Below the pieces are notes generated by a model. It did no database searches and was not told where the DNA came from. It saw nothing but the letters and a program-made list of their open reading frames with translations. A stretch of 64,000 nt of DNA from Eledone cirrhosa (Eukaryota). How positions within the stretch are numbered: position 1 is the stretch's first letter; every line of letters begins with the position of its first letter. The translations under genes were made by a program, and so were the position numbers. Positions 1 through 64,000 of the stretch are shown one piece after another. The stretch is from contig OZ024748.1 in the NCBI GenBank assembly GCA_964016885.1, positions 30,256,001 through 30,320,000 on the forward strand. Reading direction: 5' to 3'.

Positions 1-120
1 AGGTTGTGAGTTCAGTTCTCAGACCAGACTGTGTTGTGTCATTGAGCAAGACACATTGTTTCATGTTGCTCCAGTCCACTCAGCTGTATAAAATGAGTTG
101 TGATGACACTGGTGCCAAGC
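1..120 (+). mobile_element. CORE-type SINE fragment (5' end outside window)
   Basis: B-box-like GAGTTCAGTTCTC followed by TTGAGCAAGACAC...CTCAGCTGTATAAAATG, as in the SINE at 45198. Confidence 0.7.
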
Positions 121-124
121 TGTG

Positions 125-720
125 TCTTCCTAACACCAACCACGTTTACAGTGTGGACTGGGCGGTTTTTACCGTGTTACCTACACGGCCACATTACAGC
201 GTGGACAGTGTGTTTTTTTTGTCGTGGCACCTAGACAGCCTCATTTATTTCGGACTGGATGTTGTGGTACCAACATAACTTTACATCGAAAGGGGTGGTG
301 TGGATGGGGTGGGGGTAGTGGGACGGGGGTGTATTTTTGTTAAGAGGTGCCTACTGACTGTAGGTTTCGCTTTGTACTTAGGCAAGGCGGGTCTTCTGTA
401 TTACTGTGTAGTGCCAAAAATCTCTGTCCAGTGACATTGTCTTGGAGAGGTGTAAGTGTGTGAGGTTGGAATTTATCAAGTCGTCCCAGGTTTTTCTGAG
501 TCTGCCTACTCCGTGGCTACCGTCTATTTTTATCGCCCTGCAATTTTTTATACAGCTGTCGTCTTTCATGCGCATCACGTGACCATACCAACATAGTATT
601 CTTTCGAGTAAACAACATCTGATCCCTCTTATTCCTAATTTCTCCCTTAGTTCATTTATGCTTTGCCGTTCATGTATATTACTATTACACATCCAACGGA
701 GATTTACCCATCTGCATTGT
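125..720 (-). mobile_element. RTE LINE 3' fragment (ORF end plus 3' UTR)
   Basis: [14 protein letters not shown]...[11 protein letters not shown]; near-identical to the 3' ends at 3720-4400 and 9960-10560. Confidence 0.9.
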
Positions 721-804
721 TGAGGCTTCCAAAACGACCCCCCCCCTCCCCAAAAAGAATTTTTTATTATTCCACAATGCTTCAAGCAAACTTCAATACT
801 ATCA

Positions 805-838
805 TATATATATACATATATATATATATACATATATG

Positions 839-885
<47 letters not shown>

Positions 886-995
886 GTATATGTATATATG
901 TATATATGTATATATATATATGTATATATATATATGTATATATATATATATGTATATATATGTATATATATATACATATATACATAAATATGTGT
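805..995. repeat. (TA)n/(TATG)n microsatellite
   Basis: Directly visible; source of the YIYI ORFs. Confidence 0.95.
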
Positions 996-1169
996 ATAGT
1001 CCTATACGAGAGAGACATGATCACCCGACCAATCTTGCCTCGAATGGGACAATTCCCGTCTAATCCATGCTAGTGTGGAAGATAGATGTTAAACGATGAT
1101 GATGATGATATATGTATATATATATATACACACACACATATATATATACATATAAATATATATATATAT

Positions 1170-2170
1170 ATGCTGACGATCTGGCTCTTATAGCAGAATC
1201 AGTAGAGGAGCTAGAGAATAAATTCCGGCTATGGAAACAGCAGTTGGAAGCAAGAGGACTGAGAGTAAATCTAGCTAAGACAAAAGTGTTGATGAGTAGA
1301 AAAGAGGACAAAACCCTGATTCCATCAGGGAAATGGCCATGTTCGATATGCAGAAAAGGAACTGGCATAAATTCTATAAAATGCACACAATGCAGGTCCT
1401 GGGTACACAAGAGATGTAGCGGGATAGCAGGCAAACTAACAGGGAGGGAGAAATATGTATGCAGTAGATGTACAGGGAAATTAGACAGTAGAAGTCGCAC
1501 TGATAGACACATTTTTCAAATGCGAGAGGGCGCTATAGAAGTGGTGGATAGCTTCCGGTACCTAGGAGATCAGATTAGCATGGGAGGAGGGTGTTCCGAG
1601 GCCATAGTATCTAGAATAAGGACGGGTTGGAAGAAGTTTAGGGAGCTGCTTCCTCTGTTGACGAAGAAGGGTTTCTCCCTGCGTACGAAAGGCCGGTTGT
1701 ATGATGCCTGTGTGAGGAGCGCGATGCTGCATGGTAGTGAGACATGGGCAGCAACCGCAGAGGATATGCGACGGCTGGAGAGAAATGAGGCAAGCATGCT
1801 CCGTTGGATGTGCAATGTAAATGTGCGTGAACGACCCAGCATAAATGTGTTGAGAGAGAAACTGTGTCTGAGAGGGATGGAATGTAGTGTACGGGAGAGG
1901 AGACTGAGGTGGTATGGACATGTGATGCGCATGGAGGATGACCGATGGGTGAAGAAGTGCCAGGAAATGCCAGTTGAAGGAAGACGTGGTAGAGGTAGAC
2001 CAGGAAAAACATGGGCGGAGGTGGTGAGAACAGACCTCAGATCATTGAAGCTCACGGTGGAGATGACGAGGGACCGTGACGAGTGGAGAGATGCTGTGCT
2101 GAATAAGACCCGTCCCACCCTTGCAAGCAGGGAAAAGCGGACATAAAATGATGATGATGATGATGATGAT
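1170..2170 (+). mobile_element. 5'-truncated RTE LINE (RT C-terminus with PHD-like finger)
   Basis: YADDLALIAES, KTKVL, FRYLG, LRWYGHVMR, GRGRPGKTW; (ATG)n tail. Confidence 0.95.
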
Positions 2171-2309
2171 GATATGCATATATATATATACATACATACT
2201 TGCTTATATATATATATACATACATACATACTTGCTTATATATATATAAGCAAGTATTGCACCAAGAAAAATATAAACATCACTGTGAAAGAAGATTAGG
2301 AATTTATTT

Positions 2310-2420
2310 GCTTTAACATATGTTTCCGTGTCTATTACAATCGTCTACATATGCTGACTACAATATATATTGTTCAATCATATGCAATACTTAATTATTT
2401 ATCACACTTCATCAGAAAGC
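2310..2420 (-). ncRNA. Minimal type I hammerhead ribozyme (Penelope-like repeat)
   Basis: Minus strand: GCUUU-CUGAUGA-(stem II)-GAAA-CAUAUG-UU-AAAGC; perfect stem I, palindromic stem III. Confidence 0.75.
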
Positions 2421-2602
2421 CTATAATAGTGGAAGTAACTATTCACTACTTGGTAGAATACAGCAATGGGGTTTTCATTTAAGAAAGTGTAAATAAGTTA
2501 AAATGACAAAAATAGGATGAAATACAGTCAGTTAGTGTGATAATAAAGAGGAGGCCAAACAAACACAGAAGGTTTGTGCCCTGACAAAAACTTAACTCTT
2601 AC

Positions 2603-2758
2603 CTTTGATCTGAATCGATCTTCAAAATATCGGATAACTCGTTCTGCAGTTGCCTTTTTATGATTTGCATTAGCAGTTCCTTTTACAATATCACGTTGAA
2701 ACTCTAGCTTTTCCTTCTTCAAGTCACTAAGTTCCACTTCAAATTGTTCAATTGTTGC
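2603..2758 (-). CDS. CCDC113: CCDC113/CFAP263 coding exon 3 (gene continues beyond window start)
   Basis: tttcag|GCA...AAG|gtaaga, 52 codons, phase 0/0; ATIEQFEVELSDLKKEKLEFQRDIVKG...AERVIRYFEDRFRSK resembles the CCDC113 coiled-coil region. Confidence 0.85.
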
Positions 2759-3319
2759 CTGAAATATGTTATCATCATCATGTATGTATGTGTGTACGTA
2801 TATGTATGTCTATCTGTGTAAGTATGTACATATGTATGTTTGTATGTATGAATGTATGTAAATATGTATATATATACAAGTATATATGTTAGGACCCATA
2901 ACTCCAGGTGGAGTTGAAGGGGTGCCATAATAATATATACCATGTCTTTGGTTTAACAAAGCCCATTCCCTCTCCAGATCTGAACACAGCTGAATTCTCT
3001 GGAGAGAAACAGAGAAAGGAAGTAAGAAAGTGAGATATAGAGAAAGAATCAACCCCCAGTACTGGACTGATACTTTTTTCTTAGCAGCCTCCAAAGAAGG
3101 GAAGACAAAGTTGACCTCATTGGGATTTGAATCAGAGAACAGAGCACCGTAAAGTATTCTATCTTACTTTTTAATGACTGTCAATTTGCAGCCTGCTGAG
3201 AAATATAAGAAGTGTAAACACCAATATCTCTCTAACATTTTCTCTGACACTTTGAAAAAACGAAGAGGGTGGGGGGGAGAATTTATGTTGATTGCCTTTT
3301 TAGTTTTGTTAAACTAAGG

Positions 3320-4543
3320 GTGGGTGCATAAAATATGTAGTGGGATCACAGGTAAGCTAACTAAGAACATAGATTTTACATGTGGCCGGTGCTCTGGTGC
3401 AATAAGTAGCAGCAAGTGCCCACAAAATACTAGCTCCTTCAACTGCGCAGAGGGTTCTATAGAAATAGTGGACAGCTTCCGTTATCTGGGTGACAAAATC
3501 AGCAGTGGGGGAGGGTGCTCTGAAAGTACAGTAGCTAGAGTCAGAACTGGATGGAAAAAGTTCAGAGAGCTTATACCACTATTAGCCGCTAGAGGGTTCT
3601 CCCTAAAAATGAAAGGCAGGTTATACGATGCCTGCATACGAACAGCAATGCTGCATGGCAGTGAGACCTGGGCATTGTGTGCAGAGGATATACGCAGACT
3701 AGAGAGGAACGAAGCTTGCATGCTCCGCTGGATGTGCAATAGTAATATACGTGAACGGCAAAGCATAAACGAACTAAGGAAAAAATTAGAAATAAGAGGG
3801 ATCAGATGTTGTTTACTCGAGAGAAGGCTACGTTGGTACGGTCACGTGATGCGCATGAAAGACGACAGCTGTATAACAAAGTGCAGGGCAATAAAGATAG
3901 ACGGTAGCCACGGAGTAGGCAGACCCAGAAAAACATGGGACGAGCTGATAAATTCCGACCTCACACGCTTACACCTCTCCAAGACAATGTCACTGGACCG
4001 AGACCTTTGGCGGTACTCAGTAATAGAGAAGACCCGCCTTACCTAAATACAAAGTAAAAACCTACTACAGTCAGTAGGCATCTCTATCAAAACACACCCC
4101 CGTCCCACCACCTCCACACCGCCCCTTTCAATGTAAAGTTATGTTGGTCCCACAACATCCAGGCCGAAACAAATGAGATCGTGTAGGTGTCACGACAAAA
4201 AAACACACAGTCCAAGCTGTAAATGTGGCCGTGTAGGCAACACGGTAAAAACCTCCCAGCCCCACACTGTAAATGTGGTTGGTGTTAGGAAGGGCATCCA
4301 GCTGTAGAAAACCTGCCAGACAGTCCACGCTGTAATGTGGCCGTGTAGGCAACACGGTAAAAACCTCCCAGCCCCACACTGTAAATGTGGTTGGTGTTAG
4401 GAAGGGCATCCAACTGTAGAAAACCCGCCAGACAGTCCTATGCGAGCAAGACAACCACTCTTGCCTCAAGTGGGATAACCCCCGTCCAAACCCATGCAAG
4501 CGTGGAACACGGACGCTAAACCTGATGATGATGATGATGATGA
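3320..4543 (+). mobile_element. 5'-truncated RTE LINE with 3' UTR and (ATG)n tail
   Basis: ORF 3324-4046 with RT C-terminal motifs; internal duplication in the 3' UTR; same family as 7540 and 36395. Confidence 0.95.
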
Positions 4544-4984
4544 TAAGGGGAGATGACTGCATGAAGTTATTATTTTCATTCAGATTGACAATTTCAGTGG
4601 TTTGGAACCAAAAGGGTTAACAAGAAATATATACAATCCCTATATATTTCAAAATCTGGGACATTACCTGTTGCAACACTTTCCCTAATGCCAACAACAC
4701 ATAGATATGAAAAAGATTGTGTGCATATATGAAAGAGGGAGAGGGTTGAGATAGAAAGAAAGATTAAAGAGAGTTTGAAAGAGAAAGATTCATGTCAGAA
4801 AAGTATTTTAGAATATTTATGAATGTTAGAACACTTCTCCCACTCCTACTCCATTAGAATCTTTAATCTTTTTCCATCTCTTTTAACAAAATCCTCCATT
4901 TTTCTTGACTGGAAGTGCAGAATAAGAATTTCTTTTTACACTGGGATGTATCTGCAACTCTGTCAACTTTTGTGATGGTTCATT

Positions 4985-5197
4985 GAGAAATTGTAACTTT
5001 GTTTCAAGGCAGACGACATACATTTGTGTAAAGGAAAACCAAGAAAGACCTGAGCAGAAGTGGTGAGAGATGATCTCAGATTGCTAAAGCTCATGGAGGA
5101 GATGACAAAGAAATGTGGCAAGTGGAGAGATGCTGTACTGAGAGGGACCTGTCCAACCCATGTGTGGAACAACAGACGTAAAAATGATGATGATGAA
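4985..5197 (+). mobile_element. Degenerate RTE 3' end
   Basis: Similar to 1980-2170; ends GACGTAAAAATGATGATG. Confidence 0.75.
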
Positions 5198-5683
5198 ATA
5201 CTGATTTTTACCTAGAACTATATTTTAAGAAGAAATTAGAACAACACTAGTATATTACAGGAATTGAATTTATTAACACTGGAAGCATGAAAATTAATAT
5301 GAAACTAAGAGGTATAACAATAAACTAAGTATAACAACAACAAGCATTTTAAGGTTATTTTCCCAGCTAAAGAAAAGGCTAGCCTTCCGAACTCTATGAC
5401 AGACTTTGTACTCATCGTAAAGAATGATACAGCATTTCTTGGGCAAAGCCCATCCCTCTCTGGCTCTGAGTACAGCAGATTTCTTCCAGAGAAAGGATGA
5501 AAAGTAAAGTTGAACTGAGAGAGCAGAGAGGCAGAAAGAATACCATAAAGCACTCTATTCGATGTTCTAACAACTCTGCCTATTTACCACCTATCATAAA
5601 GAATAACATGTTAAAATAAACAGCTTTGTATTGTAGAACCATGTGTGGTTTTTGATGGTTTCTTATCAAAAAGATTAGCTTAC

Positions 5684-5978
5684 TTTATAAATATCCACCA
5701 CTTTCTCAGCTTCATTGACACATCTACTTATTTCACTTTTCAGTTTTTCGACACTTTTCTGTGCAATATCACACTTTTGGCTTGTTGTCAGGCGCATTAC
5801 TCGGTCAATGGTGTTGCGAGCTTTGCTTCGTTTCCTACCAATAGGTCGAGAAATTTCTCCAGTTGATCCAAAAGAAGATGTATTATTCGATGTATTTAAC
5901 AACACTGAATTAAGATCTTGTTTTTCATAAAAATCTTCAAACATTTTAGTTTCAATTTCAAGTACAACATTTTTCTCC
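5684..5978 (-). CDS. CCDC113: CCDC113/CFAP263 coding exon 2
   Basis: tttcag|G GAG...TAT AAA|gtaagc; phase 2 start joins exon 1, phase 0 end joins exon 3; LEIETKMFE...GRKRSKARNTIDRVMRLTTSQKCDIAQK resembles vertebrate LKTETEMFE...RRRSKSR...LTADQK. Confidence 0.85.
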
Positions 5979-7340
5979 CTGAAATTAAAGTAAAAGGAAA
6001 AATCCTAATAATTGAATCAATCTATCCAGCCCTCCATTCACAGGGCCTTACCTCTTGGAGTCATAGCGGCATTTAAATCTAGCACAATACAGCCCTCTCC
6101 AGGTCTGAACACAGCAGATTTCTTCCAGAGAAGCAAAGAGAGAGATGTGAACAGGGCCTTAACTCCTATTTAAGTCATGAGGGCATTTAAACCTAGCACA
6201 GACCAGCCCTCTCGAGGTCTGAATACAGCAGATTTCTTCCAGACAAGTAAAGAGAGAGAGATGTAAGAAAGAGAGGAAGAATTGACCTCAATACTGGGCT
6301 GATACCTCAAAACAATGAAAGGTAATGTTGACAAAGGCAATTTGAACTCAAAGTACTGACAGCTGGAACAAATACTGCAAAGCATTCTATTCATTATTCA
6401 TCACCTTCCAGTATGGAAAACAACCTGTATAATAATGATCTCTATCTCTAACACACACACATCACATCTCACACATCACAGACGAACTACACATACATCA
6501 AAAACAAAATATGCACACACATACAGACACATACACACATATCACAGACAAACTACATACATATACACACAGATACCAACAATTCATTGGGATGGATGAA
6601 CATGGCCAGAATTTATATATTGTGGAAGAGTTAATGAGGGAAAACTTAAGAATTTTTTTTTCTGTCATGGTGAGAAAGTAGGGATTGTCTTGACATATCT
6701 TCTGTGAGAGGTGACACAAACAAAATGTCAGTAAATGTCACAGAATCTGTTTTATATGACATACTTATCTCTCTCTGACATGCAAGAAATATCAGATATA
6801 CACATGGCTGTTTGGTTATGGTATTCATGTCACAACATAGGTACAGACATGGCTGTGATGTTAAGGGGTTGACTTCACAAATAGGTGTAGGTATGGCTGT
6901 GTGGTTAAGGAGTTCATTTTACAAAATAGGTGTATATATGACAAAAAGCAACCAGCCCTCCATGTAAGGAGGTTGTGCCAGCAACACAACAATAAACCCT
7001 CAAAGCACCCAGTTCACACAATTAATGTGGTTGGCATTAGAAAGGGCATCCAGCTGTAGCAACCAAGTCATAAACAGTTCTGCATGAGCAAGACACGGTC
7101 ATCTGATCTGACTTGTCTCACACTGAGACAACTTATCTAACACATGCTAACATGGAAAATGGATATCTATATAATTATATCTGGGAAAAATAAATAAGAT
7201 AAGAACACTACTTGCCAATGTCTACCTTACTACCCTCCTGTTGATAGCCTATCATATGATAGATCTTCCATTTGAAACTTTCACTGATGGCGAACAAGCA
7301 AGAATTTTTATGTCTTGAATTTTCTTTCTTGACTGAGAAA

Positions 7341-7385
7341 GTCTCCTGATGATTTCAGCTTTTTCAAAGAAACTGCAGTAGGGAC
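7341..7385 (+). ncRNA. Minimal type I hammerhead ribozyme
   Basis: GUCUC-CUGAUGA-...-GAAA-CUGCAG-UA-GGGAC; lies between imperfect inverted repeats at about 7165-7205 and 7410-7450. Confidence 0.75.
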
Positions 7386-7539
7386 ATTAAAGTAAGTAAG
7401 TAAAGATTTTTTTCTTATCTTGTTTGCTTTTCCCAGATATGATTATATTATGCTCTGAATGGGTTGATCTCTGTTAATTCTTTCATAGAACAAAACTTGG
7501 TATCGGTTGGACGTCTTTATATGTATCTATATTTGTGTA

Positions 7540-10500
7540 ATTAAAATAAGACTTGTTCTAAATAGAACTACTGTGACGATAATATCTGCGTACACGCCCC
7601 AATCCGGACTGCCTGGCGCTATAAAAGACAGTTTCTATGAGACACTGATGCTCACTACTTCCCAAATAACCGACAGTGACTATATAATTATTGCTGGTGA
7701 CCTAAATGGTCACGTTGGACAACATTGTGACGGTTATGATGGAATCCACGGAGGCTATGGGTTTGGTACTAGAAATGAGGAAGGCTCCAGAATCCTGGAA
7801 TTCTGTGACGCAAATAACCTAACAATCTGTAACACTAACTTCAAAAAACGAGACAATCACTTGATCACCTACAGATCAGGGGAACATACCAGCCAGGTAG
7901 ATTATATCCTTACCAGAAGACGTGACAGAGTGTCTGTTGTAAACACTAAATCCCTCCCCCATGAAGAATGCACCTCCCAACATAGGCTGATAATTAGCGA
8001 CCTCATAGTCAGGACGAGACGTACTCGACAGCAGAAGAGGACTATCCTCAGGAGAAAAATATGGAAGCTAAAGGACCCCACAGCCAGAAATAAATTTCAA
8101 AGCATATTACTTGATGCTTTCGACAGTAAGGAAGAGCATTTAGAGTCGTACAATATAGAGGAACAGTGGGAATTCCTGAAAGCAAACCTGCTGATGGCGG
8201 CAGACGAAGTCTGTGGCCGGAGCAGGCCTATAGGCAGGAGGAGAGTAACATGGTGGTGGAACAGTAAGGTGGAGAAGTCAATTAAGGCCAAAAAGCAGGC
8301 TTAGAAAGTATGGCGGGATGGCGGAAGTAGAGAAGACTATCAAGTGGCCAGGAGGGAAGCTAGGAGACAAGTGTACTTCGCAAGAAGGGAAGCAGAGGAA
8401 AGAAAGTTCAAGCATGTTCTACAACGCGAGGACCAAAAACGTGAGGTGTTCAGGATTGCTAGGCAATGTGTCAAGGAAAACCGTGATATTGTCGGGGAGA
8501 AGTGTGTACTAAATGATGATGGCGTACTTGCCATCACTGACGCTGATAAGAAGGTAGCTTGGAAGTGTCACTACGAAAGGCTACTAAATGGGAGAAGGAC
8601 AGTCTCCCCCACATCGACCCAATAGAGGGACCAGCAGTGTTAGTTGAAGGTAGTATAATAAGTAAGGCAATCAAAGATATGGAGACGGGTAAGGCGGCTG
8701 GACCTTCGGAAATAGTTGCTGAGATGCTGAAAGCCTCTGGAACGGTGGGACACACCATGGTCACCCGGATAGTAAACCAAGTCATACAGAATGGGGTTGT
8801 TCCGAAGGACTGGCGTAGCAGCATCATCATTAACTGTTACAAGGGTAAAGGAGATGCCCTAGATAGGAGTAACTATCGAGGCATTAAATTAATCGACCAG
8901 GTCATGGAGGTCACGGAAAAAGTAATAGGGCAACTAATCAGAGAGAGAATTGATCTAGATGAAATGCAGTTTGGGTTTGTGTCAGGCAAAAGTACCACAG
9001 ACGCTCTTTTCATTGTACGACAACTACAGGAGAAGTACCTAGCTAAAAGTAAACCCCTATACTTAGCTTTTGTCGACTTGGAGAAAGCCTTCGACAGAGT
9101 CCCCCGTTCCATTATCTGGTGGGCTCTTAGAAAACTAGGTGTTGATGAATGGCTTGTGAGAGCTATACAAGCCATGTATAAAGAAACAGTCAGCAAGGTT
9201 AGAATTAACAACGAATATAGTGAAGAGTTTAGCGTAAAAGTTGGTGTTCATCAGGGCTCTGTTCTTAGCCCCCTACTATTTATTATTGCCCTTCAGGCTA
9301 TAACAGTGGAGTTCAAGACTGGCTGCCCATGGGAACTCCTATACGCAGATGATCTAACGCTCATAGCTGAATCAATGGCCGAGCTAGAGAAGAAATTCCA
9401 AACATGGAAGCACGGCCTTAAAATTAACCTGGCTAAGACTAAAGTTCTAGTTTGTAGGAAAGAAAATAAGGTGCCGGTCCCTTCTGGGAAATGGCCATGC
9501 TCAGTGTGTAGGAAAGGAGTAGGTAGAAACTCCATTTTATGTCCCAAATGCAAAGTATGGGTTCATAAAAGATGTAGTGGGATCACAGGTAAGCTAACTA
9601 AGAACATAGATTTTACATGTGGCCGGTGCTCTGGTGCAATAAGTAGCAACAAATGCCACAAAATACTAGCTCTTTCAATTGCGCAGAGGGTTCTATAGAA
9701 ATAGTGGACAGCTTCCGTTACCTGGGTGACAAAATCAGCAGTGGGGGAGGGTGCTCTGAAAGTACAGTAGCTAGAGTCAGAACTGGATGGAAAAAGTTCA
9801 GAGAGCTTATACCACTATTAGCCGCTAAAGAGTTCTCCCTAAAAATGAAAGGCAGGCTGTATGATACCTGTATACGAACAGCAATGTTGCATGGCAGTGA
9901 GACCTGGGCATTGTGTGCAGAGGATATACGCAGACTAGAGAGGAACGAAGCTTGCATGCTCTGCTGGATGTGTAATAGTAATATACGCGAACGGCAAAGC
10001 ATAAACGAACTAAGGGAAAAATTAGAAATAAGAGGGATCAGATGTTGTTTACTCGAGAGAAGGCTACGTTGGTATGGTCACGTGATGCGCATGAAAGACG
10101 ACAGCTGTATAAAAAAGTGCAGGGCAATAAAGATAGACGGTAGCCACGGAGTAGGCAGACCCAGAAAAACGTGGGACGACCTGATAAATTCTGACCTCAC
10201 ACACTTACACCTCTCCAAGACAATGTCACTGGACCGAGATCTTTGGCGGTACTCAGTAATAGAGAAGACCCGCCTTAGCTGAATACAAAGTAAAACCTAC
10301 TATAGTCAGTAGGCATCTCTAACAAAATACACCCCCGTCCCACCACCCCACCCCATCCACACCGCCCCTTTCAATGTAAAGTTATGTTGGTGCCACAACA
10401 TCCAGGCCGAAACAAATGAGGTCGTGTAGGTGTCACGACAAAAAAACACACAGTCCGCGCTGTAATGTGGCCGTGTAGGCAACACGGTAAAAACCTCCCA

Positions 10501-10665
10501 GTCCCACACTGTAAATGTGGTTGGTGTTAGGAAGGGCATCCAGCTGTAGAAAACCCGCCAGACAGTCCTATGCGAGCAAGACAACCACTCTTGCCTCAAG
10601 TGGGAAAACTCCCGTCCAAACCCATGCAAGCGTGGAACATGGACGTTAAAGGATGATGATGATGA
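7540..10665 (+). mobile_element. Near full-length RTE LINE (APE endonuclease + RT), disrupted
   Basis: SAYTPQ, GDLNGHVG, QVDYIL (APE); FVDLEKAFDRV, QGSVLSP, YADD (RT); stop at 8302 and frameshifts; (ATG)n tail. Confidence 0.95.
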
Positions 10666-10701
10666 TATATATATTTCTTCATTTAATTTGTATATATTTC
10701 A

Positions 10702-11165
10702 TCCTCATCATCATCATCATTTTACGTCCGCTTTTCCCTGCTTGCAAGAGTGGGATGGGTCCTATTCAGCACTGCACCTCTCCATTCATCACGGTCCTTC
10801 GTCATCTTCTCCTTGAGCTTCAGTGATCTGAGGTCAGCTCTCACCACTTCCGCCCATGTTTTTCGTGGTCTTCCTTCTACTGGGATTTCTTGGCACTTCT
10901 TTACCCAGCGGTCATCCTCCATGTGCATCACATGTACATACCAATGCAGTCTTCTCTCCCACACACAACAGCTTATCCCTCTTATACACAGTTTCTCTCT
11001 CAACTTGTCTATGCTTGGTCGTTCACGCACATTGACATTGCACATCCAACGGAGCATGCTTGCTTCATTTCTCTCCAGCTGTCGCATATCCTCCCCAGTT
11101 GCTTCCATAGCCAGAATTTATTTTCTAGCTCCTCTACTGATTCTGCTATAAGACATCAGCATAGA
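10702..11165 (-). mobile_element. RTE LINE 3' fragment, tail-to-tail with the previous copy
   Basis: ORF 10722-11108 matches the family at 1170-2170. Confidence 0.9.
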
Positions 11166-11375
11166 TTATATATTTATATATATATAATTATTTTACATCC
11201 ACTGTTCCATGCTTGCAATATATATATATATAAATTTGAGTATGTGTTGGTTAGTTACCGACACTTCAGTATGCAGGGTAGAGCACTCAACGAAGTGCGC
11301 AGGTGGGTCTGTTTACTCCGGAGTAATTTAAAAACAAGAAGTGTAAGTTAAAATTAACTTCCTTTATTCATATTC

Positions 11376-11434
11376 GCTGTTATATATATTTTGGTGATAA
11401 CCATTATTCAATAGCTATGACCTCATCAGACAGC
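11376..11434 (-). ncRNA. Degenerate minimal hammerhead (GAAA changed to AAAA)
   Basis: GCUGU-CUGAUGA-GGU...ACC-AAAA-UAUAUAUA-UA-ACAGC. Confidence 0.55.
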
Positions 11435-11989
11435 TAGAACTTGAACAGAAAAAACAGAAAAACATAATGATGGAACAAAGTTTACCTCTGTTATTTCAAT
11501 CTTTTGATTTACCCAGTCCCAAAGTATGGTGTTGTTTTCTCAAAGAACTGGTGGCATATGATTTAGAATGAACGAATTTAAGCATCAGCAGAATATATAT
11601 ATATACCGTAGAAAGGAAAGGGACATCACCAAGCATTTCTAATGCCCACAGAAAATCTATATACATATACAATATGACAAAACCCAAGGCTAACAACTTA
11701 AATTCATTTATTTAATTTTTATGTCCATTTCAATATGGTTACAATAGCACATGCATATGTAAACAATTAAAAGTAATTAACTATTAATTATCAACACAAT
11801 ACATAACATGTAACTGCAATTCTTCAGAAAATGTGAGAAGGAACAAAGTTTACCAAGTTGAAATAGTATCAAGAGTAGACTCCATAACAAACACTGATCA
11901 TAAAGCAGGCAATTAAATATAAAAAAACATATTTTGTACATGGAGTTCTTGGAACGCGCAAAATTATAGGTTGAGGTAAAAAGCATTAC

Positions 11990-12316
11990 ATCATCATCAT
12001 TTCATTTTACGTCCGCTTTTTCCCTGCTTGGAACTGATTCTGGCTTGATTTCTACAGCTGGATGCCCTTCCTAACACCAACATCATTTACAGTGAGTGCT
12101 GGGTGCTTTTTTTGCTGTGGCACCTCCATGACCACTTTACAGTGGAATGATATGGACCCCAGTCCCTATCATCTAATTTTTACAGCTGAGTAAACTGGAG
12201 CAATGTGAAATAAAGTGTCTTGCTCAAGGAAACAACACATCACCCGGTCTGAGAATTGAACTCACAACCTTTCGATTGCAAGGCCAATTCTTTAACCACT
12301 AAGCCATATGTCTCCA
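11990..12316 (-). mobile_element. tRNA-headed CORE-SINE with RTE-like 3' tail
   Basis: A/B boxes, CORE-like segment, tail AAAAGCGGACGTAAAATG shared with RTE. Confidence 0.85.
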
Positions 12317-12375
12317 TTACATCATTATTATTTATAATACTATTAATTATTTTTCCTTATACAGTTAGAATAATA

Positions 12376-12724
12376 CAAGTGAGTCAAAATTATGTTAATA
12401 CTTTTCTCGATCAAACATTTCCAAATCGTTGGATAGGTCGCGGTGGACCATTGGCATGGCCTACACACTGTGACTTCTGGTTATGGGGCATGGTAAAGGA
12501 GCGCGTGTATAGCAAAAAAGTTAGAGACATCGATGAACTCAAGGACAGAATACACGGTGTCACATCAAGTATTCCCGTGAAATGTGTGTCCAGGCACTAA
12601 ACTGTACTGTTGATCCCTGGTGTTTGTGTATTGATTCTGCTGGTGACAAGGTTGAGACTGTTCAGTAAATTCTGAATAAATCATTTCTCCCATACTAGTG
12701 TTAACATAATTTTGACTCACCCTG
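12376..12724 (+). mobile_element. Non-autonomous Tc1/mariner element with transposase remnant
   Basis: TA-flanked TIRs CA(A/GG)GTGAGTCAAAATTATGTTAA; internal FPNRWIGRGGPLAWP..CDFWLWGMVKERVY. Confidence 0.85.
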
Positions 12725-12924
12725 TATTTGTTGTTAGATTAGCAGGAGTGAAAATTATTTAAGAGGCAATAGCAAGCAGTCAGCATTTCACATAAACAAT
12801 AAATGTATATATATATGAAGCATATGTAAACTATATTAAACAGGTTCTAATATACAGTTTGTATATAGAGTTGAATTGGCTGCATTTATTTTACTCTGTT
12901 CATAAAATATATATATTGGAGGAT

Positions 12925-13302
12925 AAAATGTACTACCCCTTCAGGAAACCAAATGAGAACCTACACTACATACATAGATTTTCCAACTTTCCAAGGAATA
13001 ATACTAATAATTTGGTAAAAAATAACCTCTGCCTCCATATATCATGTTTGTCTCCAAATGAGCAGATATTCGAGAAACACATGCCACACTACAACTAGGC
13101 CCTCAAAAAAAGCGGGATTCACGGAGGAACTTACCTATTACACAAGCACCACTAGCAGGCAAAGCCGCCACTCATGCCACATAATGTGGTTTAATACTCC
13201 TCACATTGCTGAGGTCACCACACCAATCGGGAAGATCTTCCTCAGACTTCTAAACAAACACTTCACACCCCAACATCGCTACCACAATATCTTCAACAGA
13301 AA
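12925..13302 (+). mobile_element. Penelope-like element fragment (post-RT region)
   Basis: PFRKPNENLHYIHRFSNFP...IMWFNTP...IGKIFLRLLNKHF...IFNRN. Confidence 0.75.
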
Positions 13303-13304
13303 CA

Positions 13305-13630
13305 TCATCATCATTTATACATCCACTTTTCCCTGCTTGCAAGGGTGGGATGGGAACTGACTCTGGCTTGATTTCTACAGCTGGATGCCCTTCCTAACAC
13401 CAACCTCATTTACAGGGAGTGCTGGGTGCTTTTTTGCCGTGGCACCTACACGTCCACTTTACAGTGGAATGATATGGACCCCAGTCCCTATCATCTCATT
13501 TCTACAGCTGAGTAAATTGGAGCAATGTGAAATAAAGTGAATTGCTCAAGGAAACAACACATCACCCGGTCTGAGAATTGAACTCACAACCTTTCGATTG
13601 CAAAGCCAATGCTCTAACCACTAAACCATG
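13305..13630 (-). mobile_element. CORE-SINE with RTE tail
   Basis: Near-identical to 11990 and 35993 copies. Confidence 0.85.
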
Positions 13631-13760
13631 AAAACTGAAGAAGTTTAGTATGAACCCCTATGTGTAACTCCTGACCAGGATTGAACCCCAAACCAGGACC
13701 TCTACCATCACTGGTATCTCCCACCAGGCCACCATGAACGCTATTATATCTATCTATCTA

Positions 13761-14231
13761 TCTATAATATTATAAAGCTGAGTGTCGTGTGTATTATGTA
13801 TGTATGTATGTATGTATGTATCCTACACACCTCCCTATAGTTTGTTAGCTTTACTCTCTCCGTCGCTCTTCCCTCTCTCTATAATAGATCATTCCCCCTC
13901 TCTATAATTTAACTGCTTTACTCTCTCTGTCGCTCTTCATTCTCTATATGACAACACTGTTATAGTTTCTCTATCTCCCTTCAATATATACACATAGAGA
14001 GAAAGAGAGATTTAGAGAAAGATTAGGAAAACTACACACACACATCTACAGAGAGAGACAGAAAAACAGAGGAGGGGAAAAGAGAGAGATAGGCCGTTAG
14101 ACAGAGAGAGATACAATTAAAGTGTTAGTTATTCAGAGAGCGACAGTTGGAAGGACAATGGGACGCGGGAGGGTGTGGTATCTTTGCTGTGGAGTGGTGG
14201 GGACAGGTATACCTAGCCGAGTGCCAGCTAG
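13761..14231 (+). mobile_element. Probable non-autonomous Helitron
   Basis: A|TCTATAATATTATAAAG start, (GTAT)n, GC-rich subterminus, CTAG|T end. Confidence 0.55.
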
Positions 14232-14385
14232 TATATATATATATATATATGCAGAAGTTATATTTAATTTGTTGTTAAATTTCCAACAAACTTAAAAGTT
14301 TATAACTGATATAGAGCACTCAACAGATACTGGAGTAAATATTCAATATATTAATAAATGGAAACTATATTTATAAAACCATAAT

Positions 14386-14450
14386 TATTTTATTATATAT
14401 ATTTCAAGGGCAACCAAGGCAGTCTTGGTGCGCTTTCATCAGATAAAATA
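14386..14450 (-). ncRNA. Minimal type I hammerhead ribozyme
   Basis: UAUUUUAU-CUGAUGA-AAG..CCAAG..CUUGG..CUU-GAAA-UAUAUA-UA-AUAAAAUA; 8-bp stem I. Confidence 0.75.
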
Positions 14451-14611
14451 CAAAATTTGTTTTATAAATAGTGACATAGCTGTGGAGAACAACCTTGATG
14501 GTTGAAAATTGTATATATATATATGAAAATTGTATATATATATGAGTCCACTGTGAGAGGGGTTCAGCATGGCCAACTGGCTTGTCCCTCCTCATAGTGG
14601 AACCATCCAGC

Positions 14612-14803
14612 TCCACACTGTAAATGTGGTTGATATTAGGAAGGGCATCCAGCTGTAAAATACCTGGCCAAATTTACAATCCTTGTCAGAGCAAGATGCG
14701 GCATGGCCAACTCTAACCAGACTTGCCGCCCGGTGTGGATGACTTGTCTAACCCATGCACTCATGGAAAAATAGGCGCTAAATGGTGATGATGATGATGA
14801 TGA
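14612..14803 (+). mobile_element. RTE/SINE 3' tail fragment
   Basis: CCACACTGTAAATGTGGTTG...GAAGGGCATCCAGCTG...(ATG)n. Confidence 0.7.
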
Positions 14804-15654
14804 TATGTGTGTAAGTGTGTGTTTGACTGTCTGTGTTTATTTTCTATAACTTAGAAATTTGACAAAAACAGATCGATAAATTAAGTACCAGACTTTTAAA
14901 AAAATAAATATGAAAGGGGAAGGGGTTGTTTACTTGAGTGAAAGTAATAGAAGATGCATTTTAGAGGGGGAGGAGTGAGAACAAATCCAAGCATAACAAA
15001 TATATAATGGGGGTGCGTGGTTGTAGCCAACTAGAGTGAATGTAGTAAGAGTAAAATGACGGGTTAGAGTACAAGTTAGATTAGCTTACGAGTTGTTAAA
15101 TGTGTCAACAGCAGTTTTATCATTTAGGTCAGTAACAAAGAGCAGTGGATTTTTTTAACAGTGGACGACACCACACCGAAAAAGCATAGTATGTAAGTAT
15201 AAATGATACTTATTACATATTACACTAAGCAAATTATAAAAAAAAATATTTTGGTGATAGGGATGGGTGGCATCCCATCCCTATCTCACTTGAGAGGAAA
15301 ATGAAAAAGGAGTGAATGTAGCGAGAGAGCCATAGTGAATGGGCCTGTACCTGTATGATGGAGAGAATACAAGAGAGTGGGGAGATATGTTTGTATGGTG
15401 GAGAGAATAGAAGTGAGAGGGGTCGTGGCCTATAATGCCCCTAGTAATTGGAGTGACCTCAGATCAGTGGGGATTGGAATTCTTTAATTACTCTTGGACG
15501 GTGCCCCCAATTTATTGTGACTTTGTTACCTATTTTTTCTCTTTCCTCATTTTATGTAACACTACCTCACTGTCCCTGTTTTTGGCCTCAGTGGCCAATT
15601 TTATTATTTGTTGTACCTCCTCATCCACTTTGTTTCCTCATAAATTTCTCCACG

Positions 15655-16522
15655 CTTTCATTACCATATTTCTAATGAAAGACACTACCTATATTTAACT
15701 CTTTCGTTACCATATTTCTAATGAAAGACACTACCTATATTTAACTCTTTCGTTACCATATTTCTAATGAAAGACACTACCTATATTTAACTCTTTCATT
15801 ACCATATTTCTAATGAAAGACACTACCTATATTTAACTCTTTCGTTACCATATTTCTAATGAAAGACACTACCTATATTTAACTCTTTCGTTACCATATT
15901 TCTAATGAAAGACACTACCTATATTTAACTCTTTCGTTACCATATTTCTAATGAAAGACACTACCTATATTTAACTCTTTCGTTACCATATTTCTAATGA
16001 AAGACACTACCTATATTTAACTCTTTCGTTACCATATTTCTAATGAAAGACACTACCTATATTTAACTCTTTCGTTACCATATTTCTAATGAAAGACACT
16101 ACCTATATTTAACTCTTTCGTTACCATATTTCTAATGAAAGACACTACCTATATTTAACTCTTTCGTTACCATATTTCTAATGAAAGACACTACCTATAT
16201 TTAACTCTTTCGTTACCATATTTCTAATGAAAGACACTACCTATATTTAACTCTTTCGTTACCATATTTCTAATGAAAGACACTACCTATATTTAACTCT
16301 TTCGTTACCATATTTCTAATGAAAGACACTACCTATATTTAACTCTTTCATTACCATATTTCTAATGAAAGACACTACCTATATTTAACTCTTTCGTTAC
16401 CATATTTCTAATGAAAGACACTACCTATATTTAACTCTTTCATTACCATATTTCTAATGAAAGACACTACCTATATTTAACTCTTTCGTTACCATATTTC
16501 TAATGAAAGATACTGCCTATGT
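15655..16522. repeat. 46-bp tandem satellite, about 19 near-identical copies
   Basis: Unit TTAACTCTTTC(G/A)TTACCATATTTCTAATGAAAGACACTACCTATAT; no unique spacers. Confidence 0.95.
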
Positions 16523-16617
16523 TTATAGCGATTTTTTTTGTTGGTTGGGTTGGTGAGTTGATTGTGTTGTGGTGTTAATGCATTTGTTGCATGTGTGCTC
16601 ACTTGTCGCTTGCTGTG

Positions 16618-16765
16618 TCGTGTGGTCACTGTTGTGTGATACTGTGACCAGAGGTTGCATGTGTGGTGTGGTCACTGTTGTGTGACACAGTGTGACCAGA
16701 GGTTGCATGTGTGGTGTGGTCACTGTTGTGTGTGATACAGTGTGACCAGAGGTTGCATGTGTGTA
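16618..16765. repeat. ~42-bp minisatellite, about 3.5 copies
   Basis: GTGTGGTCACTGTTGTGTGA(T/C)AC..GTGACCAGAGGTTGCATGT. Confidence 0.85.
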
Positions 16766-17440
16766 AGTAAGTGAATAAGATGATGATGATATGATAGTTC
16801 CTTGATCACGCAGAAAATAAATATATATAAATGAACCACAATAACACCAAACCGCTATATTATTAATTTATTGAAAATAATTCACGCTGAAGCTATACGA
16901 AAAATACACAAGAATTATGTACTTTATTTGTTTGTTTGTAAAAGTAGAGTTAAAGTCGTATTTACCAAGAAAACTTCATGAACTTCACTGGCTTGGTTAA
17001 GAGAGAGATGAAGGGACAGCGATTGAGTGAAAGTGAGAGAGTAAGAGTCTGTAAGACCAGGAGAGAGAGAGTAAGAGTTTGTAAGACCCCAAGGAGTCTG
17101 TAGAAAGCAATAATTTACATGTTTACTCCATCAAGATCCACTTTGAACTGCTGGGGCAGGTTATTTATCTATGTCACTTCCTATGTCCCCAAGCCTAGAG
17201 AACAAAGGGGTAACCTTTAGAGGTCGTCCACACTCAGACTTGTTGATGTCTGAAAGGAGATAACCCCAAAAATGACCGTTAAATATCACCCAGGGGTCAA
17301 GGTGTGGACAGATTTTGCTACATGTTTCTTTCATAAAATAATGAAAATTATGCTTGAACTGTGTAGACATATTTTCTTGGGGCTCTGCAGTTTTAAAGAT
17401 TAGAAATGTAAAATTTATGTTTAGAATTAAAAGATGTCAT

Positions 17441-17740
17441 TTAAGATAAGATTAGAAAAGTAAGATTTAGGTTTAAGGATTTTTTGGTTTTCTTCATTTC
17501 ATCAATTTTATTTTTAAAGCTTTTTAGATAATCCTGGCCTCTGAAACGGTTTTCCTTAAATTTTATACCTTGTATGATACTGGTTAGTTCATTCTCGAAC
17601 TCTGCTAAAAGTTTATTAAAAGGCGGGTTTTTCATAGATTTAAAAACAAGGTCAAAATTATATGTTGAATTATTTCTTCCGTCATTTGATTTTCTATCAA
17701 AATGGTAGGCACATCGTCGGAGTCTTCTTATAAAAGAATC
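17441..17740 (-). mobile_element. Penelope-like N-terminal fragment
   Basis: FIRRLRRCAYHF...FKSMKNPP...FENELTSIIQGIKFK. Confidence 0.55.
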
Positions 17741-18705
17741 AGCAATTGCTGAGGGAGCACACATTTCCGGTGTTATGACATTCTTTGGAAAGGCATCCCT
17801 GTAGGGAGGGTCCTAAGTGGGCCAACTGAATGTTGAGATCCTCTCTTCGTATGGCTTTGCGGATAACGCTGGTGGTTTTCTCATCCAGGTATGGGATTTC
17901 GAGGAAGCATTTATCTCTCATATTTTGTTGCCTCCTGCGCTTGGGGTCTCTTATTCTGTTGGTGAAAGATGCTGGAAATCCATTGGCCTCCAACACCCTG
18001 TGGAATTGCTTGGCATGGGTGGCGCCACTCAAGGGATCACTGCATCTGTCTTTTATCCACTTCATCTCATTTGTGATGTATCCCCTTTTGGCACTAAGAG
18101 CAGACTTGAAGTGGACGAACAGGTCCCTGCAGGCCACCTGTGGTAGAAGTCTGTGTGGATCCCTCCATGTTCTGTGATGTTAAGCCAGAAATCAAGGAGG
18201 GCAAGGAACCCATCGTCACTGTGGTGCTCTATACTGAAGTCGTTCTCATTCATGTTATTGAACATTTTGTAAATCCCATCAGCAGTCTCCCAGGAAGATG
18301 TGAGGATGAGGATATCATCCACATATCTTGAGAAGAAGGAGGCCTGGGGGTAGCAGATATTAAGCGCTCTGCCTTCTAGCTGGTCCATGTATGAAATTAC
18401 CAGCACACCCGACAGGCTTGAACCCATGGGTAGCCCTGAGGTCTGCTGGTATGTGTGGCCAAGAAAGTCGAAATAAGTGTTGTTGATGACAACAGATAGG
18501 AGCTGGTGGATGTCAAAGCAAGTGAGTCCGAAGCAGTGCAGGCTGATGGAAATTATTCACTCTGTCAGTGTATCGACGGCTGGGAGTGCTAGTTCCGAGG
18601 TGTTTAGAACTTCTATGTCAAGGCTAAAGGCATACCTGCTTTCCCTTCGGGTGTCCGGCTCCATTTGCCATAGCCGGTCCATAATCTCCTCAGAGATAAA
18701 AGATT
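17741..18705 (-). mobile_element. Penelope-like RT fragment, frameshifted
   Basis: PMGSSLSG...RYVDDILIL...FLALLDF; ANGFP...LEIPY. Confidence 0.85.
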
Positions 18706-18707
18706 AG

Positions 18708-19160
18708 CGAAACTAATGAGGAATCTGCAGATACCCCACACTGACTATACCTTCAGATTTATACCGATTATTATTGGAGCTCTAGGATATGTTACTAACT
18801 GCCTCAGTACAAATCTTGAGAAGCTGGGCTTCACACAACCAGAAAGAACACAACTAGTTAGAAAATTACAAGTACAATCCATTAATGGAACAGTCAAAAT
18901 ATGTAAAACATTCCCAAAATTCTGCTTGTAATCACTGCATATACACATGTACAGATACAAAACATATGCACATGCACACATATAACTCAAAACATCCACA
19001 TCTACACATACAATAACATCCAAACCTGCACACACACACACAAACATGCATTCATATTTACCTAGTTGATGTCTAAATGCCAATGAGAGAGTCTTGTGTG
19101 TATGTTAGAAACCAACTCTATTGGTAAAAATTTATAAAATTATGAAACCAAAAGAACATA
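18708..19160 (+). mobile_element. 3' end of REL-endonuclease non-LTR element (R4/Dong-like)
   Basis: FIPIIIGALG...LEKLG...GTVKICKTF C-terminus followed by a 3' UTR. Confidence 0.6.
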
Positions 19161-19215
19161 CATACATACACACACATTCATATATATATATATACGTACA
19201 TATATGTATATTGAG

Positions 19216-19322
19216 AGTTTAAGACTGGCTGTCCATGGGAACTTCTATATGCAGATGATCTAACTCTCATAGCTGAATCTATGGCAGAACTATAGAAGAA
19301 ATTCCAAACCTGGAAGCATGGC
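19216..19322 (+). mobile_element. RTE fragment, left part (interrupted by viral insert)
   Basis: EFKTGCPWELLYADDLTLIAES...KFQTWKHG; continues at 26941. Confidence 0.9.
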
Positions 19323-19364
19323 AGCTTCCACTGGCAGTGACTACAGTGGGCATGGTTTACTTGT

Positions 19365-20828
19365 TTACAAAGTGGCCTGATAAGTAGGCAAGTGGGCGTT
19401 TTCTATCTTCACAATGGTGGAATGTTCGACCGGTTTTTCTATTTTTGGCGGCATTGTTACTGAGAATTGATTGTAATTTCACTCTTTGGCTTCGTAGCTG
19501 CATTCAATTTCAACGAAATAGGTTAAGTCAAATGTAAAGTATATTTGAGGCCTGGTGTTGTTGGGTCGAACCACGACTGGTACGTTAATGAGACACATTT
19601 CTTGTGGTTCTTCTGGTGTGTATAATACTTTGTTAATTACTGTTCTGTTTGCTACCATGAAGTCACCCGATGCCTGTACGTTTATGCCTTCTACTGTGTG
19701 TGTGTTTTGGTGGTCGAATGTAATGTCTGAATGTTCGGTATAATATATATCTTCCTGGGTAGGTTCTCTGGCTCTTTGTCTCGTCTCCATGAACCCTTCA
19801 TTTCGTTCTGTAGTATGCGATCCTACATACGGTGCTGTACCAGTCTCTAGGCAGCCATCCCATGTCATGTCTAGGTTAACGTTTCTTTCCAGGTTGAATG
19901 CGTCGCCTCTTGTATTAGTTAAGCCTGTTACTGTATAGTTTTGGTCCTTGTCTTAATTTTTTTTTCGATCGCATATCTCTCCAGTCGTGTAATTGATGAA
20001 TAAATAGTTGACTTTTTAAAGTTGTTGCTGTTATCGGCTTATCAGAAAATTGGTTAATCAATGGTATTGGCGCGCAATATATAAATTTATATGTAGGCAG
20101 TTCTAGTTCTGCGAAAGTTGTTGGTTGTGTGAGCTGTAAACCATTGTTCGGTAGTTTTGATATTGTTTTTAAATTACCGTGTCCGATATATTTACCAGTA
20201 TCAACGTAGATTTCGAAATACGGTGTTGGTGAATCTATAAAGATTTCCTCGTTGTTTCTCGTTTGGAACTTGCCACATATGATATCATCAATTTTGAAAC
20301 CTTGTTTGGCTACTCTGTACGATGTAGCCATTTGCGTCATGGCCTCCCATTATGTCGGTTTAATCCATGATGTCATCCAGTATGGTACGATATAATCTTT
20401 TGATTCAACTACACCTTTAGCGTAATGTCCTATATTGTGGTAAGATTTTTCCCCTGTAGATGGGAATTTTTCGAATGATACTTTCGCTTCATTCATGTTA
20501 GTTGTTTTTACAACGTTTCTGAACGTTCTCGATATTGTCTATTTTCGTCTAAAGTTTCCCGAGTCGTCTTGGAATCCTGAAGATTGGATGTTTTGTGTTG
20601 AATGACTTGGCTGAGGGTTTGCTTCGCTTTGGCCGCCTTCGTTCAAATCTGCCATCTTTTTATTAGGTAGAGGATTAGGAAACAAAGCATGATAATTATC
20701 TGGATGGGCTGGTCTGAAGATTTGATCGAGTCCAAAATTGTGTTTAGTGTAGATAGCTCCTGCTGATATAATTCCGAACGGGCCTTGGTGTATTGCTCCG
20801 TCGATAAACTGTTTGTCTGCCTCCCAAG
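19365..20828 (-). pseudogene. Endogenous parvovirus/densovirus-like VP capsid gene, 3' part
   Basis: Continues the PLA2 frame: TWEADKQFIDGAIHQGPFGIISAGAIYTK...KKMADLN...DYIVPYWMTSWIKPT*WEAMTQMATSYRVAKQGFKIDDI...YFTFDLTYFVEIEC; three internal stops and one frameshift near 19950. Confidence 0.8.
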
Positions 20829-20832
20829 TATC

Positions 20833-21315
20833 TGTGGTAATGAAGAATCCTTGTTGGATAGTTTATCAATATAGACGTGAGGGAAAGTCCCTCGTCTATT
20901 TACCATTTTCGTAAGTGAGAGGATAGGTACTCCATAGAATTATGTAAACAACAATGTAAATAAGGATGATGTTTATTTTGTCTATTATGTGCTGGTTATA
21001 TTACAAATGAAACAACATACCAATATAGACGTGATCAGTTGAAATGAAGGCAACGTATTACAATTGTCGTGGGTCACCAATGTAACGGGACCACGTCTGG
21101 GTCACCAGTAGGGTAATGAAGAATCCTTGTGGCTTCGGCATAGGAGTTCAGTGTATTGACATCTGTGTGATCTCGTTGTCCAAAGGCCGTTTGTTGTCTC
21201 CGTGGCTTGTCTGAGAAAGTAATACTGCTGCTTACTTAAATAGTGTTCTCAACCAGGGGGAGACAACTAGGCCTGGTCCATTATCCGATAGGGGGGCGTA
21301 AGGCGTCTTACTACA
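20833..21315 (-). repeat. 3' LTR
   Basis: About 10 substitutions and one ~50-bp indel relative to 26126-26659. Confidence 0.95.
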
Positions 21316-21535
21316 GTATCCCCTGCCAGATTTTCAAATCATCGAAAATCGATGTTATTACTCACACGTGGAGTAAGATGGCGAACAATGCAACAAGGGG
21401 GAGCTATTCGCTCTACCAATCGTTAAATCCAGAATAAGGATTTGAAAAATGTTAAAAAAACATGCATGCATAAAAAAAAAGGCAAAAAAAAAAGCAGAAA
21501 CACAGAAGCAAAAAAAAAGGTGCAGCTAACACAGT

Positions 21536-24500
21536 CTAAATATAGACGGTGCTGCAACATTTTTTGGGCCAGTGGACCCTACGACCTGAACGGGTCGTGG
21601 TCTTGTAACGTGGCGATGGTGGTCGTGTAGGGACAGGCGATGATAGTGGTTCAGGAACAGGCGTTCGCTCAACAGGCAAATACGAAGGGGTTCGTGGATC
21701 AGGAACCACAGCGTCCGTGTCCAGATGTGCCTGCTTAAGCCTGTCTATTGTAACTGTCTCCCTGGACCCGTTAATATCTAGAGTGAAATGCTTAGCCGAG
21801 CGCGCTAAGACACGGTAAGGTCCAGTGTAAGGCTGTGTGAGCGGGGGCTTCACAGAATCTTTCCTTACAAAGACATGCGTCCACGAGGCAACATCTCTCG
21901 GGACAGCAGTCTTGACAGTTTGTTTCCTAGTGTCTATTGGCGGCAAATCCTGGAAATAGGAGCGCAAATGGGACACGTAGGAAGCGTGATCTTGGGCATC
22001 AAGATCGATAGGGGCAAGCATTTGCCCGGGCAACGTCAGAGGAGCACCGTACAGTACTTCAGCCGGTGAAAATCCAAAGTCGACCTTCACTAATAGCACA
22101 ATAGGGAGGTACTCGCTCCAACGCGCCGAGTCCATTGAGGCCATTAAGGAGGCCTTCAGTTGTCGGTGAAAACGCTCCACCATACCATTCGAAGCGGGAT
22201 GGTACGCCATAGTTCTGATGCGTTTAGCACCAATTAATTTTGACAGTTCGAGGAAAAAGCTCGACTCGAACTGTCGTCCACGGACGGTAGTTACTGTGGA
22301 TGGAACTCCATAACGAGAGATCCATCCAGACACAAGAGCACGCGCTGTTGTCTCAGCGGTGATGTTTTTCAAGGGGATGGCTTCAGGCCATCTCGAAAAA
22401 CGGTCAACTATAGTAAGCAGATAAGAATAACCGTCGCTGACAGGCCAAGGTCCCACTATATCAATGTGAATGTGCAAAAAACGCGCATCTGGGTTAGTAA
22501 AGGTACCCAGGGGAGCCTTGACGTGTCGATGGACCTTTGATTTCTGGCAAGCGACGCAGGAACGGCACCAAGCAACAATTTACTGCCTCATATTTGGCCA
22601 GAAAAATCTAGCTGATATGAGGTTTACTGTGGCAGAAGATCCTGGATGTGAGAAACTATGTAATGCCAGAAACACGGTCCGACGATGATTCTCTGGAACG
22701 AAGGGCCTAGGCACGTCCAAAGAGACGTCGCAGAGAATTTGGCCAACTGCAGTCGACAGAGGCAAGTATTTCATCTCGTAATTCGCAAACTCAGGCGATA
22801 TAACATCCAATGACTCAAAGGGAGGCTGATCCGCAGCCAAACGAGTCAGATCTATGTCAGAGGGTGACGAGATCGCTGTCATGGGTAAGCGGGACAAAGC
22901 ATCGGCCGCTGTATTCAGTGAACCCGGAATGTGTTGGATATCGTTCGTATATTGCGAGATGAAATCAAGGTGCCACGTCTCTCTGGGCGAGTATTTATCA
23001 GCCTTCGCTCTCAACGCAAAAGTTAATGGTTTATGGTCAGTGAGGATAGTAAATAGTCTACCCTCTAGCATATGTGAAAAATGTTTCACGGCTAAATAGA
23101 TGGCTAAAAGCTCCCTTCCAAAGGTGCTGTAGCGCGTCTCAGCAGGTTTCATTTTTCTGGAAAAAAACTCGAGCGGTTGCTGGTAACCATTGATGTTTTA
23201 TTGTAGCACTGCGCCCACAGCGATATCCGATGCATCAACACAAAGCGTTAGCTTTGCACCGGGTACCGGGTGAGCCAGTAAAGAAGCATTAACCAAAGCA
23301 GTTTTGGCGTGCTGAAAATCAGCAAGTTGAGTCTCGGTTAAAGAAATGTCTGTATTCTTCTTCCGACAATTTTTTTAAATTTTCGTCAGGGAGAAAAGCA
23401 ATCTTGCACAATTTGGCACGAAACGCCTATAAAAATTAATCAGGCCAAAGAACTGGCGTAACTGACGTAGTGAGGTCGGTGGAGGCAAATCCTCTATGAC
23501 CTTAACTCGCTCAGGCCGGGGTCGAATACCGTCAGCATCGATGACGTGACCCAAGAAAGTCAGTGACTCAGCACCAAAAACACATTTGGGTGCATTAATC
23601 TGCACGTTATACGCCTTCAATCGGCGGAAAAGAAGATTTAAATGGTGCGTATGTTGTTCTTGAGAAGAACTAGCAATGAGCAGGTCGTCAATATATGTAT
23701 AGACGAAATCGAGGCCACGAGTAACCTCACCCATAAACCGCTGAAACGTACTAGCGGCATTCCTTAATTCGAACGGCATGGTCAAAATCTCAAATGACCC
23801 AAATGGCGTAACTATAGCCGTTTTTGGAATGTCATTTTTATGGACAGGAATTTGATGGTACGCACGAATTAAATCTAGTTTGGAGAATACCTTGCATCCC
23901 TGCAACGAAGACGCAAAGTCTTGCAGATGAGGGATAGGATAACGGTCCGGTTCCGTTATTGAATTTAAGCGTCGATAATCTCCAGTAGGTCTCCAATCGC
24001 CAGTCGCTTTCGGTACCATGTGTAATGGGGACGCCCACGGGCTCGTGGACGGACGAATAATTCCCAACTGCAGCATATGATCAAACTCTGATCGTGCTGC
24101 TTTGAGTTTGTCCGGAGGCAAGCGACGAGGACGAGAAAAAACGGGAGCACCAGTTGTAGTTATGAAGTGCTCCGTGGTATGAGTTGGCTCATCAACTCGA
24201 AAATTTCCCTGAGTCAGTTGCGGGAACGAGTTCAACAACGCATGGTAAGTATCGCCGGTGTTAGCAAGAAAAAAGGTCGGGCTAACCGTTGGAACTCCTG
24301 CTGCCTTGCCAACAACAGTTAAACCAGTGATGTCATCAATTAGGCGTTTACGACGGAGGTCCACCGTCAATGAAAAATGGTGGAGAAAATCCGCGCCTAG
24401 AATCGGATACGGCAAGGCAGCGACAGTAAAAATCCATTTAAACTCACGCCGCAGATTACAGAACTGCAAAGGTAGCGAGATTTGTCCGAAAGTTCGAATC

Positions 24501-24715
24501 GGCGAACAATTTACTGCCTGCAACTCAATAGGTGACTCAGGGGGAGTCTCCTTCATACAACAAACAGGCCATATTGAACAAACTGCACCTGTGTCAACCA
24601 GAAAGGCTCTACCTGATAGCAGGTCCTCAATGAAAAAGTGGCGGTTGGATGATGTTTCGCAGAGCGCACTATCCGCCGTTAGTGACTCTGGTCGTCGTTT
24701 CCCTCGTAAGCACAA
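21536..24715 (-). pseudogene. Gypsy pol (PR, RT, RNase H, IN), disrupted
   Basis: FLVDTGA; LDLIRAYHQ; YIDD; FGRELLAIY; HIDIVGP; NGMVERFHR; PYTGPY; stops and frameshifts. Confidence 0.9.
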
Positions 24716-25459
24716 GGAGGCCTACAACGGGCGGCTTTGTCACCATATTTGTCATGGTAATAACAATATGGTGGATTTGAAGATTTGGAAAGGCTACGGT
24801 GGCGAGGAGTAGAATAAGATCGTGAGCGGCTCCTCTGCCGTCCAAAAGACCTGAGTTCCTGGCACAACTCCGCCATTTGACGAGTCATGGCTTCCATTGT
24901 TTTGACCAACTTCTCATCACTCGCTGATGAGCGTGATTGAGGAAGAGAAGAGGAAGCAACGTACTTTTGCTTCGAAGTGTCTCTCTTCGTCACTTCTACT
25001 ATTTTGTCGGCAGAGACAGCAATGTGGTCGAGTGTGTTTAACTCTAGCATATGGGCTAGGATCGCCTGTACCTCTTGAGGTAGGCGAGAGAAGAACAATT
25101 GCTTCAGGAAAGGGCTATCCTGATCTTGGGAATCACTCAATTCCCGCAAATGCCGGAGAAAAGCGGTAGGGGTTCTGTCAACTAGTCGTTCGTCCTAGAT
25201 CAATGACCGAAAACGACTCTCTACCGATTTACAGTTCCTTCTCAAGATCTCGCCTTTTAAAGAATCATACGTTAAGTCAGAGGGGGGGGGGGTCTGTAAT
25301 TAGGTCTTGGACCGAATCTGCTAAATTAGGGAGAAGTCCGCTAATCAAGACAGCGAGGCGCTGGTCAGACTCGGTCTTACAGACCGTAAAATACGCCTGT
25401 AGCTGGGCGAACCACAGCTTAGGGTTTCCGGTAAAGGCGGGCAAATGTGGCGTATTCAT
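24679..25459 (-). pseudogene. Gypsy gag, frameshifted
   Basis: LPAFTGNPKLWFAQLQAYF...FFSRLP...[18 protein letters not shown] (CHCC motif). Confidence 0.85.
24697..24703 (-). promoter_or_regulatory. Putative -1 frameshift slippery site G GGA AAC
   Basis: XXXYYYZ in the gag frame, pol in the -1 frame, downstream stem AGAGTCACTA/TAGTGCGCTCT. Confidence 0.7.
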
Positions 25460-26111
25460 TGTGAAACGAAAAAAAAAAATAGAAACAGCAATTAATGTTC
25501 CCTCGTACAGGGAAAAGTAAACACCCAAAATGGAAAAAAAAAAATCAAAAGTCAAAAAGAAACAGACATTCAAAACATTAGGAAATAGCAAAAATACATA
25601 AAGTACATATATATATTTTTTTTTAAAAATGTTTTCCTTCAACGTCTGTCCCCTTGTGTTGCTTCAACGGGCAAGCCAAATCATATAACCCGAAAAAAAG
25701 AGAAAAAAAAAAAATGTTTGTTTTAGAATATATCCACGTTGGATATCAACAATAGGTAGCCTGTGGTTAAAAATCCCTTAGAAAAAAAAAAGTAAGGTAT
25801 GTGTATCCACTGCGGGGCAGTAATGGTCACAAAAACAGTTTTTCTCTTGATCAAATATGGAACACACACAAGCAATTCAAAATGTCCCTGTCCTGGCGGG
25901 AAAATTGCAAAACGTAGAAGAAAAGCAACGCCATATTGGAAAAATTTTTGGCTGGTTTTTTGTATACTTTGTCAATACTGTATAAACACATTATTATTTC
26001 TCTGTCTTTTTTTTTTTGTGTATTTTTGTAAGTTGCGAAAAGGTTGGCAACGTGGTAATAACAGTGAAATATTTAAGTTCAAATGAATAAAAGGCTGCGT
26101 AAAATTCTTTA

Positions 26112-26124
26112 GTCGGGGTTACCA
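26112..26124 (-). promoter_or_regulatory. Primer-binding site, tRNA-Trp type
   Basis: TGGTAACCCCGAC, one mismatch to TGGTGACCCCGAC. Confidence 0.8.
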
Positions 26125-26125
26125 G

Positions 26126-26659
26126 TGTGGTAATGAAGAATCCTTGTTGGATAGTTTATCAATATAGACGTGGGGGAAAGTCCCTCGTCTATTTACCATT
26201 TTCGTAAGTGAGAGGATAGGTACTCCATAGAATTATAACAAGTGAGTGTGTGTGTGTGTAGACAAGATAATAACCACAACGAGAGTTCTATTCAACAATG
26301 TAAATAAGGATGATGTTTATTTTGTCTATTATGTGCTGGTTATATTACAAATGAAACAACATACCAATATAGACGTGATCAGTTGAAATGAAGGCAACGT
26401 ATTACAATTGTCATGGGTCACCAATATAACGGGACCACGTCTGGGTTACCAGTAGGGTAATGAAGAATCCTTGTGGCTTCGGCATAGGAGTTCAGTGTAT
26501 TGACATCTGTGTGATCTCGTTGTCCAAAGGCTGTTTGCTGTCTCCGTGGTTTGTCTGAGAAAGTAATACTGCTGCTTACTTAAATAGTGTTCTCAACCAG
26601 GGGGAGACAACTAGGCCTGGTCCATTATCCGACAGGGTGGCGTAAGGCATCTTACTACA
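26126..26659 (-). repeat. 5' LTR
   Basis: Paired with 20833-21315. Confidence 0.95.
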
Positions 26660-26858
26660 TATCCTTATAAGGGTCGGTGTAGTGGAGGTCATGGACTTTC
26701 GCTAGTCTATCAAGTTCGTTTAGAGGTTCTTCTTCTAACTTACTTAATATATGCGTTCCGGGACACAGAAATTTGTAGCCTGGTGGATGTAATTCGAATG
26801 TTGATTCTTTTAGTGTATCAGCTGCGCTCTTTTTCTTGGCACCTCTTATCGGTGGCAT
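26660..26858 (-). pseudogene. Endogenous parvoviral VP1-unique region (PLA2 N-terminal half)
   Basis: HPPGYKFLCPGT...EPLNELDRLAKVHDLHY matches the parvoviral PLA2 pattern PGYKYLGPGN...P.N.LD.AA..HD..Y. Confidence 0.85.
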
Positions 26859-26869
26859 GTGAATATTTC

Positions 26870-26905
26870 AAATGACACTGTCAATGGTTTACATCGATAT
26901 TTATA
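26870..26905 (-). promoter_or_regulatory. Putative viral VP promoter (TATAAAT + Inr TCATTT)
   Basis: TATA at 26905-26899, TCAKTY initiator about 30 nt downstream, ATG 12 nt further. Confidence 0.55.
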
Positions 26906-26940
26906 ACGGGGCACCTCTTACTTCCATCGCAAGCGCTTTC

Positions 26941-27458
26941 GAATCAAAAGACCTTAAAGTTAACTTGTCTAAGACTAAAGTTCTAGTATGTAGAAAGGAA
27001 AATAGGGCACAGGTGCCCTCTGGGGAATGGCCATACTCAGTGTGTAAGAAGGGAGTAGGTAGATAATCCGTTGTATGTCCTAAATGCAAACTATGGGTAC
27101 ATAAAAGATGTAGTGGGTTCACAGGCAAGCTATCAAAGAATGTAGATTTTATTCTCAGTTGCAATAAGTAGCAGGTGCCCAGTGGATACTAGCTCCTTCC
27201 ATTGCCCAGATGGTTCTATAGAAATAGTAGACACGTTCCGTTACCTGGGTGACAAAATCAACAGTGGAGGAAGGTGTTCTGAGAGTACAGCAGCCAGAGT
27301 AAGAACGGGGTGGAAGAAGTTCAGAGAGCTAATACCACAGTTGGCCACAAAAGGTTTCTCTCTAAAAATGAAAGGCAGATTATATGATGTATACGAAATG
27401 TTACATGGTAGTGAGACCTGGGCAGTGCGTGCAGAGGATCTGCACAGATTGGAAAGAA
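26941..27458 (+). mobile_element. RTE fragment, right part
   Basis: ESKDLKVNLSKTKVL... directly continues KFQTWKHG(L) at 19322. Confidence 0.9.
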
Positions 27459-27467
27459 TATATATAT

Positions 27468-27945
27468 ATATTATTGAGTAAAATGACAGGAGGTCGGACT
27501 GGTGAAATTCCTTCAAAGATTTATTTCAGCAAACACTATGTACATTTCAGTGGCCAGGTTACAGAGAAATATGTAACCTGATCTCCTTTACCACTAGCAT
27601 GTGTCTAAATAGCAGGGTAGTAGTAATAGGCATACAACCCCCTGACCAAATCGGTAAGATAAAATTGATCAGAATCCTCACTCGAAGGTGGTCAGCCAAA
27701 CTAACAACAATTGGCCCTCTTGATCGCCTTTGAGTCAAAAAAATGTTTCTGTTTTTTTATATCCGTATAGCCTCTTGGATTGTGTTTACCATAATTCCTT
27801 TATTATATAACTATTATGCAATAAACACCTGATGATGTCACCAGGATATTACGTTACCTGGCCACTGAAATGTACATAGAATTTGTTGAAATAAATCTTT
27901 AAAGGAATTTTACCAGTCCAGCCTCCTGTCATTTTACTCAATAAT
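27468..27945. repeat. ~93-bp inverted repeat (Penelope-type terminal repeat) with hammerhead at 27823-27884
   Basis: 27468-27560 is the reverse complement of 27853-27945; AAACAC-CUGAUGA...GAAA-UGUACA-UA. Confidence 0.75.
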
Positions 27946-28093
27946 AATTAACTCCATTCTCGCACCACCAACACGATTCAACATCAAAGCTGGATGAGTT
28001 GCATAATGTTGAGTGTTTTTCCTAATATTACATCATGGTTGGCTATACAGAATGACCAGTTCTATCCAGTGGTGAACCACCAAACTTAAATGA

Positions 28094-28125
<32 letters not shown>

Positions 28126-28419
28126 GCAAGTCTGAAGAACTATTAGATAAAATATATACAGTATTTCCTCTCCTAATCAGTATAAATCAACCACATAAAA
28201 AATCATTTAAACGAGGCTATAAGTTTTTAAGGTTATGTAATTATGAAGAAATATAGACAAATGATACAGATTATTTTCCGCGATGTATAGCCATATGACA
28301 TTTATCTAATTATTTCTTTTAGCCTGTAGCTGACTAGACAAATAGTTAACTACACAGAGTTAGGTACAAAATAGAAGTTTGAAGAAAAAAATGCACATAA
28401 ACTTTACTAAAAACCTCTA

Positions 28420-28505
28420 GTCACGACCACCGGCGGTTTCGTTCCACTTTTTGGATATACCCGATCTTGGATATATCCACGAGGCCTGGAACTCCTCAGG
28501 AGATA
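28420..28505 (-). ncRNA. Hammerhead-like motif
   Basis: CUGAGGA-GUUCC...GGAAC-GAAA-CCGCCGGUGG-UC; stem I weak. Confidence 0.6.
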
Positions 28506-28514
28506 CCTCAGACT

Positions 28515-28881
28515 GGACTACAAATGTGAGGTTGTAACACCCACGTCCCGTAGGGCCTATATAGGGTTAACCGCCAATAGATTCAAGCAGCGTCTTTACA
28601 TGCATACCCATTCTTTTCGTTACCCTCTAAGAAGGAATATGACGTCACTTTCAGCTTATATCTGGAGTCTAAAAGACAACCACACCCAATTTAAGTTACA
28701 CTGGGAGATCCTAGCTAGGGCAAGATCGTATAACGGAAATAAAAGACCATGTGACCTCTGCGCTGCTGAGGCCCTGGAAATACTCTACGCCACAGACCAC
28801 ATCTTAAACAAAAAATCTGAGGCAATTTCGGCTTGTAAACATAAATTGCACAAAACTTTCCAGCTCCACGTTATACCCTAA
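28515..28881 (+). mobile_element. Penelope GIY-YIG endonuclease fragment
   Basis: YKCEV...AYIGLTANRFKQRLYMH...TSLSAYIWSLK...CDLCAAE...LNKKSE. Confidence 0.8.
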
Positions 28882-29624
28882 GGGTTAGTACGATCTATAC
28901 GTGGATATTTTATGTCTTGATGTGGGAGCTAAGTATATGTTTTGTTTATACCATTACTTATTTGCATAGGTAAGTATATATTACCCGTATGTTTTGTGAA
29001 GGTACGTATACCTTCTCGTACGTATATTTGATTGTTTATGTTATGGCGTATAATTTTATATATTCTGGTACATATGGTTTAGCTATGTGTATACGGGAGT
29101 TTCGCGTCTGTGTGAGTATTCAGGTTCGTACGTATGTAGGGTGTGTGTATATGTGTACTTCATGTTTTGGTTGACTTATGTCTCCGGGTGAAAGCAGCGA
29201 TTCTTTGCTTAAACTTTAATCTGTTATTTTAATAAATATATATATATATATATTTACAGACTGTTGTTATTACTTTTTCCTTCTTTGTATATGGATTACT
29301 TTCAGCCACCAATCCCACTCTGCTAGTAGAAATTCACTGAACCATAACATCCCATTTTTAGACTATATCTATTTTCATAACAAATACTTTTCAGTAAATA
29401 TTTTCTTATTTAAGAGAAAAATAAAAAATTTAAAAAAAGGGAGCGAATGGTAAGGACTCTAGTGTTACAGAAGAATGGGGAGGGTGATTGGTCTCTGGGC
29501 CTAGGGCATGCCAGTAATACGAATGCGCCCCCGTAGAAGAATGGATGTAACACGATGATGATGACATACATATATATGTATATTGTGGTCTTGTGATCGA
29601 AGTTTGAGCTTGATCGCACTAGTT

Positions 29625-30085
29625 ACAGTGTAAACATGGCCAGAACTTCACTAGCAGTGTGCACCAAGGAGTAACAAAGAGCAATGGTCCAATTTCTTTA
29701 GTCGGAAGGTGTGTCAGGAGCTGAAATTCATCGGAAGCTTTTAATACAATACGGTGTCAAATAAATGTTGATAGACGTCAACACATTTGTGCTTGTGCTC
29801 TGTGGTAAGCTCTCTTGGTGCCCATGTTGAACAGCCTTTATGGAAGCTGTGGTCATCGTTGATGATTTGATAAGCAGAACCATGACTAATCTACAGAGAA
29901 CATGCTACTTCATCGATGGTAACCCGCCAGTTTACCACTACCATCTCTCAAGCTTGCTGAATCTTCTCATCAGTGGTGGAGGTTGATGGGCATCCTGCTC
30001 CTTCTTCGTGCGTCATGCTTGTCCAGCTACTTTTACACTTCTTGGTCCACTTACATATGGTAGTGCACTGTCGCCTTATTATGTT
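29625..30085. mobile_element. Rearranged mariner transposase remnant
   Basis: Plus: VCTKE*QRAMVQFL*SEGVSGAEIHRKL; minus: CKWTKKCKSSWTSMTHEEGAGCPSTSTTDEKIQQA. Confidence 0.6.
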
Positions 30086-30275
30086 AAAAGCCTTCCCAGT
30101 CTTCATATCCTTAATAGCTTTACTTACTACACTGCTGCTGACTTGTATGTCTGGGCCCTCTATGGGGTCCACTTGGGGTAGGGTCTCTTTCTCCCATGCA
30201 TTCTCCTCATTTAGTAATCTTTCATAATGGCTCTTCTATGCAGTTTTCTTCTCGGCATCTGTAAGGGCAAGTGTG
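30086..30275 (-). mobile_element. RTE fragment
   Basis: DPIEGPDIQVSSSVVSKAIKDMKTGKA. Confidence 0.8.
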
Positions 30276-30424
30276 TCTTTATATATATATATAACGTCTG
30301 ACTGAATACACGTGCTTTTCTCAAAATCCTTTTTTCTAGTTCTTCCTCTTCTTACTCTCTATCTTTCTATTTTATCTTTTATTTCTTATCCTATATCTGA
30401 TGTAGAGGGGTTCCTGTTATTCAC

Positions 30425-31135
30425 CCACTTATTCGAGGGTTGTGGGGGAAGAGTTCTCAAACACTCCTTTCCAGCGGGTCCTGTCAGAAGCAACCATCTC
30501 CAACTGATCCAGCTGGATCCCCAAGCGTGACCAGCCAAGCTTATGGATGTTATCCAACCATCTTACTTGGAGTCTACCTCTGGGTCTCCTACCTGTTGGT
30601 TTTGCCTGCAAAATCTGTCCAGCCGTTCATTCCTGAGACATTATAACCACATGCCCACAGTATCGGAGCTGTGAAGTAGTGGCTCTACTGGAGTGAATCT
30701 CTGATCTTTGAGCTACGCACTTTATCGAATAACGTTACTCCAAAGATCTTTGAAGGAATCCCATTTTGGCTGCTTGTATTTGCGATCGTATTCTTTCAGT
30801 CATTATCCAAGATTCATGACCATAGGTAAGGGTTGGCCTGAATACTGAATTGAAGATAGCGAGTTTAGCATTACTGCACCAGTTTTTGCAATTCTTGCAC
30901 TTAATTCAGTCTCCTGTCCTCCATCACTCATGAACACGGCCCCAAGATACTTGAACTTCTCTTCCTGCTTCAGTGGAACTCCATTCACATGTAGCGTGCA
31001 CTGCGCAAGCTTCCTTGAGAGGACAATAGTCTCAGTTATCACAGCACTGTACTCGGCATCAAACCTATCAGGTGCAAGTCAAAGATAAACATCTGTCGAG
31101 TTAAATAGCACCATGTCGTCTGTAAATTCTAGCTG
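30425..31135 (-). mobile_element. Degenerate RTE-like LINE of a second family
   Basis: EEKFKYLG...GRRPRGR..RWLDNI..LGWSRLGI; related piece at 41270-41415. Confidence 0.75.
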
Positions 31136-31597
31136 AGTGATTTTACAGCTGCCAGTCATAGACCCCTATTTTCCTTTAAAGGGTCATAAATCAGAATTCA
31201 ACAATAATGTATAAGGTTCAGTGTATTTTTCAAGATCGAGTTGTTTAACAATATTTTCCCTACTTTATCAATTAAATTATTATTGTTGGATTTTTTTAGT
31301 GATGGTGTGTGGTTTAATGGTTAGAGAATTGGATTCACAATCGTGAGGTTGTGAGTTGCAACCGATAGATAGTATCAACAATGAAAACATTTATTCCCAC
31401 CCCACTTGGTAACGATTGATGCCTAGATCTTTTTATAGTTGCTTTTAAGCTCATTGTAAATAAAGTTTTACAGGAATCAACATCCATTTTATAGTTTTTG
31501 TTTTATTCATTTGTAAGGCAGGTATAGGGAGTATTAGTGTCATGCATAATTCCTCCACCTAATTCTCCCAATGAAAGAGTTTGTATTATTATTTCAA

Positions 31598-31975
31598 GGC
31601 GAGGGATTGGCAGTATCGGAAGAGCATCGGACAATATGAAGAGTTATGGTTATTTATGATCTGAGTTCAAATCCCACCGAAGTTAGCTTTGCATGTCATT
31701 TGGGGTTGATTTAATTGACTTTCCCCTCTATCAGAATTGTTGGCCTTGTAACTAAATTAGAAACCATTATTTAAAGGTTTAAGGGCGGTGGATTGGCAGT
31801 ATCGGTAGAGGGTCGGACGCCATGCTTTGACGCATAGAGTTACGGCCCTTGCCATTCTGAGTTCAAATCCCGCCGAGGTTAACTTTGCCTTTCATCCTTA
31901 TGGGGTCGATAAAATAAAGTACCAGTAATACACTGGGTAATTGCTGGCCTTGTGCCAAAAGTAGAAACCATTATT
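31598..31975 (+). mobile_element. Two tandem tRNA-headed SINEs with Nin-like domain
   Basis: A-box TGGCAGTATCGG, B-box GAGTTCAAATCC, GCCTTTCATCC..GGGGTCGATAAAATAAAGTACCAG. Confidence 0.8.
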
Positions 31976-32053
31976 TAAAGGTTTATGGTTAAGTTTTGTT
32001 GTAAGGAACAGGAATATTTTTCAAAGACATTGTCAAATAGTCCTTCTTCTATA

Positions 32054-32353
32054 TCTATATATCTAAAACAGAGAATGTCCGTCTGTCTGTCTGACTCCCT
32101 AAAACTCGTGAACCACCCAACCGATTGTTTTCAAACTTTACACATGTAATACTTATGGTCCTGTGAGTGTTTTGAGCAAAAAATATTTCAAATTTTCAAT
32201 GCCCTAGGGACCGCATTAGGCGATTTAGCGATCTCACTCTATAATTCTTAGTCTTTCCTTTTAGAAAGAATCATAGATACATAGATATAACGTTGCACCC
32301 TTATAATATCTGTCTGGCTGTCTGCATTACGACATTATGACGCTATATGTGTG

Positions 32354-32388
<35 letters not shown>

Positions 32389-32702
32389 GTATATATATAG
32401 TGTGTGTGTATATATATATAGTGTGTAACGTTTTTCGAAATATTTACTTCTGCGTTCACAGATTGATTTTTTTTAGTTTCAGAAGATCCCGTTAAGGGTG
32501 AAAGCAGCGATTCTTTGCTTAAATTTTAATCTGTTATTTTAATATATATATAATTATATATTCGTGTACAGATATTTTTGCATACACAATAACAAAATAT
32601 AAACAAACGTATTTATTTCACGAGGCTCGATAAGGATAAATATATATCAAATATATAAGAACCCTAGAGCAAATCCCGAGCAACGCCGGGCCATTCTGCT
32701 AG
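32054..32702 (+). mobile_element. Non-autonomous Helitron
   Basis: A|TCTATATATCTAAAA...(GTCT)n start; hairpin CCCGAGC-AAC-GCCGGG then CTAG|T. Confidence 0.75.
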
Positions 32703-33429
32703 TCTTAGATATAACAACGTAGAACTTAATATCAAAGGAACTTAAGAATAACAAGGGAGATGATAAAGTTATGCCATCGAAGTTTCAAGCTCAATATGGT
32801 TCCATAATCAATAAATTGATCGAATATATTGATCCAAGGTGTAATGCGTATAGTTATGATAAAATCGTCGAAAATAACCTTAATGTCACAAACGGTGGCA
32901 CTACAATGCTATTAGCTGTCAGTCGTGTTTTACGATTGAGAAGGTTGACGAATGACGTCAACTTCGCCTGCTTTCACGGTTAGTTCCTGTCTCATTCTGC
33001 ACCACCACACACTACATCTCGGCTAAATGTGTGCGTGTGTGTATGTTTTTGTGCCTGTGTTTGTATGTGTGTACGTGTGAGTGCATGAGTGTATGTCCGT
33101 CTTTGTATGTGTAAGTCGACAGATATAATTACAATTTAATGCGCTCACCTGATTTCGTTTCCTCATAACTTTCTTAATAATATTTTGTAGTGAAACACTT
33201 CCGAATGTGTAGATTACGATTATGTTGATAAAATGTATATATATAAAAAAATGAAATAAATGTGCATTGCGGAAGAGGCGAGGAAAAAGTACAACTTAAT
33301 AAATGTAAATATTTTGGAGTATAGAATAACGATTTTTTCTTTCTTTTCTTTTCTTTTCAATCATCTGCTGACACCTTAACCTATATGACAGCATAAGATA
33401 TATCAAATGGAAATATAAAATGTTCTCAC

Positions 33430-33545
33430 TCTAGATCTTTCACTAAGTTCTGAAGTTGCTCGTCACTCAGTTCATTTAGACGTTCATCCGATGCCTCGTT
33501 TGTTGTAGCTGTACTACAACTATATGTCTCCGAACGATCCGCCAT
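33430..33545 (-). CDS. CCDC113: CCDC113/CFAP263 coding exon 1
   Basis: caagATGGCGG start; MADRSE...LNELSDEQLQNLVKDL-GA|gtgaga; phase 2 fits the exon at 5978. Confidence 0.8.
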
Positions 33546-33550
33546 CTTGC

Positions 33551-33576
33551 TGTTTACATGATGTTTCCAAGGTAAC
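33551..33576. promoter_or_regulatory. Forkhead site (TGTTTAC) and RFX X-box (GTTTCCAAGGTAAC)
   Basis: Within 31 bp upstream of the CCDC113 ATG; typical of ciliary gene promoters. Confidence 0.7.
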
Positions 33577-34099
33577 ACTACCTATGATTTTCACAAGTTC
33601 TCGTTGGCCTAATTATTCACCCTTTCATTACCATATTTCTAAAAAAGACTAAAAAGTCTAAAGCCTGTCTCGAATTCGAAGGCTCATAAGACAGGTGTTT
33701 ATCCCGGTTTCCGTGACGTGAAGCGACTGAAAGTACAAGACAGTGTCCAGGACAGAACGCCAATTCGTAGGGGGTTAAACCCCGAACTATTGCTGGTACT
33801 CATTTTCAGTCGAGTATACTCGAGTAACCTGAAAGTGTTTTGAAAATTAGTGACGGAAATATATGCGATGTTTATTTAAGCGATCGCTAACCGGAAGTGT
33901 TGACATTTGAAAGTTTTAAAGAAGTGAATCTTAAAATAATCAACAAAATTTATATTTAATCAAGAATAACGAAATTTAATAGATAAATTATGTAATATTC
34001 ATTCATTATTTATTCAAAGTAATCGAACTTATTTTACAAACGGGCTAAAAAAAATATATTCTGGACGCAGTCCCGCACTACTTACTTTACTATAGTTTA

Positions 34100-35835
34100 G
34101 ATTGTGAAGCAAAGTCCCACTGGGAATTGTGCTCGTTTGAACTCAAATGGCATGTGCATTGGTTTGATTGAAATTCTTGTAATGAAAATATCTTCTCCAG
34201 AGGCACATCCAGTGATGAATGATAGCAGCTTCAATCACATTAGGTGATAATGTCTTCACAATCAACCTTGTCCCATTGAATAATTTAGGAAGATCTAAAT
34301 TTCTTAGAAGCTTTATTGGGACTCCAAACTTCAGGAAAAGTTTATGTGTAGGAGTTCCAGGTGGCTCAAGTGAATTAAGAAAGTTTGTTGGATAGTGGAC
34401 AGCTTGATTTTCATCAAGGACTGAATCAATTGATTTGTACTCCTTAATTACTGTTGGAATCTTATTCATTAGCTGATGGTTCTTGCTACTGTCACATTTT
34501 TTTTTTAGCAAGAATTGCCCTTTCACACAACCATTTGTGTGAATTATAATGATTACTTCAGTCTTGAAATACCCTGTTCTTCAATTCAGCTGGTGAATCC
34601 GCCATGATAGAAATATAAGTCAAGTTGATATAACCATTCCCATCAATTGTTACTGCCCCATTTCCTAATTGAAGGAGTCGGGTTGAAACCTGTTCTGTAC
34701 ATTGGTCCCAGTGTAATAAAGCTCGCATATTAGTATTGAAGGAGAAATTCTGTATTTTATTCCATAACCGAGAAAACTCAATGCATGCTTTTATTTCATC
34801 AAATTTTGTTCCTCCTGGAATAATTGGTAATCTCTGTCAGAAGTCTCCTGATAAAACGAAAGTAACTCCTCCCATAGATCTATTGTTGCCTCTTAAGGCC
34901 TTACCAAGAGCTTCCATTGATCCTCAATGTGACATGGTGTATTCATTTCAAATGATCAGGTGGCATTAGAACAACTCATTGGTGTATATTTCAGCATCCA
35001 AACCTTTGTTTATATATTTGCAATAGACTTAACAGAGTTGTAGAAATCAACATTGATATGGACTTTGAAAGTGAATATAAGAAGATTGTCAATGATGAAT
35101 TCTTGCCCATTTCTCATTTTGTTTTTGAAGTGAATCCACCCTGCCCGGTATTCTTCTGTAAATAGAGTAGCCATCTTTAAATGAGCACAAACTCTTTTCA
35201 TAATACATCCACTTTATTTGTATCAATAAATGATGGACATCTGAAACAGATGAAAAGCACGATTAGGAATAAATAGTATCAGAACGCTATAACATGTTTT
35301 GCATATCGTCACATAATGATATATAATCCTCTAATCTTCTCCAGTTTTGGTTTATTGTACAGGGTACAGCTAAGGATATTATGTAACCAAATCAAAATGT
35401 AGCCATGTGGCAATCCTCTTTTTTGCCTTTCCATCATGTACGTGTCACATTTGACTGGTCAAAAGACTTCGTCTTTTCTTAGGAGTTCCATCAGCTTTAT
35501 GACTTTAGCAATAATATCGTAGCGATTTTGGGTTCTTTATTTCATGTCATATTAGGTTACATGTGAATGTAATGAAGAGATCTGGACAACCATAGTGTCT
35601 GATATATGTAAGTGCATTTTGTGTATGCTCATGCATATACCATGGACTTCCTGTGAAGCTTGATAGAAGAATGACACAAAGTTGTCCAATGTTATTAGCA
35701 GCCAATGCTCCTTCATTACTGATTGAATTTCTCAGGTGAATGTAGTCTGATGCACGGGGATCTCTCTTATGTGTTCTAATGTAAAGAAACCTCCCTCCCT
35801 CAATTTTTGCATACATATCAACTGCAAATCTCACC
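34100..35835 (-). mobile_element. Degenerate Helitron RepHel fragment
   Basis: YGCPDLFITFTCN (Rep); YPTNFLNSL...HKLFLKFGVPIKLLRNLD...NGTRL (PIF1 helicase). Confidence 0.85.
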
Positions 35836-35992
35836 TGCTCATTGGCATTGTATAACAGACATATAAATACACAGATATCCGCAAATATTATATAGATTTC
35901 TACACCCATAAAATGTGTGTTTTTGTTTGTGCCTATACCTGTGTGTCTATGTATATAAACAAACTCTTCGCTGGGAGAATGAGTATATATAT

Positions 35993-36335
35993 ATCATCAT
36001 CATCATCATTTCATTTTACGTCCGCTTTTTCCCTGCTTGCAAGGGTGTGACGGGAACTGATTCTGGCTTGATTTCTACAGCCGGATGCCCTTCCTAACAC
36101 CAACCTCATTTACAGTGAGTGCTGGGTGCTTTTTTGCCGTGGCACCTACACGTCCACTTTACAGTGAAATGATAGGGACCCCAGTCCCTATCATCTCATT
36201 TCTACAGCTGAGTAAACTGGAGCAATGTGAAATAAAGTGTCTTGCTCAAGGAAACAACACATCACCTGGTCTGAGAATTGAACTCACAATCTTTCGATTG
36301 CAAGGCCAATGCTCTAACCACTAAGCCATGTGCCT

Positions 36336-36338
<3 letters not shown>
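35993..36338 (-). mobile_element. Full-length CORE-SINE with RTE tail
   Basis: Reverse complement of the copy at 45198. Confidence 0.9.
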
Positions 36339-36393
<55 letters not shown>

Positions 36394-36394
36394 C

Positions 36395-39160
36395 CCCCTC
36401 CCCCCCCATGAAGAATGCACCTCCCAACATAGACTGATAATTAGCGACCTCATAGTCAGGACGAGACGTACTCGACAGCAGAAGAGGACTATCCTCAGGA
36501 AAAAAATATGGAAGCTAAAGGACCCCACAGCCAGGAATAAATTTCAAAGCATATTACTTGATGCTTTCAACAGTAAGGAAGAACATGTAGAGTCGGACAA
36601 TATAGAGGGAGAGTGGGAATTTCTGAAAGCAAACCTGCTGTTGGCGACAGACAAAGTCTGTGGCTGGAGCAGGCCTGTAGGCAGGAGGAGAGTAACATGG
36701 TGGTGGAACAGTAAGGTGGAGGGGTCAATTAAGGCCAAAAAGCAGGCTTGGAAAGTATGGCGGGATGGGGGAAGTAGAGAAGACTATCAAGTGGCCAGGA
36801 GGGAAGCTAGGAGACAAGTGTACTTAGCAAGAAGGGAAGCTGAGGAAAGAAAGTTCAAGCATGTTCTACAACGCGATGACCAAAAACGTGAGGTGTTCAG
36901 GATTGCTAGGCAATGCGTCAAGGAAAACCGTGATATTGTCGGGGAGAAGTGTGTACTTAATGATGATGGCATACTTGCCATCACTGACGCTGATAAGAAG
37001 GTAGCTTGGAAGTGTCACTATGAAAGGCTACTAAATGAGGAGAATAAATGGGAGAAAGACAGTCTCCCCCATATCGACCCAATAGAGGGACCAGCAGTGT
37101 TAGTCGAGGGGAGTATAATAAGTAAGGCAATCAAGGATATGAAGACGGGTAAGGCGGCTGGGCCTTCGGAAATAGTTGCTGAGATGCTGAAGGCATCTGG
37201 CACGGTGGGACACACCATGGTCACCCGCATAGTTAACCAAGTTGTACAGAATGGGGTTGTTCCGAAGGACTGGCATAGCAGCATCATCGTTAACTGTTAT
37301 AAGGGTAAAGGAGACGCCCTAGATAGGAGTAACTATAGAGGCATTAAATTAATCGACCAGGTCATGAAGGTCACGGAAAAAGTAATAGCACAACTAATCA
37401 GAGAGAGAATCGACCTAGATGAAATGCAGTTTGGGTTTGTGTCAGGCAAAAGTACCACAGACGCTCTTTTCATTGTACGACAACTACAGGAGAAGTACCT
37501 AGCTAAAGGTAAACCCCTCTACTTAGCTTTTGTCGACTTGGAGAAAGCCTTCGACAGAGTCCCCCGCTCCATTATCTGGTGGGCTCTTAGAAAACTAGGC
37601 GTTGACGAATGGATTGTGAGAGCTATACAAGCCATGTATAAAGAAACAGTCAGCAAGGTTAGAATTAACAACGAATATAGTGAAGAGTTTAGCGTAAAAG
37701 TTGGCGTCCATCAGGGCTCTGTTCTCAGCCCCCTACTATTTATTATTGCCCTTCAGGCTATAACAGAGGAGTTCAAGACCGGCTGCCCATGGGAACTCCT
37801 ATACGCAGACGACCTGACACTCATAGCGGAATCAATGGCCGAGCTAGAGAAGAAATTTCAAACATGGAAGCACGGCCTAGAATCAAAAGGCCTTAAAATT
37901 AACCTGGCTAAGACTAAAGTTCTAGTTTGTAGGAAAGAAAATAAGGCGGCGGTCCCTTCTGGGAAATGGTCGTGCTCGGTGTGTAGGAAAGGCGTAGGTA
38001 GAAACTCCATTTTATGTCCTAAATGCAAAGTATGGGTGCATAAAAGATGTAGTGGGATCACAGGTAAGCTAACTAAGAACATAGATTTTACATGTGGCCG
38101 GTGCTCTAGTGCAATAAGTAGCAGCAAGTGCCCACAAAATACTAGCTCTTTCAATTGCGCAGAGGGTTCTATAGAAATAGTGGACAGTTTCCGTTACCTG
38201 GGTGATAAAATCAGCAGTGGGGGAGGGTGCTCTGAAAGTACAGTAGCTAGAGTCAGAACTGGTTGGAAAAAGTTCAGAGAGCTTATACCACTATTAGCTG
38301 CTAAAGGGTTCTCCCTAAAAATGAAAGGCAGGTTGTACGATGCCTGCATACGAACAGCAATGTTGCATGGCAGTGAGACCTGGGCATTGTGTGCAGAGGA
38401 TATACGCAGACTAGAGAGGAACGAAGCTTGCATGCTCCACTGGATGTGTAACAGTAATATACGTGAACGGCAAAGCATAAACGAACTAAGGAAAAAATTA
38501 GAAATAAGAGGGATCAGATGTTGTTTACTCGAGAGAAGGCTACGTTGGTATGGACACGTGATGCGCATGAAAGTCGATAGCTGTATAACAAAGTGCAGGG
38601 CAATAAAGATAGACGGTAGCCACGGAATAGGCAGACCTAGAAAAACCTGGGACGAGCTGATAAACTCCGACCTCACACACTTATACCTCTCCAAGACAAT
38701 GTCACTGGACCGAGACCTTTGGCGGTACTCAGTAACAGAGAAGACCCGCCTTACCTAAATACATAGTAAAACCTACTACAGCCAGTAGGCATCTAACAAA
38801 ATACCCCCCCCCCCCCCCCCCCCGTCCCACCACCCCCAACCCATTCCACGCCACCCCGTTCTATGTAAAGTTGTGTTGGTGCCACACCATCCAGGCCGAA
38901 AGAAATGAGATCGTGTAGGTGTCATGACAAAAAAACACACAGTCCACGCTGTAATGTGGCCGTGTAGGCAACACGGTAAAAACCTCCCAGACCCACACTG
39001 TAAATGTGGTTGGTGTTAGGAAGGGCATCCAACTGTAGAAAACCTGCCAGACAGTCCTATGCGAGCAAGACAATCACTCTTGCCTCAAGTGGGACTACCC
39101 CCGTCCAAACCCATGCAAGCGTGGAACACGGACGTTAAACGGTGATGATGATGATGATGA

Positions 39161-39163
<3 letters not shown>
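36395..39163 (+). mobile_element. Young 5'-truncated RTE LINE, uninterrupted frame to 38758
   Basis: About 785 codons open from the APE end through RT and PHD-like finger; flanked by (TA)n; (ATG)n tail. Confidence 0.95.
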
Positions 39164-39215
<52 letters not shown>

Positions 39216-39381
39216 TATTCTTATATATACAAACATTTTTACACACACGCATACATTCACACACACACACATACTTTCAGACAAACATGCACAAACATTC
39301 ACAGAAACACACATATACACTCACACAGAGCATAGTTTTTCAACATCCCCTTCCTCCCTCTTATGCACCCATACATTCACA

Positions 39382-39439
<58 letters not shown>

Positions 39440-39722
39440 AACTCACTCACACACTCACTTGTATGCTCTTTCCTACTATTTACATTTCTCCCTCTATCAA
39501 AATGCTTCAATGAAACGGCGAAATGGAGGAGCAGAAGTAAACTTTGCCCTTCTCTCTCTTTCTCCCTCCTTACTCATTTGCATTGTACAACAGACATACA
39601 ATTACACAGATATCTACAAATATATAGATTTCTACACCCATAAATGTGTGTGTTAGTGTGTTTGTTTGTGCCTATACATATTTGTGTGTCTATGTATATA
39701 AACAAACAAATGACTATATATA

Positions 39723-40338
39723 TGTAGCGAAATCTATCCGCACCCTGAACCTTGGGTGACACCTGAAGGTCAAATTCTAGGTCACCATCCATTTGGTGTG
39801 AACAGGTTGATGCGTTGGCTATCCCCTCAAGGTGGGAGGCAGGAAGCGACAGGTATATAAAACCTTTATCATTCCATGTTAACATAGAGACATCGGAGCA
39901 CCCCACTACAGAACAAGCTATGTGAAAGATTCACCACTATCAACAAACCCCAGTGGTCTACAGAAAGACAAGAAAGATCGGAGCATTACAGTAGCAACTA
40001 ACTATGTAAAGATTCACAGTTACTACAGACCCCAGAGGTCTACAGAAATACAGAGTGATTGGAGCCCCACTACTACAGAACACAATTGTGGAAGATTCAC
40101 CGCTGTCTGCAGGCTACGGTGGTTCACAGTTACTACAGACCATAACAGAGGTATACAAACCATATCTCTCTCTCTCTTACTCACTACGGTCTCACAACTA
40201 CTACCACGGACTCCAACTTCCAACAACAACAACATTATCTGTTCGCTCGCTGTTTTCACATCAACAACAATAACAAAATTAACAACTCTTGGTAACTTTT
40301 TTATTGTACTTTTTAATTGATTCACGTGAAGTAAACCA
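39723..40338. repeat. Possible solo LTR with degenerate internal ~60-bp repeats
   Basis: TG...CA ends inside a TA run, TATATAAA, repeated GGAGC..CTACAGAA..GTG.AAGATTCAC. Confidence 0.35.
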
Positions 40339-40785
40339 TATATAAACTAAAATCATTTATTCTTATTATTCTTGTTATTACATCTAACAACTCCAACAAT
40401 CATGTTAATCATTCTAACAATAACTATTCCTTTATACCCTTCATTAAATATATATATGATGATGATGATGACAGTGATAATGATATGACAGTGATGATGC
40501 TAATGATGATGATGATGATGATAAATATGATAACAATAACAAGGATGACAGTGGTGATGATGCTGATGATGATGATAAATATGATAACAATAACAAGAAT
40601 AACAGTGATGATGCTGATGATGATAAAATACAGAGCTAATTTCACTAAATATACATCAACATTTGTCAAAAAAGATTTCCTATTTTTAAGCATGAGTTGC
40701 GACTGGACAATGCCCAAAGCCTTATAGCTGTTATATGTTCAGTTAAGTTAAATATGCTATTTCACAATACTTTAATTGTTAGGGT

Positions 40786-41200
40786 AGTGGATTGATAGCA
40801 TCGGTAGGGCGCTGGAAAACATGCTTTGCAGCATGTAGTTACATACCATACGTTTTGTGTTCAAATCCCACCAAGCTCTGCCTTCATCCTTACGATGCTG
40901 ATAAATTAAAGTACCAGTAATGCACTAGGGTAGATTTAATCGACTTCTCTGCTGCAAAATGTATAAATCAGTGTATAAATCAGAAACCATTATTACTTGA
41001 ATTGTTGGGCCGTGGATTGGCAGTATCGGTAGAGGGTCGGATGCCATGCTTTCCAGCATAATTACGTCCCTTTACGATCTGAGTTCAAATCCCGCCGAGG
41101 TTGACTTTGCCTTTCATCCTTACGGGGTCAATAAAATAAAGTACCAGTAATGAACTGGGTAATTGCTGGCCTTGTTCCTAAAGTAGAAACAATTATTACT
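40786..41200 (+). mobile_element. Two tandem Nin-type SINEs
   Basis: Same family as 31598-31975. Confidence 0.8.
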
Positions 41201-41454
41201 TGAATTGTTAACCTTTTAAACACCAACCAGTCCAACTCTTTAAATTTAAATTCAGATGCTGTACTGATAATTGATCATGAGCAAGATGGTTGGGTAACAT
41301 CGATGAGTTTGGCTGGTCTAGCTTGGGGATCCAGCCAAATCAATTGGAGACAGTTGCTTCTCTAACAGGACCCGCTGGAAGGAGTGTTTTAGAATTCTGC
41401 CAGGAATAAGTGGGCGAAGAAGGAGGAGGAGGTGATGGTGGTGGACCGAAATCT

Positions 41455-43558
41455 GATTATTTCTGCTTATGCACCCCAATCTGGTCTGCCGAATATACTG
41501 AAAAACATGTTCTATGAGTCTCTAATGCACACTACCCAAATAAGTGACGATGACTTCATAATCATTGCAGGCGACTTTAATGGGCATGCCTGGCAACACT
41601 GTGCTGTCTTCAATGTGTTCCATAGTGGTTATGAGTTTGGTGCTACAAATGCGGAAGCTTTCAGGCACCTGGAATTCTGTAATGCCAATGATCTATCTAT
41701 TTGTAACACAAACTTCAAAAAATGAGAAAATTACTTGATCACCTATAGATCAAGGGAGCATACCAGCAGACGAGACAGAGTGATGGTTTGAAATACAAAG
41801 TCCCTCCCTGGTGAAGAATGCACCTCCCAACATAACTTAGTAGTTAGTGACTTTATAGTTAGGGCTAGACAACAGAGGACAACTTGGAGGAGAAGAATGT
41901 GGAAGTTGAAGGACCCCACAACCAGTAACAAATTTAGAGGTATGTTTCTTGATGCTTTTGACAGTAAAGAAGAGCAAATAGAGGCATACAATATAGACGA
42001 GCAGTGGGAGTTCCTGAAAGATAACTACTGAAGGTGACAAACGAAATCTGTGGCTGGAGCAGGTCTCTAGGGAGAAGTAGAGATTTCATTTGTGCCAAGT
42101 AAAAGTACCATAGATGCTCTCTTCCTTGTGAGGCAACTGCAGGAGAAGTACCTAGTTAAAATTAAACCCCTCTACTTAGCTTTTATTGACCTGGAGAAAG
42201 CCTTTGACAGAATCCCCCGTTCCATTATCTGGTGCCTCTTAGAAAACTAAGAGTAGATGAGTGGCTCGTGAGAGGAACAGTCAGCAAGATTAGAATTAAC
42301 AATGACTATAGTGAAGAATTTAGTGTGCAGGTAGGTATCCATCAGGACTCTGTCCTTAACCCTCTCCTGTTTATTATTGCCCTACAAGCTATATAACAGA
42401 AGAATTTAAGACTAGCTGCCCATGGGAACTTCTGTATGCAGATCTTCTAACCCTTATAGCTGAATCTATGGAAGAATTAGAGAAGAAATTCCAAACCTGG
42501 AAGCATGGCCTAGAATCAAAACTTGTCAAAGACCAAAGTCCTATGATGTAGAAAGGAAAACAGGGCCCAGGTTCCCTCAGGGAAATGGCTTTGTTCAGTG
42601 TGCAAGAAAGGAGTAAATAGAAATTCCATCCTCTGCCCCAATTGTTAGCTATGGGTACACAAAAGATGTAGTGGGATTATAGGCAGACTATCAAAGGTTT
42701 TATATGTGATCGATGCACAGGTGCAATAAGTAGCAAGAGCCCACTGGATACTAGCTCCTTCAAATAGCTCTGTAGAAATAGTTGACAGTTTCTGTTACCT
42801 AGAGAAAGTTTAGGGAGCTATAACCACTGCTAACTACGAAATGTTTTCCCCTCAAAACGGAGGGAAGATTGTAAGATGCATGTATACGAACATGAATGTT
42901 GTATGGTTGGGAGACCTGCGTGCTATGTGCAGAGGATGTGTGAAGATTGGATGTGTAATAGTAATATACATGAACCGCAAAACATAAATGAACTGAGAGA
43001 GAAGCTGGGCATAAGAGGGATCAGATGCAGTGTGCTGGAGAGGAGATTGCATTTGTATGGTCATGTGATTAAAGGTATGGAGTAGGAAGACTTGGGATGA
43101 GGTGATAAAAGCTGACCTTGCACAATTGCACCTCTCAAAGGCGATGACACAGGACTGTCATCTCTGGTGTTATGCAGTAAATCAGAAGACCCACCTTCCC
43201 AGGTGCATGGGTTGAAGCATAGATCTGGTATGCGCCACCTTCCCCTCCATCATACACCTCACATGTCGTAACATTGCACCCACATCCTGATCACACCACT
43301 CTCCTCCCATACTGTTACATCCCTGCCCCAGTCCCCAGTCCACACAGTAAAGTGGTTGTGTAGGTGTCACAACAAAAACCACCCAGCCCATACTGTAAAT
43401 GTGGTTGGCGTTAAGCAGGGCATCCATTCGTAGAAAGCAAGCCAGAAACGATTTTGTATGAGCTAGACACACTCACCTGATCCTCAAATGGGACAACCTG
43501 TCTAACCCATGTTAGCATGGAAAACAGATGTTAAACAATAATGATGATGATGATGATG
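41455..43558 (+). mobile_element. Old internally deleted RTE LINE
   Basis: SAYAPQSG, GDFNGH, RT motifs with many stops; (ATG)n tail. Confidence 0.85.
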
Positions 43559-43721
43559 GTGGGTTGGCAAAGATGTTACAATTTCAGACAACTCAGAGTG
43601 CAGAATGTCAACATGAATACCACAAAGCATTCTATTCAATATTATAATAATTTAGGCGAAACATAAGTTAGTATATATATTTATACCTTCTTTTCACATT
43701 GTTTGTTCTATATATATATAT

Positions 43722-44033
43722 GTTTCCTTGAGCAAGACACTTTATTTCACATTGCTCCAGTTTACTCAGCTGTAGAAATGAGATGATAGGGACTGGGGTC
43801 CCTATCATTCCACTGTAAAGTGGTCGTGGAGGTGCCACGGTAAAAAAGCACCCAGCCCACATTGCAAACTGGTCGTGGAGGTGCCACGGAAAAAAAGCAC
43901 CCAGCACTCACTGTAAATGAGGTTGGTGTTAGGAATGGCATCCAGCTGTAGAAATCAAGCCAGAATCAGTTCCCGTCCCTCCCTTGTAAGCAGGGAAAAG
44001 CGGACTTAAAATGATGATGATGATGATGATGAT
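43722..44033 (+). mobile_element. 5'-truncated CORE-SINE
   Basis: Matches 45280-45542. Confidence 0.85.
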
Positions 44034-44039
44034 ATATAT

Positions 44040-44999
44040 ATATAATACATTATAAAGAAAGAAGAAACATTAGATATAATTAATAAGATATACCATACCC
44101 AAATTTCTTCATTACTCCTCGACTATATAGTTTCGTGGCAAAAACACTACATCACAGAGATACAGTATTTTTGTGAGGTCTGCCGACTTATCAAGAGGAT
44201 ACCTCATTTAGAGTTTCAAAACACATCCGTAGGACGCGAGATAGAATCCCGAAAGGCAGAGGGGGAGTCAATCACGTGATACAGCGGTCAAGAAACAGAG
44301 CTAAGCCTCTTACAACCAAGAAAAAATACCACAAAGGCAGAGGGGGTATTTATATCAAAGCCGTAGAAGAGATGGCTAGGATGGCGAGAAGTTTGAGTAA
44401 TGATAGCTTTCCAGCAGTCACTACACTTCAATGGTGACTCTACCATAGGGAGTTATAAACAATATAAAGAAATACACAGATACATGCGAACACATACATA
44501 TACATGAATATATCCACATATATCCCTGAATTTGTGGTGCCAACCTCAACCGTTGTTGCTCTATGAATAACTGGGACAAAATAATCCAAATGGATGAGAT
44601 TGATTCAGTATCAGAGCTATATAATACATTATAAAGAAAGAAGAAACATTAGATATAATTAATAAGATATGCCATACCAAAATTTCTTCATTACTCTCGC
44701 GTCCTACGGATGTGTTTTGAAACTCTAAATGAGATATCCTCTTGATAAGTCGGCAAACCTCACAAAAATACTGTATCTCTGTGATGTAGTGGTTTTGCAT
44801 AATATGCCACAAAACTACGTAGTCGAGGAGTAATGAAGAAATTTGGGTATGGTATATCTTATTAATTATATGTACGGATTATTTTGTCCCAGTTATTCAT
44901 AGAGCAACAACGGTTGAGGTTGGCACCACAAATTCAGGGATATATGTGGATATATTCATGTATATGTATGTGTTCGCATGTATCTGTATATTTCTTTAT

Positions 45000-45005
<6 letters not shown>
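44040..45005. repeat. Fold-back of Penelope-type terminal repeats with decayed hammerheads
   Basis: 44065-44238 inverted at 44697-44870; 44460-44590 inverted at 44875-45005; UCCUC-UUGAUAA...(G/A)AAA-CUA(UA/CG)UAG-UC-GAGGA. Confidence 0.65.
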
Positions 45006-45038
<33 letters not shown>

Positions 45039-45197
45039 ATACTCATGGTAGCGTGGAAGATAAACGTTAAACAATGATGATGATGTATGTATATATGTAT
45101 GTATAAATGGAAATGTATATGTATGTATATACATACATATACATTTATACATACATATACATATATACATACATATATATACATATATATATATATA

Positions 45198-45542
45198 ATG
45201 GAGGCACATAGCTTAGTGGTTAGAGCATTGGCCTTGCAATCGAAAGGTTGTGAGTTCAATTCTCAGACCGGGTGATGTGTTGTTTCCTTGAGCAAGACCC
45301 TTTATTTCACATTGCTCCAGTTTACTCAGCTGTAGAAATGAGATGATAGGGACTGGGGTCCCTATCATTCCACTGCAAAGTGGTCGTGGAGGTGCCACGG
45401 CAAAAAAGCACCCAGCATTCACTGTAAATGAGGTTGGTGTTAGGAAGAGCATCCAGCTGTAGAAATCAAGCCAGAATCAGTTCCCGTCCCACCCTTGCAA
45501 GCAGGGAAAAGCAGATGTAAAATGATGATGATGATGATGATA
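45198..45542 (+). mobile_element. Full-length tRNA-headed CORE-SINE with RTE tail
   Basis: TAGCTTAGTGGT A-box, GAGTTCAATTCT B-box, CORE-like CCTTGAGCAAGAC...CTCAGCTGTAGAAATG, RTE 3' end, (ATG)n. Confidence 0.9.
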
Positions 45543-46737
45543 TATATATATATAGCATGTATATTGAATGTAACTGTGAACAAAAGGAATAAATCGACTA
45601 GAAAAGAAAAGGATTTGAAAACAAGTTTGTTTGGTGTAGAGACACTAAAATCTCATATACTTACAGTATATATTCATGTAAAAGTCAACTCTTTCAGGTT
45701 ATATTTATGGCATTGTCTAATAGGCAACCTTTTCTATGACTCATCATATGGTAGGCATCACTACTAAAAATTTGAAGACAATTTTGATATTAGGTATGCC
45801 ATTCAGAAAACCAAACAGGCCACAGTATATAAATGCCCCTTTCAATTTAACTTGCAGGGCTCATTTCTGCAGGTGGCCAATTCGGTTCAGGTGGCCAATT
45901 CGGTAAGTCGGAAGCTGATTCAAGGGAAAAATATGGAATGCTTTTCAAATTTGGGTATCATTGTTGTGCAAGAGTCATTCTAATCTTCTTTTTAGTGTAT
46001 GTATATATGTATGACCAAAGTAAGTATATGACCCATTATTTTGATAATTAAAATACAACGGTAGCATCATTTTGTTAGAAATATAGTCACCAGAGGATTG
46101 AAATATGTTAAGAAATATCTAGAATAGACTCCATTCTACCTATATAAAGAAAAACCATAGCAGATTTCTAGATAAATAAACTATACATTAACCCATTCAC
46201 TGCAATCTAATGACATAAAAATCACAAGTGAATATATAGTCTTGGAAGGCTTTTAAAAAAATATTCCTTCTGCATAACATGCATTTAAATTTTATTGCTT
46301 GCTTTTACATTGAATGCTTTTTGATATTTTTTTGTTTATTCTTTAAACATTGTGAGGTTAAACTTCATGTATATCTTATTTATTCTATGTAAGTCTCCTG
46401 AAGATGTACAGTTAGTGTGTAACATGTATGATGTAGTTAATTGATAATTTCCAGTTGTTCTACAAATGAAACATGCATAGAAAGGAAAGAATAAGTATAA
46501 TTTCATATTCATGGTTTTTTTCTATTATTTATGCCCTGCTACCTGACCCTTAACAACAGAATATTTTAACTGTCAATAACTTAATCATCTCCTAATGAAC
46601 TCTTGACGAATGAAGGACTGTAATGTGCATAGAGCTTCTCTCAACTTTCCAAAGAAAATAATGAAGTATTACACTATAATCACATATTTTATTTTATATT
46701 GTATATGGTTTCATATATGCCTTTATTATATATGTTA

Positions 46738-46915
46738 CTGGCAGTATCAGTAGAGAGTCGGACGCCATGCTTTCCAGCATAGTTACGTCCCTTTACGGTC
46801 TGAGTTCAAATCCCGCCGAGGTTTACTTTGCCTTTCATCCTTACGGGGTCGATAAAATAAAGTACCAGTAATGCACTGTGTAATTGCTGGCCTTGTGCCT
46901 AAAGTAGAAACAATT
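46738..46915 (+). mobile_element. Nin-type SINE
   Basis: Same family as 31783. Confidence 0.8.
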
Positions 46916-47453
46916 ATATATGTTACACTTCCTTGATTTTAGCCCAACAATGACTTTTTTCAAAAAATTATTGTGTGGGAAATACCAATTCATAAAAACA
47001 ACTTTCATATAGAAAACAGGTTGGTTGCTGTTTTTTGCATGAATGTTTACACATTATGAGGACAACAATCGATTTGAAAAATATCGCTACTTTAGATATG
47101 TGGAAAAATTAAACAGCAGTGTCATAAAAAATACCATCATTATCATCATTATCATCATCATCTTACATCTGCTTTTCCATACTTACATGGGTTGGACGGG
47201 TTCTTTCTAGCACAGCATCTCTCCCTGAACTTGAGGCTATAGTAAAACACACTTGTCTAAGGGTCAATGCAATGGAACAAAACCTAAAATCATGGTGTTC
47301 CAAAGTAAACTCCTTAACCACGTCGTGCTTATACTTCATTGTGATTTTGTTGTTGCTTTTTTTAGTTTATTCCACCTTTTTGTTTATTTATTTATTTTCA
47401 CAGATACAGAATCCTATTCTGTCCATTGTCAATTCAGCTGTCACATTAAAAAA

Positions 47454-47588
47454 ATGACCAAATACATGTGGTCTAGGACTGGTCAATTATCAGAGTTCAT
47501 TCAAGGTAAACAAACCCTGCCCATGATTATAAAAACCATCGAAGGATATTATGGCAACTCTGAAGATACCACTATAGAAAAAAATGAG
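47454..47588 (+). CDS. Probable first coding exon of a CABIT-domain-like protein (exon 47404-47588)
   Basis: Polypyrimidine tract + cag| at 47403, GAG|gtaagt donor; MTKYMWSRTGQLSEFIQGKQTLPMIIKTIEGYYGNSEDTTIEKNE resembles the CABIT N-terminus (W..L.EF..LP.I.K...GYYG). Confidence 0.55.
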
Positions 47589-47833
47589 GTAAGTAATAAT
47601 ACTGATGGCTTTTCACCACCACAACCACTTTACAGGCTGGACTGGACACGTTTTGTAGTGTCACCAGCACAACCACTTTACATGGTGGACTGGACATATT
47701 TTGTAGTGTCACCAGCACAATCACCTTACAGAATGGACTGAGCACTTTTTGTCATGTCACCTTACAGGGTGGACTGGATGCATTTTACTCATGTCACCAG
47801 CATGGCTGCTATATATATATGTGTAATTATATT

Positions 47834-47873
<40 letters not shown>

Positions 47874-48125
47874 ATTACACCTGGACCAGGTGATGCGTTA
47901 TGTCCTTGAGCAAGACACTTTATTTCACGTTGCTCCTTCTACCTGGAGTTGCGACCGATAGATAGTATTAGCAATTGGAAAGACCAACGGAAACATTGTT
48001 CCCACGGTCCGATTTGACGAAAGTCGATCGTTCCTTTATTTATACATATATATATATATATATATAAATAATAATAATAATTATAATAACATTAAGAAAG
48101 ATGCTGATGTTACATAAATCTTTTA

Positions 48126-48216
48126 TTCATAATAATTATTTCAACGGTTCTCCCATGCAATCCAAGATGTAATTCATACATTTGTTGTTGTTATGAGAAT
48201 GGTATCTTCAGATGAA
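48126..48216 (-). ncRNA. Minimal type I hammerhead ribozyme
   Basis: UUCAU-CUGAAGA-...-GAAA-UAAUUA-UU-AUGAA. Confidence 0.65.
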
Positions 48217-48813
48217 ATTTGTGAATTTTGTGATATGCCGCCGACAGAAAAACCATGTCTTTCTGTTCATGTGCCCAACAGACACATGAATTCCTAAAAG
48301 GGTCTCTCCCAGCCGTTGTGTTTTCTGGAGTAAAGTGCTATCCATATGTCTATTAGCAAACTCAGGACTCACGTACCCCCCCCCCCCCCATGGAATTAGG
48401 GTTGTAAATTATCAAAGGATAATCCTTCAAGTGTGTTGCGTTGACCTGTATCAAACAATAGTCTATGCGTAGCTAGATTCCAGCAGAGAGTGGAAGCAAT
48501 AAACAGAACTCTGAGGAGGGCAATATACACATTTTGATGACAGCTACATTGAAGACAACCGCAATAACAACAGCAACACCAACCATCTTGCCTACACTGG
48601 CCGTTGTAGGAGTAGTGATAGTAGTACCCAGCTAATGGCAATGACTATATCCCTACCCAATAGCCAGGCAGCAGCAGCACTACCAACAATAACACCAGTA
48701 ATGAATCCATCACGACGACGACAACAACAAAAAAGGTCAAGTGGTGCCGGTCGCTGTAAATAAGGTCAAGTGGTGCCGGTCGCTGTAAATAAATTCCTAC
48801 AGTAATAATAGTG

Positions 48814-48859
<46 letters not shown>

Positions 48860-49339
48860 CGTCACTTCCACCCTTTGGCACAAAGCCAGCAATAATCTCA
48901 GTGCAAAATAATAATTAGTAACCATAATAGTAGTCAGTCATAACTACATTGGTATTAATATTAACAACAGTACCAACAATGCCCAGACAGAAAGGGACTG
49001 GTAGACTGTGGATGCGAGTTGTAGGAAGCGAATATAGGAACAAAAATATATACATATTTGAGTACAGATATAAATGCAGGTACACATATGGAGAACATAG
49101 GAACAAAAAGAACAAAGAATATACATAAATACAAAAGCAGGTATACATACGGAGAACAAGGAACAAGAGCATATGAAACACTGACCCTCATGTCACGATC
49201 ATAAAATCCCATATGTGCATAACAGAATGGTGGTAGATTGATTCGCGGCGGATGCACACAGGCTATCCAGGATTCGCCCGAGGTTGGGGCTGTTGTGCGG
49301 CCACGCCCGGCTCCCATGGTCAAGCTTTGCACTAGACCC

Positions 49340-49800
49340 TAGCCGGTACAACTACGCTGTTAATCCGTACAGTCTGAGGAAGGTTCCAGTTGATCTGTGG
49401 TGGCAGGTGCTGAACAGGTTACTCCTTTTATTGATAACCTGCGTTCCCGGTTCGATTATCTCCATAATCTTGGTGACACATAGATTGCATGAGTCATGTC
49501 CTCCTCCCCTGTAGGGTTGGGCTGTGGTACCTTGGTGTATCCAATGTCGTCATGCTTGAGCTGCCACACCAGTTCGGAGAGGGTGGTGCTGTTTTTCTTA
49601 TCCATTCTCCTAAAGGTGTGGCAGTGATTGTACCAGCATTCCTTAAATTTATTAGCTGTAGCTCCGATATATGTGAAGGTTTGGGCTAGTGGTACTCACC
49701 CTACATTCATAAACTAAGTTATTGCTAAGGCATTTGCCTTCCAGGGGGCAGTTACTGGGGCTTCTACAATTATAACCTGGGGAGGTGTTGCTGCCTGGAT
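49340..49800 (-). mobile_element. Penelope GIY-YIG fragment
   Basis: NCRSPSNCPLEGKCLSNNLVYECRV...YIGATANKFK. Confidence 0.75.
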
Positions 49801-50469
49801 TACCAGATTGTGCTGTATGATTCTGTGGTCGCACCCAGTTCATAGTGTTATTATCGAAGGAAGATGCATTTGTGTTGTGTGCCACATCCTGGTTGCTGAC
49901 TCCCCCCGAGTCATGGACGTTTTTTAATCTATTCTGATTTAAGGTTTCTATATTTTGTGCCAGGTTTCTAGTTGTGGAGTTGGACAATTTAATTGTGCTC
50001 ATCTAAGGCCCTGAAGAAAGAGGCCGCGAGGTTGCTGTGTAATCCAGCGCAGAAGTAGGGATTATACCATACAACATTACGTTACGGGAACGGGTTCACT
50101 TCCTGGTGTTAGCCCCAGTCCCGTTACTTGCTCTATCCAAGTATGCATTACGCAACTGCCGTGGGCGTGTGGAATGGTCTTGCCCCCAGTTCGCTGCTGC
50201 CCATTGGATTGCCCATGCCGATTAGAGCATCCTGAACCAAGTGGTCCCAGTTGGCAGTGAGGGAGGTAGCTCGTACTGTCCACATTCCCCCTGGGCCTGC
50301 ATAGGGGTTGCACGGTCTTGCCCCACTTATTATGCTGGCTTTCTCGTTTTCCATGGTAGGTGAAGTCTATGTGTGAGTGTGTTTATGTGTGTGCATGTGG
50401 GAGTGTGTGTGTGTGTATTGAACAATGAAAACAAAACAAAAGTCATAGGTAGATAGTTAATTAGTTCGT

Positions 50470-50601
50470 TGTTTTACAAGTGTTTCAGAGGGTAGATTGA
50501 TCATGGAAGATTGATATATTGACTAGCATGGTAGAGGTTACATTGCTACCTGTTTCTAGTCTTGAAATCCTTGATTGATCAAACTGTCTTCTTCAGAAAC
50601 A
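50470..50601 (-). ncRNA. Minimal type I hammerhead ribozyme
   Basis: UGUUU-CUGAAGA-AGA...UCU-GAAA-CACUUG-UA-AAACA. Confidence 0.65.
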
Positions 50602-50732
50602 CTGAACTATGATTTTATTTGCTATATATAAGGAGGCTGGAATACGTTGGGTGTGCCTGGGAAAAAATAGAAAAACAATAATGCATAGAGTGGTGGAAGT
50701 AGAAACTATATAAAGATAAATAATAATAATAA

Positions 50733-51118
50733 TTGTTTCTACGTTAGGCACAAGGCCAGCAATTACCCAGTGTATTACTGGTACTTTATTTTATCGACCC
50801 CGTAAGGATGAAAGGCAAAGTTAACCTTGGCGGGATTTGAACTCAGAATGGCAAGGGCTGTAACTCTATGCGTCAAAGCATGGCGCCCGACCCTCTACCG
50901 ATACTGCCAATCCACCACCTTAATAATAATAATAATAATAATAATAATTGTTTCTACTTTTGGCACAAGGCCAGCATTATTGGTACTTTATTTTATCGAC
51001 CCCGTAAGGATGAAAGGCTAAGTCAACCTTGGCGGGATTTGAATTCAGACCGTAAAGGGACGCAACTACGCTGGAAAGCATGGCGTCCGACTCTCTACCG
51101 ATACTGCCAATCCACCAA
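50733..51118 (-). mobile_element. Two Nin-type SINEs separated by (AAT)n
   Basis: Reverse complement of the 31783 and 41008 copies. Confidence 0.85.
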
Positions 51119-51249
51119 TAATCATTTCTTTATTATTGGCCACAAGGGCTGAACACAGAGAACAATACAAAAACAGTGGAGATTTACATGCAATCAAGTA
51201 AAAAAAATTAACAAATCAAATAAACAAAATAAAAATATGAACAATAGAA

Positions 51250-52720
51250 TTCCCCAATGGAGGGGGGGGGGGGGGGGCACCACCCAGAGGTGATGTTAGG
51301 AACCCCACAAATCCCAACCCACCCTCATCTCGAAGAGCACCCTAGCAGGGCGCTCCTCTCTCCCTCCATCTTTCCAACCTACAGGTACATGCTCAGAGTG
51401 GGTTTATTCACACGGGCCATTCTCGCAACAATCACCCACCTTTTAAAAAATCTTCTTAGGAGCAGCATTTCTCTTGCCACCCTTATCTTCCTTTCCAAGT
51501 GGAACTTGAAAAAGTTGATGAGGGTTTGACCAAAGAGAAAAGTGTCTGTCTTCAGTCCATTCAACCTGGTTCACCATACAATCTCTTTCGCTTCAGCTAT
51601 CAGACAGGAAAACTGCCTGCTCTTTCCGGTCAAAAGAAGGTGGTGGGGCGATCTCACTATGGACTCGGTCAATAACCGGATCCATCCCATATGCGATAAC
51701 AACTGTTCGACATAACTCCAATACACGGGCACTGGACGAGTGTGCGCAAAACAGTTTTGTTGCTCTGCACGTATCTCGGACAGCGCTGTTTGACAGCACT
51801 ACTATGCCTTTAGAGTTTATCATGAACCAGCAGGGCTCCCCGGTAGCACTGCCAAACAAGGGATTTCTGGAAATTGTCCTCCAGAAAAGACTGATTAATT
51901 CATTCTCGTTGATGCCTAGATTCTCTCTGAGAGCGTTATTGCACTTGTCCACCACTAAACCGCTATAGAACTTGAGAGAGGAAGTTCCACTGACTGCATT
52001 GCCTGCCTAGTAGAGAGCAGTGAGCGCTTGGCAGCATTTCAGAAGCTAGGTGCCCAGTCTCAGTCTCTTCTTGATCCAGGACTGCAGCTCCGTCAAAGAG
52101 ATGAGTTGCAGAAAGGCCTGTCTCACAAACGTGACCACACCCGTTCACAGCCTCAGCACATGTTTGCACATCATTGGCCATGACATGCCCAGTCCTCTGC
52201 ATAGAGGGTGCTGGTAGCAGATGGACCTCCGCTACGCGTGCCCATCAAACAGCTTTGGTTTCCTTGTTTCTTAGAGCCCGTGCCTTAACTCTGACAATGC
52301 AGCCTTCATGCTTTGCATTAAAGAAATGGTCTAATGCCATTCTCACTACTAGCATGTCAGTTGCAATGCCACTACAAATAGCTTCATCTAATTTAGCTAC
52401 CAGCTCTCCCTCTTTTCTATCTAACGCTACTTCTTTGCCAAAACCTATCGACATTGCTCTAATCTCTCTTTGAGATCCCCCCACCACCCATTGTTGATGA
52501 TCCCCCTGTCAATTTTTGCTTTATTAATTTGTTGACCCAGTTTCTGTAAGACTTACATGCCGGAAACGTGTTCAGCTTCCTGTAACCAGGTCCTAACCTG
52601 CTTGTTTTATCTAGGTTGACCTTACAGATCACAAACTTGTAATCTGAATAGGCGACCATTTTAAAAAGTGGACAGCCTACACTATTCCTATTTATTGTCC
52701 TAATGAGAATCCTATCTATA
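51250..52720 (-). mobile_element. Degenerate L1/Tx1-like non-LTR fragment
   Basis: SDYKFV...GPGYRKLNT (SDH..GPGYWKLN-like), EGCIVRVKAR; internal deletion. Confidence 0.55.
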
Positions 52721-53138
52721 TACCCCTTGCTAGCGTGTTATGTATATATAAAAGATGATGATGATATCCTTTGTTTAATAGATATTTGTTATCTGGAAGA
52801 TCTTTAACCAGGAAAGAGTCATTGCCTCTAATTCACAATGTATTTTAACAATACCTCTAGAAAGCTGCCTGAAATTCAAGAAAACACTTGGTATTTATCA
52901 ATTATTTTTCTAACTAGCTTCCATATTTTAATAAATCTTTTTATGAAAATGTCTTGCCCCCAATTACCTAACCTTGCATTTGTTTCATTTCAAGCAATCT
53001 TACCTCCACTGGCTATCACATTCATCACCTGAACTATTTTAGCAGGTTTTCCACTTCTCTCAAAATCAGTTGATTTCTATATATGGAATCAAGGTCTTGT
53101 CTTCTTTCCTACATACTTTCCTACATACGGCACATGTG

Positions 53139-53176
<38 letters not shown>

Positions 53177-54257
53177 AGTCCCGAGTTCAATCGGGGGTAA
53201 TCACAGTAAGTAAGGTACTTACTGATGATTTCCTTTGAATTAAACAGTTCCAGTCCTGTAGAAACCATTTCTATATTGATTTCTATATTCTATATATGTA
53301 TATATATTGAGTATTGAATGTTCAACTTTGTATTATTAGTCAGCCTTTACATGCGTATATATATATGTTTATATGCATATAACTTGATATATTTATATAC
53401 ATTTATACAACATACTGGTTGAATTCTATTTTGGTGGGAATTCCAGAGTTTAAATCAAGCACCATATAATGTGTTTTTCTCACACCAGTCTTCCTCTGTT
53501 TTCATTAGAGGCCAAGTGTCATGTTAGCATAGAACTGCTAGATTCATTATTGAGGTGGTACACGGTACAATATTTGGAAGTAATATATTAGGTTAAAGCT
53601 TGAAATAGCAGGAAGAGGGCCTTAATGTTTCGGACGCTAGTTCTTCATCAGAAGAAGAATGAGAAATAAGATAGATTGAAGGGGCAGGCGGGGTGGAATA
53701 TATATACGTACATATATACGTACATATATATATACATATGTATATATATATATATATAAGACTTGCCACATTACCTGTGCCTTGCTGCCTTTCACACCTT
53801 TTTTTTTTGTAAGAAAATGATGATTGATTTTAAATCAGTGATATAATTATGGAGAAAAACTCTGCATTTCAATATTACTCAATGTAAAATGTAATGCATG
53901 AAAAATTGGAAAACATTATTTTTTGTAATATATCAAATCAAAATTACATTATTAAATCTTATTCTTATTTTGTTTCTTGTAAATAATTTTTTTCAAAATA
54001 TGAATTCAAAACTTTTGTGAATTGGCATCATATCTTATCATTTATATGGTTTAAATTTCATATAAATCGAAGGGAAAACATTTTCAGCGGGGGTTTGTGC
54101 CCCCGGGGAACCCTTTGATTGAAATGAAATATACTTATCCAAGTACCCTGGGCAATGTAGTTTCAGAATATATATGGTTATGGGGGTTTATCTCCAAAAC
54201 CATAGGAGGAGTTTGTGAACAAACAAACAAACAAACAGACAGGAACTACAACTTTAA

Positions 54258-54478
54258 CCCTTTAGTATTCACATTACTCTATATATTCTATTATATTTTC
54301 ATGGTAAAGGCTTTACCTCGCATAATTATCTCACATAATATCGAATCTATGAGATTTTTTAAAGTATTTGTTTTGAGAACAATACCTTAACATCAGTTTG
54401 AGCGACCAGTTACAGCCAGTTTCAACAGAAAGAGGTAGAGAATTCTGGCCAGTTTTGGCCGGTTTGAACATTAAAGGG
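54258..54478. mobile_element. piggyBac-like MITE
   Basis: TTAA|CCCTTTAGTATTCA...TGAACATTAAAGGG|TTAT; 12/14 TIR match. Confidence 0.7.
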
Positions 54479-54489
54479 TTATATATATA

Positions 54490-54868
54490 GGTACAGAGCT
54501 TAGTGTTGTTTTAAAAAAATAGCTTTATTTACAAACACCAGAGAATTTGAAAATTAGATAGTGAAATAGAGTTTCCACCATATTTTTGACTAAGTAAATT
54601 AGGCTAATAGTTGGAGTTATAAAAACCCCCAGATTGGAAAAAGGGATGAGTATTGATGTACATGGGACACGAACCCACATCTTTGGCTATCCTGACCACT
54701 GTGTTACCCTTACACCAATACGTCACCCATCAAATTTCCAATCAATTTGAAGCTACATAATCATAGCGTATGAATACATATATAGTCAAAAATATGGCGG
54801 AAGCTCTATTTCACTATCTAATTTTCAAATTCTCCACTGTTTGTAAACAAAGCTAAGCTCTGTATCTT
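54490..54868. repeat. ~95-bp imperfect inverted repeat
   Basis: 54515-54592 is the reverse complement of 54783-54855. Confidence 0.7.
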
Positions 54869-54933
54869 ATATATGTATTCATACGTTGTTCATCCGGGGT
54901 TTTATTATAATAAATAAGAGAGACAGTTTTATT

Positions 54934-54988
54934 TGTTATACGTATTTCGAAGATGTATAATAACTCCCTTACATGTTCTCTTCAGACA
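54934..54988 (-). ncRNA. Minimal hammerhead; decayed inverted partner at 55070-55135 (+)
   Basis: UGU-CUGAAGA-GAACAUGUA...UACAUCUUC-GAAA-UACGUA-UA-ACA. Confidence 0.7.
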
Positions 54989-55194
54989 CATATGTGTACT
55001 GGTCGGCAAAGTGAATAACACGTCCAACTGGTAACTTATCAATGGAAAATTACATCTCGTTTGTATGTTTGCCTGAAGAGAACGTGTAAGGGAGTTATTA
55101 TATAACTACGCTACATCTTCGCAATATGTATAATGAATAAAATAGGGATGCACGAAGTTCAAGAAACTGGGAATGGATGATCTTACACGTGGTT

Positions 55195-56724
55195 CTAGAG
55201 AAGAAATTCCAAACATGGAAGCAGGGCCTAGAAACAAGGAGTCATAAAGTCAACTTGACAAAGACTAAGATCCTAGGGGACACCCCATGCTACCTGGGAG
55301 ACCAAATTAGCAGTGAAGGTGGGTATTCTGAAAGTACAGTAGCCAGAGTAAGAATGGGATGGAAGAAGTTCAGGGAGTCACTACCACTGCTAACTACAAA
55401 AGGCATTTCCCTCAAAAGGAAAGGTAGACTGTATGATGCATGCCTACGAACAGCTATGCTGCATGGTAGTGAGATCTGGGCATTGTGTACAGAAGACTTG
55501 TGTAGATTAGAAAGAAATGCTGCTTGCATGCTCCAATGGATGTGTAACAGTAATATATGTGAATGGCAAAGCATAAATGAACTGAGAGAGAGACTAAGCA
55601 TAAGAGAAATTGGATGCAGTGTGCAGGAGAGCAGATTGTGTTAGTATAGACATGTGATGCATATGAAGGATGACAGCAGTATAAAAAGGTGCAGAATAAT
55701 CAAAGTCGATGGAAGCCTTGGAGTGGGGAGACCCGGAAAGACTTTGGATGAGGTGATAAAAGCTGACCTTGCTCAATTGCACCTCTAAATTCCGGTTGTG
55801 GAAACAGCAGTTGGAATCAAGAGGACTGAGAGTGAGCCTAGCAAAGACTAAAGTGTTGATAAGTAGCAAAGAGGAAAAAACTCTGATTCCATCATGGAAA
55901 TGGCCATGCTCGATATGTAGAAAAGGAACTGGCATAAGCTCTATGAATGTACAGAATGCAGATCTTGGGTACACAAGAGGTGTAGTGGGATAGCAGGCAA
56001 ATTAACAGGAAAGGAAAACTTCATATGTAGTAGATGTTCAGGGAAAATTGATAGAAGTGTAAGTGATAGGCACATTTTTTAAACGCAGGTAGGATCTATA
56101 GAGGTGGTTGATAGCTTCTAATATGTAGGTGATCAGATTAGCAAGGGAGGAGGATGCTCCAAAGCCATAGTATCTAGAATAAGGATGGGTTGGAAGAAGC
56201 CTAGGGAGCTGCTTCCTCTGTTGACAAAGAAGGGTTTCTCCCTATGAACGAAAGGCCAGTTATACGATGCCTGTGTGAGATGTGCGATGCTGCATGGTAG
56301 TGAGACATGGGTAGCAACTGCGGAGGATATGCGAAGGCTGGAGAGAAATGAAGCAAGTATGCTCCGATGGATGTGCAATGTCAATGTGCATGAATGACCA
56401 ACCATGGACAAGTTGAGAGGGAAACTGTGTATAAGAGGAATAAACTGTAGTGTGGGGGAGAGAAGAATGTGTTGGTATGGACATGTGATGTGCATGGAAT
56501 ATGACCACTGGGTGAAGAAGTGCTAAGAAATTCCGGTGGAAGAAGACGCAGTAGAGAATGACCACGAAAAATATGGGTGGGGGTGGTGAGAGCTGATCTC
56601 TGATCGCTGAAGCTCACAGAGGAGATGACGAAGGACTGTGACGAATGGAGAGATGCTGTGCTGAAGAGGATCCGCCCCACCCTTGCAAGAGGGGAAAAGC
56701 AGACGTAAAATGATGATGATGATG
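55195..56724 (+). mobile_element. Two abutting degenerate RTE 3' fragments from different subfamilies (junction near 55787)
   Basis: Repeated KFQTWK/KFRLWK...LHGSE motifs; (ATG)n tail. Confidence 0.85.
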
Positions 56725-56974
56725 ATATACAAATATAAGGAATCAAAACATATATACATAAATCTTTTACATTTGATTTATTGTTGCTCTGGATAAAGTC
56801 TATTAAGCTAGTTTATATTGAGAAGCACAAAATTCCTCACATTTGTATACAACAGCTCCAAAACTCTTAACTTGTTGAGTTGAGGTGACTATAATTTCCA
56901 CACCTCTCTCTATCGGAATTAACATCCACTTTTGTTGATATCTCTTGCCTTGGGTTTAACATAATCACACCGAG

Positions 56975-58337
56975 AGGCGATGGATGAGGTTTGTGGCTGG
57001 AGTAAGACCTCAAGCAGGAGGAGAGTGACTTGGTGGTGGAACAATAAGGTAGATGAAGCAGTTAAGGCCAAGAGACAGGCATGGAAAGAATGGAAGAACG
57101 GGGGGAGCAGGGTACATTACATAGAGACCAAGAGGGAAGCTAGGCGACAAGTATACTTAGCTAGGAGGGAAGCAGAGGATAGAAAATTCAAGCATGTTTT
57201 GCAACGTGAGGACCAGAAACAGGAGGTATTCAAGATTGCGAGGCAGTGTGTCAGAGATAGTTGTGATGTCATTGGAGAGAAGTGTATCCGGAATGATAAA
57301 GGTGAGCTTGCCCTCACAAGTGCTGAGAAGAAAGATACATGGAAGAGTCATTATGATAGATTACTAAATGAGGAGAATGCATGGGAAGAAGAGACCCTAC
57401 CCCAAGTAGACCCTATAGAGGGGCCAGCAGTACAAGTCAGCAGCAACGTAGTAAGTAAGGCAATCAAAGATATGAAGATGGGGAAGGCAACCGGTTCATC
57501 GGGTATAGCTGCCGAGATGCTGAAGGCATCTGGGTCTGTAGGTCACACTATAACCACACGTATTGTTAACCAGGTAATACTAGAAGGTGTCATACCAAAA
57601 GATTGGTGCAGTAGCATCATTGTCAACTGCTACAAAGGTAAAGGCGATGCACTAGATAGAGGAAACTATAGAGGTATAAAGTTGATGGACCAGGTCATGA
57701 AAGTAACAGAAAGAGTTATAGCACAGTTGATTAGGGACCGGGTGAAAATAGACGAGATGCAATTTGGGTTTGTACCAGGAAGAGGCACCACTGATGCCCT
57801 CTTCCTTGTGAGGCAGTTACAGGAAAAATACCTAGCTAAAAGTAAGCCACTCTACTTGGCATTTGTCAACCTTGAGAAAGCCTTTGACAGAGTTCCATGT
57901 GCTGTAATCTGGTGGGCTCTTAGAAAACTAGGAGTAGATGAATGGCTTGTGAAAGCGGTACAAGCCATGTATAGGGGAGCAGTCAGCAAAGTTAGGATTA
58001 GCAATGAGTATAGCGAGGAATTTAGCGTACAGGTTGGGGTCCACCAGGGCTCTGTTCTTAGCCCCTCCTGTTCATCATAGTCCTACAGGCAATAACGGAG
58101 GAGTTTAAGACCGGATGCTCATGGGAACTCCTGTATGCTGATGACCTCACACTCATAGCTGAATCTATGGTAGAACTAGAGAATAAATTCCAAACTTGGA
58201 AGCAGGGACTAGAAAGAAAGGGTCTCAAAGTCAACATGACAAAGACTAAGGTCCTTGTAAGTAGACGAGAAAACAGAACCCAGATCCCCTCAGGGAAATG
58301 GCCTTGCTCAGTATGTAGGAAAGGTGTAGGTAGGAAC
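56975..58337 (+). mobile_element. RTE LINE, left part (split by LTR element)
   Basis: TWWWN, NYRGIKL, LEKAFDRV, YADD; ends at GVGRN. Confidence 0.95.
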
Positions 58338-58631
58338 TGTGGTTAGAAAAAGCTATCTCACTTACCGCTTTTCACAGGCGCCGCTAAATTCCACTGCAGG
58401 TACTCCTCTTCCACGTGCGTCCGACTGCTTAACACCGGGAGCTGCCCAAAACTCGCGTCCACACCGTGTGCTGGTCACCACTAGAGAGAGGCCCTCTCCT
58501 GGCCCTTCCGGTCGAGCATCCTTCCGGCCAAAGACCCCTTCCGGTCGAGCACTCAAAAACCCCTTCCGGTCGAGCACTCCCCCCGCCTCCGGCCACCGCA
58601 CGCCACACCATACCCACACGCCCCCCTGATC

Positions 58632-61508
58632 TCAAGGATCAATTTCCCCCTCGTCCCTCTGCATATGAAAGTCTGCCGTCCAGGTCGGTGGTCTACGACT
58701 TTGTTGCGATCTTCGTAGTATTGGGGCAGAGCTCTGGGTTTCCACCTCATCTTGGGTTTCCTCTTCCTCGGAGTCCGTCGACACAGTGATTCTTCTTACA
58801 TCCAGGACATGACGTGGTACCCCGTCCACGGACACATTGTTCTTTGAATTTACGGCCGTCACCGTTCCCCTTCCCCATTGAGATGTGCAACGTGCATCTG
58901 GGGGTTTAACCCAGACTTCTTCGCCCACCTGCACGAATGCACTCTCTCTCCCCACTGGCCGTTGTGGTGGCGTGCACGGGTGCCGCCACTCGTATTTGAA
59001 TACTGCTCTATGTGGCACCGATTCCTCGACCTGTCCAACCCGAGGGGACATATTGTACCAGAAGACTGCCTCCATTGGTGAGATATGGCCCCGCTCCGCC
59101 ATTGCCTTGATCGTCCGGTGGTGTCGCTCCACGATTCCATTCCCGCTCGGCCTGTGCGCCGCTCTGAAGAAACGGTCCACCTTCCATCCATCGAGCATCT
59201 CCCTCAGTGCCTCCGAGCGGAACGCTGCGCTGTTGTCCATCAGCAGTTCATCCACAGGGCCCCGCTCCAAGAACACCTCTCTCAACGTCCGCACGATTTC
59301 CTCGGCCGTTCCAGTCTTCATCTCCCTCCATATCACCATTCGACCTGGTCCACAGTCGACCATCGAGAGGTACGTTCCCTGCCGATAGTACGTCACATCC
59401 ACCGCTAATCGCTTCCAGTCGCGATCCACCGGGAGGCTTCCCGTTTCGTGTACACCCGGGGCGGGATCAATGGACTGACATCGGACGCAGCCTCTAACCA
59501 CCCCCCGAACACTGTGTCTGCTAACGTCCGAGTCGATTCTCTTGGCTAGGAACAGGCTCCTATCCACCCCCATGTGGTGCATGTCATGCAACCCCTTCAG
59601 GTCTAACTCGGTCAGCCGACACACGGCAGCTATCTCATCCTCTACCTCCTCCAGCGCTTCCATCCAGGCTTTCTTCACTCTAGTTAAGATGTCCACCCTA
59701 TTTTTCTCTGAGGGCACGAACACTACCCTCAGCTTCAGGTCGAACTCGGTGGCCAGCTCTCCTAACGTTCCCAGGCGGCGCTTTATCAGCATCTCCGCCG
59801 CGCCTCTCGTTCGCACTCTCTTCTCACTGGTGAGCACTGATCTTACCCATCCGAGTACAGTAGCCGAGTCGGTGCATATCTCGATGGTGCGCAGCCCCCA
59901 CCGCAGGGTGGGGTTCACCCCTCTCAACACCGCGTCCAGCTCGGCCACATTGATGTGGCTGCAGTCGTCCTTCTTTCTAAGCCAGGCTGCATCCTCGACC
60001 TCAACACCTATCTCCAACGGTGACACCCAGCGCTATGCTGCTGGCATCGCACCATACGGTCCCACTCCGTGATTTGGGAACGTACCAGCGTCCCCGCACT
60101 GGGTCGTCGGCCTTCACCCTCCCCACGATCTCCTGCATCATGGCCACCGTTCTCTCTCCTGCTCTGTCACTCCAAGTCACCCCTCCCGCTCGTCTCTTGA
60201 CATAGCTGCATGCCGTCCGGAGCCACCCAGCGATTGGGTAGTGACCCACCAGCTTTCCACACACCGAGAAAAGCTCCCGCCTATTCATACTTGGGCCCAG
60301 TTCCGGAACTTCGTTTCCCCTCTGGAACACCAAAACGCCCGTCTTATCTCGCCGTAGCCAAAGTCCCAGCGCGGCTCCTCCCTCCAATGCTTCTGATGGC
60401 TTCGCAGTCAGTCCATACCTCCGCAAATGGCTCGTGACCTCCGCCGTCGACAGCACCGACTCGTCCACTAGGATGTCGTCAATATAGGAGTTAGTAGCCC
60501 TCTTTATCTTGTCGGCCCTCCCCAGAGCAGTCTTGAGGACCGCCACCATGATCTTCGGTGTGGAGCTCAGCCCGAAACCGAGCCTGGTCAGGCAATATGT
60601 CCGGCCCTTATACCTGACCAGCTGATACCGCCAGAGCTTCTCATCTATATGCAACTGCAAGTAAGCCGACTTTAGATCCACGATCGCTGAACCCCCCGTC
60701 ATGCGTCTCCACTCACGCAGGGTTTCCCCACAGACATCCGTGACCTCGCCACCCGTGTGGCATGACACGTGCTCGTTCAGCTCTCGATAGTCCAGCACCG
60801 GCCTCACCTTGCCCTTCGTGGGTTGCACCACCGCCATCAACGGCAATACTCCGCACTTCACCTCCTCCTTCCAGGGAAGCAGTATGCCCTCTTCGATCCA
60901 TCTCTCTACTTCTCGCTCGAACTCGCTCCTAGCGTTTCCCTTCAATGTGTGTTGATAGCAGCCCACTTTAGTCTTCAGTGTTGGTGGTTCTCCCTTCCAG
61001 TACCACTCAACAACCCATCGCTGCCCATCAAACACGGCCTTGAAGTCTTTGTCCTGTACAGTGTAAGCGGGGTATTCCTCCTCGTGGGCCTTCTGGTTCT
61101 CATGACGTGCACTCACAGCACATACTGATGCAGCGGCGACAAACGACACACCGACATTGTTCACCGTGACGCCCCCTAGACGGCCAATCGCGTCCATGCC
61201 CATAACCACACCGATCCCATCCACCACACTGTCTACCACGATGGCGGAAAGCCTTATCGTCCTTCCCCGTACCGCTATTTCCATCTCGCTGCGACCTCGG
61301 CATTCCTGCCGTCGACTGCCCTTACGCTGCTCTTCCCTCCCCACCTCTGCGCCACCCCCGCGGTCACCAGTGTCGTCGTACAGCCCGTATCCACGAGGGC
61401 TCGCTGTGGCTTCCCCCTCACGAAGACTTCCACCACGGGCAGCGCCGCTACTCGTAAGGGGCAACTACCGGCGCAGTAGTTCCCCTTGGATCGTTTTCCT
61501 GGTCGCAT
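58632..61508 (-). pseudogene. pol (PR-RT-RH-IN) of the LTR element, with frameshifts
   Basis: ORFs 61275-61508, 60001-61464 and 58632-60026. Confidence 0.85.
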
Positions 61509-62195
61509 TTAGTAGCGATGTGGCCTGGTCGCTTACACCGGTAGCAAATTATCTCCGGCTTCGACTCTCTACAGTCTCTAGCCATATGCGGGCCCTGGCA
61601 CCTAAAACAGCGCCCCCTAAATTCGTCCCGAGGTTGCCTCCCTTTGACCATTTCGCTGCCAGGTGTCCTGAGCCTCCGTAGTCGCTATCGCCGCAACACT
61701 CTTTTTGGCATCTTCCGCTATGATCCGGGCTTGTTCCACCAGTGAACGCATTTCCATCTCTTTATAACCCGGGACTTGCTGCAGTTTCACCGCTATGTCG
61801 TCCGGAAATCCATTGATGAACGGCAACCGCACCGTGCGTTCGCATTCCGCCTGGTAACCGGCCAACATAGCCAACCGCCTTATTTCCGCTGCGAAAATGT
61901 CGACGCGCTCACCATTCCACCTGATTCTCGCCAGCTTAGCAAAAGCCGCCAACGGTCCCTCGGCGAATGCATCCATCAGACGCCTCTCAATCTTCTGCAC
62001 ATCTCTTTGGCTGTGCTCGTCCAACTCAAGGAAGAGTACCAGCGCGTCGCCCTCGAGGTACAATGCCATGAAACCGGCCACGTCTTCTATCTTCTGCAAG
62101 CCTGCGACCAGCCGAACCTTCCGCGGCAAAGTGACAACATCACCTTCCCCGGTGAATGGCCTGATAGCTTCGTTCATCCGTAGTCTTGTCGCCAT
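61448..62195 (-). pseudogene. gag with two zinc knuckles, one frameshift
   Basis: CFRCQGPHMARDC and CYRCKRPGHIATKC. Confidence 0.85.
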
Positions 62196-62247
62196 CTTCT
62201 GATTTGTTTTGCGGCAAGTGTTTTCTTTTTTTTTTTTTTTTTCAGTC

Positions 62248-62259
62248 GCCGAAATAGCT
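62248..62259 (-). promoter_or_regulatory. Atypical PBS complementary to tRNA-Phe nt 1-12
   Basis: Element sense AGCTATTTCGGC abuts the 5' LTR; complement GCCGAAATAGCT is the 5' end of metazoan tRNA-Phe(GAA) as recalled. Confidence 0.7.
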
Positions 62260-62515
62260 TGTGGTTAGAAAAAGCTATCTCACTTACCGCTTTTCACAGG
62301 CGCCGCTAAATTCCACTGCAGGTACTCCTCTTCCACGTGCGTCCGACTGCTTAACACCGGGAGCTGCCCAAAACTCGCGTCCACACCGTGTGCTGGTCAC
62401 CACTAGAGAGAGGCCTTCTCCTGGCCCTTCCGGTCGAGCATCCTTCCGGCCAAAGACCACTTCCGGTCGAGCACTCCCCCCGCCTCCGGCCACCGCACGC
62501 CACACCATACCCACA

Positions 62516-63545
62516 GGAACTCCATTCTCTGCCCCAAATGCAAACAATGGGTACACAAGAGATGTAGCGGGATCTCAGGAAGCTTAATTAAGAATGTAGG
62601 CTTCCCATGCAGCAGCTGTGCTGGGACAGCAAGCAGCAAACAGCCACAGGAAACAAGTACCACCAATCTCTGGGAGGGCTCTGTAGAAACAGTAGACAGC
62701 TTCTGCTACCTAGGTGACCGAATTAGCAGCGGATGTGGGTATTCAGAAAGTACAATAACTAGGGTAAGAACGGGATGGAAGAAGTTTAGGGAACTACTAC
62801 CACTGCTTGCTGCAAAAGCCTTCTCCCTCAGAATGAAAGGCAGACTGTATGATGCGTGCATCCGAACAGCAATGTTGCATGGTAGTGAGACCTGGGTGCT
62901 GAAGGTGGAAGACTTACGTAGATTAGAGAGAAACGAAGCCTGCATGCTCCGATGGATGTGTAACAGTAATATACGTGAACGACAAAGCATAAATGAATTG
63001 AGAGAGAGACGGAGCATAAGAGGAATCAAATGCTGTGTGCAGGAGAGGTGGTTGCGCTGGTATGGACATGTGATGCGTATGAAGGATGACAGCTGCATAA
63101 AAAGGTGCAAAGCACTAGAAGTTGATGGAAACCGCGGAGTGGGGAGACCCAAGATGACCTGGGATGAGGTGATAAAAGCCGACCTTACCCAATTACACCT
63201 CTCTGGCGTCACGCAGTAATACAGAGTACCCGACCTCCCATGGGTACAAGCTGAAGCATAAAGACAATATGCCCCCACACCCCCCACTGCAAGGTGGTCG
63301 TGGAGGTGCCACGGCAAAAAAGCACCCAGCCCACACTGTAAAGTGGACGTGTAGGCGCCACGAAAAAGCACCCAGCACTCACTGTAAATGAGGTTGGTGT
63401 TAGGAAGGGCATCCAGCTGTAGAAATCAAGCCAAATCAGTTCCTGTATGAGCAAGGCATGGTCAGCCGACCAGACACTGCCCACAACAGGACAACCCGTC
63501 TAACCCATGCTAGCGTGGAAGAACGGACGTAAAACGGTGATGATG
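62516..63545 (+). mobile_element. RTE LINE, right part with 3' UTR
   Basis: NSILCPKCKQWVHKRC continues from 58337. Confidence 0.95.
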
Positions 63546-63662
63546 ACACCATGCAGCTTTCAGTTTAAGGAGTTGCGTTGGATTTATTTCTAGTTATCAG
63601 AAGGTATATTGTTTTATATACTATTTTTGCATCTATATTTCTCATAAAATGCTGTAGACTAT

Positions 63663-63785
63663 ACTCCTGATGAGTATTCTGAGTCTCCTGTAGTTTAATC
63701 ATAATTAATAGTTTGTGATCGATAATCGATTACATATTTTGATTTTAAATTGCAGTCTACTGAATACGAAATAGTGCTATAGGGT
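63663..63785 (+). ncRNA. Type I hammerhead ribozyme with long stem II
   Basis: ACUC-CUGAUGA-GUAUUC...GAAUAC-GAAA-UAGUGCUA-UA-GGGU. Confidence 0.75.
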
Positions 63786-63925
63786 CTCTACTGATTCCAT
63801 CTTGAGGACATATTCCTCTCTGACATATGTAATTAGTATGTATATAATATATTGTGTTTTCTTAACGATATATGGTTCTTTCTCTCTCTATATATATATA
63901 TATTTTTTTTTTCATTTGATATATA

Positions 63926-64000
63926 TCATCATCATCATCATCACCGTTTTACGTCCATTCTTCCATGCTAGCATGGGTTAGATGGGATGTGCTGTTGTGG
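63926..64000 (-). mobile_element. RTE/SINE 3' tail (continues beyond window)
   Basis: (CAT)n + CCGTTTTACGTCC, reverse complement of 63480-63545. Confidence 0.75.

Follow-up and report, generated by a model that had tools for sequence, protein, structure and literature searches.

The locus described here raises the question of how a viral gene, itself interrupted by a Gypsy LTR retrotransposon, came to lie inside a LINE, and in what order the three elements were brought together. It is located in a stretch of 64,000 nt of the Eledone cirrhosa genome (GCA_964016885.1, contig OZ024748.1, positions 30,256,001 to 30,320,000), hereafter called the window, to which coordinates refer unless another region is named. 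A sequence-only reading had proposed a three-level nesting (RTE LINE, viral gene, Gypsy), ascribed either to end-joining capture of viral DNA or to template switching during LINE reverse transcription. The nesting is real: one RTE subfamily lies on both sides, the gap between the flanks amounts to 3 nt, the Gypsy is bordered by a 4-nt duplication, and three viral paralogs run on without a break where it was inserted. As for the route, we consider it quite probable that a capsid gene, together with its promoter and the remnant of a likely terminal hairpin, was captured in one RTE copy, likely by end joining at a DNA break, and that the Gypsy was inserted later. Positions of the features are given in Table 1.

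Table 1. Features of the nested locus in window coordinates, and viral loci with the capsid gene upstream of NS1.
Feature	Position	Strand	Remarks
RTE LINE, left flank	19215..19322	+	RT region; starts after TA-rich tract
Viral insert, 3' part	19323..20832	-	remaining capsid frame to stop at 19359-19357, plus 34 nt; stops and frameshifts
Gypsy target-site duplication, left copy	20829..20832	+	TATC
Gypsy 3' LTR	20833..21315	-	TG...CA; without 51 nt present in 5' LTR
Likely polypurine tract of Gypsy	21316..21328	-	read off the sequence
Gypsy gag (DUF7041) and pol	21536..25663	-	domains run RT, RNase H, integrase; pol has in-frame stops
Likely primer-binding site of Gypsy	26109..26125	-	TGG start; read off the sequence
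Gypsy 5' LTR	26126..26659	-	11 mismatches in 483 columns against 3' LTR; K2P 0.023
Gypsy target-site duplication, right copy	26660..26663	+	TATC
Viral insert, 5' part	26660..26940	-	PLA2 domain (first half); ATG at 26858 as likely start; sequence upstream of it
TATAAAT, likely capsid promoter box	26899..26905	-	predicted function
Inner-arm remnant (31 nt) of likely terminal hairpin	26910..26940	-	carries conserved AGAGGTGCC motif
RTE LINE, right flank	26941..27456	+	stops at TA tract, where another high-copy repeat starts
Capsid-first loci, lineage of the insert (n = 9)	C1, C2, C3, C7, C12, C18, C19, C25, C841		
Capsid-first loci, second lineage (n = 8)	C2, C10, C12 (twice), C14, C25 (twice), C998		

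The host copy, which we take, in line with the sequence-only reading, to belong to the RTE clade, is only an internal fragment of 624 nt, with TA-rich tracts and other high-copy repeats beyond both ends. Its interruption had been placed between 19322 and 26941, and these coordinates are right: the flanks are colinear with the reverse transcriptase (RT) region of a second RTE copy in the window (37769-38418). This copy had served as the reference for the intact sequence; it is colinear as supposed, but it belongs to another subfamily and is 84% identical. As a sample of the host's own family, 58 RTE loci were fetched, i.e. the best 29 genomic matches for each flank, and both sides were present in 57 of them. 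The spacer between the two breakpoints measures 3 nt in 55 of these 57 copies and mostly reads CTA, so that the approximately 3 nt reported as missing are exactly 3 nt.

Both RTE flanks are of one subfamily, and the concern that they might derive from two is not borne out. At sites diagnostic against the 37.8-kb subfamily, the family state is found in 10 of 11 positions of the left flank, which is short (108 nt), and in 48 of 55 of the right flank. These sites were used instead of the correlation between left and right flank identities (rho -0.20), which is uninformative due to selection bias. The right flank shows 42 differences in 516 positions from the majority of left-picked copies and 46 in 516 from that of right-picked copies. 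Unbiased divergence is 7/108 for the left and 42/516 for the right flank, i.e. not different (p 0.70). RTE sequences account for 20% of the window, and candidates in the genome number in the thousands. Genome searches with the outer flanks returned dispersed repeats only; neither a duplicate of the site nor an empty one turned up.

Several further repeats were noted in the window. RTE copies often start or finish in TA microsatellites (781-2260 and 39129-39229, as well as L022 3116-3448), which suggests a target preference. A long RTE frame spans 36275-38758, with a PHD-finger match inside its RT region (5e-05, just under the cut-off). The high-copy element starting at the end of the RTE fragment is opened by a 94-nt inverted repeat (27469-27946). 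Also found were a tandem array of a 46-nt unit with copies ~99% identical (15514-16641) and, on the minus strand at 58632-62264, a GC-rich retroelement with RT, DUF7047 and RNase H-like (RVT_3) matches and a weak integrase match.

On the minus strand, the viral insert reads from 26940 to 19323; excluding the Gypsy, it comprises ~1.8 kb, namely a whole parvovirus-type capsid frame and 82 nt upstream of it. The N-terminal PLA2 domain was recognized above the cut-off (PF08398, 8.5e-08), and the window capsid piece gave weak matches to parvovirus VP1 chains. NS1 is absent and the capsid frame is decayed by stops and frameshifts; the locus is likely an inert fossil. Three nucleotides after the capsid stop, an ATG opens a short frame that is cut by the junction (19323-19353, minus strand); the C18 viral copy has ACG at this place.

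A full HMMER search yielded 138 homologues of the capsid, one of them, from Octopus vulgaris, 49% identical. Neither the capsid piece of the window nor one from a paralog retrieved homologues from a word-indexed library, PDB sequence searches with pieces of the capsid body were empty, and the Atlas gave no usable match for the capsid piece. The fold was approached through a 608-aa homologue, P0001 (40% identical), whose predicted structure has a mean pLDDT of 62. P0001, like P0015 and P0048, is encoded on a contig of 4.5-5 kb. All matches listed for this model were parvovirus capsids (E 5e-10 in the PDB, 5e-16 in BFVD), with a TM score of only ~0.3; sequence identity to parvovirus capsids, whether their structures were solved or predicted, was only 10-16%. 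A parvovirus fold is thus predicted for the capsid from the homologue, not from the window copy. Beside paralogous capsid genes lies NS1 with an SF3 helicase (PF01057, Parvo_NS1, 1.2e-16); the 15 NS1 homologues found are all unnamed, and no NS1 relatives were found in viral contigs. An origin of the PLA2 domain from an Adintovirus was dropped, since the domain is fused to a capsid of parvovirus fold beside NS1. With the Parvoviridae plan these elements share the PLA2 capsid and parvovirus fold, the Parvo_NS1 SF3 helicase, terminal hairpins and a unit of ~3.9 kb. The element is parvovirus-like in its workings, but we do not assign it to a described genus.

Parvovirus-related sequences of molluscs that branch outside known genera have been reported among endogenous parvoviral elements (passages of PMC5013282 and PMC6232428). 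As in the window insert, the capsids treated in these passages have a PLA2 motif at the N-terminus and are degraded, with stops, frameshifts and inserted transposons; the insert differs from them in that its LINE family gives the pre-insertion sequence, so that each junction between host and virus can be placed to the base. The word "octopus" is absent from the main text of PMC5013282, whose mollusc elements are listed in supplements, and a narrow word search of the literature found no paper on an octopus parvoviral element.

In the genome (3.0 Gb searched), 64 NS1 matches and 18 DNA matches to the insert, including the insert itself, were detected. Five viral copies were compared, and their pairwise dN/dS of 0.14-0.27 indicates that they are separate integrations, none of the other four being the donor of the window insert. 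The same values reject a single ancestral insertion that was afterwards duplicated. Parvovirus-like elements of both lineages occur in tandem clusters (G000:C2:345363000-345382999, L019-L020; C12:9066000-9085499, L028 and L158), which could be small-RNA clusters. RTE cover is 0.6% in the virus-centred regions, compared with 20% in the window.

As described before, the RTE-virus junctions carry neither a target duplication nor poly(A) on either side, and capsid frame and RTE run in opposite directions. None of the hallmarks of LINE-mediated insertion (sense copy of a transcript, poly(A), target duplication) was found. On the left, virus and RTE meet 34 nt beyond the capsid stop; the C18 viral copy reads TGCC at this junction and the RTE reads TGGC, and 1-4 nt of microhomology may be present. 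At the right junction there is no microhomology; past this point, further viral sequence follows in the C3 and C4 copies. C3 retains a whole hairpin with a 43-bp stem, in whose inner arm, 12 nt from the loop, the window insert begins. Hairpins upstream of the capsid gene are also present in the C19 and C2b copies (stems of 43, 38 and 21 bp in this lineage, lineage 1), and the C4, C12 and C2 copies start in or beside this hairpin. The motif AGAGGTGCC accompanies the hairpins in 8 of the 9 copies inspected. Because hairpins recur upstream of the capsid and the motif beside them is conserved, the right junction is likely an end of the viral genome. The insert extends ~35 nt upstream of the TATAAAT box and is, for this reason, derived from DNA.

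The junction in the window copy is single-copy in the assembly. Further RTE-virus junctions, which the sequence-only reading had suggested looking for, did not turn up: none of 74 viral block ends, taken from 20 other regions, has an RTE within 300 nt. These 74 ends are coding ends and not true junctions, several come from one cluster, and the 20 regions compare with 64 genomic NS1 matches. As no block end lies near an RTE while RTE makes up a fifth of the window, the LINE was likely a passive, large target.

The Gypsy shows nothing unusual. With Ty3/Gypsy LTR retrotransposons it shares paired LTRs with TG...CA ends, the order RT-RNase H-integrase and the 4-nt target duplication. Its family is common, with 693 LTR candidates in the genome, and 4-nt duplications also flank two other copies. 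In the C18 viral copy, the capsid is truncated and borders on a different Gypsy-like fragment (L023 7387-8215), which is ~70% identical to the Gypsy of the window. In the viral copies C2, C3 and C4 the sequence is uninterrupted across the Gypsy site and carries a single TATC; since three viral paralogs have empty sites, the Gypsy was inserted last.

The claim that the nesting fixes the relative order of all events is correct for the Gypsy; otherwise, all that follows from the nesting by itself is that the virus is not older than the RTE. Divergence of the LTR pair corresponds to ~0.012 per LTR. Nonsynonymous divergence, in both cases an upper bound, was 0.054 (0.035-0.078) for the RTE flanks against the family majority and 0.020-0.040 for the window branch of the virus, and 20 of the 49 differences in the RTE flanks are common to at least six family copies and therefore predate the insertion. 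RTE and virus differed in decay with C4 as sister (Fisher p 0.005) but not with C18 (p 0.43). This weak signal leans towards an RTE older than the virus. An order of RTE, virus and Gypsy fits the data, with only the Gypsy step proven.

A course of events consistent with these observations would comprise five steps: (i) a truncated RTE copy, seen to be of a single subfamily on both sides, would already have been present at the site; (ii) in a virus-infected germ cell, this copy would have suffered a break; (iii) the viral genome would have been opened in the hairpin of one end and joined there to one RTE side, in agreement with the anatomy of the right junction, and by its other end, presumably trimmed to just beyond the capsid stop, to the opposite side with loss of 3 host nt; (iv) the insert, which has no NS1, would then have decayed, leaving the stops and frameshifts seen in the capsid; and (v) the Gypsy would have entered the PLA2-coding stretch, producing its 4-nt duplication. 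The start in the hairpin stem upstream of the TATA box, the loss of 3 host nt without duplication and the finding that no other examined viral copy adjoins an RTE support the end-joining proposal of the sequence-only reading. Microhomology-mediated joining is also possible, because of the short microhomology that the left junction may carry.

Captures of AAV DNA at breaks look much the same. When AAV enters Cas9 breaks, one ITR with partial cargo is the commonest class (9 of 20 clones), host losses are small and microhomology is occasional, according to passages of PMC6769011. The captures reported there share with the window insert a single hairpin-derived end, partial viral cargo, a small host loss and optional microhomology. 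They concern vectors, engineered cuts and mammalian cells, whereas the insert is a natural germline fossil of an invertebrate in which the break is deduced.

The best surviving alternative, which we nevertheless regard as improbable, is a double template switch. Template jumping is known for some non-LTR reverse transcriptases, and the RTE enzyme might have jumped during target-primed reverse transcription from its RNA to viral single-stranded DNA and back, so that LINE and virus arrived together. The polarity agrees with this, as copying would enter the insert from the hairpin end, and so does the lack of a significant decay difference when C18 is the sister. LINE1-associated circovirus elements have been reported in carnivores (passages of PMC11089739). 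These elements, like the Teratorn-type virus-transposon fusions mentioned there, resemble the locus in that viral sequence is joined to a transposon, but they were amplified as units, unlike the single junction seen here. The proposal of template switching found no support in our data. Viral mRNA is excluded as the template by the antisense orientation of the insert and by the inclusion of sequence upstream of the TATA box, and a switch to viral DNA needs two jumps, the second landing within 3 nt of the point at which the RNA was left. Moreover, a free end would be expected in the outer arm and the loop of the hairpin, both of which are missing, and no second RTE-virus junction was found.

Somewhat less probable still is an origin within the genome, in which another endogenous viral copy, and not an infecting virus, served as the template copied into the break. 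Related elements are indeed numerous, as the genomic NS1 and DNA matches show, and the possible microhomology at the left junction would suit such copying. On the other hand, the nearest copies are ~10% divergent, with dN/dS of 0.17-0.24 against the window copy, which implies divergence as viruses, and the insert is not accompanied by host DNA that would have flanked a donor copy. An assembly chimera, or two unrelated RTE fragments meeting by chance around the virus, could appeal to the abundance of RTE and to the shortness of the host fragment but has very little probability, given flanks colinear in register within 3 nt, one sub-lineage on both sides, viral and Gypsy junctions exact against paralogs, and a mis-join not being expected to restore the LINE register. 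End joining at a break thus remains the preferred account of the locus.

The relatives of the insert differ from known parvoviruses in gene order. In monosense parvovirus genomes, the NS gene usually lies upstream of VP between terminal hairpins. By contrast, 17 loci of the genome (counted from tables) have both genes on one strand with the capsid gene upstream of NS1; they fall into two lineages (Table 1), and NS1 of the second lineage is ~27% identical to that of the insert's lineage. Pieces of NS1 precede pieces of the capsid at three loci (L106, L111 and L114), which are scrambled or tandem clusters.

In L157 (lineage 2), one 18-nt motif is found inverted at both ends of a ~3.9-kb unit. 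The sequence folds back on itself downstream of NS1 in L157 and upstream of the capsid in L159, and viral units are present as inverted duplications of 99.5-100% identity (L159 459-3587, L160 2665-8026 and L157 3580-5003). Such fold-back units look like very recent integrations of rolling-hairpin dimers, or may be palindromic assembly artefacts. Between capsid and NS1, the longest stems measure 6-9 bp in all four loci folded, against 21-43 bp upstream of the capsid. Head-to-tail concatemers of ordinary NS-VP genomes are disfavoured as the cause of the capsid-first order, since the gap between capsid and NS1 has no strong hairpin in these four loci. A narrow word search of the literature found no capsid-first parvoviruses. 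Liu et al. 2011 reportedly covers flatworm densovirus-like elements.

We tentatively suggest, without putting it at even odds, that these elements represent an undescribed parvovirus-like group, likely of octopuses, with a linear genome of the order hairpin-capsid-NS1-hairpin, the reverse of the usual one. Such a group would comprise at least two deep lineages and have entered the germline dozens of times, in some cases very recently as fold-back dimers; the window insert would be its fossil, recording the capture of one genome end to the base.

How single-stranded DNA viruses get into germlines is usually a matter of guesswork, since the site as it was before insertion no longer exists; at this locus it can be read from thousands of LINE copies. 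The junctions resemble those of AAV captured at breaks and provide a clean example but no new mechanism. The nesting is therefore an ordinary, though well-resolved, capture event, and it is the gene order of the virus that is less ordinary and carries the novelty. The capsid-first order matters more than the nesting and is a lead worth following: unless described before, it would represent a genome plan new to parvovirus-like viruses, implying a different control of early and late genes.

Follow-up and report, generated by a model that had tools for sequence, protein, structure and literature searches.

The textbook timing of parvovirus gene expression, replication genes before capsid genes, rests on an NS-first gene order. 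Parts of a 2024 review (PMC11357303) state that NS occupies the left and VP the right in all parvoviruses, and 170 viruses are reported with NS on the left in parts of another study (PMC9896142). The ICTV profile lists hairpins, NS1 and VP, and gives no gene order (PMC6537627). The monosense Parvoviridae (Parvovirinae, Hamavirinae, Iteradensovirus) combine hairpin ends, an NS1 of the HUH and SF3 type and a VP1 with an N-terminal PLA2, in about 4 kb and with both cassettes on one strand. The megaparvoviruses (SwaBA-MePV-1 group), known from endogenous copies, have an odd layout, with a PLA2-coding ORF 5′ of NS1, a capsid gene without PLA2 3′ of NS1, and four large ORFs in ~6.4 kb (parts of PMC13426907). 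As for cephalopods, neither they nor octopus are mentioned in the consulted parts of the 2024 review, and the main text of PMC10433990 holds no cephalopod term. NS fragments from Octopus bimaculoides, Sepia officinalis and Euprymna scolopes, and a VP fragment from Octopus vulgaris, are nevertheless found in the consulted part of the supplement of Francois et al. 2016 (PMC5013282), which terms them new lineages yet to be characterised. A literature search among journals open without subscription returned no paper on an octopus parvovirus or on a capsid-first monosense parvovirus.

We analysed a 64,000-nucleotide stretch of the Eledone cirrhosa genome, hereafter the window (contig OZ024748.1, positions 30,256,001 to 30,320,000). 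It contains what is very likely a dead piece of a parvovirus-like ssDNA virus, from a hairpin-ended lineage of ~4 kb with the capsid gene first (VP then NS1). This family resembles the monosense Parvoviridae in all the features named above, but its VP lies upstream of NS1 and, in one of its two lineages, most likely within an intron of the NS1 message. With the megaparvoviruses it shares a PLA2-coding ORF 5′ of NS1, an odd layout and endogenous copies; these differ from it by their separate 3′ capsid gene, number of ORFs and size. Cephalopod NS and VP fragments were already listed in the 2016 supplement. A sequence-only reading of the window had called the virus possibly undescribed; this has to be qualified in view of these fragments, and it is the capsid-first lineage that is probably undescribed. 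The features of the window are as follows (L numbers are loci of the same genome).

19215..19322, plus strand: host LINE with RT, left side of the target site; 36 aa match the LINE ORF 36275-38758 at 97%
19323..19356, minus strand: start of the VP-NS1 gap, where the viral piece terminates; matches the L031 gap
19357..19464, minus strand: VP C-terminal piece, in a third frame, with the true stop at its end; 88.6% to the last 35 residues of L031
19443..19952, minus strand: third VP piece; 43% to P0001 over 166 aa, E 9e-35
19945..20832, minus strand: middle VP piece, with the PLA2 end, linker and first half of the capsid core; 77% to L020, and the family profile matches parvoviral VP1
20643..20828 (begins at 26692), minus strand: ORF in the +1 frame across the PLA2 region, its 3′ part; shortened in this copy, with a stretch that looks hydrophobic by eye
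20829..20832, no strand: left copy of the target site duplication, TATC, flanking the Gypsy element
20833..21315, minus strand: Gypsy 3′ LTR, from the LTR pair comparison
21536..25663, minus strand: gag-pol of the Gypsy element, no longer intact (DUF7041, RT, RNase H, integrase; Pfam)
26126..26659, minus strand: Gypsy 5′ LTR, of a repeated family with at least 42 matches (40 of 345 candidates scored)
26660..26663, no strand: right copy of the target site duplication, TATC, flanking the Gypsy element
26660..26858, minus strand: VP1 5′ piece, with the start codon, calcium loop and HD motif of PLA2; PF08398, 79% identity to L020
26900..26905, minus strand: candidate TATA box of the VP promoter; a TATA-like site is equally placed in the window, L032, L020 and L021
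26910..26940, minus strand: what is left of the inner arm of the hairpin at the left end; alignable with the 3′ arm of the L021 hairpin (43-bp stem)
26941..27457, plus strand: right half of the target, same LINE as the left flank

The capsid gene is interrupted within PLA2 by a Gypsy element at 20833-26659, as had been proposed from the letters alone. The element ends in TG..CA and is flanked by a 4-nt target duplication, the alignment of its two LTRs shows 11 mismatches over 483 bases and 51 gap positions (K2P 0.023), and its pol order by Pfam is RT, RNase H, integrase; TG..CA LTRs, a short target duplication and this domain order are those of Ty3/Gypsy elements. The predicted in-frame join across the insert was confirmed by natural empty sites: the insertion-free relatives L032 and L020 span the insertion point and read through, with an overlap equal to the four duplicated bases, and this establishes the continuity of VP1. 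The proposed outer limits, 26940 and 19323, also held, since both flanks match one LINE. The matched LINE copy is covered up to 37876 by the left flank and from 37880 by the right one, so that 3 LINE bases are gone and none is duplicated; ~1.8 kb of viral sequence (26940-19323) is thus embedded in a single LINE. Because this piece starts upstream of the TATA box, and has neither poly(A) nor target duplication, it is best read as viral DNA joined by end-joining; mRNA retroposition was rejected on these three points.

Several LINE copies with an RT followed by a PHD-like finger lie in the window (36275-38758, 7489-10282, 1109-2146 and 56965-58080), and the copy at 36275-38758 is an open frame of 827 codons. 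A GC-rich retroelement (DUF7047, RT, RNase H-like, integrase) occupies 58632-63425 on the minus strand. At 27455-27960 there is an inverted repeat pair of 108 nt, 87% complementary and spaced by 290 nt, which is probably a MITE, and a tRNA-Ser(GGA)-like sequence at 54653-54725 (minus strand) may be a SINE head.

The VP pieces of the window were examined one by one, with X in place of stops. The 66 codons of the 5′ piece (26858-26661) taken alone match the Pfam family of parvoviral PLA2, PF08398 (E 9.3e-8, 32.7 bits, cut-off 23.9). The PLA2 identity claimed earlier on the basis of its hallmarks therefore stands, except that the calcium-loop motif differs from that of the relatives at one position. 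Stops are present at 20541 and 20352 in the middle piece and at 19481 in the third piece, that is the three that had been counted; there are however two frameshifts, near 19950 and near 19450, and not one, and the gene ends at the stop 19359-19357 rather than near 19365. Compared to L031, two internal deletions are found, near 19490 and 19450, the latter being the one that shifts the frame. The Met put forward as a possible VP2 start is conserved in the relatives. No NS1 gene had been seen, and indeed none of three NS queries gave a tblastn row in the window. NS1 is missing because the viral piece stops 34 bases past the VP stop and NS1 lies downstream of VP in this lineage. We conclude that this VP1 copy is dead, with three stops, two frameshifts and no NS1: a genuine fossil, of an ordinary kind.

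The parvoviral nature of the fossil is supported by profiles of its family. In single-sequence searches the middle piece had no Pfam family, no PDB match, and no match among the longer proteins of a word-indexed database. Used against the 3.0-Gb genome it comes from, it gave 29 matches, and the neighbours of these yielded a second capsid type (VP-B, as opposed to the VP-A of the window) and two NS types (NS-A and NS-B), with 66, 75 and 77 matches. VP-B is 23-27% identical to VP-A, and NS-A about 21-24% identical to NS-B. Positions 7-262 of the VP-A profile align to a solved parvoviral VP1, 9me0 (E 1e-8), with PLA2 and then the capsid strands in order. The VP-B profile matches, outside PLA2, the Penaeus monodon metallodensovirus capsid 6wh3 (E 1.3e-9) and 9nek (E 3.6e-5), described in the consulted part of PMC12115719 as the capsid of a pipefish (Syngnathus scovelli) chapparvovirus. 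In the Atlas, parvoviral VP1 clusters were top-ranked at 0.94 for both VP-A and VP-B, a single source of evidence that may be driven by PLA2. The profile of the C-terminal half of VP-A had no PDB match, and the second half of VP-A matched VP-B weakly (58%, E 1e-4); the predicted jelly-roll capsid is supported by sequence profiles over the first half of VP. Both NS types match Parvo_NS1 at about E 1e-16, the NS profile finds AAV Rep (E 1e-17) ahead of papillomavirus E1 (5e-5), and a HUH-like motif was recognised by eye in the NS alignment.

The relatives thus have a hairpin-bracketed coding region, an NS1 (Parvo_NS1, AAV Rep-like, with a HUH-like motif) and a VP1 with PLA2; of the hairpins, the window retains an arm remnant only. 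On the ICTV features that could be looked for in sequences, the family is parvovirus-like. The descriptive rule of a left-hand NS and a right-hand VP (parts of PMC11357303) is violated, and we therefore file the family as parvovirus-like and not as a formal member. Where the sequence-only reading spoke of an endogenous parvovirus or densovirus VP1, the parvovirus-like VP1 fossil is borne out by the 9me0 alignment and by Parvo_NS1 in the relatives, and the densovirus assignment is not. That reading had also suggested looking for relatives and NS1, and both were found in the same genome.

Clustering at 30 kb placed the matches in ~71 loci over 26 contigs; VP-A is present at 18 of these and VP-B at 33. 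These counts are lower bounds, and weak NS-only loci are included uninspected. The loci fall into two lineages, A (that of the window) and B, found together at 3 loci. In a VP tree of 22 rows, used for the placing of the window and disregarding two out-of-frame rows (B_L037 and B_L013), the window groups with L032 (95/89) and L020 (100/100). Compared to four relatives, the capsid codons of the window have a dN/dS of 0.056-0.109, at a dS of 0.56-2.9. The capsid and PLA2 were therefore under purifying selection between copies, and we conclude that the copies stem from separate infections by functional viruses and not from host duplication. Other copies are young: on three chromosomes and a small contig there are B copies that share 98-100% of their sequence (dS 0.006-0.009) and form fold-back concatemers. 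This near identity suggests recent activity, and the fold-back concatemers are what would be expected of rolling-hairpin intermediates. Among these B copies (L033, L034, L036 and L037), L036 and L037 have a common flank and could represent a single insertion in two versions. Two tandem arrays mix A and B units, L014/L013 (G000:C12:9072600-9088500) and L019/L020 (G000:C2:345365000-345396000); they are interspersed with hAT, DDE and Helitron-like (PIF1) pieces, and could be integration hot spots or co-infection concatemers. Within an endogenous NS-B gene (L028:6650-7670), a tandem repeat of ~96 nt has expanded.

The middle piece also matches 33 proteins from outside this genome. Ten of them were looked up: eight have their source in Logan assemblies and one in ENA, and the tenth is a predicted protein of Octopus vulgaris. 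Two of the 33, P0024 and P0032, are long repetitive proteins and were judged false. The cluster of P0028, a distant VP-A relative, is repeatedly found on Logan contigs of about 3.1-3.2 kb. The NS profile returned 36 proteins, 34 from Logan and two from the cuttlefish Acanthosepion pharaonis, with no named parvovirus NS1 among them. Given the named relatives, the host of the virus is probably an octopus, as judged from these sequence matches. Scans of IMG/VR, of one metagenome and of a phage set returned nothing, and no free virus contig was seen.

To examine gene order, 40 stretches surrounding the best matches were taken from among the ~71 loci; 37 of them had matches. Among 42 VP/NS neighbour pairs within 1.5 kb, 31 were VP then NS, eight NS then VP, and three on opposite strands. 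VP-B followed by NS-A made up 17 pairs, in 13 of which 53-58 nt separate the two matches, and this junction is also spanned by a contig of run X5, about 89% alike, which comes from another study and another organism. The eight reverse pairs mix types in four ways, and all were found where pieces of at least two units occur in one stretch; in the three that were checked (L013, L017 and L025), left-end sequence or a hairpin stands in between. Hairpins were found before VP at five loci (L021, L023, L033, L036 and L045) and after NS at three (L021, L037 and L040), and the four that were folded (both of L021, L023 and L040) had z about -12 to -24. L021, of the lineage of the window, has a hairpin at each end: upstream of VP the stem is a perfect 43 bp (z -17.9), and downstream of NS it is 27 bp long (z -11.9). 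The viral piece of the window begins within the inner arm of such a left hairpin, and its remnant does not fold by itself (z 0.10). The B unit measures ~3.9 kb between hairpin tips (L037), with only two long ORFs; its hairpins are unlike each other, yet both carry a GGGA-repeat motif. We conclude that the unit is laid out hairpin-VP-NS1-hairpin on one strand, the reverse of the usual parvovirus order. A segmented genome was rejected, as each unit carries both cassettes. The end motif of the left hairpin arm, AAGAGGTGCC (window 26911-26920), is invariant in the 7 aligned lineage-A copies; it recurs a few codons into VP (window 26839-26849), also in L032 and L020, and may be an NS1-binding site.

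This order could be an artefact of integration, if conventional (NS then VP) or circular viruses had given VP then NS through head-to-tail concatemers or host rearrangement. Mixed arrays do contain the eight NS-then-VP pairs, and concatemers and inversions are frequent in young B copies. Against this, hairpins stand before VP and after NS, the gap of 53-58 nt is too small to hold one, single units exclusively have VP then NS, the order is the same in two lineages with NS ~21-24% identical and in another organism (X5), and splice sites flank VP (see below). We regard such an artefact as improbable. We would give a slightly better, still small, chance to a parvovirus-derived element that spreads mainly by integration, with A and B perhaps interdependent, and that is not an ordinary infectious virus. 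The ~71 loci on 26 contigs, the near identity (98-100%) of B copies spread over three chromosomes and a small contig, and the meeting of A and B at 3 loci are in its favour; however, there is neither target duplication nor integrase, the capsid and PLA2 are under purifying selection, the integrated forms resemble truncated replication intermediates, and each unit has its own NS1 and VP.

It is far less plausible that the PLA2 gene is no capsid gene at all, and encodes a separate PLA2 protein upstream of NS1, in the style of the megaparvoviruses linked to beetles, or that a Polinton-like virus was its source. Megaparvoviruses do provide a precedent, with a PLA2 ORF 5′ of NS1 and the capsid 3′ (PMC13426907, in the part consulted, section 3.3.1). 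But the 3.9-kb B unit holds just two long ORFs, VP-B matches two parvoviral capsids outside PLA2 (6wh3 and 9nek, above), VP-A and VP-B align to each other over 323 columns (98.2%), and VP-A aligns to parvoviral capsid strands. The sequence-only reading had itself named a Polinton/adintovirus or cellular PLA2 as the rival that would overturn it; this rival fails. Polinton-like viruses, adintoviruses and Bidnaviridae were also rejected because the hairpin-bounded B unit has VP and NS1 as its only long ORFs, and no protein-primed DNA polymerase gene.

With a capsid-first unit, the question is how NS1 is expressed. A contig from run X4 joins positions 5671 and 7290 of L037, skipping 1618 bases bounded by GT..AG on the coding strand, and the skipped stretch contains the entire VP-B gene. 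The joint is seen in one contig, whose shorter side spans 29 letters, from a run whose type is unrecorded as RNA and whose study is the same as that of the best holder; it is not listed for runs X1, X5 and X18, and no RNA holder is listed for the young B unit. An upstream ATG opens an 18-codon leader, in phase with NS1 and stop-free on both sides of the joint. In 11 of 13 B copies the VP start is preceded by a donor-like site at a distance of 7 or 10 bases; a pyrimidine-rich acceptor-like site is present in the VP-NS gap in 9 of 9, and the leader exon has a conserved coding pattern. From the X4 joint and this conserved donor, acceptor and leader, we conclude that lineage B most likely produces NS1 by splicing out the whole of VP, and VP from the unspliced message.

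Lineage A has no donor-like site just before the VP start (9 of 9 rows). A TATA box is found in the VP-NS gap of L031 and L020 and in the VP end of L027; none was seen in the gap of L013-type A copies. From the missing donor and these boxes we infer that NS1 of lineage A would be expressed from a second promoter near the VP end. The +1 frame over PLA2 is open for 110-119 codons in lineage-A relatives, with a hydrophobic stretch as judged by eye. It is longer than in synonymous shuffles in 5 of 10 lineage-A rows (p up to 0.014), rows that are not independent since the copies are related; it is not significant in the other five (p 0.056-0.19; short or frameshifted), nor in 6 of 6 B rows. By its placement it can be likened to the X protein of B19 and ARF1 of PARV4, +1 frames over the PLA2 region with a central transmembrane region (parts of PMC10891878), except that here the +1 ORF is restricted to lineage A.

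The source virus would have had a linear genome of ~4 kb with differing end hairpins, and VP then NS1 on one strand. In lineage B, the left promoter would yield NS1 by splicing and VP from unspliced RNA, and in lineage A it would yield VP, with NS1 from the second promoter and a small membrane protein from the +1 frame. By analogy with the family, rolling-hairpin replication, a T=1 capsid and PLA2-driven entry may be expected. As for the window, a viral DNA fragment running from the left hairpin through the whole capsid gene would have been end-joined into a LINE copy; a Gypsy element later inserted into the PLA2 region, and the fossil decayed. We lean, with some reserve, towards an undescribed, subfamily-level group of cephalopod parvoviruses, capsid-first and still circulating, one branch of which keeps VP in an NS1 intron and switches by intron retention, the other using a second promoter. 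A reversed order apparently achieved in two ways would mean that the parvovirus layout is not fixed, and with a capsid-first lineage the rewiring of the NS-to-VP switch can be put directly to the test. The lineage also provides a specific DNA virus family to search for in cephalopods. Its fossils are dense, with ~71 loci in a single genome that range from decayed to almost identical.

The best capsid-core matches of VP-B, the metallodensovirus 6wh3 and the chapparvovirus 9nek, are short, at ~55 residues. VP-A and VP-B differ from these lineages in carrying PLA2, which according to parts of PMC13426907 is limited to two subfamilies and one transfer; the capsid thus combines PLA2 with a core closest to lineages that lack it. 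The cephalopod fragments of 2016 resemble NS-A and NS-B by eye, and are fragments only, with no genome layout in the compared parts of PMC5013282. An NS fragment of the tubeworm Lamellibrachia, in the same part of that supplement, resembles NS-A by eye as well, and so the lineage may extend beyond molluscs.
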